Origin: an uncultured delta proteobacterium
Lineage (GTDB): Bacteria > Desulfobacterota > Binatia > UBA9968
DNA length: 64,000 nt
Direction of reading: 5' to 3'
Assembly: GCA_963760795.1 (NCBI GenBank)
Contig: CAVXEP010000022.1
Coordinates: forward strand, 128,001 to 192,000
Shown here: positions 1-64,000 of the stretch, in pieces
Position numbering within the stretch: position 1 is the stretch's first letter
Layout: every line of letters starts with the position of its first letter
Notes under the pieces: model-generated
Told to the model about the DNA's origin: nothing
The model's input: only the letters and a program-made list of their open reading frames with translations
Databases searched by the model: none
Program-made: the position numbers and the translations under genes

Positions 1-351
1 TTTAAGATTGGTGCCGATGACTTGATCCCAATCGCTTGACTTCATGCGCATCAGCAAACTATCCGCGGTGACCCCGGCATTGTTGACCAGGATATCGAGG
101 GTTTTATGCGCGTCGACGATATTTTTAACCGCGACTGCAACCTGGGTCTCATCGGCTATGTCGAAAGCACTGAGCTCGCCGTTACCACTAGCGGCCTGCA
201 ATAAGCTAAGCGTCTCTTCCGCCGCTGGCTGGTTGACTTTGTAATTGATCACCACATGGGCGCCGGCTTGGCCGAGGGCCAGTGCAATCGCCCTACCGAT
301 TCCCCGGCTAGCGCCGGTGACCAACGCGATCTGACCTTGAAGATTTGCCAT
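1..351 (-). CDS. fabG: 3-oxoacyl-ACP reductase, N-terminal part (runs off the window)
   Basis: Manual translation from ATG at 351 gives MANLQGQIALVTGASRGIGRAIAL...LVNNAGVTAD, with SDR TGxxxGIG and NNAG motifs; lies directly downstream of fabD. Confidence 0.93.
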   Translation of the reverse strand, partial: MANLQGQIALVTGASRGIGRAIALALGQAGAHVVINYKVNQPAAEETLSLLQAASGNGELSAFDIADETQVAVAVKNIVDAHKTLDILVNNAGVTADSLLMRMKSSDWDQVIGTNLK

Positions 352-352
352 G

Positions 353-1288
353 CTAAGCGACTTTCAGGTTTGGCAGATCCTGCGGCGTTTCGAAATTACC
401 GGTTTCCAGCGCCGGCGCGATACGCTTGTTCAAGCCCTTGAGCACCTTGCCGGGGCCGATTTCCAAGGCGCGTTGACAGCCCAACGCGGACAGCTGCTTA
501 ACCGACTCTTCCCAGCGCACCGGCCGCACCGCTTGTTCGACGAGCAGATCTTTGACGCGCTGGCAGTTGCGATTGACCGCCGCTTCGACATTGGTCACCA
601 CACCGATCGTAAATGGATTGACCGTAATGTTTTGCAAGACTTGCCTCAGGCCATCGGCCGCGGGCCGCATGAGCTCGCAATGAAACGGCGCGCTCACCGG
701 TAAGTCGAGGGCGCGCTTGGCACCACGCTCCTTGGCCAAGGCCATGGCACGAACCACAGCATTCTTAGCGCCGGCGATGACAATTTGCCCGCCGCCGTTA
801 TAATTGGCTGGTGCGACGACTTCGTTCTGGCTGGCGTCGACACAGAGACTGCGCACGGCATCCATCTCCAAACCGAGGATCACCGCCATAGCCCCCTGAC
901 CGGCGGGCACCGCCTGCTGCATCAACCGGCCGCGCGCGCGGACAACTGTCACCGCGTCACGAAACGCCAACGCGCCGACCGCCACCAATGCGCTGTACTC
1001 ACCAAGGCTATGGCCCGCGACATAGGCCGGGCGCAGATCAGTTTCCGCTTCGAGCACGCGCAGCGCGGCAACCGACATAGTGAGAATCGCCGGCTGGGTA
1101 TTTTCGGTGAGCTTTAAATCAGCATCAGGTCCGGTAAAACACAACCGGCTTAGGGAAAAGCCGAGAGCCTCGTCGGCTTCGGCAAACACCTGCTTCGCGG
1201 CGCTGAACTGATCGCAAAGATCCTTGCCCATACCGACGCTTTGCGAGCCCTGGCCGGGAAACACGAACGCTATATTACTATTCACCAC
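353..1288 (-). CDS. fabD: Malonyl-CoA:ACP transacylase
   Basis: FVFPGQGSQ, GHSLGEY and VSAPFH motifs; GTG start after a GGAGG RBS (the ORF track starts at 1312). Confidence 0.96.
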   Translation of the reverse strand: MVNSNIAFVFPGQGSQSVGMGKDLCDQFSAAKQVFAEADEALGFSLSRLCFTGPDADLKLTENTQPAILTMSVAALRVLEAETDLRPAYVAGHSLGEYSALVAVGALAFRDAVTVVRARGRLMQQAVPAGQGAMAVILGLEMDAVRSLCVDASQNEVVAPANYNGGGQIVIAGAKNAVVRAMALAKERGAKRALDLPVSAPFHCELMRPAADGLRQVLQNITVNPFTIGVVTNVEAAVNRNCQRVKDLLVEQAVRPVRWEESVKQLSALGCQRALEIGPGKVLKGLNKRIAPALETGNFETPQDLPNLKVA

Positions 1289-2396
1289 CGCGCCTCCGTC
1301 GGTCATCGCCAACCCCAGGCTCGGTCTTATCTCCCAATAATTCGATTTTTGACTTAACCCGTTCCCAAAGCTTGCGCGGTAGACCGTCTTTCTTGGCGCC
1401 CTCGGCGTTTTCTACCTCGCCCAAGGCATGGGCAATATGGCGATTCATCTCATGGTCGACGGCATCGCGCGCCAAACGAATCGCGCTCTTGATCGCCAGT
1501 GGACTGGAGCCGCCATGGGCGACGATCGCCACGCCGTCCAATCCGATCAGCGGCGCGCCGCCATACTCGGCGTAATCCAATCTTCGATAAGCCGTGCGCA
1601 ACGAATTGCGGCTCATCAGGTATCCGACCTTACTGGAAAGATTATGTTGAAAAGCGCCTTTGAGAATTTCGCCGGCAAAACTCGCCACGCCTTCCATGGT
1701 CTTAAGCGCAACATTGCCGGTGAACCCGTCGCACACCACGACGTCGACCTTGCCGTTAAAAATGTCCCGCCCCTCGACGTAGCCGATATAATTGAGTGCG
1801 GTGGCGCCCAGCAGCGCGCTGGCGGCGCGGGTCAATTCCGTGCCCTTGCTCGCCTCTTCGCCATTGCTCAACACGCCAACCCGCGGCTTGGTCACGCCTA
1901 GGACGGTTTCGGCATAGATCGACCCCATGAGACCAAAATGCAACAGATGTTTGGGTTTACAATCGACATTGGCGCCAGCATCGACGATTACCGTGCCCCT
2001 GCCAAGACTCGGAGCGACGACCAGAATCGCCGGCCGCGCCACCTGTGAAAGTGTGCCCATGACAAACATGCCGAGTGCCATCATCGCACCGGAGTTGCCG
2101 GCGCTGACCACCGCATCGGCGTCGCCGCGCTTCATCATTTCGAAAGCGACCCGCATGGATGAATCTTTTTTCCGCAGTGCGATGCTGGGGGATTCCTGCA
2201 TCGGCACCACTTCGGATGCCGGCGCGATGGCTATTTGCGGGGCACCAGGGTGCTCGGCGAGTTCCGCCGCGATAGTGTCGGGCGGACCGACCAGGACAAT
2301 TTCAACGCCGAGTTGTTGACGGGCGAGCAACACCCCTTCGATTACAACTCCGGGGGCTCGGTCTCCGCCCATCGCGTCAACGGCGATCTTCGGCAT
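1278..2396 (-). CDS. plsX: Phosphate acyltransferase PlsX
   Basis: IAVDAMGGD, SAGNSGA, DAGAN, DGFTGN and HGGS motifs; synteny with rpmF and fabD. Confidence 0.96.
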   Translation of the reverse strand: MPKIAVDAMGGDRAPGVVIEGVLLARQQLGVEIVLVGPPDTIAAELAEHPGAPQIAIAPASEVVPMQESPSIALRKKDSSMRVAFEMMKRGDADAVVSAGNSGAMMALGMFVMGTLSQVARPAILVVAPSLGRGTVIVDAGANVDCKPKHLLHFGLMGSIYAETVLGVTKPRVGVLSNGEEASKGTELTRAASALLGATALNYIGYVEGRDIFNGKVDVVVCDGFTGNVALKTMEGVASFAGEILKGAFQHNLSSKVGYLMSRNSLRTAYRRLDYAEYGGAPLIGLDGVAIVAHGGSSPLAIKSAIRLARDAVDHEMNRHIAHALGEVENAEGAKKDGLPRKLWERVKSKIELLGDKTEPGVGDDRRRRGGE

Positions 2397-2414
2397 AGCT
2401 GGCGGAAAGGAAAT

Positions 2415-2597
2415 TTAGGTGTTTTCGGTTTGGATCACGGCGCGGCCGCGGTAAAAGCCGCAGTGAGCACAGGCGCGATGGGGCAACACCGTCTCGCCGC
2501 AGTTAGCGCAGGCACTCCATTGCGGCGCGGTCAAATGGTCATGGGCACGGCGTTGGTTTTTCACTCGTTTCGAAGTGCGTCTTTTAGGTACCGGCAT
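2415..2597 (-). CDS. rpmF: 50S ribosomal protein L32 (Zn-ribbon type)
   Basis: MPVPKRRTSK...RRAH, CxxC...HRACxxCGFY. Confidence 0.97.
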   Translation of the reverse strand: MPVPKRRTSKRVKNQRRAHDHLTAPQWSACANCGETVLPHRACAHCGFYRGRAVIQTENT

Positions 2598-2655
2598 TTG
2601 ATTCGTCCTATCTTTCCCTGCCTCTGGCGGCAGCTACTTTTTAAAAAACAATATT

Positions 2656-3192
2656 TCAACTGCCCAGTTTTAACGTCCGAAACACCGCCATGCGCGGATC
2701 CCCCGTCGGCGACGCGCAGGAGCAGGATTCACCGTTGAGATTGATCCCACAAGTGCTGCACAGACCGCGGCAGTTCTCGCCACACAACGGTTGCGTCGGC
2801 AACGCCAAGATCGCCTGCTCGGCGATCAACGGCGACAGATCGATCTCGTCCCCCGAGTAATAGCTCAATGCCAAATCGTCGCGATGGAGCTCTTCAGCTT
2901 TGCGCCCGGCTTTGGCCCGATCGGGGATCAGCACGAATTCAAAGGGCTGATCTAAGTTAAACATAAATTCTTCGGCACAACGCCCACACAAGCCGCGCAA
3001 TTGGCCGCTCAACCGTCCGTCAAAAAACAAATCGGCCGCCGCACGATAGTAGCGAAGTTCGACCTCCAAGGACGCGGGAAAGCCAAATTCACGGACGCTG
3101 CTTTGGCTATAAATTTTATTGAGTTCCTCACCACTTTCGGAGAATGCGATCTCTTTGGGGGTTTGAGGAATCTCGTCGATGGAGATTTTCAT
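2656..3192 (-). CDS. DUF177/YceD family protein
   Basis: CGRC and LCxxxCRGLCxxCGxNLN...C...DPR motifs; canonical position upstream of rpmF. Confidence 0.92.
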   Translation of the reverse strand: MKISIDEIPQTPKEIAFSESGEELNKIYSQSSVREFGFPASLEVELRYYRAAADLFFDGRLSGQLRGLCGRCAEEFMFNLDQPFEFVLIPDRAKAGRKAEELHRDDLALSYYSGDEIDLSPLIAEQAILALPTQPLCGENCRGLCSTCGINLNGESCSCASPTGDPRMAVFRTLKLGS

Positions 3193-3407
3193 CGGCGATA
3201 ATGCGGGCCAATTAGTAGTTATTCAATATCGGCAATCCCTCGGGATGTCAAGCCGAGTGCTCCTGACAGTGACTCAAAAGTGCATGATTTATTCAGCACT
3301 TCCACGATAATTACGGAGTCGCACCGAGGCTCCGCAGAGAAACTTGCAGCGGCCGTCATCGGCTTGTGAATTCATCGCCATTTTGTTAACCAGTTTTTGT
3401 CCGGCCC

Positions 3408-3638
3408 ATGAACATCCCCACCCACTTTCACGACCATTGGCGTGGCAAGCGCGATAAGTCCTGCGATCGCGTGCTGCGTACCGACTTTGCCGCGATGGTA
3501 TACAACAAGATCGGCCTGCGCTCGATTTCACCTGCCCCAATCGCGATGGCAACGTCGCCGTGGGCGATTCAACGCGAACTGATACGCCGCGACGGCTGGC
3601 CACAGCCGGCTCTATACAAAGCCAGAATTTCGGACTAG
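3408..3638 (+). CDS. Possible small hypothetical protein (76 aa)
   Basis: ATG-initiated ORF filling the gap before the S1C gene in the same orientation; no recognisable motif. Confidence 0.25.
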   Translation: MNIPTHFHDHWRGKRDKSCDRVLRTDFAAMVYNKIGLRSISPAPIAMATSPWAIQRELIRRDGWPQPALYKARISD

Positions 3639-3671
3639 CCTACCGAGCATATCCAGCGAAGGAGTAGAACT

Positions 3672-4574
3672 TTGAACGGCCATATTGGATTGATTCATTC
3701 GCTCGTACCGGCGACGGTCGATTTGCAGGTCTCCATACCGGAGAGCCACCCATCGGCGCGCAATCTTGGCGCTGAACGGGTCGGTTCGGGCACCATCATC
3801 GATCCCAGCGGCTACATTCTCACGGTTCACTATGTAACCATCGGCGCCGCGTCGATCACCGTCACCCTGCCCGATGGTGAAGAGTATCCAGGACAGGTTG
3901 TCGGGCAAGACCAAGAGTCGGGTCTGTCGTTGGTCAAAATTCCCGGACGCGATCTGCCCTTTCTCAAAATGGCGGCGGCGGACTCGCTGGCTCTCGGCCA
4001 AGAGGTGGTCATGGTCGCCAGCAGCGGTAAAGTCGGCCGGCGCGTCAGCGGCGGCTATGTCAGCTCCATGGCTGGTTACGACGGCGAATGGGAATACATG
4101 ATCGACAAATCGATCCGCGTGACCGCGTTTAATCCCGGGTTTGGCGGCGGCACTTTGGCCAATTTCAAGGGCGAACTGGCGGGCATCGTCTCGCTCAACT
4201 TAAACGAGGTCGGCAAGTTCACGATGGCGATCCCCGTCGCATACTACCAAACCTATGAACAGGAGCTAAAACAGCATGGCCAGGTGCTTAGCCGGCCGCG
4301 CCGGCCTTGGCTGGGAATCTATACTCAGGGTGTCGCCGGCCTGGTGGTCATCGTCAATGTAACCGGCAACGGACCGGCGGCCAAATACGGCCTCAAAGCC
4401 GGCGATGTGATCTTATCGGTGGAAAACAACAAGATCCGTTCCCGCCAGGAGCTTTACCGAGAGATGTGGAAAAAGCGTCCGGGAGAACGGATCTTGTTTC
4501 GCGTTATCCGCGATGACGAAGCCGTCGATGTCGAAGTGATCGGCGGCGACCGCGCCGATCGTTACCGCACCTAG
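3672..4574 (+). CDS. HtrA/S1C trypsin-like protein with a C-terminal PDZ domain, probably catalytically inactive
   Basis: GSGTII..GYILTVHYV, PWLGI and GPAAKYGLKAGDVI; the Ser motif reads NPGFGGG; GAAGGAG RBS before a TTG start. Confidence 0.85.
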   Translation: MNGHIGLIHSLVPATVDLQVSIPESHPSARNLGAERVGSGTIIDPSGYILTVHYVTIGAASITVTLPDGEEYPGQVVGQDQESGLSLVKIPGRDLPFLKMAAADSLALGQEVVMVASSGKVGRRVSGGYVSSMAGYDGEWEYMIDKSIRVTAFNPGFGGGTLANFKGELAGIVSLNLNEVGKFTMAIPVAYYQTYEQELKQHGQVLSRPRRPWLGIYTQGVAGLVVIVNVTGNGPAAKYGLKAGDVILSVENNKIRSRQELYREMWKKRPGERILFRVIRDDEAVDVEVIGGDRADRYRT

Positions 4575-5047
4575 TCGTCGCCGCCGACTTTCTGAATCTC
4601 ACCCTTGCCGGTAATCTTGATCCCGAGCGCCGGCGTATAGGCGTCCGGTTCGTAATTGATCATGCCTTTGTCGGTGGCGGCGAGATCGCTCAGTTTCACG
4701 TTAGCGCCGGCTTTTTCGATTTTGGTTTTTTCATCGACCCCGACCACCTCTTCGCGCACTTTCCCTTTGCGCTCCATCTGGAACGTGATCGTCCGTTGGC
4801 CGACGGCGCTGATCACGCCTTCAACTTCGACAGCTTTGGTCTTGGTCGCCTTCACCGCTTCGGTCTTTGCACCATCGGCTTTTGCCGGGGCTGGAGCCGG
4901 AGCCGCCGCCGGCGGTTGCGGCGCCGATGCGGCCGGTTTTGGCGCTGGCGCAGCCGGTTTATCATCCACCGAGCTGCAGGCAAAGATGATTAAACTCGCA
5001 AACAGGGCGCCGCCAGACCAGGTTGCGCATTGAACTAACTTATTCAT
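4571..5047 (-). CDS. Hypothetical lipoprotein with a Pro/Ala linker and a small beta domain
   Basis: Lipobox-like IFAC, PA-rich linker, GAGGAGG RBS. Confidence 0.75.
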   Translation of the reverse strand: MNKLVQCATWSGGALFASLIIFACSSVDDKPAAPAPKPAASAPQPPAAAPAPAPAKADGAKTEAVKATKTKAVEVEGVISAVGQRTITFQMERKGKVREEVVGVDEKTKIEKAGANVKLSDLAATDKGMINYEPDAYTPALGIKITGKGEIQKVGGDD

Positions 5048-5202
5048 TCCCTTTCCTCCTCAAGCCCAAGAATCAAGATTGTTGTCCAAAATAATTCGCA
5101 ATAATTTCTTCAGCTTAAAACATACTTCCGTTTGAATTGTCAAGGCGATGGGACATCACCGACCTTTGAGAATCACGGCAAAAAGAACTATTTAATAATC
5201 TC

Positions 5203-5631
5203 ATGACGATAAATTTGACCAACCTCACGAGCTATCGGGTGATCTACGGCGACACCGACCAAATGGGCGTGGTTTATTACGCCAATTATCTGCGCTGGTT
5301 CGAACGCGGCCGTTCGGAGTTTTTGCGCCAGATTGGCTTACCCTACGCAACCATCGAAGCAGCCGGCCTCCACTTTCCAGTGGCCGAAGTCACCTGCCGC
5401 TATGCCCAGTCGGCGCGTTACGACGATGTCATCGACATCGCCACGACACTGGTCGACCTAAGCCGAGTCTATCTGGTTTTTGATTACCAAATTTCCCGCC
5501 AAGCCGACCAACTCAGCCTCGCCACGGGATCGACCAAGCACGCCTGCATCGACCACGAGGGCCAGGTGAAACGTCTTCCGAAAATGCTCTTGGACGCAGT
5601 CGAGGTAGCGACGCGAAATAGCCAGGACTAG
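5203..5631 (+). CDS. YbgC/4HBT-family acyl-CoA thioesterase
   Basis: RVIYGDTDQMGVVYYANYLRWFERGRSE hotdog-fold signature. Confidence 0.92.
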   Translation: MTINLTNLTSYRVIYGDTDQMGVVYYANYLRWFERGRSEFLRQIGLPYATIEAAGLHFPVAEVTCRYAQSARYDDVIDIATTLVDLSRVYLVFDYQISRQADQLSLATGSTKHACIDHEGQVKRLPKMLLDAVEVATRNSQD

Positions 5632-6791
5632 CGCAGCGTTTCGCCCTGTAACCGTGCGATCGCCGCGACAATCTCGGATCGTACTGCGTCGTCGCCTTCG
5701 AATTCCAAGCGGCGCTGGAGCGCGTCCCCCGCAGGGACGGTACCAATCTCTCCTAAAGCCCAAGCCGCATGACTGCGCACCAACGGTTCGCTATCGTCGA
5801 GTGTGGCGATCAACGCCGGCACCGCTTCTTGACATTTCAAGTTGCCAAGCGCCACCGCGACATTGCGTAAAAAGCCGCGGCGCTTGGCGCGCAGGATCGG
5901 ACTGCCACGGAAGCGCTGGCGGAATTCAGCTTCGGTCAACGACAGGAGCGGGATCAGTTGCGGCGCCAATAGGCCCGAGCGCGGACCGAACGCCGTCTCG
6001 GCGGTCGCCTGCGCTTTGACATTGTAAGGACAGACATCCTGGCAGATATCGCAGCCAAAAATGTGGTTCCCCACCAGCGGTCGCAGATGGCGCGGCATGG
6101 CGCCCTTGAGCTCGATGGTCAGATAAGAAATACAGCGGCGCGCATCGAGAACATAGGGCCCGACAAAGGCGTTGGTTGGGCAAGCTTTGAGACACAAATC
6201 GCATTGGCCGCAGCGGTCGCGCATCGGTCGGTCGTAGGCCAACGGTAGATCGACAAACAGCTCGCCGAGAAAAAACCACGAGCCCCGTTGCGGCGAAATC
6301 AAATGGGTGTTCTTGCCGATCCATCCGAGGCCGGCGACACCGGCGAAATCTCTTTCTAACACCGGTCCGGAATCGACAAAGGCGCGCCCTTCTATGGATT
6401 CGCCGCAAAGCGCACGAATGGTTTCGAGCAACCGCTCTAAGCGCGCTTTAATAATCTCGTGATAATCATCGCCCCAGGCATAGCGTGAGATCCAGCCCTC
6501 CGAGTTGTCCGGCATCGCCGGCCGGGCAAACGGCGTGTAGTAATTCATGCCGACGGAAATAATCGACTGCGCCCAGGGCACCAGCTCGTGGGGATCGCGG
6601 CGTAGCGCTTCGGTGCGGCTCAGGTAGCCCAGCTCGCCGGCAAAACCGTCGCGCAGCCAGCGCGCGAAGGATTCGCCGTGGGGCGGCAACTGAACCGGCG
6701 AGATGCCGGCGAGCGCGAAACCCAGTTCCTGCGCCGCCGCTTTAATATGAGCGGACAGAGTTGCGCGCGCAGTGTCGGGCGAAGAGTTCAT
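5628..6791 (-). CDS. queG: Epoxyqueuosine reductase with a C-terminal HEAT-like extension
   Basis: ISRYAWGDDYH, VDSGPVLER, GWIGKN, CGQCDLCLKACPT and GCDICQDVCPYN; start placed at ATG 6791. Confidence 0.95.
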   Translation of the reverse strand: MNSSPDTARATLSAHIKAAAQELGFALAGISPVQLPPHGESFARWLRDGFAGELGYLSRTEALRRDPHELVPWAQSIISVGMNYYTPFARPAMPDNSEGWISRYAWGDDYHEIIKARLERLLETIRALCGESIEGRAFVDSGPVLERDFAGVAGLGWIGKNTHLISPQRGSWFFLGELFVDLPLAYDRPMRDRCGQCDLCLKACPTNAFVGPYVLDARRCISYLTIELKGAMPRHLRPLVGNHIFGCDICQDVCPYNVKAQATAETAFGPRSGLLAPQLIPLLSLTEAEFRQRFRGSPILRAKRRGFLRNVAVALGNLKCQEAVPALIATLDDSEPLVRSHAAWALGEIGTVPAGDALQRRLEFEGDDAVRSEIVAAIARLQGETLR

Positions 6792-6838
6792 GAACCGAGA
6801 TTCGCGACGGTGCAGCGCTGTTGGCAACGACCATCGCC

Positions 6839-7022
6839 TAGCGCGGCGCAGCCGCAAGCAAAGTTAACAAGAAATTTCACCACAGAGTTCACAGAGCAGA
6901 AGATTTGCATTCGGAATATTTCCCGCCAAGCCAGCAAGGCCGCGAGTGATCTAAGAAAGATTTCCCCCAAGGGTCGAAATGACAACAATTCCGAACTTGG
7001 CGACTTTGCGACTTTGCGGGAG
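6839..7022. repeat. Mosaic intergenic repeat cluster (REP/BIME-like)
   Basis: Contains agcgcggcgcagccgcaa, ttcaccacagagttcacagag and ggtcgaaatgacaacaattccgaacttggcgactttgcg; the first and last modules recur inverted at 22544-22713. Confidence 0.7.
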
Positions 7023-7086
7023 GAACATCTGAATCCAAGAATTTGCCGCCAGCGAAATTCACACGGCGCAGATGGAACAGTCGCGC

Positions 7087-7530
7087 TCAGTGGTAGGATG
7101 TTTTGCTATCCGGCGCCGCGCTCACGTCGTCGAGCAACGTCTTGCGCCCAGCAAAGCCATCTTCGATTCGATGATAGTGCGCCACGCTGGCTTCGCCGAT
7201 CTGCCAACAGAGAAACACCACTTCCGAACCGAGCATGCAGGGAAAGTCAATCAATCCCTGCTCGACGCCTTTGCACACGCAGCCATGGCCGTTAATCGCC
7301 GTCACCCAATCCTTGATCTGCGTGACCAGTTTCAGGACCTCGCCATCCTCGCGCAATCGTTCCATCAGATTGGCCGCGTCGGGATCGAGCTGCTCGCGCC
7401 GAATCACCGCCTCGCTGACGCCCTTCAAGCGCCGGATATTTTCCAGGATTTGCTCCACCAGCGGCCGCAGCACCGGCAAGAGTCCGTTGGCTTCGTTGAC
7501 CGTGAAGAGTCGAGGAAAATTGGCGTCCAT
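7087..7530 (-). CDS. DUF2203 family protein
   Basis: RLFTVNEANGLLP...KGVEQGLIDFP....VFLCWQIGE...HYH...GFAGR pattern. Confidence 0.85.
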   Translation of the reverse strand: MDANFPRLFTVNEANGLLPVLRPLVEQILENIRRLKGVSEAVIRREQLDPDAANLMERLREDGEVLKLVTQIKDWVTAINGHGCVCKGVEQGLIDFPCMLGSEVVFLCWQIGEASVAHYHRIEDGFAGRKTLLDDVSAAPDSKTSYH

Positions 7531-7589
7531 GTATGGCTTCTTTCAAACTCTCGCCGGGCTGGGCGCGTTAAAGAACCCCGCGCCGGCGC

Positions 7590-8885
7590 TTACAGCTTCA
7601 TGCCTTCGCGGATTTTCCGCAGCAGCGCGATGTTGTCCGAGTGGCCGGTCATGCGCGCGTGAATCGCGCCGCGAATCGGCCGGCCGAGCAAATAGAAATC
7701 GCCGAGGATATCGAGAATCTTATGGCGCGCGAATTCGTCGGCGAAACGCAGCTCGGTGTTGACGATCTTCTCGTCGTCGATCAGGATAAAATTGCTCAAC
7801 CGTCCGCCGTTGGCCAGACCCATGGTTTGCAGCTTGGCGATGTCTTTGAGAAAGCCGAAGGTCCGCGCCGGTGCGATCTCCTCGCGAAACGATGCGGCGC
7901 CGCGATGACGATAGGTATACTGCTGTTCGCCGACCGGATTGGGATAGCACAGCTCATAGTGCACCGAGAAGCTCTCCGCCGGTTCGATGGCGATGGACTC
8001 GCCGCCCTTGGCTTCAACCCGATAGGCGCGGTCGATAACGATCTCAGCGGTTTCTTCATCTTCCTGCTGAATGCCGGCTTCGTCGATGGCCTGGCAAAAC
8101 TCCAGCGCCGAGCCGTCGAGAATCGGCACTTCGCCGTGAACTTTGATGAGCAGATTGCCGATCCCATAACTGTGCAGTACCGCGAGCAAGTGCTCGACGG
8201 TGCCAACGGCGAATCCTTGGGTACGCAATGAGGTCGCGTAACCGGTGGAGCCGACGTAGTCCAAATGCGCCGGCACCGTGACTTCGCCGGAAATACCGGT
8301 AAAGCGAATTCCGCTGTTGGGCGGCAACGGATGCAAAATCAAGCCGGTCTTCACGCCCGAATGGAGCCCTTGGCCGGATAGCACGACGCTTTTTTTCAAG
8401 GTCCTTTGCTTGACGTTGCTCGACGCCACGCCCACCGACGACGCGTCGCCGCCCTTAGTCGCGGCAGTCTTCCTCTTGGCTCGGCTTAGCTGGCCCAGGG
8501 TATTCGACGACTCACCCAAAGCGCGCTGCACGGTCAGGAGCAGGCCGTCCAGGGAAACCGGCTTTTCGAGAAAATCGAAGGCGCCGAACTTCGTCGCGGT
8601 CACCGCCGTGTGAATATTGCCATGACCGGAAATCATCACGACATTGAGGTCCGGCTCCTGAAACTTGATTTCCTTGAGCAAGCCGATGCCATCGACCTGA
8701 GGCATCCAGATGTCTAGTAAAACAAGCTCGGGCCGTTCTTTACGAATCAGGTCGAGCACTTGTGTGCCGTCGCGGGTATCGATGACGCGGTAGCCTTCGT
8801 CGCGCAGCGCTTCGCGCACCGACTCGCGCACATCGTCTTCGTCGTCGACGACTAAAATCGTTTTGTTAACCGCCAGCTCGTCCAC
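7590..8885 (-). CDS. lpxC: Fusion of an NtrX-like receiver domain and UDP-3-O-acyl-GlcNAc deacetylase LpxC
   Basis: aa ~9-123 form a REC domain (VDDE, LLDIWMP, SGHG, FLEKP); aa ~160-431 form LpxC (QRTL, GLHSG, TVEHL, PILDGSA, ARTFGF, RHKILD, GH). Confidence 0.93.
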   Translation of the reverse strand: MDELAVNKTILVVDDEDDVRESVREALRDEGYRVIDTRDGTQVLDLIRKERPELVLLDIWMPQVDGIGLLKEIKFQEPDLNVVMISGHGNIHTAVTATKFGAFDFLEKPVSLDGLLLTVQRALGESSNTLGQLSRAKRKTAATKGGDASSVGVASSNVKQRTLKKSVVLSGQGLHSGVKTGLILHPLPPNSGIRFTGISGEVTVPAHLDYVGSTGYATSLRTQGFAVGTVEHLLAVLHSYGIGNLLIKVHGEVPILDGSALEFCQAIDEAGIQQEDEETAEIVIDRAYRVEAKGGESIAIEPAESFSVHYELCYPNPVGEQQYTYRHRGAASFREEIAPARTFGFLKDIAKLQTMGLANGGRLSNFILIDDEKIVNTELRFADEFARHKILDILGDFYLLGRPIRGAIHARMTGHSDNIALLRKIREGMKL

Positions 8886-8897
8886 TCACCCTCCAAG

Positions 8898-11108
8898 TTA
8901 CGAATGTACCGCTCGTTTAGCAACCTCCGAAGCGGGGAACTCAATGCTAAAGCGAGTCCCCCTGGGTTCGTTGGGCAATGCCCGAATATAGCCGCGATGA
9001 TCCTCGATGATTTGACTGACGATGGTCAGGCCCAGGCCAGTGCCGTTTTCCTTGGTGGAAAAATACGGTTCGAATATTTTCGAGCGCGTCTCCGGCGCCA
9101 AACCGCTGCCGTTATCGGCCACTTCCAACGTCACCACGTCCCGCCCACGATTGTAAACGGTCGATAACTTGATCTCACCGTCATCTTGCACCGCCGCCAC
9201 CGCGTTGTCGAGCAGATTGATCAGCACTCGCTTGATCTGGTCGCGGTCCAAATCTAACGCCGGAATCACCCCGGAGCTAAAATGAAATTGTATACCTTTG
9301 TGCCCTTCATTGAAAAGAAACAGCGACTCGCTGACGATCTCATTGAGATCCTGGGTCACTAGCTTAGCCGACGGCAGCCGCGCGAATTGGGAAAACTCAT
9401 TGACCAGGCTTTTCAGCTCTTCGACCTGCTGAATGATCGTCGTCGTGCATTTATCCAAAATACCGCCGTCGCCGCCGAGCATGCTGGCGTAGCGCTTGCG
9501 CAGCCGCTCGGCCGACAGTTGGATCGGCGTTAGCGGATTTTTGATCTCATGGGCGATGCGCCGCGCCACTTCGCGCCAGGCTTCCATGCGCTGCACTTTC
9601 TGAATTTGCGTAATGTCTTCGAGAAAAACCATGACCCCCAACGCCGAACCGTCGTCGTCGCGCAGGGTCGCCGCCGTCACCACCGCCGTCAGTTGTTGAT
9701 CGATCAGCGGGATCTTGATATCGCGCTCGATCTTCTCCAAGTCCTTGACGCTGTCGATGATCTCGGCCACCACCCGCAGCGGCTCCGACTGTAAAACATC
9801 GCGGTAGTTTTTCGCCAAGGCCTGCTCGGCTTTAACTCCGAGCATCTGCTCGGCCGCCTTGTTCCAAGTGGTGATATTTCCCGCCGGGTCCACCGACACG
9901 ACTCCGGCGGCGATGTTGGCGAGCAGGGTTTGCACCACCTTGCCGCGCCGTTCCAGTTCCAAGGTGATCTGCTTCAGGTCGCCGGTCATCTGATTGAACG
10001 ACTGGACTAAGACGCCGATCTCATCATCGCCGCTGGCCTCAATCTTATAATCCCAATTCCCCTGGGCGACTTCATGGGTACCCTCGGCGAGCTGCTGAAT
10101 CGGCACGGTGATGCCCTTGGAAAGATAAAATCCCCACCAAGTGGCCGAAAACATGATCACCAAGGTGATCAGAAACAGCGTCAAGATGTAACTGTTCTTA
10201 ACCGGCGCCTTGAGAAAGGTTAAATATTTGTACTGCTCGTAGGACTGCGAGATTTGCGCCGCCCGTTTGGTCAGACTCTTGGGCACATGATAGTCGACCA
10301 CGGCGACGCCGACGATGCGCTTTTCCGCGCCGAAGATCGGCGCGCCGCCGCGGATCACGTCGCCTTCGCCCAACGGCTGGGTCCAAGTCACGCCGATGCC
10401 GCGCAACGCCCGCGCCAAAAACTCATCGTCGGGTTTTAAATCCACAGCGTTTTTCGACTTGTCGCTCACCGCGACGATCGCCTCGCTCTGCGCCGAATAG
10501 ATCTCCACCGTGCCGAGGTTATACTCGCGCTGTTTGTCCTCGACGAGCCGGCGCAACTCAGCCCGCCGCGCGTTCTCAAAAAGTTTCTGCTCGGTGATTT
10601 TCTCACTCAACCGGCGGGCAAAAAACATCGCGTTGTTGGCGGAATTTTGATAATAGGTCTGGCCGATTTCCAAAGACCCCTGAAGAGCGCTTTCCACCTT
10701 GGAATCGAACCAGCGGTCGAAGGAATGGGTCAACAAGCCGCCGGCGATAGCGAACAACAACAGGCTCGGCACGATCGACAGCGCGACAAAAGCCAAGACC
10801 AGGCGCGACTGCAAGCGTGAGCCAAGCAAGCGGCGACGGCGCTCAAAGACCAGCTTGACCAGATTGCGCACGACCAGAAAAACCAACAGCACCAGCAGAA
10901 TGATGTTGATATTGATGATGAAGAAAAACACGATGTTGCTGCCGAGGGAATTCTCCAGCGAGATGTCCGGTGATTGCACTTCGAAAAAGATCAACGCCGC
11001 CACCATCAGCGCCGCCACCGCGATGACGATGCCCTCGCGCTTGCGCCGTTTGGCCTCTTCGGCTTTAATGCTGTCTTGGCGACTATGAGTTGGGTTTAGG
11101 GATTCCAT
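8898..11108 (-). CDS. ntrY: NtrY-like sensor histidine kinase (TM, periplasmic, HAMP, PAS, HisKA, HATPase)
   Basis: EAWREVARRIAHEIKNPLTPIQLSAERL H-box, HAMP segment DEIGVLVQSFNQM, NLLDNA, DNGSG and GTGLGL. Confidence 0.88.
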   Translation of the reverse strand: MESLNPTHSRQDSIKAEEAKRRKREGIVIAVAALMVAALIFFEVQSPDISLENSLGSNIVFFFIININIILLVLLVFLVVRNLVKLVFERRRRLLGSRLQSRLVLAFVALSIVPSLLLFAIAGGLLTHSFDRWFDSKVESALQGSLEIGQTYYQNSANNAMFFARRLSEKITEQKLFENARRAELRRLVEDKQREYNLGTVEIYSAQSEAIVAVSDKSKNAVDLKPDDEFLARALRGIGVTWTQPLGEGDVIRGGAPIFGAEKRIVGVAVVDYHVPKSLTKRAAQISQSYEQYKYLTFLKAPVKNSYILTLFLITLVIMFSATWWGFYLSKGITVPIQQLAEGTHEVAQGNWDYKIEASGDDEIGVLVQSFNQMTGDLKQITLELERRGKVVQTLLANIAAGVVSVDPAGNITTWNKAAEQMLGVKAEQALAKNYRDVLQSEPLRVVAEIIDSVKDLEKIERDIKIPLIDQQLTAVVTAATLRDDDGSALGVMVFLEDITQIQKVQRMEAWREVARRIAHEIKNPLTPIQLSAERLRKRYASMLGGDGGILDKCTTTIIQQVEELKSLVNEFSQFARLPSAKLVTQDLNEIVSESLFLFNEGHKGIQFHFSSGVIPALDLDRDQIKRVLINLLDNAVAAVQDDGEIKLSTVYNRGRDVVTLEVADNGSGLAPETRSKIFEPYFSTKENGTGLGLTIVSQIIEDHRGYIRALPNEPRGTRFSIEFPASEVAKRAVHS

Positions 11109-11147
11109 CGGCGCGGCCGAGCTAACGGCGAGAAAACTGGCAAATTT

Positions 11148-11360
11148 TTAACGTTTGAGCAAGTAAACCACAAGCGAAATCACGATACTGACGACAATGC
11201 AGGTGGTCAGCGGGAAATGGAAACTAAAGCGTTCCCGCTGGATATGGATATCGCCCGGCAGGTGGCCAAGCCATGGCAACCGGTCGGAAACCGACACCAG
11301 CACACCGGCGATAACGATGACGATGCCAAGATATATGAGAGTCTTGCCTAACCCGGCCAT
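11148..11360 (-). CDS. DUF2905 family small membrane protein
   Basis: WLGHLPGDIHI...FHFPLTTCIVVS signature. Confidence 0.88.
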   Translation of the reverse strand: MAGLGKTLIYLGIVIVIAGVLVSVSDRLPWLGHLPGDIHIQRERFSFHFPLTTCIVVSIVISLVVYLLKR

Positions 11361-11393
11361 AATTCAGATCTCAAATCGCACCGTCAGTTAATC

Positions 11394-12422
11394 TCATTCA
11401 AACAAATCCGGCTGGCCTTTGCCGGTGGCGGGCTTGGCCGCGCCCGGTTGCCGGCCAAAATGTTCGTAAGCCAGCACGGTAGCCACCCGGCCGCGCGGTG
11501 TCCGTTGAATGAATCCGGCTTGGATCAAAAATGGCTCGTAGACATCCTCGATGGTATCCTTCTCTTCGCCGATGGCAGCAGCCAAAGTCTCCACGCCCAC
11601 CGGCCCACCGGCAAACTTGTCGATCATCGCCAGCAGCAACATGGTATCCATCTTATCGAGGCCCAGGCGATCGACCTCGAGCATTCTGAGCGCCTCCACC
11701 GTCACCGCTTTAGTGATCTTACCGTCGCTTTTCACCTGGGCGTAGTCGCGCACCCGGCGCAGCAAGCGGTTGGCGATACGCGGCGTGCCGCGCGAGCGGC
11801 TGGCGATCTCGGTGATGCCGTCTTGATCTTGCTCGACGCTGAGAATCGCCGCCGAGCGCTTGAGAATGCGCGCCAGCGATCCCGCATCGTAAAAATCCAG
11901 ACGGAAACTCTGGCCGAAGCGGTCGCGCAGTGGCGAAGTAATCAAGCCCGAGCGCGTGGTTGCGCCGATCAAAGTGAATTTTTTAAGCGGCAACTTGATC
12001 GACTTGGCCGCCGGGCCCTGGCCGACCATGATGTCGATCTCGTAGTCTTCCATGGCCGGATACAGAACCTCTTCGACCACATGGTTGAGGCGGTGAATTT
12101 CGTCGATAAACAAGACGTCGCCATGGTCGAGGTTGGTCAAAAGCGCCGCCAGATCGCCGGCGCGCTCGATGATCGGCCCCGAGGTGGCCTTGATGTTGAC
12201 GCCCATCTCGCGGGCGATGATATAGGCGATGGAAGTTTTGCCCAGCCCCGGAGGGCCATGGAAAAGAATATGATCGAGGACATCACCGCGCGCCTGCGCC
12301 GCGGCGATGGCGACTTTGAGATTTTCTTTGACCCGTTCTTGGCCGACGTACTCGTCAAAGCCGCGCGGCCGCAAGCTCAGCTCGAATCCGGAATCGTCGT
12401 CGGTGCGATGGCCGTCCAACAT
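11394..12422 (-). CDS. ruvB: Holliday junction branch migration helicase RuvB
   Basis: [31 protein letters not shown] and RTPRGR. Confidence 0.98.
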
Positions 12423-12452
12423 GGTCAGTGTGCGCTCGTTCTACAAACCCGG

Positions 12453-12570
12453 AGGGCGGGTCCCGGCCCTACATTCGGATGCGAATTTCATGTGCTCTTT
12501 GCGTTCCTTGCGGCCAATCTTGCGGATCCAAATCATCCACTCTGTGAACTCTGCGTCCTCTGTGGCGAAA
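12453..12570. repeat. Intergenic repeat cluster (GTAG-type REP plus 9-mer-unit arms)
   Basis: agggcgggtcccggccctac hairpin, gtgctctttgcgttccttgcggc and ctctgtgaactctgcgtcctctgtggcgaa. Confidence 0.6.
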
Positions 12571-12585
12571 CTTATTCTCCTCTTT

Positions 12586-13182
12586 TTAGTGCCCCATCCG
12601 CTGCAAGGTCTCGCGCAGGACATCTTCCAGCGATAGCGAGTCGTTCTTGAGCACATCGCGGACAGTTTTTTCAATCTCCGGTTTTTTATATCCTAGATTG
12701 ATCAAGGCCGAAACCGCGTCCAGCATCTTTTGCGAAGACGCTTCGGGTTTCGCCGTGCTATCAAGGGTCGCCGGGGTGAACGTCAAGAACTTATCCTTCA
12801 ACTCGACAATCATGCGCTCAGCCAGCTTCTTGCCCACTCCGGGGATCGACACCAAACGCACCTGGTCACCATTGCGCAACGCCCGCGCCAATTCCTCAGC
12901 CGGGATGCCCGATAAGATATTGAGCGCGAGCTTGGGGCCGATACCCGACACACCCATGAGCAGCAGAAACACCTGCTTCTCGGCGAGATCGTGAAAGCCG
13001 AACAACTGCAGCGCGTCTTCGCGCACATGGGTATGAATCTGCAAACTCATCGGCGCGCCGAGATCCGGCAAGCGGTAAAAAACATTGAGCGGGATGAAAA
13101 CCAGATAGCCGACACCGCCAACATCGATGACCACTTCGCCGGGCTGCTTTTGCGCGAGTTTGCCGCTGATTTGCGCGATCAC
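12586..13182 (-). CDS. ruvA: Holliday junction DNA-binding protein RuvA
   Basis: IDVGGVGY, HVRED...LFGF, VSGIGPK, IPGVGKK.AER and ALINLGY. Confidence 0.97.
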   Translation of the reverse strand: MIAQISGKLAQKQPGEVVIDVGGVGYLVFIPLNVFYRLPDLGAPMSLQIHTHVREDALQLFGFHDLAEKQVFLLLMGVSGIGPKLALNILSGIPAEELARALRNGDQVRLVSIPGVGKKLAERMIVELKDKFLTFTPATLDSTAKPEASSQKMLDAVSALINLGYKKPEIEKTVRDVLKNDSLSLEDVLRETLQRMGH

Positions 13183-13224
13183 GTCAAGCCCACGGGTAGG
13201 GTTAACGAATTGTCCATCGGCCGT

Positions 13225-13795
13225 TCAACGAACGCGACCACCCCGCGGCCGCAGGGGCGTCGGCATTTTCGTCATCACCTCGGCAACCCGGCTGGTGAAC
13301 GCTTGCCGGTTGAGATGGCAGATCGCGGCGGCAAGAGCGTCCGCGGCATCCGCCGGCACCGGTCCCGATACTTTCAATATGGATCCGATCATCATTTGCA
13401 CTTGCTGCTTGGTGGCGTGGCCATAGCCCACCACCGCCGATTTTATCTCCACCGCGCTATACTCGTGAACCTCGACATCTTGCTCAGCCGCCGCCAGCAG
13501 CGCGACGCCGCGCACCTGGCCGAGTTTCAAGGCGCTTTGGACATTTTGCGCAAAGAAAACTTTTTCCAGGCTGACGCCGTCCGGGTGAAACTCGCGCACG
13601 ACATTTCGCCAGTTCGGTGTAGATCCGGCGCAGGCGGCGCGCTTGGGGCTCGGCGCTTGAGGAATTTATAGTGCCATGGCCCATATGGCGCAGCGCGTTG
13701 CCGATAACCTGGACAACCCCCCAGCCGGTCGCCATGGTTCCCGGATCGATGCCCAGGATGATGCGCGGCAGTGGTTTGTTGCCGGGGTCCGCCAC
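13225..13795 (-). CDS. ruvC: Holliday junction resolvase RuvC (one frameshift near 13605)
   Basis: ILGIDPG..ATGWG in one frame; EKVFF.QN.QSALKLGQ.RG and DAADALA in the next; extra A in a GCGAAATG run. Confidence 0.92.
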
Positions 13796-13800
13796 TGCGG

Positions 13801-14547
13801 CTAGCTCACCTTGTCCATCAGCTCATCGGGGATGTGAAAGTTGGCCGCGACATTTTGCACGTCGTCATGATCTTCCAGTTCTTCGCTGAGTTTTAAGACT
13901 TGCTCGACATTTTTGGCGTCGACGTCGACGGTATTCTTGGGCACCAGGCTAACCTGAGCGCTGGCGATGGTGATTTTTTCCTGGTCCAGCCGTTCTTTGA
14001 CTTTTTCGAAATCCTCGGGCGGGGCGATCACCTCGAAGACCTCGCCCTCGTCGCGGACATCTTCGGCGCCGGCATCGAGAGCGATATCCATCAAGCGGTC
14101 CTCGTCGATCTGCGTCTTGTCGACGGTGAGGATGCCCTTCTTATCGAACATCCAGCCGACGCAGCCGGTCTCACCCATGTTGCCGCCATGCTTGGAAAAC
14201 ATCCGGCGGATCTCCGACACCGTGCGATTCTTGTTGTCGGTCAACACCTGGGCGATGATCGCCACGCCGCCCGGACCATATCCTTCGTATTGAATCTCTT
14301 CGTAGGTAACGCCTTCGAGCTCGCCGGTGCCTTTTTTGATCGCGCGCTCGATATTATCACTCGGCATACTGCTGCCGCGGGCGGTGAGTACCGCCGTGCG
14401 CAGACGCGGATTGGCATTGATATCGCCGCCGCCCATGCGTGCCGCCACGGTGATTTCCTTAATCAGCTTGGTAAAAATTTTGCCGCGCTTGGCATCCTTG
14501 GCGGCTTTCTTATGCTTGATCGTGCTCCATTTAGAATGGCCGGACAT
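13801..14547 (-). CDS. yebC: YebC/PmpR family protein
   Basis: [22 protein letters not shown] and TDNKNRT. Confidence 0.97.
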
Positions 14548-14700
14548 ACTTCAATCACTCCCTAGTAAGGTGCCGACAAGCTAACACAAAGCCTGGACCG
14601 GGTAAACTAGTCCAAGACCACACGATGCGGTGCGACGAACGGGTTAAATCTGCGCCGCGATACTTTTTTCCAATCGGCTTTGCTGTATAATTAGCAAACG

Positions 14701-15357
14701 ATGAACCTGACCCAGCGCTTTTTGGTAATCGCCTCATTGCTAGTCAGCGCCTGTTCGCTACCGCCGTCGCGGGTTCGCGTTCCAGTGCCGCCGGCTGCCG
14801 ATTCGCGCGTCAGCCAAACCGGCATCGCTTCATGGTACGGCCCCGGCTTTCACGGCAAGGCCACCGCCAGCGGCGAGATTTATAATCAAAACGACATGAC
14901 CGCAGCGCACCAGACCTTGCCCTTGGGCTCCAAGGTGATGGTCACCAACATGGAAAACGGCCGCAGCGCCGAAGTGTTGGTCAACGATCGCGGACCGTTC
15001 GCCAAAGGAAGAATCATCGATCTTTCCTACGCCGCCGCCCAGTCGGTAGACATACTAGGACCTGGGACCGCGCTCGTGCGCGTCGACGTACTCGACAGCC
15101 CGGTGCCGCTGCGGTCGATGCCCTCGGCCCTCGATTACACGCTGCAATTGGGTTCCTTCTCCCAGTTGGAAAATGCCCAGCGGTTGCGCGACCGCATCGT
15201 CAAGAGTTTCGACAGCGTCATGATCACGCCGTTGCAATCGAAGGACATCACCTACTACCGGGTTCATCTGGGCAACTTCTCCAATCGGACTGCCGCCGAA
15301 GACATGGCCAAGCGATTGAGCCAAGCCGGCTACTCGGTGATCATCAGAGAGAAATAG
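14701..15357 (+). CDS. rlpA: Septal ring lytic transglycosylase RlpA family lipoprotein (DPBB + SPOR)
   Basis: Lipobox VSAC, GIASWYG, TAAHQTLP, VNDRGPF..GRIIDLS and a C-terminal LQLGSF SPOR domain. Confidence 0.93.
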   Translation: MNLTQRFLVIASLLVSACSLPPSRVRVPVPPAADSRVSQTGIASWYGPGFHGKATASGEIYNQNDMTAAHQTLPLGSKVMVTNMENGRSAEVLVNDRGPFAKGRIIDLSYAAAQSVDILGPGTALVRVDVLDSPVPLRSMPSALDYTLQLGSFSQLENAQRLRDRIVKSFDSVMITPLQSKDITYYRVHLGNFSNRTAAEDMAKRLSQAGYSVIIREK

Positions 15358-15504
15358 GTGAATGGCACCAGTTCCGCTGGGTCGTTGCCGCGCATGAGCC
15401 ATGTCCTGCTGTTATTCGGACGCCACCGCCGAGGCAGCATGGCAAGATTTAGAAGTTGACACCGCGCCGGAGGGTTGGCGTTTCGATTCTGCCCGCGGCC
15501 CGGC

Positions 15505-16422
15505 TCAATTGTCGCTGCGCAAAAAAAATCGGCCCGCTTCTTTTTTGACCTTGCCGTCGCGCTCGAGCTTTTCCAGATGCGCCTGCACGGAAAACTCAGC
15601 GACCCGTTTGAGCGCCGCCGAAACATCGACGTAGATCGATTCGGTGATATCGCCGATGGTGTTGCGATTGGCGCGCAACGCCGCGATTACCTGCTGCTCG
15701 CGCCCCAACCGGTGCTTGATGTACTCGCGCACCTTGGCTTCCGGTTTGCCGATCAGCGGACCGTGGCCCGGCAGGATCACGCTCATCTCGAAGCCAAGCA
15801 AACGCTCCAGCGTCCGCATGTAATCGCTCATGTTGCCGTCCGGCGGATGGATCACCGCGGTGCCATAGCCGAGGATATTATCGCCGCTGAACAAGACCTT
15901 ATCGCCGCCTTCGTAAAAGCAACAGTGGCCCGACTCATGGCCCGGCGTGTGCAACACGCGTAACTCGCCGCCGCCGAAGTCGATCTGGTCATTGTCGTCG
16001 TATTGAAAATCTTCACCGCCGAGATAGCCCTTGCGCGAGCGATGGATGCCGAGTTTGGCGCCGCAGCGCTTGCGTAGCGCCAAGGCGCCGCCGGTGTGAT
16101 CGCTGTGAATATGCGTGAGCAAAATCTTATCGATTTTTTTCACGCCCATGGCCTCGGCCTGCTCGATGATGCCGTCCATGTTCGAGTCGGCGCTGAGCGC
16201 GACGTCGATGACCAAGCCCGACTCCTTGCCGACGATATACTGATTAGTCCCCTGCAAGGTCATGAGTCCGGGATTATTGGCGGTGAATTTACCGATAAAG
16301 TCAGGCGTAGCCATAGGATTTCCTTCCGCGGCAAGCGCGCCGCTGCGCAGAAACGAATGGGCAAAAAAAAGCGCCAGCGAGGTTTTCCCTAATGTCGCCA
16401 GCGCTTCTCTTCGTGTAATCAC
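15505..16422 (-). CDS. MBL-fold metallo-hydrolase (LACTB2-like) with a possible Tat signal
   Basis: NPGLMTLQGTN, LTHIHSDH, TPGH, FSGD and PGHG; N-terminal TRREAL...ALA. Confidence 0.88.
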   Translation of the reverse strand: MITRREALATLGKTSLALFFAHSFLRSGALAAEGNPMATPDFIGKFTANNPGLMTLQGTNQYIVGKESGLVIDVALSADSNMDGIIEQAEAMGVKKIDKILLTHIHSDHTGGALALRKRCGAKLGIHRSRKGYLGGEDFQYDDNDQIDFGGGELRVLHTPGHESGHCCFYEGGDKVLFSGDNILGYGTAVIHPPDGNMSDYMRTLERLLGFEMSVILPGHGPLIGKPEAKVREYIKHRLGREQQVIAALRANRNTIGDITESIYVDVSAALKRVAEFSVQAHLEKLERDGKVKKEAGRFFLRSDN

Positions 16423-16452
16423 GAATGTTGTCTAATTTGCAAGCTATATTCT

Positions 16453-16533
16453 TACCACGAAGGACACGAAGAGCACGAAGTTCGGATTTTTTATTCACCG
16501 AACCCTACGTTTCCTTTGTGCCTTCCTGGTGAA
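16453..16533. repeat. CACGAAG-unit palindromic intergenic repeat
   Basis: accacgaaggacacgaagagcacgaagttcgga followed by a degenerate complementary arm; same element as 61411-61492. Confidence 0.8.
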
Positions 16534-16542
16534 TACTTCCGA

Positions 16543-19236
<2,694 letters not shown>

Positions 19237-19332
19237 GAGCGCTCCTTAAGTAAAGACTGGTAGGCCTTATTTTGTAGCGAGCGTCACGGGATAAAGCAAC
19301 AGGGAGGGTGACGGGTTATTCGGGGTCCGGGT

Positions 19333-19386
19333 GGAAGATCGATGATGGAGGATCGAGGATAGCGTGTCGATCCTTGATCCTCGACT
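19333..19386. repeat. 7-mer tandem-unit imperfect hairpin (GATCGAG / CTCGATC)
   Basis: gaagatcgatgatggaggatcgaggat...gatccttgatcctcga. Confidence 0.5.
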
Positions 19387-19420
19387 CAAAACACCCGAAT
19401 ACGCCGAACGGAAGCAATGT

Positions 19421-22271
19421 CTACGCATGCTTAATCTGCCGCCGCGCCGCCACCGCATCCATGATCGCTTGGCTGACATCTTCGACGGCGCGTTCTTTGG
19501 GGAGGCAGGTCACCGCCCCGGACGCTTGCATCGCCCGGACCACATAGTCCTCGGTGCCGAAGGATATCCCGATGACGATGGTCGATGGCCGGTCATGCAT
19601 GACTTTTTCGGTCGCCTCGATACCATTCATGTTCGGCATATTGACGTCCATGATCACGACCTGCGGTTCGAGCAGCCGCGCCAGGGCCAGCGCTTCCGCC
19701 CCGTCGCTTGCCTCGCCGACGACAGTGAAGGCGTCGTGCTCTTCCAACACTCGGCGCAACCCCTGGCGGAGCATTTTGTGATCGTCGACGATCAGAATCT
19801 TGATCGCCTGCTCGATAACCGGCGCCGTCGCGCTCGGCAACAAAATCGGCTCAACCATTTTGGCCGAGGCCACCGCCTTTCGATCCATCGGCAAAACGAT
19901 CAACACCCCAGTTCCCGCTCCCGGAGTAGAATTGATTTCGACAGCTCCGCCGCGCAGTTCCACCCGCTCGTGAATGCTGAACAAGCCGAAATGGCTGCGG
20001 CCGTCGCCGTTGGCGCGCACGGTTTGCGCGTCAAACCCTTTGCCGTCGTCGGTCACCGCGAGAGACACGCGATCGCCGTCGCGTCCATAAGCTAGCGTCG
20101 CGCGGTCAGTGAAGCCATGCTTGACGACGTTCCACAGCAGTTCGCGAGCGCACTGGAACAGGAACACCGCGTCATCCTGCGCCAGCGAGAAGCCATCGGC
20201 CGGTCCGTCGACCTCGACGCGCAAGCCATGCCGGGCCATTTGCTCGCCGAGCCAGCGGAACGCCGCCGGCAAGCCCAGATCGTAGAGCACCGGCGGACTC
20301 AACTCGGCGATCAGCGAGCGCGTGTACTTGATCGAATCGTCGACCGTTTTATCGAGGTTGCCCAAGATTTCCTTAAACGAAGCGCCATGGGCCTGGTCGC
20401 CCAGCAGTTCGCGCACGCGCCACAGGTACAGGTTGACCACCGCCAACGACTGCGCCAAGGTATCGTGCAGATCCACCGCCAGGCGGCGCCGCTCGCGCTC
20501 CTCGGTCATGGTCAATTCGGCGACCAGCGCGCGCAGTCGGGCACGCGACTCGGCGAGTTCTTGCGTGCGCTGCGCGACGCGCCGGTCGAGTTGCTCGTTC
20601 AAATTTCGCAGCGCTTCCTCCGCCGCTTTGCGCTGCGTGATATCGAAATTGATACCGGCAATGTGGGTTGGCGTGCCGTTACGATCGCGCCGCAAGCCGC
20701 CATAGCCACTCAACCAAATCATCATGCCATCGGGGCGCAAAAAGCGGTATTCACACTTGTAGTCCTGGCCGTCGCTGCTCGGATCTGCTAATCGCTTCTT
20801 TCAAGATGGGCAGATCCGCGGGATGAACATGGGCAAGAAACAAGTCAAGGTTGATGGCCCGGTCCTTGGCGATTCCGAATATTTCGAAATCCCGGTCGTC
20901 CCAAGTCATTTCTCCGCTGCGCAAATCCCGCTCCCAAGTGCCCATATGGCCGACCGCCAGCGCATGTTGAAGCCGCTCCTCGCTGGCACGCAGAGCTTCT
21001 TCGGCGCGCATCCGCTCGGTAATATCGAGCACCGCGCCGAGGGTACGCACAGGCTTGCGAGCATCCCCAGTGCCGTCGAAAAAGGTTTGCGCCCGATTCA
21101 AGATCCAGCCGATGCTGCCGTCGCGCCGAACCACGCGGCACTCATATAACAAGCGCCCGTCGCCGGCTGGGTCACGAGCCCGCCGCCTTGCCAGGTTGAC
21201 GATTTCCCTATCGTCAGGGTGGATTTGCGATAAAAAATCGCCGACGCGCTCCTGCCGATCTCCGGGCAAGTCGATTATTTTTCTTAAAGTCGTCGAGAAA
21301 TACACCCCGTCCGCCACATGATCGCGCTCGAAAATGCCAATGTCGGCGACATCGACGGTGTGGCGCAACAGGGCCTCCGTCTTCGTCAACGATGCGACCG
21401 CCTGCGCCAACTCCGCCGTCCGTTCCTCGACGCGCCGCTCAAGCTCAGCGTGCGCTTGGCGCAACGCGTCTTCGGTGCGCTTGCGATCGTTGATGTCCTG
21501 GATGACGCTGATGAAATGGCTCGGGGTACCAGACGCGTCGCAATGCAGCGAGGCCGTCAGATTCACCCAAACAAGCTCTCGATCTTTGCGGATATAACGC
21601 TTCTCCATCGAGAACGTGGTGATCTCGCCGGCCATGAGTTGCGTCCTTAATGCCAAGTTCAGTTGGAGATCATCCGGGTGGGTAAGGTCTTGGGCCGCAA
21701 GCGATCGCATCTCCTCGGCGGAGTATCCGGTAATGTCGCACACCTTCTGATTCATCCGTAACCAACGGCCGTCTAATCCCACATGCGATATGCCGACCGA
21801 GGCTTGTTCGAACGTCACCCGATAAAGTTGCTCGCTCGCGCGCAGCGCGTCTTCGGCGCGCGTTCGATCGCCGATGTCGTGGAAGACGCTGAAAGAATGT
21901 CTCGGCGCGCCGGACTCGCCTTCGAGACGGCGGCGAGTATTGTGCAGCGCCGCGGACATCGCGCTGATCGATACTCCGACCAGGGCAAACAACCCGAGAG
22001 TGAGCAGATTGGCGGTTTCAGCTAATGCAGGTAAACCGCCCGGCTCAAAGATCGCGAAGGCAGCTAGAATCAAGCTCAGAGCGGTGGCCAACAGGCCGGG
22101 CCCAATCCCGCCGTTCAAAGCGCTCAACGTGATGGCCAAGGTAAACAGCAACACCCGGTCGCGCTCGCCAAGCAATGGCTGTAAGCCCGCTCCAGCCTCA
22201 TAAATCAATCCGGTCATGACGATCGCTACCAGATAGCGCCAGCGGTGCAGTTTGGTCAGCGCGGTTATCAT
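19421..22271 (-). CDS. Hybrid sensor kinase: DUF4118-like membrane sensor, 3 PAS, HisKA_3, HATPase, REC (frameshift near 20770)
   Basis: ORFs 20751-22271 and 19421-20740 join within a PAS domain; ERRRLAVDLHD H-box, NVVKH, DDGKGF, FGL and REC MDVNMP. Confidence 0.85.
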
Positions 22272-22375
22272 GTGAAATCTCCGTGATCTTGGCGGCGAAA
22301 TTTTTTAGCGCTAGCTATTTATTACTTCGCCAGCTCCATATCCAGGTAAGATGACTTCTCGCATGATCGGATAGC

Positions 22376-22730
22376 CAAGCGGGCGGGTTTCAAACCCGTA
22401 CCGACATTTTAGAAATCCTATTGCGCCCTGGTTGCCATAGCTGAAAGTTTGCGCGGCTCCGGCGCAAAATTTCGGGTGATCTGGAATTCTCGACGTGAAG
22501 AATTGACTGCCACCAACCATGTCCTGAGCGAAGGACGAAGAGGCGTAAAGTTCGCCAAGTTCGGAATCGTTGTCATTTCGACCACTCGGCGAACTCAGGG
22601 CAAATTGGTATAAAATCCCGTGCATCGCTCGCACCGGCCTTGGTCCGTTACCCTTGCGGCCTTAGCGCCGTCGCAGGCGACTTGCCGAGTTTCGGTTGCG
22701 GCTACGCCGCGCTGCGTTCTTCGCGGTAAA
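22376..22730. repeat. Mosaic intergenic repeat cluster
   Basis: gcgggtttcaaacccg REP-like hairpin; 22544-22583 is nearly the reverse complement of 6972-7010; ttgcggctacgccgcgct matches the reverse complement of 6840-6857 at 17/18. Confidence 0.7.
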
Positions 22731-22765
22731 AACTCTATCGCATGCGAAACCGGAGCAACACCAAC

Positions 22766-25700
22766 TTAATCTGACGCCACGCCGCGCCGCTCCTCCACCG
22801 CGTCGACGATCGCTTGGTGAATATCCTCCGCCGCCCGTTCCTTGGTAACGCAGGTGAAGGCGCCGGCAGCTTTCATCTTTTGCGCTACCTCCGCACCGTT
22901 ATCGAAGGACAGTCCAACCACGATCGTCGACGGCATTTCTTGGAGAATTAACTTGGTCGCTTCGATGCCGTTCATGCGCGGCATGTTGACGTCCATCACG
23001 ACCACGTCGGGTCTAAACTCGCGCGCCAACTCGACGCCTGCCAAGCCGTCATTGGCTTCGCCGACCACCGTAAGGTCGGGGTATTCCTCGATCATTTGGC
23101 GCATGCCCCGGCGCACCACCGTATGATCGTCCACCAGCGCGATACGTAACTGTTTTCCGTTCCCCAGGACCGCGCTGGTTTGCACGGTGCCATGGGCAAG
23201 CGCCGGCGCCATTTCGCTTGGCGGCGCCGGCAAGGTAAATCGTACCCTCGTTCCACGCCCCGGCTGCGATGTCACTTCGAGTTTGCCGCCGGACAACTCC
23301 AATCGTTCGCGGATGCTAAACAGTCCGAACTTCTCCACGCCGTTACCGTTTGCGTGCAGACTCTCTACGTCAAATCCCCGGCCATCATCAGCGACTTCGA
23401 TAGTCAACTCACCATGCTCGATTTTATAGGAAACCAGCGCTTGATTGGCCTGCGCATGCTTGACGATATTCCACAGCAGCTCGCGCGTGCATTGATAAGC
23501 CAGCACGGAACATTCTTCGTCCAAGACGAATCCTTCGGCCGCGCCGCTAATCTCGATCTTGAGTCCATGCCTTTCCTGCTGTTGGGCGGCGAGCCAGGTG
23601 AGCGCCGCGGGCAATCCTAGTTCGTAAAGCATCCGCGGACTCAGTTGGGCCATCAGCGAGCGCGTATAAGCGATCGATTCGTCCACCGACTCCATCGCCT
23701 CGGCCAAGCGTTGCTTCAACGCGTCACCCGCGGCGAGCCTTTCCGCCCGGCCGATATTCAATCGGCTGACGGTCAGCATCTGCGCCAGATAATCGTGCAG
23801 CTCCACGGCCAGCCGGCGCCGCTCACGCTGCTCGGTCTTGGTGATGTCCGCCACTAGCGAGCGCAGGCGCGTTTGCGACTCGGCCAATTCCCGCGTTCGT
23901 TCGACGACCCGGCGATCCAGGTCTTCGGTCAGTTTGCGCAACGCTTCTTCCGCGCGTTTGCGCTCGGTGATATCGAGTACGGCACCGACGGTGCGCGCCG
24001 GCCTGCGGCCGTCGCCGCTGCCTTCAAAAAAAACTTGCGCTCTAATCATAATCCAGCCGAGGCTGCCGTCGCTCCGAATAACCCGGCACTCCAGGGAAAA
24101 TTGGCCGTCGCCCGCGCGCTCACGGGACCGCTGCGCGGCGATGACTGTCGTCCGGTCATCAGGGTGTATTTTAGCCATAAATTCGCCCAGGCTACCCTTC
24201 CGATCTTCAGACAATGCCAATATTCTTCTTAACATGGGCGAGTAATGCACTTCATCGGAATCATGATCGCGCTCGAATATCCCGAGGTTCGCCACGTCGA
24301 CAGCCTGGTGCAGCAACGCCTCAGTTTTCTTTAAGGTAGCGACGGCCTGCTGCAACTCGGCGGTTCGCTCCTCAACGCGGAGCTCAAGCTCGTCATAGGC
24401 CTGACGGAGCGCCTCCTCAGCTCTTTTTCGCTCGGTAATGTCGAGCACCGTACCCGCCATGCGCAGCTCATTGCCGCTCGCATCGCGGAACAATTCGCCG
24501 CGCCAATGAACGAAACGAATCTCGCTATTCGGATGCACGACCCGAAACTCGATATCGCAGTGGGTTGTCCCATTGAATGCCAAGCGCAAATACTCCTGGA
24601 CTCGCGACCGGTCGTCGGGATGAATCCGGTTGACCCAGCTATCGTAACTCGACGCGACCGAACCGGGCTCGTAACCGAGAAGACGATAGTTTTCATCAGA
24701 CCAAGTGTTTCGGCCGGTTTGGAAATCCCACTCCCAGCTGCCAAGGTGAGCGATCGCCTGGGCATCAACAAGATGTTGCTCGATCTGGCGCAACGCTTCC
24801 TCTGCCAGTTTGCGCTCGGTGATATCGGTCGAGGCGCCGAGCACCTGGGTCGCGCGGCCCGTCTCATCCAGTAGGGGTCGTTTAACGGTTTGCAGCCACC
24901 GTTGCCGGCCACTCGAGTCCGTGATGGTTTGTTCTGGTATGAACATTTCTTGCAGCGTGTCCATCACTTGAAGATCCATTTTGCGGTTATACTCCACCTC
25001 GGCGGCATTGGAGTTGAAGTCCGCGTCGGTTTTGCCGACAAGGTTTTCCACGGTGGTGCCATAGGCATCTGCCAAAGCTTTGTTCACCAGTCTATAACGT
25101 CCCTGGTAATCTCGGACAAAAATAAAGTTCGGATCGGTATCGATAATCTGGCGAATCTGGTCATGCGACTTTTGCAGTTGCTGATGAGCCTGGTAGCGGT
25201 CAACCTCGCCGCCGATCCATACCGCCATGAGCCTGAGAAAATCCTTATCGGAATCGCTAAATTGTCCTCGATACGGCAATGGGCCGTAAAAGCAGAGGGT
25301 GCCGTAGAGCGCGCCGTTGATGACTATTTTGGTTCCCATGAACGATTCCACACCCAGGGTGAGGTAACCGGCATGGTGGCGCCATGCCGAGGCGGCGATA
25401 TGCTCGTTACAAAGCGGCTCATTTGCCTCGACAACATAGCTGCAATAGGAAACACGTAGCGGTAATCTCATTCCTGGCGAAAGGTTGCCGTCCGGAGGAT
25501 GAGCGCAGAGAATTTCCAGCTCGTCACCCTGGAGAAATGTCAACACCCCAGAAGGGAAGATCAAAACGCGCGCAGCCGAACGCAAGCAGTGCGCGCACTC
25601 GCTCAGCAAAGGAAAGTTCAATGGCGTTGGTTATCTCGTACAGCCGACGGATGCTCTGTTCGCTGGCAGTAACCGCCAACTCCGCCTGCTTGCGCGCGGT

Positions 25701-28544
25701 GATGTCGAGCACGCTTCCCACGGATCGTAGGGCTCGTCCGTCGTCGTCGTAGAAGGTCTCACCGCGTTGGTCCACCCATTTGACGCGGCCATCGGCCAGC
25801 AGCACGCGGTGAGTAATTTGGTACGGCGCGTGGTCGCGCTCGGAATCGCTATAAGCTTGATCGACCGACCGCCGGTCATCGGGGTGGACCAGGTTGAGAA
25901 ATGATTTAGCTGAGGCGCCAAACAGAGTCGGATCGATTTCAAAGATGCGAAAAATTTCGTCAGACCAGTCGAGACGATTTGTCAGCAGGTCTAACTCCCA
26001 ACTGCCCATCTGCCCGATGCGCTCCGCCTCGACCAACTGGCGATCCCGTCGCCGCAGCGCTTCCTCTATCTGTTTGCGATCAGTAATGTCGCGCATGATG
26101 GCGCAATTATACTCCTCGTCTTCATACACTATGTAGTTGACGGTAAGTTCGGTCGTCAGAGGCCTGCCGTCCTTGGTCCGATGAGTGGATTCGAACTTTA
26201 ACGAGCCATTTTGCTTGAGATCTTGCCAGTGCGCCGGCCACACTTCGGCAGGGAAGCTCGGATTGATCTCGGGCACTGTCTTGCCAACAAGCTCCTCACG
26301 GGCGTAACCGAGTATCCTGCACGCGGCATCGTTTGCATAAACAATTTCGGCCGACGGGAGAATCCAGAATATCCCGTCCACGGCGCGGTCCATGCTAAAT
26401 TGCGTGAGCCGGAGCGATTTTTCCGTGCGCTTACGCTCAGTGATGTCGCGCAGCGACAGTGATACGCCAACCAGCTTACCGCTGGCGTCCCGAACCGGCG
26501 ACTGAGCCACTGAAACATCGATCACCTTGCCATCTCGTCCGAGGCGCACCGTGTCACGGGGTAACGACTGAACTCCTTGGTTGATCTCGCTCGCCGTTGC
26601 GCCACCTCAGCCAGCTTGTCAGGCGGAATCAGAAAATCGATGTTTTTCCCAACAACCTCATCGGCCTTGTAGCCAAACAACCGTTCGGCAGCGGGATTCC
26701 AAGTAAGAATCTTAAGGTCGAGATCCCGGCTAACGATCGCGTCCCCTGAGTTCTCAACGATCGCCGCCAGCCGGGCGCGCTCTAGTTCGTTGCGCTTCCG
26801 CCGAGTAATATCGGTGAGGATTCCGTCCCACACCATGCTACCATCGGGCTGGCGCGGCTCGGGCACCGAATGGCCCCTGAGCCATCTCAGCGAACCGTTC
26901 GATAAACGGAAACGCCCCTCAAACTCCCATGGCAGCATCGTCTGCGCGGAACGCACAATGGAGGCTGGTCAACGCTGCTTGATCCTCGGCAAGCATGGCA
27001 TTCCAAAATAGCGAGAAGTCATTCACCACCGCCGCCGCCGAGTGTCCAATGAGATCTTGAATACCGTCACTTATCGACATAAAACCTTGAGTGCCGTCGG
27101 CGCTCAGCTGGTATTGGTACACCGCTCCAGGAATGGTGTCGGTGATCCGGCGCAATTTTTTTTCGCTTGCCAACAACGCCTGTTCGGCGGCTTTGCGCTC
27201 GCGCAGGTCCATCGCGATGCCGCCGAGCAATCGGCTGCCGTCGGCATCGACAATGGGAAACTTCAGTACCCACCAGTCCTGGGGTCGGCCGTTCTTGTCC
27301 AGTACCGTCTCGAAACCCTCGGTCGCGTGACCGGCTTCGAGAGCGCGTCGATCACTGGCGGCAAACATATCGGCGTTGTCACGTGGCCAGAGCTCGGCGT
27401 CAGTCTTGCCGCGCCAGTCGACGGTATAGAGATCCTCCCAAGTCTTGTTCACATAGACATAGCGGCCAAGCTCATCTTTGATGAACGCAATTGTCGGGCT
27501 TCGGTCCATGAACGCCCGAAAGCGTTCTTCGCTTACGCGCAATGCTGTTTCCGCCTGAATGCGCTCCGTGATTGTCGCGTCGAGCGCGGCGGCGGTATTC
27601 TTCCAGCGTACTCGCAATCTACGCTCATGCAGGTAGGCCAAAAGAAGCAACACTATCAGTCCGACGGCAGGGACCAGGTATTTTAGAATACTCTCCATGG
27701 TTAGCGGCGCAGGCTCCAGGCGACCGAACCATTTGCCGTAGAGCACGTCGTAGGCGCCGCTAGCGCGGACGTTGGCCAAGCCGTCGTTGATCCGGGCCAA
27801 GAGTTCGGCGTTGCCCTTGCCCACGGCGAATGCGAAATCCTGCTGGTAACCCACTTTGAGTTGGAGCGGCTGGATATTGGCGAGCTTCAGTTCCCGGATG
27901 GTATTGAGGCCGACCAGCCGCCCAACCAACATGGCGTCGTGCTTGGTGGAGGTCGCGAGCAACTTCATGCCGCTGGCGGCCGTGTCGACCAGCGTTAGAT
28001 TGCGCCAACTGCGCCGGCGCGCATACTCCTGGGCCAGATCTGCTCTTATAATGATCAGCGACTGGCGCGCCAGGTCATCCTCGGACTTGATTCGGCTGTC
28101 ACCTGTGCGGGTAAAGACTGCGCCGGCCATCTTGACATGCGGCACGGAAAAATCGGCGAAGCGCCGGCGCTCATCGGACTGCGCGAGATTGATCAGCACA
28201 TCGATCTCGCCGCTCTTAAATTGATCGAGTAGCTGGTGAAAGGGGCCGGTCTTAATCGTCGCGTCCAGGCGTGCCTCGCGGGCGACCGCCTCCCACAACT
28301 CGGCGGTAAAGCCATCGGCCCTGCCATCTTCGCGCACCAACGCAAAGGGTGGAAAATCGAGCTCGCTGCCGACGATCAAAGGCGTCTTCGGCGACGAATC
28401 GGCGGCCAGCGCCAACGGAACCGCCGACAGACAAAGCGCCAATACCGAGCATCCAATGCGCCGCCGAAGCGACCTTGGCACCGCAACACGGGAAGCGATC
28501 ACAGACCCGTGGCCATGCATGACAGACTTGATTGTTGAAATCAT
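22766..28544 (-). CDS. Giant hybrid sensor kinase (~1900 aa): family-3 SBP sensor, TM, about 8 PAS, GAF, HisKA_3, HATPase, REC (frameshifts near 26965, 26585 and 25550)
   Basis: Four overlapping ORFs (26919-28544, 26522-26956, 25524-26549, 22766-25621) break inside domains; N-terminal DFPPF..DGFTAELW..YGKWFG; ERRRLAVELHD; MDVNMPRMNG. Confidence 0.82.
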
Positions 28545-28724
28545 CAGGCGCTCCCCCAGAGTTCATGGTTGAGTCGATTACTGAATCTACCGGGGCCTGG
28601 CCGGGTTGGCAAGAAAACTTTTGGGTTTTCCCAATCATCGGGTGGTTATTTTCTTGACGGTGCGGATTGTTATCGACTACAAAGCCTCAAGAAGATTTTT
28701 CCTGATCAGGAAAGGAAGCCAATC

Positions 28725-30183
28725 ATGGCCGACGAAAACACCCTCAGCCGCCGTAAATTTATCGGCGCAGTCGCCGCAGTCGGAGCCGTAGGGCTGTCCG
28801 CGTGCGCGACGAATTCGCAACCTTCCTCGCGTTTGTGGGCGGCGGATCGCACCTCCGGCAAGCTCCCGCCGCGCGGCGAGTTCGTCGTGCGCAATGCCTA
28901 CATCGTCACCATGGACCCTAAGTTGGGCGACATCCCCAACGGCGATGTCCATGTGCGCAATGGCGCGCTGGTCGCTGTAGGCGCGAATTTGAATGCGCCC
29001 GGCGCCGAAGTCATCGACGGCCGCAACCGCATCGCTTGCCCCGGCTTCATCGATACCCACTTTCATCTCTGGGGCAGCTTCGCCCGCGGCGTGGTCGCCG
29101 ACGGCGACTTCGATTACTTTCCGGTCATGAGCAAGTTGGGTCCGGTGATGACGCCGGAGGACGCCTACGCCAGCGCTCGGCTCGGCATTACCGAAGCGAT
29201 TTATTCCGGGCTGACGACGATTCACGATTGGTCGCATAATATTATCGACGGCAGGTACGCCGACGCCGACCTGCGCGCGCTGCGCGACTGCGGCATCCGC
29301 GCGCGCTTTTCCTACGGCTACAGCCGCAACTTGCAGGCGAAACCCAAAGAGACCGCCGATTTCAACGACATCGCGCGGGTCAAGCGGGAATGGATGGGCG
29401 CGTCCAACGAAGGTCTTTTGACCATGGGCTTCGCCTCCCGCGGCGCCGGCGACACGCCGCCGGAGGTTTACCGTAAAGAATGGGAGTACGCCCGCAGCCT
29501 CGGCTTGCCGATCACCCAGCATGCCGGACGCTCTCTGGCGGAGATCAAGCGCTTCCGACGCATCGAAATGCTCTACAACGACAAGCTTCTGGGCCCCGAC
29601 GTTCAGCTCATTCACACCTACAGCGCGTCGGAAAAAGAACGGGCCATGATGGCGGAGACCAAAGTGCACAATAGCATCGCGCCTTACACCGCCTCGCGCT
29701 TGGCCTCTGGACTGCCCTACCTCGGCGATTTATTGAAGCGCGGCGTGCAGTGCAGCTTATCGGTGGACACCACGACGGTGGGCGGCAACGCCGACATGTT
29801 TAGCATCATGCGCTTGATGCTTCAGCTCAATCACCTGCGCTCGATGGACGTGATGGAAGTGCAGCCGCGCAGAGTTTTGGAACTGGCCACCCTCGACGGC
29901 GCAAAAGACCTCGGCATCGCCGACCGCACCGGCTCGCTGACGCCGGGCAAGCGCGCCGATTTAATTTTAGTGCGAACCAATGACATCAATGTCGCGCCAT
30001 TCATCAATCCGGCGCTGTCTACTCGTCCAGCAGGCCAATCCGTACAACGTCGACACCGTCGTGATAGACGGCAGAATTCTCAAACACAAAGGCGAGTTGG
30101 TCACCATCGACACCGAGGAGGTGATTAACAAAGCGGCGGAAGCCTTCCACGCGGCCAGAAAGAGAGCCGGTGGCCCGTACTGA
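28725..30183 (+). CDS. Amidohydrolase (SsnA/AtzA-like deaminase family) with a Tat lipoprotein signal (frameshift near 30015)
   Basis: SRRKFIG...LSAC, PGFIDTHFH and GSLTPGKRADLIL; the C-terminal NVDTVVIDG lies in the next frame. Confidence 0.85.
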
Positions 30184-30207
30184 TCGCCACCGAATCCGTC
30201 AGCCCCT

Positions 30208-31200
30208 ATGCGAAGTCGCGCGCCGTCCTTGTTGCTGGTTTGGATCGTTATCGGATCGATAGCGATTTGCGCCCATGCCCAGGAGACGCTGCGCGTACCC
30301 TACGGCGTGACCACATCATTGCAGCATCTGCCGGTGCTCGTCGGCAAAGACAGCGGTCTGTTCGCCAAGCAGGGTCTCAACGTCGAGCCCATTCATATCC
30401 GCGGCGGCGCGCTGATCACCACCATGATCATGAGCGGCACCGTGCAGTTCTCCGGCGCCGGAGCCGAATCGGTGGTTTCGGCGCGCATCGAAGGCGGCGA
30501 CGTTGCGCTGATCGCCTGCCCCGCCGATACCGATGTGGTTTACTTTGTCGCTCGGCCGGAATTCAAAACCGCGCAAAGCCTCAAGGGCAAGAGCAGCGCC
30601 GTCACCCGGCTCGGTTCGACGACTCATTTCTATTTGCGCGCGGCGCTGCGCTCCCTGGGACTGGACCCGGAAAAAGACATGACGATTCTCCAACTGGGCG
30701 GCGGCAGCGAAATCGTCACGGCAATGCGCAGTGGCAGAGTCGCGGCCGCGGCGCTCCCCTACCGCAATACTTACAGCCTGATTCAATCCGGCTGGCCTCT
30801 CTTGGTCGATCAATCGACGGCAAATTTCGTCTATCCATCGTCCTGCGTTGCCACTAGCCGGAGTTATATCAAGAACAATCCGGCCATCGTCGAGCGTTTT
30901 CTCAAAGCCTATGTCGAAGCGACGCGGCTAATCAAGAAAGACAGCGCCTTGGTCGAACAGGTCATTAAGAAATGGCACCGCGAAACCGACGCCGCCTTTA
31001 TCAAAAAGACCGCCGAAGTTTACGCGCGGATTTTTAAGCCAATCCCCTACGTTTCCGATCAAGGGTTAGACATCGTGGTCAAAGAGATTGCCGGGCGGCG
31101 CCCAGTATCGAAAGAGTTTTTCGGCAGACCGGAACTGTTCCGCGATCACGGCCCACTGGACAGACTCGTCAAGGACGGTTCGCTCGAACGCGCTCCGTAA
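30208..31200 (+). CDS. NitT/TauT (NMT1/THI5-like) substrate-binding protein
   Basis: Signal peptide, GLFAKQGLNVE and LKGK..AVTRLGSTT. Confidence 0.88.
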   Translation: MRSRAPSLLLVWIVIGSIAICAHAQETLRVPYGVTTSLQHLPVLVGKDSGLFAKQGLNVEPIHIRGGALITTMIMSGTVQFSGAGAESVVSARIEGGDVALIACPADTDVVYFVARPEFKTAQSLKGKSSAVTRLGSTTHFYLRAALRSLGLDPEKDMTILQLGGGSEIVTAMRSGRVAAAALPYRNTYSLIQSGWPLLVDQSTANFVYPSSCVATSRSYIKNNPAIVERFLKAYVEATRLIKKDSALVEQVIKKWHRETDAAFIKKTAEVYARIFKPIPYVSDQGLDIVVKEIAGRRPVSKEFFGRPELFRDHGPLDRLVKDGSLERAP

Positions 31201-31295
31201 CGCGGGAACGGGCTTAAGGAGCTGAGAGTAAGTAGCTCTGCGGTCCCGGACTCCGCACTCTTTACTCCAGACTACTTAGTCGTGACTTTTTAAGG

Positions 31296-32312
31296 CTACT
31301 TTCCGCCAAACACCTTGGCTAAAAACCCTTCCTTCTCCAATTCAGCGACATACTTGTACAAGACATAATCCTTCGCTTGTATATCTCTGGCCTCAGGGCG
31401 GTTCCTTTTTAAGATCTGCGCGGTGAACTCGACGCCTTCGAGGGTCGGATAAGGTTTGGTCGGAAAGGTTTTACTGTAGTAGCGGTAGGTTTCTTCCAGC
31501 TGGTCTTTTTGCTTCTCCGGGTCGAGGCGCAAGTATTGGCCAATGGATTTTAAAACTTGTGGCTTCTTCGCCGGATCTTTCCACAGGCTCAGTCCTTCGA
31601 TAAGCGCGCGCAAGGTGCGCATGGTCAGGTCGGGATTACGATCGAGAAAATCCTTGGTGGCGACAATCAGTTGGTGGGCGTAGGGAACCCCGGAGTCCGA
31701 CAGATCGATGACTTCGTTGAAACCCAATTGCCGGCCGGCCAGATTGAGCGGCGGGCTGACGATGGCGGCATCGACCACTCCAGCTTTCAACGCCGCGAAG
31801 CGCTCGCTCTGACCGCCGCCCTGCAAAATAATCACATCCTTGTCGGGCTTGAGTCCATATTTCTCCACCGCGGCGCGCGCCGCCGTATCGGACGACGAGC
31901 CGTAGCGACTGATGACGATCTTCTTGCCGCGCAAGTCCGCCGGCGCCTTGATCTCGGGGCGGGAAAGAATAAGGAACGGGAAGGTGTTGATCATGCCGCC
32001 GACGAAATAAATATTCGCGCCGCGCAGATTCGCCGTCAGCGTCGCCACGCCGTCTTGAGTGGCGAATTGGATATCGCCGGCGATCAGCGACTGCATGCCC
32101 ACGGTGCCGCCGGGAAAAGCGATCAGCTCCATGTTGACGCCGTATTTTTGAAACAGCCCGGCTTGCTTGGTGACGTGATAATGACTGTTGGTCCCGGCCG
32201 GCGCTTCGATGCCGATGCGCACCGTCGGCAGCGGCTTCTGCGCCCACGCTGTGACGCTGGAAAACAACATCACCATCAACAATCCGAGAAAGGCTAATCG
32301 CTTCATATTCAC
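31296..32312 (-). CDS. NitT/TauT substrate-binding protein
   Basis: Signal peptide, GLFQKYGVN, DLRGKKI.ISRYGSSSD and GVVDAA. Confidence 0.9.
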   Translation of the reverse strand: MNMKRLAFLGLLMVMLFSSVTAWAQKPLPTVRIGIEAPAGTNSHYHVTKQAGLFQKYGVNMELIAFPGGTVGMQSLIAGDIQFATQDGVATLTANLRGANIYFVGGMINTFPFLILSRPEIKAPADLRGKKIVISRYGSSSDTAARAAVEKYGLKPDKDVIILQGGGQSERFAALKAGVVDAAIVSPPLNLAGRQLGFNEVIDLSDSGVPYAHQLIVATKDFLDRNPDLTMRTLRALIEGLSLWKDPAKKPQVLKSIGQYLRLDPEKQKDQLEETYRYYSKTFPTKPYPTLEGVEFTAQILKRNRPEARDIQAKDYVLYKYVAELEKEGFLAKVFGGK

Positions 32313-32447
32313 ACTCCTTCTCCTGTTGCGCCGTTGTAGCGGCTAGCAGCGAAGCGTGTCAAGTCACGTCTATCGGGTCTTCGGTTGCTCGATGCGTAGG
32401 ATTCCTCTACGGTCGTTGGCGATCGCAGTCAAAGTGATCCATCCTTC

Positions 32448-33668
32448 ATGGCGCAGCAAGTCACACCCTGGCAAGTTCTCAACCAACGCGACTTCGGTCT
32501 GTTCTGGGCGAGCCTGCTTTTTTCCGCGGTGGGCAGCCAAATCTCCACCGTCGCCATCGCCTGGCAAATTTACGAGATCACCAACTCGCCGTTTCAGTTG
32601 GGGCTGGCGGGGCTATTCCGCGCCTTGCCGATTATGCTCCTGTCGATTCCCGGCGGCGTGCTCGCCGACCGCATGGACCGACGGCAGCTCCTGATCGTCA
32701 CACAAAGCCTGGCGGCCTTGCTTGCATTAGCACTCGCGCTGCTGAGTTATTTCGGCACCGTGGAGGTCTGGCATATTTATGCCGTTACGTTTTTGTCGGG
32801 CGCCGTGGGAATTTTCGACTCGCCGGCGCGCACAGCGCTGATTCCGACACTGGTGCGGCCGGAGCAACTGGCGACTGCCTACGCGCTCAACATCACCTGG
32901 CGCCAGATCGCCACGCTCTCCGGTCCGTTCATCGGCGGAGCCATCATCGCGACGGTCGGTCTCAGCGCTTCCTATTTTATTGACGCGCTGAGTTATTTGA
33001 GCGTGATCGTCTGCCTCGGGCTGATGCGCGCAAGACCGGCCGCCGCATCCGGCGAAAAGCAAGAATCGCCGCTCGAAAGCGTGCGCGGCGGTTTTAATTT
33101 CATTCGCGACAACACGGCGATCCTAGGGCTGATGGCCATGGACACCTGCGTACAGTTTTTCGGCGCTTACCGTTCGATGATGCCGGTGTTCGCCCGCGAC
33201 ATCCTCGCCGTCGGCCCCGCCGGTCTTGGCGCGCTGCTCGGCGTGCCGGCCTTCGGCGCCCTCGCCGGCTCGGCCATCGTCATGGCGCTGGGCAATCCGA
33301 AAAAGAAAGGCCAGTTGATTATTTTCGTCACATTGATTTACACGGCGGGGCTGATTTCCTTCGCCTTGTCGCGCTCGCTGATCCTCTCGCTGGCGATTGT
33401 CTTTCTGCTCGGTCTGGTCGACGCCATCGGCGAAACCCTGCGCGATACCATGATCCAGCTGATCACTCCCGACCGTATGCGCGGGCGGGTGAAAAGTTTC
33501 GATCAAGTCTTTATGTCCGCCGGCACCTACTTGGGTCACGCCCAGATCGGCACGGCGGCGACCTTTCTCGGCGTCCCCGGCGCCTTGGTCATGGGCGGCT
33601 GTCTCGGCTCCGCCGGAGTGTTGCTCGTGGCCAAATTCGCGCCCGGTTTGCGCAAAATCGATGCCTGA
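32448..33668 (+). CDS. MFS transporter (EntS/DHA3-like)
   Basis: About 12 hydrophobic segments, motif A GGVLADRMDRR, and PDRMRGRV. Confidence 0.92.
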   Translation: MAQQVTPWQVLNQRDFGLFWASLLFSAVGSQISTVAIAWQIYEITNSPFQLGLAGLFRALPIMLLSIPGGVLADRMDRRQLLIVTQSLAALLALALALLSYFGTVEVWHIYAVTFLSGAVGIFDSPARTALIPTLVRPEQLATAYALNITWRQIATLSGPFIGGAIIATVGLSASYFIDALSYLSVIVCLGLMRARPAAASGEKQESPLESVRGGFNFIRDNTAILGLMAMDTCVQFFGAYRSMMPVFARDILAVGPAGLGALLGVPAFGALAGSAIVMALGNPKKKGQLIIFVTLIYTAGLISFALSRSLILSLAIVFLLGLVDAIGETLRDTMIQLITPDRMRGRVKSFDQVFMSAGTYLGHAQIGTAATFLGVPGALVMGGCLGSAGVLLVAKFAPGLRKIDA

Positions 33669-33680
33669 TCGCCAATGCGG

Positions 33681-34727
33681 TTAGCGCAGCCCCAACTCTT
33701 TCTGCGCTTCCTCGAGAAACGCCAGGTTGGCGACCTGGGCGTGGCCCACCTGCTTCTGCGATTTGTTGGCCTTGAGGGTTTGTTGAATGACATTTTCAAT
33801 CGCGCTGTCGCTTGCCGAGCCATTGGCGCTGAAAGTCTTCATCATCACCAGATAGCTCTTCTCGGCGATATCCGGTTCGATCTTCCACTGTTTGGCGATC
33901 ATCTCGACAACTTTGTTCTTTTCTTTGCGCAGAAACACCAGGCTCTTTACGAAGCCGCGCACCATGCGCTTCACCTGGCCGGGGTTGCGGCGAATCTTGT
34001 TGTCCGAGGTCACCAAGCCAGCCTGCAACTGTTCCTTAACCACGTCGCCAGCCCAAGCGATGACGCGGAAGCCTTCTTTCTCGGCGATGACATCGTAGGG
34101 CGGTGTGAACAGCGCTGCCGCCACCGCGCCGGCGCGCAGGGCGGCTTGATTGTTGGCCTGGCTGCCAAGCCCTTGCGTGACGATATCGCGCTCGGGATTG
34201 AGACCGAAGGAGCGCACGATCTCACGCGCGACGATATCCGTAGTACTACCGATGGAAGTGACCGCGATACTCTTCCCCTTGAGGTCGGCGCCGGTTTTGA
34301 TTTCCGGCCGGACGTTCAGAGCCAACGCGGGACGAATGCCGCCGAAGGCGAGCACTTTCACTGGCAGTCCAGTGGTCGCCGCCCGCATCATCGTGTCGGC
34401 CAACGTGGAATAATCCAAATCGCCCTGCAACAACGCCGGCCCAACCAGCCGCCCATTCATCAGGACGATCTGCACGTCGAGCCCTTCCTCGCGAAACAGA
34501 CCGAAGCGCACGCCGGCGTAGGACGGCAACTGGCTGAGCGCCGTGACCGGGATGGCCAGATTGACTGTCTCGAGCCGATCTTGCGCCCTTGCGCTGGAAA
34601 AGCATAACAACAGAGAAAAACTTGCCGCCGCCATTTTCCCGCCAACGCGACCGGCCAGAGAAAGGGTGGCACGACCCATACCGCTACCAACCGCGGTAAT
34701 GAACGATAATTTGCTGACAATCGACAT
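33681..34727 (-). CDS. NitT/TauT substrate-binding protein
   Basis: GLFREEGLDV and DLKGKSIAVTSIGS; ATG 34727 follows GGAGG (exact start uncertain). Confidence 0.87.
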   Translation of the reverse strand: MSIVSKLSFITAVGSGMGRATLSLAGRVGGKMAAASFSLLLCFSSARAQDRLETVNLAIPVTALSQLPSYAGVRFGLFREEGLDVQIVLMNGRLVGPALLQGDLDYSTLADTMMRAATTGLPVKVLAFGGIRPALALNVRPEIKTGADLKGKSIAVTSIGSTTDIVAREIVRSFGLNPERDIVTQGLGSQANNQAALRAGAVAAALFTPPYDVIAEKEGFRVIAWAGDVVKEQLQAGLVTSDNKIRRNPGQVKRMVRGFVKSLVFLRKEKNKVVEMIAKQWKIEPDIAEKSYLVMMKTFSANGSASDSAIENVIQQTLKANKSQKQVGHAQVANLAFLEEAQKELGLR

Positions 34728-34984
34728 TGCCTTTTCCTCCGCGGCTTCACCCAGCAAGCGCAAGTTGAAACTCCACACTGGTTATTTTCCATAGTTACCG
34801 CGCCGGCGCTTAAAGGGTCAAGGCGATTCGGTGGCGTTGTCGATGGGGTTTTGGTCACGTTCAGGAAGTTGCCCTGCGGCTCGGGCAACAGGGAATTTTT
34901 CTTGAATTCGCCGGCGTGGGAGATTAATGTCCGGGCGGTAGAGGCGCGATTCGCAGGCTGGTTCGAAACCTGTGGGAAACAGCG

Positions 34985-35980
34985 ATGGTCGACAAACAGG
35001 CTCGATTCATATTGGCTTGCTGCTTGATCCTTGCCGGTACGCCGTGGACCGGTACGCTCCAAGCACAGGAACGCTTGCGCCTCGCCTGGGCCGGCGGCGC
35101 GTCCAACGCGACGGTGTGGATCGTCCAGGACAAGGGTCTGATGAAAAAGCAGGGGGTCAACGCCGAGTTCATCTCAGTCAACGCTAGCCCGATGGCGCTG
35201 CAGGCGTTGCTCGCCGGCGAACTCGACGTCATCGTTACATCGGTCACGACGCTGGTCAATTCCCGGCTGACCGGCGCCGACGTAAAGATGATTGTCGCCA
35301 TCGTGCCGACCTTTCCCGCCCATATCGTCACGACGAAAAACATCACCGACGTCAAACAACTCAAAGGCAAAACCGGCGGCGTCGGCCGCGCCGGCACGAC
35401 CACCGAGATCGGAATGCGCCTCGGGCTGGCGCGCTTGGGCGTGGATCCGAATTCGGATGTGAAACTGGTGCCGGTCGGCGCGACGGCAGACGCCCTGGCC
35501 GCCTTGTCTAAAGGCCTGATCCAATTCGCCATCCTAGTCGAACCGTTTGTCCGCGAAGCCGAGAAGTTGGGCTTCAAATCGCTTGTCGACATCGGTTCGT
35601 TAAATCTGCCGTTTCACTGGAACGCCGCGATCACCCGCGAGACAACCATACGTTCCAGGGCGCCCCTGCTCAGCAAGCTGACCCGCGCCTTGGTCGAGGC
35701 GATCCATAGCTTCAAGAGCGACCGGGCGTCGACAGTCAAATCGATCAGTAAATACACCCGCATCACCGACGCCGACAGTCTCGACAGAACCTACCAAGCC
35801 TTCAGCAAAATTTTACCGGAGACACCCCTGCCGGCGGCAGATGGAGTGAAAAGTTATCTCGATTTTCTCGCGCCCACCCGCCCCGAAGCGGCGAAAGCCA
35901 ATGCCAACGAATTTGTCGATCTGAGCTTTGCGCAAGAAGTCCAAGCGTCGGGTCTGATCAAACAGTTGTACGGCAGGTAG
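34985..35980 (+). CDS. NitT/TauT substrate-binding protein
   Basis: Signal peptide, ALLAGELD and LKGKTGGVGRAGTTT. Confidence 0.9.
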   Translation: MVDKQARFILACCLILAGTPWTGTLQAQERLRLAWAGGASNATVWIVQDKGLMKKQGVNAEFISVNASPMALQALLAGELDVIVTSVTTLVNSRLTGADVKMIVAIVPTFPAHIVTTKNITDVKQLKGKTGGVGRAGTTTEIGMRLGLARLGVDPNSDVKLVPVGATADALAALSKGLIQFAILVEPFVREAEKLGFKSLVDIGSLNLPFHWNAAITRETTIRSRAPLLSKLTRALVEAIHSFKSDRASTVKSISKYTRITDADSLDRTYQAFSKILPETPLPAADGVKSYLDFLAPTRPEAAKANANEFVDLSFAQEVQASGLIKQLYGR

Positions 35981-36067
35981 ACGATGCCATTGGCAGCAGC
36001 ATTTGACGAGTTGCTTCAAAACCCGTTCGTCGGATAGTGTCGGTTGGTCGAATCCTGGAGGTGCTCT

Positions 36068-36910
36068 ATGCCCTACGCAACAGTTCGCGGTGTCAACATC
36101 AACTATCAAGTTCTCGGCAATAGCGGTCCCTGGGTCGCCCTCTCGCCCGGCGGCCGGCGCGACATGAGCGGCATCGAGCTGCTCGCCGGCGAAGTCGCCA
36201 AACGCGGTCACCGCGTCGTCATCTTCGACCGGCGCAACACCGGCGCTTCCGACGTAGTCATCGACGGCAACGATTCGGAGTACGAGATCTGGGCCGACGA
36301 CGTTCATGAATTACTCGGCCAACTCGGCGCCCTACCTGCCGTCGTCGGCGGCAGCTCGTCAGGTTGCCGCACTTCCCTGCTCTTCGCGCTTCGTCATCCC
36401 GAGTCCGTGCGCGCGCTTTTACTCTGGCGGGTGACCGGCGGCCGCTTCGCCTGCGAGCGTTTAGCCGAAGAGTACTACGGCCAATTCATCACGGCGGCCG
36501 GGAGTGGCGGCATGGCCGCGGTCTGCGACATGGATCATTGGAAAGAAAGAATCGCCGCGCGTCCGGCAAACCGCGACGTATTAATGAAAATGGAGCCGCA
36601 GCAGTTCATTCGAGTCATGTCACGCTGGCGCGAATATTTTCTCAAAGGCGCGGATCTGCCGGTCATCGGCGCCACCGAAGCGGACCTGAAATCGATCCAG
36701 GTACCGGCCTGCATCGTCCCGGGCAACGATCTCACCCATGGACGGCAAACCGGCGAGACTCTCGGTCGCCTGCTGCCAACCAGTGAAGTCCACGTGCTGT
36801 TTCCCAAGCACTATGACGAGCCGCTCAGCCCGCGCGAACAATGGGATGAAAAGGCCGGCGACATGGCAGCGCTATTCAGCGACTTCCTCAAACGCTCGAA
36901 TGTACAATGA
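36068..36910 (+). CDS. Alpha/beta hydrolase
   Basis: FDRRNTGAS and nucleophile elbow GSSSG; ATG follows GGAGG. Confidence 0.88.
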   Translation: MPYATVRGVNINYQVLGNSGPWVALSPGGRRDMSGIELLAGEVAKRGHRVVIFDRRNTGASDVVIDGNDSEYEIWADDVHELLGQLGALPAVVGGSSSGCRTSLLFALRHPESVRALLLWRVTGGRFACERLAEEYYGQFITAAGSGGMAAVCDMDHWKERIAARPANRDVLMKMEPQQFIRVMSRWREYFLKGADLPVIGATEADLKSIQVPACIVPGNDLTHGRQTGETLGRLLPTSEVHVLFPKHYDEPLSPREQWDEKAGDMAALFSDFLKRSNVQ

Positions 36911-36913
36911 GTT

Positions 36914-37021
36914 TTCACCACCAAGGACATGGTTCGACTACCCTGACGACGGGCACCGGCCAAGAAGTTCGAAATCTTATTCAGTCGAAACCTTCTTGTC
37001 CTTCGTGACCTTCGTGGTGAG
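36914..37021. repeat. CACGAAG-unit palindromic repeat with an internal insertion
   Basis: ttcaccaccaaggaca ... ccttcttgtccttcgtgaccttcgtggtga. Confidence 0.75.
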
Positions 37022-37065
37022 AAACGATTCTCATTAAGCCTTAGCAATCACCCAAGGAGACAAAA

Positions 37066-37746
37066 ATGATCGAACCGTTGGACGCACTCAGAGATAAAAT
37101 GGTAATGGTCGCCAAAATATTGCAACACCAAGGCGTCATCGATGGCTACGGCCACATCACCGCGCGTTTGCCGGAAAATAGAATTCTCAGCACGCCGCAT
37201 ATGCCTCCGGGCAAAGTCGCCGTGCGCGATCTGATCATCCTCGACGCCGACGGCAAGAAGCTCGAAGGCTTCGGCGCGCCCAACGGCGAGACCGCCATGC
37301 ACACCTCCATCTACAAAGCCCGGCCGGATGTCCAGTGCATTCTGCACTACCACGCCGATGAACTGGTCGCCGTCGCCGCCACCGGCCAAGAGATCAAAGT
37401 GATCTCCAACTGCGGCGTCAACTTTCACCGTGGCACGCCAATTTACGACTCACCCGTGCTGATCCGCAATGAACAGCTAGGCGACAAAGTCGCGGTCACT
37501 CTCGGCGACAAAGTCGCCGTCCTGTTGCGCGGTCACGGCGGCACCGTGGTGGCACAGAACCTAGACCAGCTCTGCCGTCTCGGCCTCGACTTCGTGCGCG
37601 CGGCGAAAATCCAGATCATGGCCGCACCGCTCGGGCCGGTAAAGGTCCATTCAAAAGAGGAATGTGAAGCGATGACTCGCATCGAGACCCGGCCCGACGT
37701 CCATCGGCGGTTTATCGACTATTACGTTTCCGAGGTTGTCGATTGA
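37066..37746 (+). CDS. Class II aldolase/adducin family protein
   Basis: GHITAR, E..MH..IY, LHYH and LLRGHG. Confidence 0.9.
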   Translation: MIEPLDALRDKMVMVAKILQHQGVIDGYGHITARLPENRILSTPHMPPGKVAVRDLIILDADGKKLEGFGAPNGETAMHTSIYKARPDVQCILHYHADELVAVAATGQEIKVISNCGVNFHRGTPIYDSPVLIRNEQLGDKVAVTLGDKVAVLLRGHGGTVVAQNLDQLCRLGLDFVRAAKIQIMAAPLGPVKVHSKEECEAMTRIETRPDVHRRFIDYYVSEVVD

Positions 37747-37998
37747 ATGCGGCCAATCTCGGTGCGTATTCTGGTCTCCGCGCACGTGCCGGCGCCGCGC
37801 CTTGTTAATGATGTGTACTTAGCTGGACTCATGATGGAGCAACTCTAGTTACACCGTCTGTCAACCGCAGATACAGCGGAGGCTTCGCTTGCCGCGAGTT
37901 AAAGGAAAAACTCAGCGGATTTAGTTCGTCCATAGCTGGAACATAGTTTGCTAACCAATCTCGTCAGCAATTCAAGATCAGAAGGAGGTCAACAAACC

Positions 37999-39024
37999 AT
38001 GGCTGATAGAGCTAAAGTATGCATCGACCGAGTGTTGCCGCAACAAGTCATGCAACCGCAACGGACAATGAAGAGTCGCGGTCGGGACCGTGCCATATCA
38101 CCGATTGGCAAAGCCTGGATGAACGGTTCGGATCTGAAGGTTCGATTCATGGGCGGTAGCACAGCCGAACAAACAGTGGCCAAAGAGCAAGCGTCTTGGT
38201 GGGGCGCTGTCGCCAATCTCAAGTTCGATTTCAATAACGCCGCCACCGCCGATATCCGCATTGCCTTCGATCCCGACGACGGCGCCTGGTCCTATGTGGG
38301 AACGGACTGCAAAAGCATCCCGGTCAATCAACCGACCATGAACTTGGGCTTTCTCGACGGCGGCACCGCGGCCCACGAGTTCGGCCATGCCATCGGCCTC
38401 GCCCACGAGCACCAGAACCCGCGCGGCGGCATCGAATGGAACGAACCTATGGTGATCGCCGAGCTGGCCAAGTCTCCCAACTTCTGGGACGAGGCCACAA
38501 CTCGCCACAACGTGCTCCGCAAATACACTATCGACCAGATCAACGGTACAGAGTTCGATCCTGACTCGATTATGCTTTACTTCTTCCCCGCCTCTTGGAC
38601 GCTCAACGGGATCGCCACCAAAGCCAACGACATACTTTCGACAATCGACAAGCAGTTCATCGCGGGCGCCAAGATGTATCCCAAGACCGGCGGAACGACA
38701 TCGACAGCGGTGGAGTTGGAAGTGAACGCCGCGCGCCGCACCGCGGCTGCCATCGGCAAAGTCGGCGAAGAGGACCTGTTCCGTTTCACCGCCCCACGGG
38801 ATGCGCGCTACTTGATCGATACTCGCGGCCCCACCGATGTCGTCATGAAACTCTTTGGCCCCAACAGCGAAACCGCCCTGATTGCCGAGGATGACGACTC
38901 GGGCATCGACACCAATGCGCTGATCGTTAGAGATCTGCTGGCCGGCAACTACTTCGTGCAGGTGCGCCACTACAACCGCGCCAACGGCATGGGTAATTAC
39001 ACGATCAAAGTGCGGCGGTTATAA
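37999..39024 (+). CDS. M12 (astacin-like) zinc metalloprotease with a C-terminal PPC-like domain
   Basis: HEFGHAIGLAH zinc motif, Met-turn DSIM, and C-terminal DLFRF...EDDDSG...AGNYFVQV; ATG follows GGAGG. Confidence 0.9.
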   Translation: MADRAKVCIDRVLPQQVMQPQRTMKSRGRDRAISPIGKAWMNGSDLKVRFMGGSTAEQTVAKEQASWWGAVANLKFDFNNAATADIRIAFDPDDGAWSYVGTDCKSIPVNQPTMNLGFLDGGTAAHEFGHAIGLAHEHQNPRGGIEWNEPMVIAELAKSPNFWDEATTRHNVLRKYTIDQINGTEFDPDSIMLYFFPASWTLNGIATKANDILSTIDKQFIAGAKMYPKTGGTTSTAVELEVNAARRTAAAIGKVGEEDLFRFTAPRDARYLIDTRGPTDVVMKLFGPNSETALIAEDDDSGIDTNALIVRDLLAGNYFVQVRHYNRANGMGNYTIKVRRL

Positions 39025-39212
39025 ATAGGCCCCGCTGGGTTTCCCAGTGAATTTTGACTCGCTTTCTCAACCTTGCCGGCAATGCTGATTGACGAGCATT
39101 GCCGGCAAGGAAGACCTCGCACCGTTCCGCTCACCACACCTTGCTTGCGCGCCGACTGCCCACGTAATGTGCCAGCCATCTTCGCAAAGAGCACCATTCA
39201 CGAGGGCATGAA

Positions 39213-40653
39213 ATGAGCGCCGATCGCAATCCCTTCGCATCTACATCCCCAGACATAAAAACCACCGCCGCATCCGCCGAATTCGTCGAGCAGATTACCT
39301 TCGACGCGATTCCCGCCGAAGCGTTGCGCATCGGCACCCGCTGCTTGCTCGACGGCTTGGGATTATTCGTCGCCGGCTCGGCAGAGCACACAGCCCAACT
39401 GCTGGTAGAAGAAGCGGAACAATCCGGCGGTCGCCCGGATGCGCTCTTGCTCAGCCGTGGCAACGTCAAAGTACCCGCGCCCATGGCGGCGCGCGTGCTC
39501 GGCGCCGCCGGCCATGCGCACGATTGGGACGACAGCCAAGTCAGCGTCGATTCCGCCCATGTCTATGGTCTTTTAACTCATCCGACCATTCCGCCGCTAG
39601 CGAGCGCACTGGTGATGACGCAGAAACTCGGCGGCATCGACGGTCAAGACATTCATGCTTGCTTTCCTCACCGGTTTCGAAGTCGAATGCAAGATTTCCG
39701 AATGGATGCTGCCGCAGCATTATTTGCGCGGCTTCCATTCCAGCGGCACCGTTGGCACATTCGGCGCTTTTGCCGCGGCGGCGAAACTTTTGCGATTGAA
39801 AGGCGAACAACTGCGCAGCGGCTTCGGCATCGCCGCCAGCTTCGCCGCCGGCATTCGCTGCAACTTCGGCACCATGACCAAGCCGCTCCATGTCGGCCGA
39901 GCGGCGGAGAATGGCGTGACCGCGGCACTGCTCGCGGCGCGCGGCTTCACCGCCGACCCCGATGCGCTCGACGGCCCCTGGGGTTACTTCGCCGTCCAAG
40001 GCGGCGGCGTCAGCGCCGAGAAAATCTCCCAAGGTTTCGGCAAAACCTGGACCATCGTCGAGCCCGGTGTTTCGATTAAACCCTACCCGTGCGGTGTGCT
40101 CACCCACCCGACCATCGATTTGATGTTGAAACTGGTCAGCGACCACGATGTAAAGCCGGACGATATCGAAACGGTAAAAGTCTACGCCGGTTCGAATATC
40201 TTGAATCCCATCCGCTACCCCATCGCGGCCAATCATCTGCAGGCGAAGTTCTCGTTGCCGGCAGCATTAGCTATGATCGCGCTGGCCCGCAAAGCCGGCA
40301 AGACCGAATTCTCCGATGCGTTCGTCGGCGCAGCCCCCATGCAAGCAATGCAAAAACGCATCACCACCGAACTCGACCCCGCGATCGAAAAAATGGGCTT
40401 CGACAAAATGCGCTCGCGCATCGCGATCAAATTGAAAGACGGCAAGCAGGTTGAAGGCTGGGCCGACGAACGCTACCGCGGCGGCCCGGACAATCCGCTG
40501 AGCGATGCGGAGCTGGAGGCAAAGGTGCGTTCCTGCTGCGAGAACGTCATCGATGCAAGCAGCCAGGCAAAATTGATCGACGCGGCATGGTCCGTCCGCA
40601 AACTACTGGACGCCCGTCGACTCATGATGCTACTAAATAGTATCGACGATTAG
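39213..40653 (+). CDS. MmgE/PrpD family protein (frameshift near 39645)
   Basis: HAHDWDD and THP in the first frame; GFH, KPLHVG, IKPYPC and AKFS in the second. Confidence 0.88.
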
Positions 40654-40710
40654 TTTGATGGGAGTGTCTAGCGCGGCAACGCGTAACCAAGATTCACAAG
40701 GAGATTACTT

Positions 40711-41838
40711 ATGAAAATTTCCGACATCGAAATCATCGAGCTGCAAAACATTCCCGTCACCCCGCCGCTGTTCAAACAGCCGCTGCGCACCGGGGTGCGG
40801 CTTTTGAAACTCAAGACCGACGACGGGCATGTCGGCTTGTCGCAGATCGGCGGCTTCTTGCACGCCGCTACGATCGCCGCGATCAAGGAGGAGCTTCTGC
40901 CGTTCCTGAAAGGCAAAGACCCGCTGGAGAACGAGCGCCTGATGCATCAGATGCTGTGGAAGTTCAACACCCGTGCCCATGGCGGCGTGTGGAATTATGC
41001 CGTCAGCGCCATCGACGTGGCGTTGTGGGACATCAAGGGCAAGTTTTATAACACGCCGGTGTGGCGACTGCTCGGCGGCGCACAAAAAGCGATCCCGGCT
41101 TACATTACTTTCGGTCTGCGCGCCTACAGTCGCGACGAATTGGCAGCCGCGGCCAAACACTGGCTGGCGAGCGGCCAGAGCCGGCTTAAGGTTCAAGTCG
41201 GCCGGGTCAACATCCGCGGCGAAAGCGACCCGGGCGGCGCCAGCGCCGAGCACCGCAGCGACAATCCGGCCGAAGATGTCGCGCGCATGAGAGCCGTGCG
41301 CGACGCGGTGGGCGACGATGTCGAATTGATGGCCGATGCCAATTGTTTGATGAAGCTCGATACGGCGGTGCGCTGGTGCAAAGCATTCGAGCCGCTTAAC
41401 TTGACCTGGTTCGAAGAGCCGATCATTCATAATGATCCTCACTTGCTCGCCCAACTGCGAAAGCAGACCCATATCCCGATTGCCGCCGGACAGTGGGAAA
41501 ACTTCTCGCGCCTCGCCGACTTGGTGCGCGCCGACGCCGTCGATTTTCTCAACATCCATGTGCTCTCGGTCGGCGGTTTCACCATGGGTATGAAGGCCGC
41601 GGGCTTGGCTCAGGCATTCAATTTGCCCATCGGCAACGGCGACCAATTCGACTTTCACCTCCACGCCGCCGTGCCCAACGGCTGGCGCGCCGAGATTCAC
41701 GTCAATAATTGGCTGACGACAAACGCCATCTACAAAGGAGTACCGACGCTCGCCGACGGGTGGGTCACGCTCAGCGAAAGAGCCGGACTTGGAGTCGAAC
41801 TCAATGAGGATTCGGTGAAAGAGTACCGGACCAAGTAA
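40711..41838 (+). CDS. Mandelate racemase/muconate lactonizing enzyme (enolase superfamily) protein
   Basis: SAIDVALWDIKGK...PVWRLLGG, LMADAN, WFEEP and GLGVE. Confidence 0.92.
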   Translation: MKISDIEIIELQNIPVTPPLFKQPLRTGVRLLKLKTDDGHVGLSQIGGFLHAATIAAIKEELLPFLKGKDPLENERLMHQMLWKFNTRAHGGVWNYAVSAIDVALWDIKGKFYNTPVWRLLGGAQKAIPAYITFGLRAYSRDELAAAAKHWLASGQSRLKVQVGRVNIRGESDPGGASAEHRSDNPAEDVARMRAVRDAVGDDVELMADANCLMKLDTAVRWCKAFEPLNLTWFEEPIIHNDPHLLAQLRKQTHIPIAAGQWENFSRLADLVRADAVDFLNIHVLSVGGFTMGMKAAGLAQAFNLPIGNGDQFDFHLHAAVPNGWRAEIHVNNWLTTNAIYKGVPTLADGWVTLSERAGLGVELNEDSVKEYRTK

Positions 41839-41842
41839 AATA

Positions 41843-43063
41843 ATGAACCGTCGACATTTTAATAGAACTCTTCTCACCGCCGGCGCTGCCATATTCGCGC
41901 CGTTCAACATCGCCCGCGCGCAATTGAACAAACTCAAAATCGGCGTTCTGCTGCCAAAGTCCGGCCTGCAGGGACAGATCGGCCAATCTTGTCAGAAAGG
42001 CGCCGATCTCGCGCCGGGGGTTATTAAAGAGTTACTCGGCGTCGACATCGAGCTGCTCAACGCCGACACCGAAAGCAACGTCGACACCGCGCGCACGCGG
42101 GCGGAGAAATTGATTCAGGAAGGCGCCGACTGTTTGGTCGGGCCGTTCGACTCCGGCGCGGCTGGCGCCATCGCACAAGTCGCTGAGCAGCGCGGCGTAC
42201 CGTTTGTCATTAACATCGCCGCGGCGCCGCAGATCACCGAACAGGGCTACAAGTTCGTCTTTCGCAATTTCCCCATCGCGACAGAGTTGGTGAAAAACGG
42301 CCTGGCGCTCACCGATGAGCTTTTCAAGGCCACCGGCGCAACGCCGCGCACGGCGGTGTTCATGCATGTTAACGACACCTTCGGCCAAGCCAACGCCAAA
42401 GCGGTCGGCGCGCTCCTGCCGCAGCTAAATCTGCCGTTTAAGCTGGTCGATACCATCGCTTACGATCCGGCGGCGAAAGACTTGACTGTCGAAATCGCCA
42501 AGGCGAAAGCGACCAAAGCCGATTTCTTACTGCTGGTCTGCCGCTTGAACGACGCCATCGCGCTGCGCCGGGAGATCGTCAAACAGCGCTGGAACGTCAT
42601 GGGCATCGTCAGCCCCGGCTCTCCCGGCATGTACGAGAATCAGTTTTTTCAGACGCTCGGTAAATTATCCGAAGGCTGCATTTCCAACGTGCCCTGGTTC
42701 GACCCCAAAGCAGCGTTGACGAAATCCGTGGACAGCGCGTTCAGAAAACTAAATCCGAAAGACCAGCTGAAATTTCATGCGCTCAACGTCGGTTATACCT
42801 TTGAAGCCTTGCTGATCGCCGCCGACGCCTTCAAGCGCGCGAAGTCGACCGCCGCCCAGCCGCTCACCGAAGCGATTCGCCAGACTGAAATTACCAACCG
42901 CATGATGATCGGCGCGCCGATCAAGTTCAATGCCAAAGGCCAAGTCGAGGGCAACCTTTCGGCCTGCATTCAGAATCAGGGGCAGCAACCCGTGGTCGTG
43001 TTACCCGCGCCATCCGCTGAAGCCAAACCACTGTTTCCTTGGCGCGAGTACAAGCGCGCGTAG
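41843..43063 (+). CDS. Branched-chain-type ABC substrate-binding protein (Tat signal)
   Basis: NRRHF signal, KIGVLLP.SG and LVGPFDSG; upstream of livHMGF-like genes. Confidence 0.9.
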   Translation: MNRRHFNRTLLTAGAAIFAPFNIARAQLNKLKIGVLLPKSGLQGQIGQSCQKGADLAPGVIKELLGVDIELLNADTESNVDTARTRAEKLIQEGADCLVGPFDSGAAGAIAQVAEQRGVPFVINIAAAPQITEQGYKFVFRNFPIATELVKNGLALTDELFKATGATPRTAVFMHVNDTFGQANAKAVGALLPQLNLPFKLVDTIAYDPAAKDLTVEIAKAKATKADFLLLVCRLNDAIALRREIVKQRWNVMGIVSPGSPGMYENQFFQTLGKLSEGCISNVPWFDPKAALTKSVDSAFRKLNPKDQLKFHALNVGYTFEALLIAADAFKRAKSTAAQPLTEAIRQTEITNRMMIGAPIKFNAKGQVEGNLSACIQNQGQQPVVVLPAPSAEAKPLFPWREYKRA

Positions 43064-43081
43064 CGCGCCCGACGGTCGCAT

Positions 43082-43160
43082 GTTCAAGATTCAAAGGTTC
43101 AACGCTCAACGTCAGATCCCAATCCGAGCCTTGGACCTTTGAACTTTTGAACCTTGAACG
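43082..43160. repeat. TTGAACC-unit imperfect palindrome
   Basis: gttcaagattcaaaggttcaac ... tttgaacttttgaaccttgaac. Confidence 0.7.
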
Positions 43161-43172
43161 GAAGTTTTCACA

Positions 43173-44048
43173 ATGGCCCTCGACTTCGTGAACCTAGTCA
43201 ACGTCATGATCTCCGGCGTTTTGACGGGCCTCGTCTACGGCTTAATGGCGCTGGGCCTCTCGGTCATCTTCGGCGTCGCGCGCGTGGTCAACTTCGCCCA
43301 TGGCGAGATGATGACGCTCGCCATGTACGCCAGCGTGATTTTGTTCAGCGCCTTTGAGCTGAATCCATTCATAGCCGTTCTTCCCGTCGCCGCGATCTTC
43401 TTTGTCTTGGGCTACGGCTTGCAACGCTGGATCGTCAATCCCTTCGTCACCCGTCCCGAGCACATGCAATTCATGCTGCTGCTCTCAATCGCCATCATTC
43501 TGACCAACGGCCAATTGATATTCTTCGGCCCCGACGCGCGCAGCGTGCGGCTCGACAGTTTGCTTGAATCCATCGAACTCGGCTCGCTCTTGATCGACCG
43601 CGGCAAACTCTACGCCGCGCTGGTCGCTCTCGGCACTGCAGCCGCGCTGTTCAGCTTCTTCCGCTTCACTCGCAGCGGCACGGCGATCCGCGCTTGCGCC
43701 GACAACTGGCTCGGCGCCAAGGTCGTCGGCTTGAACGTCAAGCAGCTCTACGCTTTGGCGTTCGGCTTAGGCTCTGTCTGTGTCGCCGTCGCCGGCTGTA
43801 TGATGATCTTGCTCGTCGACCTGACGCCGAGCATCGGCCCCGGCTATACGCTGCTCGCCTTCGTCATCGTCATTGTCGGCGGACTCGGTTCGATGAACGG
43901 CGCGCTGGTCGGCGGCGTACTCATCGGTCTATCGGAAGCACTGGCCGGACTTTTCATCCTGCCCTCGGCGAAATCCATGTTTAGCTTCGCGTTGCTGATC
44001 GTCGTGCTGCTGCTGCGCCCGCGTGGTCTGCTAGGCGGCCGGCGGTGA
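43173..44048 (+). CDS. livH: Branched-chain ABC permease, LivH-like
   Basis: GLVYGLMALGLSVIFGV..VVNFAHGE, G.AIRA and GGLGS..GA. Confidence 0.9.
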   Translation: MALDFVNLVNVMISGVLTGLVYGLMALGLSVIFGVARVVNFAHGEMMTLAMYASVILFSAFELNPFIAVLPVAAIFFVLGYGLQRWIVNPFVTRPEHMQFMLLLSIAIILTNGQLIFFGPDARSVRLDSLLESIELGSLLIDRGKLYAALVALGTAAALFSFFRFTRSGTAIRACADNWLGAKVVGLNVKQLYALAFGLGSVCVAVAGCMMILLVDLTPSIGPGYTLLAFVIVIVGGLGSMNGALVGGVLIGLSEALAGLFILPSAKSMFSFALLIVVLLLRPRGLLGGRR

Positions 44049-45013
44049 ACCGTCGCGCCGTCAGCTTACTGTCGACACTGGCTGCGGCACTGATCGCCCT
44101 GCCGGCTCTTGCCAACGACTATTTTATTTCCATCGCCACACTTTTTTTGTTCTTCGCCTACACGGGCCAAGCTTGGAACATCATGATGGGCTTCGCCGGA
44201 CAACTCTCCCTCGGCCACGCCTTGTATCTCGGTGTCGGCGGCTACAGCGCCGGCGCTCTCTATTTTCACTATGGCATCGGTCCCTGGGTGGGCGTGGGGC
44301 TGGCAATCATCGTTTGCATCGCGCTCGGCGCGTTTCTCGGCGCCCTGGCCTTTCGCTACGGCATCTCCGGCGTTTACTTCACGCTTTTAACCATCGCCTT
44401 CGCCGAGTTCGCGCGCATCGGCTTCGATCACCTCTCCTGGACCGGCGGTTCGGCCGGACTATTTCTCAAAGTCGCCCAGCGCGACCGCATCGATCTGGTC
44501 AATCTGCGCGGCCCCCCGGCGTTGTACTACTACGCGATCCTAGCTCTCACCGCGCTGGCCTTCGGATTCTCGGCGTGGTTATTGCGCCGCCGGCCCGGCT
44601 ACTACTGGCAAGCGATTCGCGAAAACGAGGAAGCCGCGCGCGCTCTTGGCATCAATACCCTTCGCTGGAAAATACTCGCCGTTGTTATCAGCGCCGCTAT
44701 GACTGGGGTGGCGGGCGTGTTTCTTGCGTTCTATTACAACAATCTTTTTCCCGAGCAGATTTTTAACATCAGCCGCTCCGTCGAAATCATCCTGGGGCCC
44801 ATCGTCGGCGGCATGGGCACGCTGTTCGGCCCGATCATTGGGGCAGCGCTAATGACGCTTGCTCACCGACGGCGCCACCGAATTGGTCGCTGCCCTCGGC
44901 TGGGATATCCCCGGCGTCAAACAACTCGTCTACGGGGTAATTTTATTGGTCGTCGTCGTTTATCTACCCGACGGCATCTGGCCGGCGATCGCGCGCAAGT
45001 TGAAACTGGAGCG

Positions 45014-45017
<4 letters not shown>
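44045..45017 (+). CDS. livM: Branched-chain ABC permease, LivM-like (frameshift near 44860)
   Basis: WNI..GFAGQLSLGH, AIRENEEAA and GGMGTLFGP; the corrected frame ends at TGA 45017, overlapping the next ATG. Confidence 0.85.
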
Positions 45018-45735
<718 letters not shown>

Positions 45736-45739
<4 letters not shown>

Positions 45740-46451
45740 GCGCCTTACTCGAAGTCACCGATCTCGCCCTGAGCTATGGCGGCGCCGCAGCGCTTAACGG
45801 CGTCTCGCTGGAAATCCACAAAGGCGAGATGGTCGCTCTGATCGGCGCCAACGGCGCCGGCAAATCTTCGTTCATTCGCGCCATCGCGGGTATCGAGCGG
45901 CCGATCACCGGCAGGATTGTTTTTGCCGGCCGCGACATCGCCGCGCTCGAGTCTCACCAGATATGCAATCTCGGCATCGGCCAGGTCGCCGAGGGGCGCC
46001 AGCTGTTTGCCAGCATTGACCGTTCTGGAAAATTTGCAACTGGGCGCGATGCTGCAACGCGCACGTGGGCAAACGAAACAATCGCTGAACAAGGTTTTCG
46101 CGACTTCTTCCCCGTCTGGCTGAAAGACGGAAGCAACTCGCCGGCACGTTATCGGGCGGCGAACAACAGATGCTCGCCATCGGCCGTTGCCTGATGGGCT
46201 GCCCGGAACTCATCATGCTCGACGAGCCATCCCTCGGCCTGGCGCCCAACCTCGTGCAAGAAACGCTGCTCGCCATTCGCCAGTTGAATCACAACGGCCT
46301 GACGGTGCTTCTGGTCGAACAGAACGTCGCCGCGTCTTTAAAGATTTGCCGACGCGGTTATGTGCTGGAGAACGGCCGCATCGTCATGACCGGCAGCGGG
46401 GATGAACTTCTGAACGACGATGGCGTACGCCAGGCGTATCTCGGATTATAG
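45736..46451 (+). CDS. livF: Branched-chain ABC ATPase, LivF-like (frameshifts near 46015 and 46110)
   Basis: [37 protein letters not shown] and VEQN, spread across three frames. Confidence 0.85.
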
Positions 46452-46466
46452 AACAATCCCGACTGC

Positions 46467-46523
46467 CGTTAAACGTTCACAGTGAATCTCCTGACCTGAA
46501 CCTTGAACCCTTGAACCTTGAAC
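46467..46523. repeat. TTGAACC-unit repeat
   Basis: cctgaaccttgaacccttgaaccttgaac with a short upstream complementary arm. Confidence 0.65.
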
Positions 46524-46626
46524 AGCGGGCACTTCGTGCCCCATAGCCCTTGCCACAAAGAGATTTCCCAGATAACAAAGGAGATCGAAAAATAAACGGC
46601 ACGGGTATTTTCAGGAGGATAACGCC

Positions 46627-48396
46627 ATGGCAGATACCAACATCAAAAAATCCGGCGAACGTTGGCAGTCCGACATCATCGTCGATCTGATCAAACAATT
46701 CGACTTCCCTTATATCGCGCTCAATCCCGGCGCCAGTTACCGCGGTCTGCATGACTCGCTGGTCAACTACGGCGAGAACAAACCGGAAATGCTCCTGTGC
46801 AACCATGAGAAGATCGCCGTGCAGATCGCCCATGGCTACGCCAAGGCCACCGGCAAGCCGATGATCGCGATTGTCCATAACGTCGTCGGTCTGTTGCATG
46901 CGCCCATGGGTATTTACTACGCCTACATCGACCGCTCGCCGGTATTTATCATCGGCGCCACCGGTCCCATGGACGAGAAGCTGCGCCGGCCGTTCATCGA
47001 TTGGATTCACACCGCCTTCGCCCAGGGCGATGTCGTGCGCGGATTTACTAAATGGGATTACCAGCCCGGCAGCATTCACGGCGTCCCCGATTCCTTCGCG
47101 CGCGCCTACTCGATCATGATGAGCGAGCCCCAAGGCCCGGTCTACATGGTCTACGACTCGGCGATGCAGGAAGCCAAGCTGACCGAAGATGTGCCGGTGC
47201 CGAATTTTCACATCAAAGTACCGTCCCGCGTCGCGCCCGAACAGGTGGTCATCGACCAAGCCGCCGACATGCTGGTGGCGGCGAATAATCCGTTGCTGTT
47301 AACTGAATACGCCGCGCGCATGCCGACGGGGTATCAATCGACGGTGGAACTCGCCGAAACCGTCGGCGCCTCGGTTTACGACATCAACAAACGTTTGGGC
47401 TTTCCCAACAAACATCCGCTGAGCGTCAGTTTCCACAACGACGCTTTCAATGGCGTCGACCTGGTCACCGCTCTCGACGTCGTCGACTGGACCCGCGGCT
47501 CGCACAAATTGAATACCCAGACCCGCGAAATCCAGGTGATGACCACGGGGGACTGCAAATGGATCGATATCGGCTTCGCCGACATCGAAATCAGCAAGTG
47601 GGCCACCGACTACAACAAGCATCACAACTGGGATCATCGCGTGCTGGGCGACAGCGCGTTGTCGATTCCGGCGCTCACCGCGGCCTGTAAGAAACGCATC
47701 GACGGCAACAAAGCACTCACCAGCCGCATCGCCGAGCGCAAGAAAGCCATCGGCGAACGCCACGATCGCCAGTGGCAAAAGTGGCAGGACCAAGTCAAAG
47801 AACAATGGAACGAGCGGCCCATGACCGAAGCGCGCCTGGCCCATGAAGCCTGGCAGGTGATCAAAGACGAAGACTGGGTGCTGACCGCCAATACTTTAAA
47901 AGAATGGGTGCACAAGGTTTGGGATTTCGACAAACCCTATCGCCACCTCGGCCGCGAATTGGGCACTGGCACGCAGATCGGTATGTCGATCGGCGCCGCA
48001 CTGGCTTACAAAGGCACGGGAAAACTAGTCGTCGACGTTCAGCCCGACGGCGATTTGATGTTCGACCTGGGCGCCCTGTGGATGCCGATTAAGTACAGCA
48101 TCCCGATGCTGATCTTGATGTACAACAACCGCGCCTACTACAACGACTGGGCGCATCAAATTCATATGGCGCACCAACGCGGCACCGATCCACAGCGCGC
48201 CTACATCGGCATGGACCTCGAAGGACCGCCCCCCGATTTCGCCCATATCGCCAAGGGCATCGGTTGGTATTCAGAAGGCGTCATCGAAGATCCCGCCGAG
48301 GTCGGCCCGGCACTGAAACGCGCCATCGCGCAAGTCAAAGCCGGCAAACCCGCGCTAGTCGACGCCGTCGTCTGGCGCCGCGGCGAGAATGCCTAG
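46627..48396 (+). CDS. Thiamine pyrophosphate-dependent enzyme (AHAS/decarboxylase fold), copy 1
   Basis: NPGASYRGLHDS, catalytic HE, AHGYAK, and variant TPP motif QPDGDLMF...NNRAY. Confidence 0.9.
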   Translation: MADTNIKKSGERWQSDIIVDLIKQFDFPYIALNPGASYRGLHDSLVNYGENKPEMLLCNHEKIAVQIAHGYAKATGKPMIAIVHNVVGLLHAPMGIYYAYIDRSPVFIIGATGPMDEKLRRPFIDWIHTAFAQGDVVRGFTKWDYQPGSIHGVPDSFARAYSIMMSEPQGPVYMVYDSAMQEAKLTEDVPVPNFHIKVPSRVAPEQVVIDQAADMLVAANNPLLLTEYAARMPTGYQSTVELAETVGASVYDINKRLGFPNKHPLSVSFHNDAFNGVDLVTALDVVDWTRGSHKLNTQTREIQVMTTGDCKWIDIGFADIEISKWATDYNKHHNWDHRVLGDSALSIPALTAACKKRIDGNKALTSRIAERKKAIGERHDRQWQKWQDQVKEQWNERPMTEARLAHEAWQVIKDEDWVLTANTLKEWVHKVWDFDKPYRHLGRELGTGTQIGMSIGAALAYKGTGKLVVDVQPDGDLMFDLGALWMPIKYSIPMLILMYNNRAYYNDWAHQIHMAHQRGTDPQRAYIGMDLEGPPPDFAHIAKGIGWYSEGVIEDPAEVGPALKRAIAQVKAGKPALVDAVVWRRGENA

Positions 48397-48405
48397 AAGA
48401 AACGA

Positions 48406-48538
48406 TTTCACCACAAAGAGCACAAAGGTCACATAGAAAAATATTCGGACTCGGAAATTTAGCCACGAGGAGCGCAAAACATTTCTAGGGCCGGTTTAAA
48501 ACCGGCCTACTTTGTGATCTTTGTGCCCTTTGTGGTTA
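48406..48538. repeat. CACAAAG-variant palindrome enclosing a GTAG-type REP
   Basis: ttcaccacaaagagcacaaaggtcac ... tagggccggtttaaaaccggcctac ... tttgtgatctttgtgccctttgtggtt. Confidence 0.75.
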
Positions 48539-48568
48539 ATGAATTTATTCTTTAAGGAGGATATCTGC

Positions 48569-50341
48569 ATGGCAGATTCAACAATCAAGAAATCCGAAAA
48601 ACGTTGGCAGTCCGACGTGATCGTCGACATGATCAAGAAGTATAATTTCGAGTACATCGCGCTCAACCCCGGCGCGAGCTACCGCGGCTTGCACGACTCG
48701 CTGGTCAACTATGGCGAGAACGATCCGCCGATGCTGACCTGCCAGCATGAAAAGATCGCCGTCCAGATCGCCCATGGCTACGCCCGCGCCAAGGGCAAGC
48801 CGATGATCGCCATCGTGCACAACTTGGTCGGCCTGCTGCACGCGCCCATGGGCATCTATTACGCTTATCTGGACCGCGCGCCGGTGTTTATCATGGGCGC
48901 CACCGGGCCGCTTGCCGAACCCAAGCGCCGGCCGTTCATCGACTGGATTCACACTGCCAACGTTCAGGGCGAAGCGATTCGTAACTTCGTTAAATGGGAC
49001 TATCAGCCATCCACCGTCGACGGTGTGCCGGGTGCCTTCGCGCGCGCCTATTCGATCATGATGAGCGCGCGCCAGGGACCGATCTATATGTGCTACGACG
49101 CCGGCCTGCAGGAAGCGGAACTCGACCATGATGTCGAAATGCCAATGGCCGGTGCCGTTGAAATGCCCACGCCGCCGGCGGCCGATCCCATCGCCCTCGC
49201 TAAGGCCGCCGACACTCTCGCTGGCGCCACCCGAGTTGCCATCATCGCCGACTTTGCCGCGCGCCCACCGCATGGCTGGAACCATGTGGTCGAACTCGCT
49301 GAAACTCTCGGCGCATCGGTATGGGATGTCGGCTCTCGGTTGAATTTCCCCAGCGATCATCCGTTGAATCTTACCTCTGACTTCGATGGCTGTTACGACG
49401 GCGTCGATGTCGTGCTCACTCTCGACATCGCCGACTTCGAAAAGCCGACCCATGTGCGCGACATCGCGACCCGCACGGTGGTCAGTAAAGTGCCGGCGGG
49501 CGCCACCTGGATCGATATCGGTTTTACCGATATCGAAACCAGTAAATGGTCCATGGACTACGCGCGACCCTACTACGCCCAACAACGTATGATCGCCGAC
49601 GTCGTCAGCGCCGCGCCGGCGCTGACCAAGCTCTTGAAAGAACGCATCGCCAAAACCCCAGGGCTGCGGGAAAAGATCGCCACGCGCGCCGCAGCGATCG
49701 GCAAACGCCACGCCGAGACCCGCGCCAAATGGGCCAAGCAAGCCCAGGAACACTGGGATCAAAAACCGATGACCGTGCCGCGCCTGGCCAGCGAAGTATG
49801 GGAAGCGATCAAAGGCGAGGACTGGGTGCTCACCGCCGGCGATCTTGGGTCATGGGGCAAGAAGCTATGGAACTTTGACCGGCCCTATTGCCATGGCGGT
49901 CGGGAACTAGGCACGGGAACCCAAATCGGCCTGTCGCTTGGTGTCGCACTTGCGAATAAAGGCACCGGCCGTCTGGTCGTCGACCTACAACCGGACGGTG
50001 ATTTGATGTTCGACGCCGGCGCGCTTTGGGTCGCCGCCAAGTATAAAATTCCTATGCTAGTCGTGATGTTCAACAACCGCGCCTATTACAACGACTGGAA
50101 CCATCAGCTGGTCTTGGCGCGCACCCGCGGCACCGATCCCAACCGTGCCTATCTCGGTATGGATCTCTACGGCCCCGATCCCGACTTCGCTGGCTTGGCG
50201 AAATCCATGGGCTGGTACGCCGAAGGCCCAATCGAAAACCCCGACGATCTCAAAGGTGCCCTTAAACGCGCCATCGAGCAGGTCAAGCAAGGCAAGCCCG
50301 CATTGATCGATGCGATTTGCGACCGTAGAAATCACGGTTAA
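48569..50341 (+). CDS. Thiamine pyrophosphate-dependent enzyme, copy 2 (paralogue)
   Basis: Same motifs as copy 1; ATG follows AAGGAGG. Confidence 0.9.
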   Translation: MADSTIKKSEKRWQSDVIVDMIKKYNFEYIALNPGASYRGLHDSLVNYGENDPPMLTCQHEKIAVQIAHGYARAKGKPMIAIVHNLVGLLHAPMGIYYAYLDRAPVFIMGATGPLAEPKRRPFIDWIHTANVQGEAIRNFVKWDYQPSTVDGVPGAFARAYSIMMSARQGPIYMCYDAGLQEAELDHDVEMPMAGAVEMPTPPAADPIALAKAADTLAGATRVAIIADFAARPPHGWNHVVELAETLGASVWDVGSRLNFPSDHPLNLTSDFDGCYDGVDVVLTLDIADFEKPTHVRDIATRTVVSKVPAGATWIDIGFTDIETSKWSMDYARPYYAQQRMIADVVSAAPALTKLLKERIAKTPGLREKIATRAAAIGKRHAETRAKWAKQAQEHWDQKPMTVPRLASEVWEAIKGEDWVLTAGDLGSWGKKLWNFDRPYCHGGRELGTGTQIGLSLGVALANKGTGRLVVDLQPDGDLMFDAGALWVAAKYKIPMLVVMFNNRAYYNDWNHQLVLARTRGTDPNRAYLGMDLYGPDPDFAGLAKSMGWYAEGPIENPDDLKGALKRAIEQVKQGKPALIDAICDRRNHG

Positions 50342-50346
50342 TTGCC

Positions 50347-50389
50347 GCGAACATCCCCGCGTCCGCCAAGGGCACGGGGATGTTTTCGC
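50347..50389 (+). terminator. Probable intrinsic terminator after the TPP genes
   Basis: Stem aacatccccg / cggggatgtt immediately after the stop codon. Confidence 0.6.
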
Positions 50390-50491
50390 ATCTCTGGTAA
50401 AACCGTCCCGTAAGGCGCATAGTGCGGCTATTGCTTCGCTAATCTGGCGATTTAGCGAGGGATCCGCGCCATTCAGAAAGCAGACGCAACC

Positions 50492-50534
50492 TTGACAGAG
50501 CGCTCTTTCGTCCTTAACTTGCGGACTATATAAT
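50492..50534 (+). promoter_or_regulatory. Candidate sigma70 promoter elements upstream of the sigma gene
   Basis: TTGACA at 50492 with TAACTT 17 bp later, and a separate TATAAT at 50529, within an AT-rich region. Confidence 0.35.
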
Positions 50535-50739
50535 ACGTGAAATTTTTAGAGCAAATAATTGATATCACTGATATTTAAACGCATCTATCATAAACGTTAG
50601 GGACCAATCGGGACAACTAATTCGCCAACACTGCGAACGTATCGGCCACTTGGCGCGTCTAATGCATAATCATTGAATAGTTAAACGTGGATTCTGCGGA
50701 ACTCACAAGGCCGATTCAGGGTTATCCAAGGAGAACACT

Positions 50740-52269
50740 GTGGCAAGCGAATTCGACATCGATAAGCCAATGGATGAGAACTTCGAAGAGAAGGAAATTT
50801 CCGATCTTGCCCCGGCTGATTCGGAAATGAACTTTAGCTCGATCAACGAAACCGGCGCGGAACCGGAGCCCGAGGTTAAGGAGTCTGACTTCGCCATGAG
50901 CTCGGTACAGCAGTACCTACGCGATATTGGCGCAGTGCCCCTGCTCAGCCGCGAGCGTGAGATTGAACTGGCCATGCGCATCGAGGCGGGCCAGAACGAG
51001 ATTCTGCGAGCGCTGTTCTCCGCGCCTTCCGCCCTGCGTTATGTCATCCAACTCGGCCGCAAGGTTGCCGACGGCGAGCTGGAAATCAACGAAGTCTTAG
51101 AAAAGCCCGACGATCACGACAAAGAAGCCAGTAACGGACAGGATCCCAAGGTTTTTCTGCAATCCGTCGCCAAGCTGCGCCGTTTGGGCCAGAACCAAGA
51201 TGACCTTCACCGCGCACTTGGATACAAACGCATTGCCAAGGAACGCTATGAGTCTTTGAGCGAAAAAGAAACCGCTCTGACCGCGAAGATCTGCGCGTTG
51301 ATCCAAGACCTCCATCTCGCGGCGCACCACGTCGACGCCTGGATTGTCCGGCTCAAGCGCGCCGCTAACCGAGTCGAAGAATTGGAGCAACAAAAATCGC
51401 GGGCCACCCGAACGCAAAAAAACCACATTGCCGCGGAAATCGAAGCCATCGAGGAATCCGTCGGCCGCGACGTTACGGTGATCAAGCGGCTCGGGCGCGA
51501 ACTCGTGCATGGCGAACATGCCGTGCAGCTCGCCCGTAAGGAATTTACCGAGGCCAACCTGCGGTTGGTCGTGAGCATTGCCAAGAAATACATGAACCGC
51601 GGACTGGCGTTTCTCGATCTCATTCAGGAAGGCAATCTCGGCCTAATGCGCGCGGTGGACAAGTTCGACTACCGGCTCGGTTTTCGCTTTTCGACCTACG
51701 CCAGTTGGTGGATTCGCCAAGCGATCACCCGCGGCTTGATCGACACCGGCCACACCATTCGCGTGCCGGTGCATCGCGTCGAATCGCGCAACAAGGTGAT
51801 GCAGACGGCCCGCGAGATGCAACGCCGGCTCGGCCGAGAACCCTCGCCCGAAGAACTGGCGCAAGAACTGGGAATTTCGGTGCAAGAGATGCTCAACTCG
51901 GTGCAGAGCCACGGCGAACCGGTATCATTGCACACACCGGTTTGGGAAGACGGCGATGAGCTCGGCGATTTCGTCGAGGATCGCATCGGCCCGCAACCGG
52001 AAAGCCAAGCGTTGGAAAGCACCCTCTGCACCGAAGTTCGCAAGGCGCTGTCCGTGCTCACGCCGCGCCAGGAAGCGGTGCTGCGCATGCGCTTCGGCAT
52101 CGAGCTCAAGCGCGACTACACCCTCGAGGAACTAGGGCAAAAGTTTTCCGTGACCCGCGAGCGCATCCGCCAAATCGAACAAAAGTCGCTGCAAATTCTG
52201 CGCAACCCCAACCGGCGCAAACCGCAAACAGCGGTGATCAAGGACTCGCCGGCGACCCAACTCAATTAG
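50740..52269 (+). CDS. RpoD-like sigma-70 factor (divergent paralogue)
   Basis: Region 1.2 YLRDIG.VPLL; region 2 [14 protein letters not shown]...DLIQEGN...[15 protein letters not shown]; region 4 [16 protein letters not shown]. Confidence 0.93.
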
Positions 52270-52287
52270 CAGCACCCGTCGGTCGTT

Positions 52288-52348
52288 CACGGTTCAACGT
52301 CCAGATTCGCCAAATGATAAGCAGCGACTCTTAGGACGTTGAACCGTG
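52288..52348. repeat. 15-bp perfect inverted repeat (TTGAAC family) between convergent genes
   Basis: cacggttcaacgtcc - 31 nt - ggacgttgaaccgtg. Confidence 0.7.
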
Positions 52349-52396
52349 TTTTTGTCGCGTCGAAGTTCGCCGCAAGCCAAACAGACCAGCTGTAGT

Positions 52397-52837
52397 TTAT
52401 TTCGCAAGCGGTGCGGCCGGAATCGGCGTCGGATTGCCCGGCGTGAGCGGAATTTGCTCCACAAGGCTAACCTTATTGACAAAATGACGTGTCTCACCGA
52501 AGCAAGTGGTCGGCAGGCCAATTTTCTCTTCGTAGTGCAGCGATACCCGCTGGCCGATCAGCTTGTTGATGGCGTCAGCGACGCTGTCGTCGCGCACCGT
52601 GAAGATAAATTTCTCCGGTGTGGTGCCTGGCATGGACACCATCGACAACTCGCCCTCCCAGGTTTTGCAAACCCAGCCTTTTTTCGACAGCTTCTGCACC
52701 CAGCCGGCGCGTTCGCCGACGGAAAAATTCCAACTTAGAAACAGCCAAAGATATCCCGCGGTCAAGCCCGAAAGCACGACTATCACGATCAATAGTATGG
52801 TAATGATCCCGCCAGCTTGTTCATTCCTACGCATCAT
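52397..52837 (-). CDS. Conserved hypothetical single-pass membrane protein
   Basis: N-terminal TM segment, then S.GERAGWVQKLSKKGWVCKTWEGEL...LHYEEK...CFGET. Confidence 0.8.
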   Translation of the reverse strand: MMRRNEQAGGIITILLIVIVVLSGLTAGYLWLFLSWNFSVGERAGWVQKLSKKGWVCKTWEGELSMVSMPGTTPEKFIFTVRDDSVADAINKLIGQRVSLHYEEKIGLPTTCFGETRHFVNKVSLVEQIPLTPGNPTPIPAAPLAK

Positions 52838-52946
52838 CGATCCTAGTGAGCCAAGCACCACACCGGTAACCTGATGGGGCTCTTGCGAAATATTTTGAAC
52901 GATGGACTAGTTGGGCGATGGTCGTGAGAGAAGCTATACAAATCAA

Positions 52947-52986
52947 TCGGCGAGCTAAGCCGATACCAACCGGCTTAGCTCGCCGA
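52947..52986 (-). terminator. Hairpin / probable terminator of the cupin gene
   Basis: 16-bp perfect stem tcggcgagctaagccg / cggcttagctcgccga, followed by ttgatttgt on the minus strand. Confidence 0.7.
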
Positions 52987-53008
52987 GAACATGAATCGAA
53001 GAAATTAT

Positions 53009-54173
53009 CTAAGTATCCCGCTCGCTCGTCGGCCCAACTTCGCCGGTGCACCAGGGAATAAACGCTTTCATCCTGCAGGTCGCGCCGTGGGCCTTGAGTT
53101 CCTTTTCGAAGATCGAGTGAATCTCGCGATCTTCGTCATCGTACTCGACCTGCCAGCCGCCTTCTTTGAGGCTCTTGTCGGCATTCTCACCGCCGCCGCC
53201 GCGGCTTTTCTTGTAGAGGCCCATGTCGCCGGGACGGAGGGCCAGGTAACGTGCCCGCGTCGTGCCCGAGTTAAAGTGCTGGTGGTAGCAGTTGTCGTTG
53301 GGCACGGTGACCAAGGAGCCCAGCGCCCAGTCGCATTTGATCATGTCGGAGCGATCTTCCTTGGTCCAGATCAGTGAATAGCCGCCGGTACCGCTGAGCA
53401 ATACCAGATGGGCGCCGGGGCCATGGCGGTGCGCTTTCTTATAGGTACCGATGGGAAACTCGGAGATATGGCTCTTGGTGTTGTTGTCGGCCATTTCCAA
53501 CATGGCGTTGATGCCGCCGGCGCCGCGTTCTTTCCAGCCGTAGAGCGCCATGTCCGGGCGCGTTGGCAATGAAGTTAGACTCCCATACGCGACGGGTAAA
53601 AAGTTTGCCCTTGCCGCTGAAGTAGTCCTCTTCACCGGCGTAGCGGTTGGTAAACATGTAGGGATTGTTGAAGATGAAATTATTGTCGCGGTACAGCCGC
53701 ATCATCGGCGGCGCGTTGGTGACCGCTATGTAGCGCGTCGGCTCTTGACCGCTGCCGTTGAAGTTTTGATACCAGCAATTGAGCGGGATCGAAAAAAGGC
53801 TGCCCGCCTGCCACTCGAAGCTGCTTTTCTTTTTTTCATCCTGCCAGATCGACGTCGCGCCCCGCCCCGACACGACGTAGATTGTCGCCTCATACATATG
53901 GTGCTCGGGCTCGGACTTGCCCCCCGGCTTGATTTCAATCACATGACAATCGTTGGGCATATGATTGTTGTTGATATGAACGACCGCGCCGCTGCCGCCT
54001 TTGCGCTCCCACGGCACCAATTCGATCTTCGCCATACTCGGGAAATAGAACTCTTCGTAGACGCGCACGCCCTCTTTCTTAAGCCACTCCGAGTAGGGGT
54101 CGAGTTTAACATATTCCTTGAGCCCCTCTTTCGGGGTTTCGGCGATTTTCATGTCGGTGCCTAGCATGACCAC
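53009..54173 (-). CDS. Bicupin-domain protein (frameshift near 55555-type C run at ~53555)
   Basis: EHHMYE...GRGAT..W...EW..GSLF.IP in cupin 1; KKAHRHGPGAH...HQHFN in cupin 2; extra C in GCGCCCGGA. Confidence 0.82.
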
Positions 54174-54277
54174 GGGTATATCCTCCTCTGATTCGGTGAA
54201 CCTAAGCTAACCTTATATCCTGCTAATTGGAATATCCGATGGCGGGCAAAGTTGTCAACGAGCGGAGCGCATTATCG

Positions 54278-54694
54278 TCACTTGTGAAAAATCGCCGACT
54301 CCGGGCGAATCTCCATGAGTTCGATGACATTGCCGTCCGGGTCGGCGATAAATGCGATCCGGTAGTGCGCTCGCCCCTCGCGCACCGGCCGCTCGGGATG
54401 GACATTCAAAGTCGCCAAGTGGCGGATCGCTTCGTCTATATCGTCAACTACTAGACAGTAATGCTGATAACCGATGGCATTTGCCGGGGTCTGAAACTTC
54501 TCCGTGCCGTTGGTGAAAATCTCGAGATGTTGACCGGGAGCAAACTCCAAAAACATCAACTCCTGGCGCCCGTCCTGCGGTTCGCCGTGAAATACTTTAC
54601 GGGCGCCGAAGGCATCCGCGTACCACTTCACACAGCGCTCCAAATCCGCCACCCGAAATGCCACATGGCCGAAACGAACTCCTGAAATTGTCAT
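54278..54694 (-). CDS. VOC/glyoxalase family protein
   Basis: HVAFRVADL, HYCLVVDD and FIADPDGNVIEL. Confidence 0.92.
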   Translation of the reverse strand: MTISGVRFGHVAFRVADLERCVKWYADAFGARKVFHGEPQDGRQELMFLEFAPGQHLEIFTNGTEKFQTPANAIGYQHYCLVVDDIDEAIRHLATLNVHPERPVREGRAHYRIAFIADPDGNVIELMEIRPESAIFHK

Positions 54695-54729
54695 TAACGA
54701 TCTCTCCGAAGTGTAGTTGCCAAGAACGA

Positions 54730-55737
54730 CTATTTCTTAGCCCATAGTTTGTCGAAAAACCCGCTTTTTTGCAGCCCGTCAAGATAGCGGCGATCGATCA
54801 GATCTTGGACTTTGATTTTGCTGGCTCGGGGGTCCGTCTTACCGGTTTCGTCAATAATCGCCTGCAGCGCCTCGTTTTTGAATTCCAGGCGCGGCTCCAA
54901 TACTTTGATCTCTTCATCGTAAGCCGCATCCAAAACTTTCCGGTCGTTAATGCGCAGTTGCTTGGCCAAGACCCGATAGGTCAACTCTTTATCGGTAAAC
55001 ATCAGTTTCATCGCTTCGGCCGTCACTCTGACAAATTTCTCGAAGGCCGCGCCTCGTGCATTCAACATCGAACGGCGCGCGATCAGCGTAGCCGCGGCAA
55101 ACGGTATCTGCAGGTCGGGTCCGTAGACGAGATAACGAAATCCCTGAGCGACCGCTTTGCTCCCACCTGATGGGCCGGTCATCGTCGCAGCGTCGACGGC
55201 ACCATTGAGCAACGCCGCAAGATTTTCCACTTGGCCACCGGTTTGGATAAAGTGGAGATCCGCTGGTTCGACGCCGTTGCGCCGCAAAGCCTGGACGACA
55301 AAATAATGCGAATTACTACCCAATCGCGTCAAGCCGAGTTTCTTGCCGCGCAATTCCTCGGCTCTTTTGATTTCCGCCTTGGCGACGATACTGTGCGTCA
55401 GAGTGTTCTTCGCGCTGGCAATAAAAACCAGGTCGGTGACTCCCTGGGCGGCGGCGCGAATGATCGCCTCGCCGCCACCGATGGCGACTTGACCATCACC
55501 GCTGAGAATCGCCGCGGTCACCAGCTGAGCCGACGAAATATATACCAGTTGGAAGTCTAAATCGTATTTGCGAAACAACCCAACTTCCTCGGCGATCCAC
55601 GGCATCGCCTGGGACATCGTCCGCGCCGACTGAAAGCCGATGAGTTTATCGACCGCCTTTCCTTCGACAGGGATAAACAGAACCCAGAATCCAAGCGCCA
55701 AGCTAAGGAGCCAACTAACAACACGCGGGGTTGCCAT
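54730..55737 (-). CDS. NitT/TauT substrate-binding protein
   Basis: GLFRKYDLD and LRGKKLGLTRLGSNS; ATG 55737 follows AGGAGG. Confidence 0.88.
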   Translation of the reverse strand: MATPRVVSWLLSLALGFWVLFIPVEGKAVDKLIGFQSARTMSQAMPWIAEEVGLFRKYDLDFQLVYISSAQLVTAAILSGDGQVAIGGGEAIIRAAAQGVTDLVFIASAKNTLTHSIVAKAEIKRAEELRGKKLGLTRLGSNSHYFVVQALRRNGVEPADLHFIQTGGQVENLAALLNGAVDAATMTGPSGGSKAVAQGFRYLVYGPDLQIPFAAATLIARRSMLNARGAAFEKFVRVTAEAMKLMFTDKELTYRVLAKQLRINDRKVLDAAYDEEIKVLEPRLEFKNEALQAIIDETGKTDPRASKIKVQDLIDRRYLDGLQKSGFFDKLWAKK

Positions 55738-55970
55738 AGGTACGACCTCCTGAGACCGTTCAGTCTCATCGAGCGATTTCGTTGAGCAGGGCGACAGTAT
55801 CAAAAAGCGCGTTATCCGACTACAGCGGTGCCGTAGCAACTTCCAGACGGCCATGCCGTAGTGAAACATTTGGTGGAACATCGACCCGGCACGGAAAAAC
55901 CGCCCAGGACTTGACCGCAAGCTTATGGCGATGTTACGCAATCATTCACCAGAACACTGCGGAGGAAACC

Positions 55971-56915
55971 ATGAAAATTGTTGTCTATGGCCCGGAGCGG
56001 CGCATCGGCGCGTTGGCCGGCGATCGCGTCATCGATCTCAACCGCGCAGCGGCGCAGCTGCCGGCGCGCTTGTTAAACTTCATCGAAGCCGGCAAGCCTG
56101 CCCTCGATGGCGCAACTCTAGCCATCGATAAACATGGGAAATCCAGTCCCGGCGACGGCATTGTTCACGCCCTGGACCAGGTCCAGCTTCACGCGCCCTG
56201 GCCGGAACGGCGTGTCGCCTGTGTCGGCGGCAACTACGCCAAGCATCTGCTCGGCATGTGGGCGAACCGCTTGGGCAAAACTGACATCACCGTCGAGGAA
56301 GTCGCGGCGGAAGCCAAGAAGGCCGGCCAATGGGGATTCTGGAAAGTGCCCGCCGAAGTCGCCGGGCCCGGGGGAACGATTCCATTTCCCAAACGGGTCA
56401 CCTATTTCGATTATGAAGGCGAAGTCGCGATCGTCATCGGCAAACGCGGCAAAAATATTCCGGCTAATAAAGTGAACGACTATGTCTGGGGAGTCACGTT
56501 GTTCCACGACTGGTCGATCCGCGACGGCGGCGGCACCGATAGAGCCGTTAGCTATAATTTGGCAAAGAATTTCGACGGCGCCGCGTCCATGGGACCCTGC
56601 ATCGTCGTCGGCGAAACCGGCCAACAAGAGGTCGACGTTGAGACGCGCGTCAATGGCGTGGTGCGCCAGAGCTATAGCACCAGTGAAATGATTTGGGACT
56701 TCGGCGAAGTGTTGGAATACTTGTCGCAAGACTTTACCTTCGTGCCCGGCGATGTCATCGCCGGCGGCACATCGGCGGGTACAGCGGCGGACAAGTCGCG
56801 CCGCAGCCCGGACGGCAAACGGCCACTCGATCTATTTTTGAAAGTCGGCGACCTCGTCGAAGTGTCGTCGTCGAAGATTGGCGCGCTATCGAACAAGATC
56901 GTCTCCAGCGACTAG
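55971..56915 (+). CDS. Fumarylacetoacetate hydrolase family protein
   Basis: GGNYAKH, FWK, DYEGE, HDWSIRD, AKNFD and PGDVI.GGT. Confidence 0.92.
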   Translation: MKIVVYGPERRIGALAGDRVIDLNRAAAQLPARLLNFIEAGKPALDGATLAIDKHGKSSPGDGIVHALDQVQLHAPWPERRVACVGGNYAKHLLGMWANRLGKTDITVEEVAAEAKKAGQWGFWKVPAEVAGPGGTIPFPKRVTYFDYEGEVAIVIGKRGKNIPANKVNDYVWGVTLFHDWSIRDGGGTDRAVSYNLAKNFDGAASMGPCIVVGETGQQEVDVETRVNGVVRQSYSTSEMIWDFGEVLEYLSQDFTFVPGDVIAGGTSAGTAADKSRRSPDGKRPLDLFLKVGDLVEVSSSKIGALSNKIVSSD

Positions 56916-56936
56916 CGAACATCAAAGGGATCCACC

Positions 56937-58103
56937 ATGGACTTCAACCTACCCGAAGAAATTCAAATCCTGCGCAACACCGTGCGCCGCTTCGTCGACA
57001 AAGAGCTGATCCCGCTGGAGCGCGAGTACCGCCACGACAGCGAAGGGCCGATGCCGGATCACTTGCTCAAACCACTGCAAGAAAAAACCCAAGCGATGGG
57101 CTTATGGATGCTCGACGTGCCGGCGGAATACGGCGGCGCCGGCCTTGGCCTCTTCCCGCGCTGCATTATTCACGAAGAAATAGCCCGCGCCGCGTCGCTC
57201 CCCTTTCGCAGTCTCGAGCTGTTCGGACCGGAAGTGCGGCCGGTGCTGTTTTATTGCAGTGATGAGCAGAAGGAACGGTTTCTCAAACCGGTGCTGCGCG
57301 GTGAGATGAAGTTCTGCTTCGCCCAGACCGAACCGGACGCCGGCAGCGACCCGGCCAACATGCGCACCCGCGCCGTGCGCGACGGCGACGATTTTATCAT
57401 CAACGGCACCAAGCGTTTCATCACCGCGGCCGGACGCGCCGACTACGTCCAACTCATGGCGGTGACCGACCCGGAGAAGAAAGCGCGCGGCGGCATCAGC
57501 TGCTTTGCGGTGGATTTGAAGAGCCCCGGCGTCAATCTTGAGCGCCAGTGGCCGGCGATGATGGGTGAAGCGCCTTGGCAATTGTATTTCGAAAACGTGC
57601 GCGTACCGGCGAATAATGTCATTGGCGAAATCGGCGGCGGTTTTTCCATCGCGCAAAAATGGATCGGCGAAGGACGCATCCGCGGCCATGGCGCCCGCCC
57701 GGTGGGCATCGCCTCGCGCGCCCTCGATATGATGATCGAGTATTCAAAAGTGCGCACCACCTTCGGCAAGCCGCTGTCGGAGCGCCAAGCGATTCAATTC
57801 ATGATCGCCGACTCAGCGATGGAGATTCACTCGGTGCGCAACATGGTCTACGAATGCGCCTGGCGCGTCGACCGCGGCGAGGACGTCCGCGATCTTTCCT
57901 ACATGGTTAAAGTCATGGCGACGGAAATGGCCAGCCGTGTGGTCGACCGCTCGATTCAGGTCCACGGCGGCTTGGGATTGATGAAAGAGCTGCCACTCGA
58001 ATGGTGGTATCGGCAGATCCGCAGCACGCGCATCACCGAGGGCGCCAACGAAGTCCTGCGCTGGCGCTTAGGGCAGAATATCATCCGCGCGCATAAAGGT
58101 TAG
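56937..58103 (+). CDS. Acyl-CoA dehydrogenase family protein
   Basis: FAQTEPDAGSD, INGTKRFIT, RTTFGK, IQVHGG.G and RITEGANE. Confidence 0.95.
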   Translation: MDFNLPEEIQILRNTVRRFVDKELIPLEREYRHDSEGPMPDHLLKPLQEKTQAMGLWMLDVPAEYGGAGLGLFPRCIIHEEIARAASLPFRSLELFGPEVRPVLFYCSDEQKERFLKPVLRGEMKFCFAQTEPDAGSDPANMRTRAVRDGDDFIINGTKRFITAAGRADYVQLMAVTDPEKKARGGISCFAVDLKSPGVNLERQWPAMMGEAPWQLYFENVRVPANNVIGEIGGGFSIAQKWIGEGRIRGHGARPVGIASRALDMMIEYSKVRTTFGKPLSERQAIQFMIADSAMEIHSVRNMVYECAWRVDRGEDVRDLSYMVKVMATEMASRVVDRSIQVHGGLGLMKELPLEWWYRQIRSTRITEGANEVLRWRLGQNIIRAHKG

Positions 58104-58116
58104 CACGAAGACAATA

Positions 58117-58200
58117 TTCACCGCGAAGGACACGAAGATCACGAAGTTCGGAACGTAGATCCTGCGAAACCTTTCTCTCCTTCGTGACCTTCGTGGTGGA
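58117..58200. repeat. CACGAAG-unit palindromic repeat
   Basis: ttcaccgcgaaggacacgaagatcacgaagttcgga ... ccttcgtgaccttcgtggtg. Confidence 0.82.
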
Positions 58201-58220
58201 ATCGAACCTTCTTAACGATA

Positions 58221-59267
58221 TTAATTCTCCAAGATTCGCTTCACCCGCTCGACAACATCCGGCGGCTGGCTGGTCACTTCTTTGGCGAGGCTCTGCATCT
58301 CCTCCCAGGTTACCGGTTCCAAATCGTAGCGCCGCTTCTTTACCTCGGCGATAAACTCCGGGTCTTTGAGCATCTTGGCGTAGCCGTCGCGAATCGTCCG
58401 CGCTAGGTCGGCGGACATTCCCGGCGGCGCCACCATCGGCCGGCCGAATCCGCCGGAGGACAAGACAACAGTCGCCATTCGCCGTAGCGCGTCTGGAGTT
58501 TTCTGCTTGTCCATCAATTCGTAGAGCGTCGGCACATCGCCTAAGCGGGAGTCGCGTTTCATGCCGGTCTGAAGCAGACTCTTCACATAACCATTTTTAA
58601 ACCATGTGCGCGTAGGCTCGCGGCCAACGAAGCTGCCGATGTCGAAGGCGCGGCAGTGCAGTTCGCCGCGCTCCACGGCGATATCGATTTCGCCGCCGCT
58701 CTGGTAACCGGTCACGGTTTTGAATTTGAGGCCGAGAGTTTCTTCCAATATTTTCGGCACGAAGTAGCCGGTGGCGCCAGTGCCCGCGCCGCCGCAACGC
58801 GGCGGCTCAGCGGCGCGCCGGATATCTTCGAGGGTCTTGTACGGGCTGTCGGCGCGCATGTAAAGCTGCGCTTCGAGCCGTTCCGGCGAACCGATCCAGG
58901 TAAACTTCGCCCAGTCGAACTTCACCGTGTTGTGGCCCAGCACTTGATCGAAAAACGCGCCACCTTGCAAAGCGCCGAGCGTCAAGCCATCGGGTTTGGC
59001 GACCGAGAAGAGATAGTTCGCCGCCACCACAGAACTAGCCCCCGGCATGTTCTGCGCGATAAGCACCGGCTCGCCGGGCAAGTGCTTGCCGAGGAACTGC
59101 GCCACCAGCCGGGCATAGAGATCGACACCGCCGCCGCTGCTGGTGCCGATGATAAGGCGAATGGTCTTGCCCTTGAAATCACCATCGCTCTGAGCCGTCA
59201 CTCGCACGACGCTTAACATCGAGCCAAGGACGCAACCCGCGAGAATAATCCCTGCTTTCATTTTCAC
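58221..59267 (-). CDS. Tripartite tricarboxylate transporter binding protein (TctC/Bug family)
   Basis: GG.DLYAR, NMPGA, PDGLT, GYQSG...AVERGE and DVPT. Confidence 0.9.
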   Translation of the reverse strand: MKMKAGIILAGCVLGSMLSVVRVTAQSDGDFKGKTIRLIIGTSSGGGVDLYARLVAQFLGKHLPGEPVLIAQNMPGASSVVAANYLFSVAKPDGLTLGALQGGAFFDQVLGHNTVKFDWAKFTWIGSPERLEAQLYMRADSPYKTLEDIRRAAEPPRCGGAGTGATGYFVPKILEETLGLKFKTVTGYQSGGEIDIAVERGELHCRAFDIGSFVGREPTRTWFKNGYVKSLLQTGMKRDSRLGDVPTLYELMDKQKTPDALRRMATVVLSSGGFGRPMVAPPGMSADLARTIRDGYAKMLKDPEFIAEVKKRRYDLEPVTWEEMQSLAKEVTSQPPDVVERVKRILEN

Positions 59268-59285
59268 AGTCCTTCCACCATGAAG

Positions 59286-61363
59286 TTAGATATGTACTTT
59301 GGCATCCAACACTATCGCTCCGGACAGCTCGGCGCCCAAAGCGATCGGATTGATATCCACCGCCTGAATCTTGCCGTTCAGTTCTACCGCTAGATCGGAC
59401 AAGCGCAACAGCGCGTCGCTGAGCCGATCGATAGTCACGGGTGTCTTGTTCAGAACTGGAAACGCCCTTAACGATGACAACATATCCGCGACATCGGTTT
59501 TAGATAGCGGTGCCAAGCGCAGCGCAAAGTCCTTCAAGACTTCGGTAAATATCCCGCCGAGGCCGCAGAGCAGCACCGGGCCGAAGGTCGCGTCGTACTT
59601 CACGCCGAGAATCACTTCAAGGTCATGCTCGATGAATTTTTCCACGGTCTGCGGCATTCGCTTTGCCGGCAAGGGCAGCGAACTCTCGTTCCAACTCGCC
59701 ATCGTTGGCAATCTTCCGGCTGACGAGCCCGGCCTCACTGCGGTGCGCCACGTTGGCCACCATACCCTTTAAAATTACCGGATAGCCGAGTTTCAGCACC
59801 GCCGCTTTGGCCTCCCTTTTGGTCTCGACGGCAAAGGACGCCGCACATTGGAAGCCGTATTGGCCCAGTAGCGCCACGGTCGCTTCGTGCGGCAGCATTC
59901 CCTGTCCCTGGTGCGCTTCGCAGAATCGTCTCGGCGCCCCCACGCGGCGCTACCGACGCCAGCGACATCACCGGCGGTCTTGGCGCGGCTTTGCGGCGTT
60001 CGAGAAACTGCCCGTAGTCGATATAGCCGCGCAGCATCTTGAAACAGGCATCGGTGGCCGCGTCGTACACCGGGATATGCTTCTCTTGAAAGATATCACG
60101 CATATCGGTTTCGGAGAGGTTGATAATCGCCGCCGCGGTCTTGCCAAATTTTTCCGCGGCGGCGGCGAACTGCCGGCCATATTCGTGGCGCACCGCCAGC
60201 GGTCCCATGTACATGAGCATGCAATCGTTGGCCGGGTCTTCGGCAAAAGCCTCGCACGCCGCCTGGAGAAATCCCGGCGCGCGGGAGGTGCCGGCGGTAT
60301 CGAAGGGATTGGTCAAGATCGCCGTGCGCCGTTGGGGAATGCGCGCTTGGGCTTGCGCGGAAATGTCGGCCAACTCGATGCCGTACTCGCTCGCCTTGTC
60401 GGCCATCAAACTGGCGCCCGCGCCGCTGGAAGTCATCACCACCAGGCGCCCGGCGCGCGGCACCGGCTGGTGCGCCGCCAATTGCGCGCTGCCGAGAAAA
60501 GTCTCGACGGTGTCGGTGGCAATAACGCCGTACTGGCGAAACGCCGCTTCGTAGACCTCGCCGGCGCCGGCCATGCGCGCGGTATGCGCCATGGTGGTCA
60601 ACGCGCCGCGCTCGGACTTGCCGACTTTGAGCACGACGATTTTCTTGCCGAGTTCATGGGCGCGCTCGGCCAGATCGAGAAAGCGCCTGCCGTTCTTGAG
60701 CCCTTCCATCAGCACGGCGACGACTCGGGTATTATCGTCTTCGAGAAAAAATTCGGTGAAGTCGCAGAGATCGACATCCATCTCGTTGCCGTTGCTCACC
60801 ATATAACTGAAACCCTGGTTGGCCTGCACCGCGCGATGGCCGATCACCCCTAACAACGCGCCGCTATGAGACGCGATCGCCACCGGTCCCGGCTTGATCG
60901 GCAGCGCGAAGGCGTGATCGTAGCCGCAGGGAATATTTTTATAAACGTTAAAGGTGCCATGGCAGTTGGGGCCGCACACACGGATGTTATAGCGTTTGGC
61001 GATGGCACTGACTTCGTCCTGGCGCGCTTGACCTTCCGGTCCGGCTTCGCTGAAGCCGGCGGAACCGATGATCGCGGTCTTCACGCCCTTCCGGCCGCAC
61101 TCTTCGAGAATCTCCGCCGTCAACTTAGCATCGATCATCAGGATCGCGACATCGGGAGCTTCCGGCAAATCAGTCACGGTCGGATAACACTTCACGCCGC
61201 CGATTTCGGCGGCGCGCAGATTGACCGGATAGATTTTGCCGGTGAACTTCGAGTTGACGATATTACGCAGCGGCAATCCTGACGCCTTGGCAAGATCTGC
61301 CGACGCGCCGATGACGGCGACGGATTTAGGATCGAAAAACAAACCAATACGTGGATCGGACAC
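59286..61363 (-). CDS. Acetate/acyl-CoA ligase (ADP-forming), CoA-binding + ATP-grasp (frameshifts near 59915 and 59650)
   Basis: PKSVAVIGAS, GPNC.G, SHSG, AHT and NPFD; later frames give GYPVILK, HRSEAG, FGPV..CGLGGIFTE and DINP. Confidence 0.87.
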
Positions 61364-61410
61364 GAAACTTCCTCCGGTGAATCAATCAAGATGACTTGGA
61401 AAATACCGAC

Positions 61411-61492
61411 TCACCACGAAGGACACGAAGAGCACGAAGTTCGGAATATTAATTCTCCGATACCTTCGTGTCTTTCGTGACCTTCGTGGTGA
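61411..61492. repeat. CACGAAG-unit palindromic repeat (best-preserved copy)
   Basis: tcaccacgaaggacacgaagagcacgaagttcgga-atattaattc-tccgataccttcgtgtctttcgtgaccttcgtggtga. Confidence 0.88.
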
Positions 61493-62663
61493 AAAGGAAT
61501 TTATGACGGCAACCAGCGCCCGCGCTTTGCTCGCCCTCAGCCTTCGGCACATCGCCGTTCACGGCCTCCGGTCGCTGCGGGCTCTTGATAACTTCTTTCC
61601 ACGGCGACGGCGCGCCTTGGTACGCTGCGGCGCCCTTGATGAAATGGCGGGCATGGCCGAGAGTTTCGACGAACGGCATGTCCATCGAATAAAGTTTCTT
61701 GCCGCTCGGGCGCGGTCCGCCTTTCGACACATGGCCCCAGAGCGGATGACCGACCAAATCTTCCGCGACCCACACCGCTTCGATCAGTTTTTCCAAGTCG
61801 ACGCCGGTGTCGATGCCCATGCCGTCCATCATGTGAATCAAGTCTTCAGTCGGCGCCAGGCCCGCCGACTGGCCATTGCCACAGAACGGACAGCCGCCCA
61901 TGCCGCCGATGGCCGGCTGCAAGCGCAGCGTATCTGTGCCATCCAGACTGCGCATAGCGACGTATGAAGACGTCAGCGCCATGCCGCGGGTGTTATGCAG
62001 GTGTAAATTAAAACTCTTGATCGCCGGCCAGCGTTTTTTGATCGCTTCGAGCTGGCGCTCCACTTGATCCGGCATATTCCAGCCCATCGGATCGGAGATG
62101 CCGATCTTGGTGACGGCAATCCCCGCTTCATCCCAAAGTTGATGTTGGCGCTCGAGCATCTTTATGCGGTCTTCCTGGGACACCTGGCCGGTCCAGTTGG
62201 AGCCCCAGGCAGCGCTGACGCTGATGCCCGCTTCCTTGGCACCTTTCGCCTTGGCTTCGTCGATGACTTTGGGCCAACGCGCCATTTGCTGGGCGATGGT
62301 CCGGTTGATGTTGCGCTGGGCAAACACATCGCATAGATAGACCGCCGTCTGCGCCTGGTACTTCAGATCGTTGAGCGGCGGGATATATTGGCGCAGCCGC
62401 TCCCGCCCCATGTCATTGAGCGCCGTGGCGGTATAGCTCACACCCGCCTTGGGATGAAATCCTTTAACTAACTCATCGATGCACGCCATCTGCGGCACCC
62501 AGCGCGGACTGACAAACGAACCGACCGCAATGTCTTTCAGCCCGGTCTCCGACAACATGTCGAGCAAACGAATCTTCCCGGCCACCGGAATATCGGCACG
62601 CTCGATTTGCAAACCATCGCGCATGCCTTCTTCGGTCAAGATAACTTTGGGATAATTACTCAT
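61449..62663 (-). CDS. HMG-CoA lyase-like (DRE-TIM) acyl-CoA lyase; C-terminus uncertain
   Basis: RDGLQ, GSFVSPRWVPQMA, HLHNTRG, GGMGGCPF and TEDL. Confidence 0.88.
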   Translation of the reverse strand: MSNYPKVILTEEGMRDGLQIERADIPVAGKIRLLDMLSETGLKDIAVGSFVSPRWVPQMACIDELVKGFHPKAGVSYTATALNDMGRERLRQYIPPLNDLKYQAQTAVYLCDVFAQRNINRTIAQQMARWPKVIDEAKAKGAKEAGISVSAAWGSNWTGQVSQEDRIKMLERQHQLWDEAGIAVTKIGISDPMGWNMPDQVERQLEAIKKRWPAIKSFNLHLHNTRGMALTSSYVAMRSLDGTDTLRLQPAIGGMGGCPFCGNGQSAGLAPTEDLIHMMDGMGIDTGVDLEKLIEAVWVAEDLVGHPLWGHVSKGGPRPSGKKLYSMDMPFVETLGHARHFIKGAAAYQGAPSPWKEVIKSPQRPEAVNGDVPKAEGEQSAGAGCRHKFLFTTKVTKDTKVSEN

Positions 62664-62676
62664 GTTTCTCTCCTTG

Positions 62677-62738
62677 TAGGGACGCAGAATGCTGCGCCCG
62701 CGTCCGAACCCTTCGTGTCCTTCGTGCGCTTCGTGGTG
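62677..62738. repeat. GTAG-type REP plus a half CACGAAG element
   Basis: gtagggacgcagaatgctgcgccc, then tccgaacccttcgtgtccttcgtgcgcttcgtggtg. Confidence 0.72.
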
Positions 62739-62795
62739 GTCCTAGCGATCTCATTACCGCTTAGTCAAAACACAAGAGCTGGAACGCCAACATTC

Positions 62796-63584
62796 TCAGT
62801 CGCCTTTGTATTTCGCCGAGCGTTTCTCGGCGAACGCCTTGGCGCCTTCCCGCGCATCCTGGCTTTCATAGGGACTTGGCCCCGGCGCCATCTTCAAAGC
62901 GAACAGCAACGGCGAGCCGATCGACTTCACCGACAGCTCTTTAATCCGGCGCAGCGACACCGGCGCGTTTTCGGCGATCTTTTCCGCTAACGCCACTGCG
63001 GCCGGCAATAGCTCAGGCAACGGCACCACACGGTTAACCAGACCGAATCGAAGCGCGTCTTGAGCGGAAATCTGTTCGCCGGTAAAAAGCATTTCCATGG
63101 CGATGCCGCGCGGAATCAGATATTGCAGCATCACCGTGGCAAAGTTGGCGCCGCGGCCGCGCTTGGCTTCGGGCAAACCGAAGCGGGCATTTTCCGAGGC
63201 GATGCGGATGTCGCAGGCGAGCGTCAGCTCGCAGCCGCCGGCCAGCGCATAGCCGTTCACCGCTGCGATGAGCGGCTTATAGGTTTCGATGGCCAGTTGG
63301 CTCGAGTGCGGCGGCTCATCCAAAGCGCCGTAGTCCGGCCCGACGCGATGGGATTTCTTTTGGAAAATCTCGTTGTGCTCTTTCAGATCGGCGCCCGCTG
63401 AGAACGCCTTATCGCCGGCGCCGGTAATGACCGCGACCTTGATGGAAGGTTCGGTGCGAATCTTGAGAAACGCGTCGACCAATCCGGTGCGCACCTCATG
63501 GCCCAACGCATTCATCCGGTCCGGCCGATTGATCGTGACAATCGCCACATGACCTTTTTGCTCGAATAACACAAAATCAGACAT
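62796..63584 (-). CDS. Enoyl-CoA hydratase/isomerase family protein
   Basis: NRPDRMNAL, AFSAGADL, AVNGYALAGGCEL and FGLPE. Confidence 0.94.
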   Translation of the reverse strand: MSDFVLFEQKGHVAIVTINRPDRMNALGHEVRTGLVDAFLKIRTEPSIKVAVITGAGDKAFSAGADLKEHNEIFQKKSHRVGPDYGALDEPPHSSQLAIETYKPLIAAVNGYALAGGCELTLACDIRIASENARFGLPEAKRGRGANFATVMLQYLIPRGIAMEMLFTGEQISAQDALRFGLVNRVVPLPELLPAAVALAEKIAENAPVSLRRIKELSVKSIGSPLLFALKMAPGPSPYESQDAREGAKAFAEKRSAKYKGD

Positions 63585-63767
63585 CGAATGACCTCGGTAA
63601 AGCTATTTTTGGCGCAGCGCCAGAACTAACACCCGACGGATCGAAGTTCAACAAAACCGCCGACGCGTTGGAGTTAGAGCGATGACACTGTGCACGATGT
63701 TCGGAATGACAATCCCTAGCAACCCGTCATTTCGAGCGCCGCGGGAAATCTCTCTTCATCTGAAATG

Positions 63768-64000
63768 CTAGCGCCGGTCGATCTCCTTGAGTGCCTCTGC
63801 AAGATAACTGCGATCGACATACTTGACGGGGTCCGGCAGCGGGCCTTTTAGACCAGTTAGCTCGGCATAAATGCGAATGTTGTTCTTCATCCCTTCCATG
63901 GTAACGTCGCCATCCGGCGGCCAGTGGCGATTTTGCGTATAGAACTCCCAACCGAGCCGAGCATGGAGCGGTTTTAGTTTCATCTCCTGGGACAGAAACT
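63768..64000 (-). CDS. ABC substrate-binding protein, C-terminal part (runs off the window)
   Basis: W..DG......G........A.......P.P.KYVDRSYL.EA resembles the C-termini of the NitT/TauT proteins in this window. Confidence 0.65.
   Translation of the reverse strand, partial: FLSQEMKLKPLHARLGWEFYTQNRHWPPDGDVTMEGMKNNIRIYAELTGLKGPLPDPVKYVDRSYLAEALKEIDRR

What the first reader, a model, noticed from the sequence alone, without database searches (positions are those of the whole stretch)
7590..11108. NtrY kinase paired with a receiver-LpxC fusion: candidate direct two-component control of lipid A synthesis
Seen: one uninterrupted 431-aa ORF has an NtrX-like receiver (acidic pair VDDE, phosphoacceptor D58 in LLDIWMP, S86 in SGHG, K108 in EKP). 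A ~36-aa flexible, basic linker follows, then a full LpxC with all metal and catalytic motifs (TVEH, RHKILD, GH). The ORF starts 12 bp after the stop of an NtrY-type kinase and has its own GGAGG RBS, in the position ntrX normally occupies. Established: LpxC catalyses the committed step of lipid A synthesis and in E. coli is controlled by FtsH/LapB/YejM proteolysis. NtrX normally has AAA+/HTH output domains, and NtrYX has been linked to envelope functions in alphaproteobacteria. Inference: the transcriptional output has been replaced by the enzyme itself, so a periplasmic or PAS signal could tune LPS flux by phosphorylation. I know of no characterised example, but I could not run a search.
Basis: partly seen in the sequence, partly recalled or inferred. 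Interest (0 to 1): 0.92.

Follow-up and report, generated by a model that had tools for sequence, protein, structure and literature searches.

The report
Receiver domain fused to LpxC enzyme
The enzyme that commits a cell to making the lipid anchor of its outer membrane is here fused to a phosphorylation-sensing switch domain and sits beside a membrane sensor kinase, which suggests that an outside signal may act on outer-membrane synthesis directly.

Summary
Window 7590-8885 (-) encodes one 431-aa protein with a complete receiver (REC) domain, a disordered ~35-aa linker and a complete LpxC. It starts 12 nt after an NtrY-type kinase gene.

It is not an assembly artefact.
- It is the only LpxC in this genome, which also has LpxA, LpxB and LpxK.
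- All 61 sampled genomes of the same class have a single LpxC locus, 59 of them in fusion-sized frames.
- Fused forms occur in 48 of 201 sampled genomes of the phylum, and in 16 of 201 and 18 of 151 genomes of two other phyla.
- Contigs from two other studies bridge the linker.

All fused LpxC domains form one clade. Their REC domains group with the regulators of lpxC-ntrY-ntrX-like gene clusters found in unfused relatives. Longer forms (REC, degenerate AAA+, HTH-like stretch, LpxC) also exist.

The phosphorylation-site residues and the catalytic residues are nearly invariant in 157 homologues.

My best reading, which is inference, is that the phosphorylation state of D58 sets LpxC output after translation.

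Eight full-text searches and a 2025 review of lipid A regulation gave no description of this fusion. I class it as a new variant of a known kind, enzyme-output response regulators. Biochemistry is untested.

The parts
8898..11108 (-). NtrY-type sensor histidine kinase, 736 aa: NtrY_N membrane/periplasmic region, HAMP, PAS, HisKA, HATPase_c
   Evidence: ORF; Pfam domains. It is the only NtrY_N match in the genome, and among the 14 control genomes that model matches only Caulobacter.
8886..8897 (-). 12-nt spacer between the kinase stop and the GTG start, holding a GGAGG ribosome-binding site
   Evidence: Sequence read.
7590..8885 (-). REC-linker-LpxC fusion gene (431 aa), the only LpxC of the genome
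   Evidence: The nearest database homologue is 99% identical and also 431 aa.
8529..8858 (-). Receiver domain (residues 10-119). The codon of the phosphoacceptor D58 is at 8712-8714.
   Evidence: Pfam. D14, D15, D58, S86 and K108 are invariant. D58 is Asp in 155 of 157 homologues. Best solved relatives are Brucella NtrX 4d6x and 5m7n.
8409..8528 (-). Interdomain linker (residues ~120-159), variable in length and sequence among orthologues
   Evidence: AF2 pLDDT is below 50 for residues 127-154. The alignment is gapped and unconserved here. The spacer is 19-109 aa, median 30, in 142 REC-LpxC proteins.
7611..8408 (-). LpxC deacetylase domain (residues 160-425) with metal-binding and catalytic residues intact
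   Evidence: Pfam and TIGR00325. Alignment to P. aeruginosa LpxC. The modelled fold matches solved LpxC structures, target-normalised TM 0.84-0.95. E231, H232, H388, K389, D392 and H415 are conserved in 157 of 157 homologues.

Best explanation
The 431-aa protein is the housekeeping LpxC of this bacterium. It has been built into a two-component system as the response regulator of the adjacent NtrY-type membrane kinase.

Shown by sequence evidence:
- Both domains are complete and under purifying selection.
- The gene is the only lpxC in the genome.
- The fusion is fixed across a whole class and present in three phyla.
- The REC domain is orthologous to the regulators of lpxC-linked ntrY/ntrX-like operons in unfused relatives.

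Inferred:
- NtrY phosphorylates D58.
- The long, unconserved, disordered linker argues against rigid helical coupling. It fits a CheB-like design, in which REC docks on or releases the hydrolase domain, or phosphorylation-driven dimerisation.
- By continuity with sigma-54 activators, which turn lpxC on in relatives, I guess that REC~P means more LpxC activity. The sign is the weakest step.
For: Architecture and residues.

Residue conservation: among 157 full two-domain homologues, D58 is Asp in 155, K108 is Lys in 156, and all six LpxC metal-binding or catalytic residues are kept in 157.

Sole LpxC: one PF03331 match in the genome, with LpxA, LpxB and LpxK present.

Class census: 61 of 61 genomes have one LpxC locus, 59 of 61 in open frames of at least 411 aa.

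Phylum sample: 48 of 201 genomes carry fused forms. Two other phyla: 16 of 201 and 18 of 151.

LpxC tree: all 36 fused domains form one clade, SH-aLRT 100, against 40 plain ones.

REC tree: 36 fused REC domains plus 7 lpxC-linked NtrX-like REC domains form one clade (SH-aLRT 99). It excludes the 8 best-scoring (by the NtrX model) of the genome's other NtrC-family regulators.

Gene order in unfused relatives: lpxC, then an ntrY-like gene, then a REC-AAA+-HTH gene in 6 of 20 plain-lpxC loci. Two of these share the window's yebC-ruvAB neighbourhood.

Kinase pairing:
- The kinase is adjacent in 6 of 6 class members examined.
- The genome has only one NtrY_N kinase.
- In 5 of 5 genomes where the fusion lies apart from any kinase, a single NtrY-like kinase lies elsewhere with no REC gene beside it.

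Independent contigs from two studies bridge REC, linker and LpxC without indels.

Literature (passages read):
- In D. vulgaris the regulator DVU2934 has lpxC as its single target (PMC3333781).
- NtrYX affects lpxC mRNA and LPS levels in alphaproteobacteria (PMC7240162; PMC12444477).
Against: - There are no biochemical or genetic data. Phosphotransfer and any effect on LpxC are inferred.
- The linker is unconserved, so no coupling element is visible.
- AF2's overall confidence that the two domains pack in a fixed way differs between orthologues: pTM 0.83 for the window protein and 0.69 for an orthologue from the phylum of G202 (record title: Nitrospirota). No coordinates were available to inspect.
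- In 22 of 29 REC-LpxC loci examined, no kinase is adjacent.
- Two of 157 homologues lack Asp at the phosphorylation site.
- At least three carriers also have a plain LpxC: G034 and G199 and G474.
- The genome is a metagenome-assembled genome (MAG), 89% complete, so a second lpxC cannot be strictly excluded here. The class census speaks against it.
Confidence: 0.6

Rival explanations
1. REC controls how much LpxC there is rather than its catalysis. The phosphorylation state exposes or hides a degradation signal or an adaptor-binding face, as in RssB- or CpdR-type systems. This would be a phospho-switch version of the proteolytic control known for E. coli LpxC.
For: Control of LpxC amount by proteolysis is the established theme in E. 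coli, and Lon has been suggested in some alphaproteobacteria (review PMC12444477, passages). The fused LpxC ends 6 residues after its Pfam domain, and its alignment to the P. aeruginosa chain stops at chain residue 276 of 295. It therefore lacks that C-terminal tail and would need another handle. The only hit to the LapB zinc-ribbon model in the genome is RadA.
Against: Nothing in the sequence points to a protease or adaptor. No protease gene is linked. The same conservation pattern fits activity control equally well.
Confidence: 0.15
2. REC mainly serves as a tether or localisation module. By binding the membrane kinase it brings LpxC to the inner membrane, where the later lipid A enzymes work. 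Phosphorylation would affect residence there rather than turnover number.
For: The kinase is a multi-pass membrane protein (NtrY_N). The review cites a proposal that a LapB homologue localises LpxC to the membrane in N. meningitidis (PMC12444477, passage).
Against: A pure tether would not need the full phosphorylation machinery, which is kept in 155-156 of 157 homologues. Kinase-regulator contacts are usually transient (general knowledge).
Confidence: 0.1
3. Information flows the other way, or REC is a phosphate sink. The LpxC domain, by binding substrate or product, would alter REC phosphorylation and so report lipid A flux to the kinase. Alternatively the protein merely drains phosphate.
For: In the long relatives an HTH-like stretch is retained next to LpxC. 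This would allow an enzyme-plus-regulator design in those proteins.
Against: The window protein has no DNA-binding part. The genome has only one NtrY_N kinase, and none of the 8 best-scoring NtrC-family regulators groups with the NtrX-like REC clade. The kinase would then have no other output.
Confidence: 0.07
4. The REC domain is a neutral evolutionary leftover with no regulatory role, and the protein is simply LpxC with an appendage.
For: LpxC works as a single-domain enzyme elsewhere, and 22 of 29 REC-LpxC loci have no adjacent kinase.
Against: The five REC signature residues are invariant in 20 orthologues of 40-56% identity from three phyla and are kept in 153-156 of 157 homologues. A useless domain would decay. 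Genomes whose fusion has no adjacent kinase retain a single NtrY-like kinase that has no adjacent regulator (5 of 5).
Confidence: 0.05
5. The fusion is a chimeric assembly or a private frameshift or deletion joining separate ntrX and lpxC genes.
For: The source is a MAG with 6% estimated contamination.
Against: The 120 nearest database proteins all carry both domains. In the class, 59 of 61 genomes have fusion-sized frames. Contigs from two other studies bridge the linker without indels. The fused LpxC domains are monophyletic.
Confidence: 0.01

Closest known systems
CheB (receiver domain + methylesterase), the classic enzyme-output response regulator
   Same: An N-terminal REC domain, a flexible linker and a C-terminal hydrolase in one chain. 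In CheB the unphosphorylated REC blocks the active site and phosphorylation relieves this (recalled textbook knowledge, not from a call).
   Different: The catalytic domain is unrelated: the CheB model matches only the REC part here (residues 10-164). The pathway differs (lipid A synthesis, not chemotaxis adaptation), and so does the kinase type (NtrY-like, not CheA). Docking of REC on LpxC is not shown.
NtrY-NtrX two-component system of Alphaproteobacteria
   Same: The kinase architecture is the same (NtrY_N-HAMP-PAS-HisKA-HATPase). The best solved relatives of the REC domain are Brucella NtrX. There is a functional link to lpxC: loss of ntrYX raises lpxC mRNA 8.8-fold and raises LPS in R. 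sphaeroides (PMC7240162, passages).
   Different: NtrX is a DNA-binding regulator with many targets, and its effect on lpxC is reported as indirect. Here the enzyme itself is fused. The NtrX model scores 138.5 bits against a cut-off of 600. NtrX is described as specific to Alphaproteobacteria (bioRxiv 10.1101/2023.06.06.543975, passage).
D. vulgaris DVU2931/DVU2934 system, whose regulator has lpxC as its single target (Rajeev et al. 2011, PMC3333781)
   Same: It is a two-component system dedicated to lpxC. The paper notes lpxC directly upstream of the orthologous operon in S. fumaroxidans. I see that arrangement (lpxC, then an ntrY-like gene, then a REC-AAA+-HTH gene) in 6 of 20 plain-lpxC loci of the window's phylum.
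   Different: Control there is by DNA binding at the lpxC promoter. I could not fetch the D. vulgaris proteins, and the paper's supplementary tables were closed. Orthology to the window's system is therefore inferred from the described gene order only.
Known post-translational control of LpxC: FtsH/LapB/YejM proteolysis in E. coli, and partner-protein control in other species
   Same: [quoted passage not shown]
   Different: Those systems use separate proteins and a C-terminal tail. Here a phospho-switch domain is part of the enzyme, and the only LapB zinc-ribbon hit in the genome is RadA. The 2025 review of lipid A regulation contains none of the words 'receiver', 'fusion' or 'fused'.
LpxC-FabZ fusion proteins (NCBIfam PRK13188)
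   Same: Another natural fusion of LpxC with a functionally linked domain.
   Different: That partner is an enzyme fused at the C-terminus, not a signalling domain at the N-terminus. The model scores 210 bits against a cut-off of 465 here.

Membership tests
LpxC, UDP-3-O-acyl-GlcNAc deacetylase (PF03331 / TIGR00325) | Profile score above the curated cut-off | tested here: met
   PF03331 scores 277.7 bits (cut-off 27). TIGR00325 scores 250 bits (cut-off 187.25).
LpxC, UDP-3-O-acyl-GlcNAc deacetylase (PF03331 / TIGR00325) | Zinc ligands (His, His, Asp) and catalytic Glu/His in place. The roles of these residues are recalled from LpxC structures. | tested here: met
   E231/H232, H388/K389/D392 and H415 align to the same motifs of P. 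aeruginosa LpxC. They are invariant in 20 orthologues and in 157 of 157 homologues.
LpxC, UDP-3-O-acyl-GlcNAc deacetylase (PF03331 / TIGR00325) | LpxC fold | tested here: met
   In the AF2 model, ten-residue block means of pLDDT are 81-98 over most of the LpxC domain, dipping to 67-76 around residues 351-370. Foldseek target-normalised TM is 0.84-0.95 to P. aeruginosa, E. coli and A. aeolicus LpxC.
LpxC, UDP-3-O-acyl-GlcNAc deacetylase (PF03331 / TIGR00325) | Serves the lipid A pathway of the organism | tested here: met
   It is the only PF03331 match in the genome. LpxA, LpxB and LpxK are present on contig 32.
LpxC, UDP-3-O-acyl-GlcNAc deacetylase (PF03331 / TIGR00325) | Deacetylase activity | not testable with these tools
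   Needs an enzyme assay.
Response regulator receiver domain (PF00072) | Profile score above the cut-off, and the five signature residues (acidic pair, phosphoacceptor Asp, Ser/Thr, Lys) | tested here: met
   105.6 bits against a cut-off of 30.2. D14, D15, D58, S86 and K108 are invariant. Conservation is 153-156 of 157.
Response regulator receiver domain (PF00072) | A cognate histidine kinase | tested here: met
   The kinase gene ends 12 nt upstream. The same pairing is seen in 6 of 6 class members examined.
Response regulator receiver domain (PF00072) | Phosphotransfer to the Asp | not testable with these tools
   Needs a biochemical assay.
NtrX (NCBIfam NF051870) | Full-length match above the cut-off, with AAA+ and Fis-type HTH domains | tested here: not met
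   138.5 bits against a cut-off of 600. Only profile positions 3-156 of 452 are matched. Pfam finds no AAA+ or HTH. The protein is not an NtrX; only its REC domain is NtrX-like.
NtrY-type sensor kinase | NtrY_N region followed by HAMP, PAS, HisKA and HATPase_c | tested here: met
   All domains are above the Pfam cut-offs. NtrY_N matches once in the genome, and among the control genomes only in Caulobacter.
NtrY-type sensor kinase | A curated full-length (equivalog) model | tested here: inconclusive
   No NtrY model appears among the listed NCBIfam hits. The best is the LIC_11548 family at 283 bits against a cut-off of 750.
CheB-type autoinhibited enzyme regulator (considered as a working analogue only) | REC packs against the catalytic domain in one state | tested here: inconclusive
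   AF2 pTM is 0.83 for the window protein and 0.69 for an orthologue. No coordinates or interface could be inspected.
Sigma-54 enhancer-binding protein (for the long REC-AAA+-LpxC relatives) | GAFTGA loop and Walker B Asp-Glu | tested here: not met
   In 6 of 6 long forms aligned, GAFTGA is absent and the Walker B Glu is replaced. Walker A is kept. The unfused neighbour regulator in L048 has all three.

The most novel reading that the evidence does not exclude
An old, lpxC-dedicated NtrY-type two-component system has moved in several phyla from sigma-54-dependent transcription of lpxC to direct phospho-control of the LpxC enzyme itself. The whole regulator first became attached to LpxC, and its AAA+ and HTH parts then decayed. 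In the window's class, the amount of lipid A made would then be set directly by the signalling state of one membrane sensor. The same ancestry would explain why NtrYX touches lpxC and the envelope in Alphaproteobacteria.
Probability: 0.4. Interest if true: 0.9.

Novelty: new variant of a known kind. Interest (0 to 1): 0.8.

Why it matters
LpxC is the committed, tightly controlled and usually essential step of lipid A synthesis, and it is a major antibiotic target. Known controls are proteolysis, partner proteins and transcription.

A receiver domain built into the only LpxC of whole lineages would be a new control principle: a two-component signal acting on envelope biosynthesis with no gene-expression step. 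It would also be a new output class for response regulators.

The fusion also works as a 'Rosetta stone'. It ties NtrY-type kinases, whose signals and purpose are still debated, to lipid A homeostasis. It offers a simple purified system (kinase core plus one enzyme) in which that link can be tested.

The carriers appear mainly in soil and mine-drainage metagenomes. Their nearest named relatives are labelled Candidatus Binatia or Binatota.

Tried and rejected
- **Complex prediction.** REC (residues 1-126) against the LpxC domain (155-431), both from alignment A1. The tool's verdict was 'no answer' (score 0.00; controls not run). This is neither support nor evidence against.
- **AF2 pTM as a proxy for a fixed REC-LpxC interface.** The values were 0.83 and 0.69. 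They are inconsistent and no coordinates were given, so I draw no conclusion.
- **The search for related loci on genome contigs.** The 80 loci kept were nearly all plain LpxC, with only L051 and L052 fused, so it is not a census.
- **The genome search around G203.** It re-sampled the window's own phylum and added nothing new.
- **PF18073 (LapB zinc ribbon) as a marker for LapB.** The single hit is RadA. LapB was 'not found with this query' in an 89% complete genome, which does not show absence.
- **Promoter and terminator scan.** It found 3 and 7 sites against 1.7 and 5.5 expected by chance. Rfam gave no match. I claim no operon signals.
- **Order of events between the long and short forms.** The AU test does not reject the 7 long forms as one clade (p 0.732), and deep forks are unresolved. 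The direction stays open.
- **DUF2203 gene downstream (7087-7530).** It gave no hit in the 27 related loci scanned, so it is not part of the system.
- **RNA-library contigs.** One 988-nt contig spans the kinase/REC-lpxC junction, which is at most a weak hint of co-transcription. Stretches without cover are not interpreted.
- **Tools and papers not available.** The 2006 census of response regulators was not held under the id I tried, which I recalled from memory. Supplementary tables of PMC3333781 (orthologues and motifs of DVU2934) were closed and may bear on the orthology claim.

Full report
**What is in the window**

- On the minus strand, ORF 8898..11108 (736 aa) is followed by ORF 7590..8885 (431 aa, GTG start).
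- The 431-aa protein has a Pfam receiver domain at residues 10-119 (E 2.1e-30) and a full LpxC domain at 160-425 (E 1.4e-82).
- NCBI's lpxC equivalog model scores 250 bits against a cut-off of 187.
- The upstream protein has NtrY_N, HAMP, PAS, HisKA and HATPase_c domains, all above the Pfam cut-offs.
- The kinase stop codon (8898-8900) and the GTG at 8885 are separated by 12 nt that contain GGAGG.

**The two halves look functional**

- The LpxC part aligns over its whole length to P. aeruginosa and A. aeolicus LpxC. The TVEH, RHKILD and GH motifs are in register.
- An AlphaFold2 model built on a 20-row alignment has mean pLDDT 87. Foldseek matches its LpxC part to solved LpxC structures with target-normalised TM 0.84-0.95.
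- Residues 127-154 are predicted disordered.
- Among solved structures, the best matches of the REC part are the Brucella NtrX receiver (4d6x, E 1e-29) and full NtrX (5m7n). These rank ahead of the Aquifex NtrC-type receivers.
- I aligned 20 orthologues of 40-56% identity, all from the window's phylum. D14, D15, D58, S86, K108, E231, H232, H388, K389, D392 and H415 are invariant, while the linker varies in length and sequence. The same residues stay invariant when orthologues from the two other phyla are added.
- The 270 proteins returned by my two database searches include 157 with two full domains.
  - The phosphoacceptor is Asp in 155 of them; one has Asn and one has Ser.
  - The six LpxC residues are conserved in all 157.

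**Not an artefact, and not an accessory copy**

- The genome is a MAG of 6.58 Mb in 35 contigs, 88.9% complete. It has a single LpxC match, which is this gene. LpxA, LpxB and LpxK lie on another contig.
- The 120 nearest proteins in the 5.8-billion-protein collection all carry both Pfam domains, at 72-99% identity. Where a source names them, the commonest organism label is Candidatus Binatia; single rows carry Acidobacteriota, Terriglobales or Phototrophicaceae labels.
- In 61 sampled genomes of the window's class (17 families, 43 genera), all 61 have exactly one LpxC locus.
  - 59 of these lie in open frames of 411 aa or more.
  - One is cut by a contig end and one is broken into four frame-shifted pieces.
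- Laying public contigs on the region gave two bridging contigs:
  - a 758-nt contig from a mine-drainage study, covering 7867-8622;
  - a 335-nt contig from a soil study, covering 8263-8597.
  - Both bridge REC, linker and LpxC, and no insertions or deletions were reported.

**Distribution**

In 201 sampled genomes of the window's phylum:
- 28, counting the window's own genome, match the protein end to end.
- 6 more have the LpxC part in frames of 450-497 aa. The three I examined are REC-LpxC with longer linkers.
- 14 have it in frames of 690-837 aa.
- That makes 48 of 201 with a fused form.

The fusion also occurs end to end in two other phyla:
- 16 of 201 sampled genomes of the phylum of G201 (record title Vicinamibacterales, Acidobacteriota), at 47-49% identity;
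- 18 of 151 of the phylum of G202 (record title Nitrospirota), at 42-44% identity.

Other points on distribution:
- In four of five such carriers checked it is the only LpxC. G474 also has a plain copy. G034 and G199 have both forms as well.
- The ESM Atlas look-up found that 17 of the 30 nearest large clusters have the Response_reg + LpxC architecture.

**A longer relative**

- The 690-837-aa frames encode REC, a sigma-54-type AAA+ domain with its lid, then LpxC. Pfam confirmed this on four proteins, and BLAST on two more.
- I aligned six of them with an unfused NtrX-like regulator.
  - They keep Walker A.
  - They have lost the GAFTGA loop and the Walker B glutamate.
  - Five of the six keep a stretch that aligns with the regulator's Fis-type HTH, just before LpxC.
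- They therefore look like whole regulators with LpxC attached at the C-terminus. The AAA+ part can no longer act on sigma-54.
- In five of five such genomes the fusion is the only LpxC.

**Ancestry**

- *LpxC-domain tree.* A maximum-likelihood tree of 76 LpxC domains (29 short fusions, 7 long fusions, 40 plain) puts all 36 fused domains in one clade with SH-aLRT 100.
- *REC tree.* A tree of 51 rows puts the 36 fused REC domains, together with 7 REC domains of unfused regulators encoded next to lpxC, in one clade with SH-aLRT 99. That clade excludes the 8 best-scoring (by the NtrX model) of this genome's other NtrC-family regulators.
- *Unfused regulators.*
  - In 6 of 20 plain-lpxC loci that I fetched from the phylum, lpxC is followed on the same strand by an NtrY-like kinase gene and a REC-AAA+-HTH gene.
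  - In two of the six, yebC, ruvA and ruvB lie upstream, the same neighbourhood as in the window. A seventh example is L048.
  - The sample is not random. It came from the top of the plain matches.
- *Gene order.* In these loci lpxC lies before the kinase gene, whereas in the fusions LpxC lies after REC. A simple deletion between neighbouring genes therefore cannot explain the fusion.
- *Which form came first* is unresolved. Deep forks are weak, and a tree with the long forms as one clade is not rejected (p-AU 0.732). I lean towards long first, because the AAA+ domain shows decay, but this is inference.

**Kinase pairing**

- The NtrY-like kinase gene lies directly upstream in the window and in all five other class members I fetched, and also in G162. 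That is 7 of 29 short-fusion loci examined. For the long forms it is 4 of 7; one of the other three is cut by a contig end.
- Where the kinase is not adjacent, I checked five genomes.
  - Each has exactly one strong NtrY-like kinase elsewhere.
  - None has a REC gene in its 1.5-kb flanks. The downstream frames are a carbamoyltransferase, a ParB-like protein, a frame without a Pfam family, and two frames that I checked by BLAST only and that showed no REC.
  - A kinase with no adjacent regulator, in a genome whose fused regulator has no adjacent kinase, fits a cognate pair.
- The window's genome has a single NtrY_N match. That model matches only Caulobacter among the 14 control genomes.

**How it probably works**

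- *Shown.* This is a complete receiver domain tied by a flexible linker to the cell's only, intact LpxC, beside a kinase of the type that accompanies lpxC in relatives.
- *Inferred.*
  - The kinase phosphorylates D58, and this changes LpxC output at the protein level.
  - The disordered, unconserved linker fits docking and release of REC on the enzyme, as in CheB (recalled knowledge), or phosphorylation-driven dimerisation.
  - I could not test the interface. AF2 pTM was 0.83 for this protein but 0.69 for an orthologue.
- *Alternatives.* Control of stability, membrane recruitment or a sink role remain possible and are scored as rivals.
- *Sign.* The direction of regulation is a guess.

**What is known**

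- Rajeev et al. 2011 (PMC3333781, passages read) report that the D. vulgaris regulator DVU2934 has lpxC as its single target. They also report that in S. fumaroxidans lpxC lies directly upstream of the orthologous operon.
- Lemmer et al. 2020 (PMC7240162, passages) found 8.8-fold more lpxC mRNA, and more LPS, without NtrYX in R. sphaeroides. No NtrX site lies at lpxC.
- A 2025 review of lipid A regulation (PMC12444477, passages) lists these as transcriptional and non-specific controls. It does not contain the words 'receiver', 'fusion' or 'fused'.
- NtrX lacks GAFTGA and is described as alphaproteobacterial (bioRxiv 10.1101/2023.06.06.543975, passage).
- Eight full-text searches combining LpxC or lipid A with receiver, REC, Response_reg, CheY-like, NtrX, output domain, Binat- or fused found no description of this architecture.
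- The library lacks most subscription journals, and domain databases surely list the architecture. 'Not described' therefore means 'not found in these searches'.

**Verdict**

- It is a new variant of a known kind, response regulators with enzyme outputs, applied to a control point of high interest.
- Comparative evidence links it to an lpxC-dedicated NtrY-type system.
- The mechanism is untested.
- Interest: 0.8.

Noticed in passing
window 11148-11360 (-): A 70-aa small membrane protein of family DUF2905 (E 4.5e-24) lies between ruvB and the kinase gene. It was below my ORF size limit.
   Followed up: partly
window 7087-7530 (-): A DUF2203 protein is encoded 59 nt downstream of the fusion gene. 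I found no counterpart next to the fusion in 27 related loci.
   Followed up: partly
window 11394-14547 (-); L141, L145, L025, L022: The yebC-ruvC-ruvA-ruvB cluster upstream of the kinase is also found next to lpxC-ntrY-ntrX-like genes in distant unfused relatives. The neighbourhood is therefore older than the fusion.
   Followed up: partly
L048 3715-6912 (+), genome G164: The plain lpxC here lies at the end of a 1065-aa open frame. Pfam finds only LpxC, at residues 763-1032. The long N-terminal stretch may be non-coding open frame in GC-rich DNA, or an unknown extension.
   Followed up: no
G687:C5:524273-525078: One class member has its only LpxC split into four frame-shifted pieces. The cause could be sequencing error or a broken gene.
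   Followed up: no
L050 1387-2841 (+), G000 contig 5: The genome's only hit to the LapB zinc-ribbon model lies in a RadA-type protein (KaiC/RecA ATPase plus a Lon/ChlI-like C-terminal part). That Pfam model is not specific for LapB.
   Followed up: yes
window 14701-15357 (+): An RlpA-like protein (DPBB_1 lytic transglycosylase fold plus SPOR domain), a cell-wall gene, lies close to the locus on the other strand.
   Followed up: no
window 19421-20740 (-), 20751-22271 (-) and 22766-25621 (-): There are two hybrid histidine kinases with C-terminal receiver domains and a DUF4118-PAS protein between them. This is a second signalling cluster in the window.
   Followed up: no
G034, G199, G474: These genomes carry both a fused and a plain LpxC. 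They could show what the fused copy does when it is not essential.
   Followed up: no
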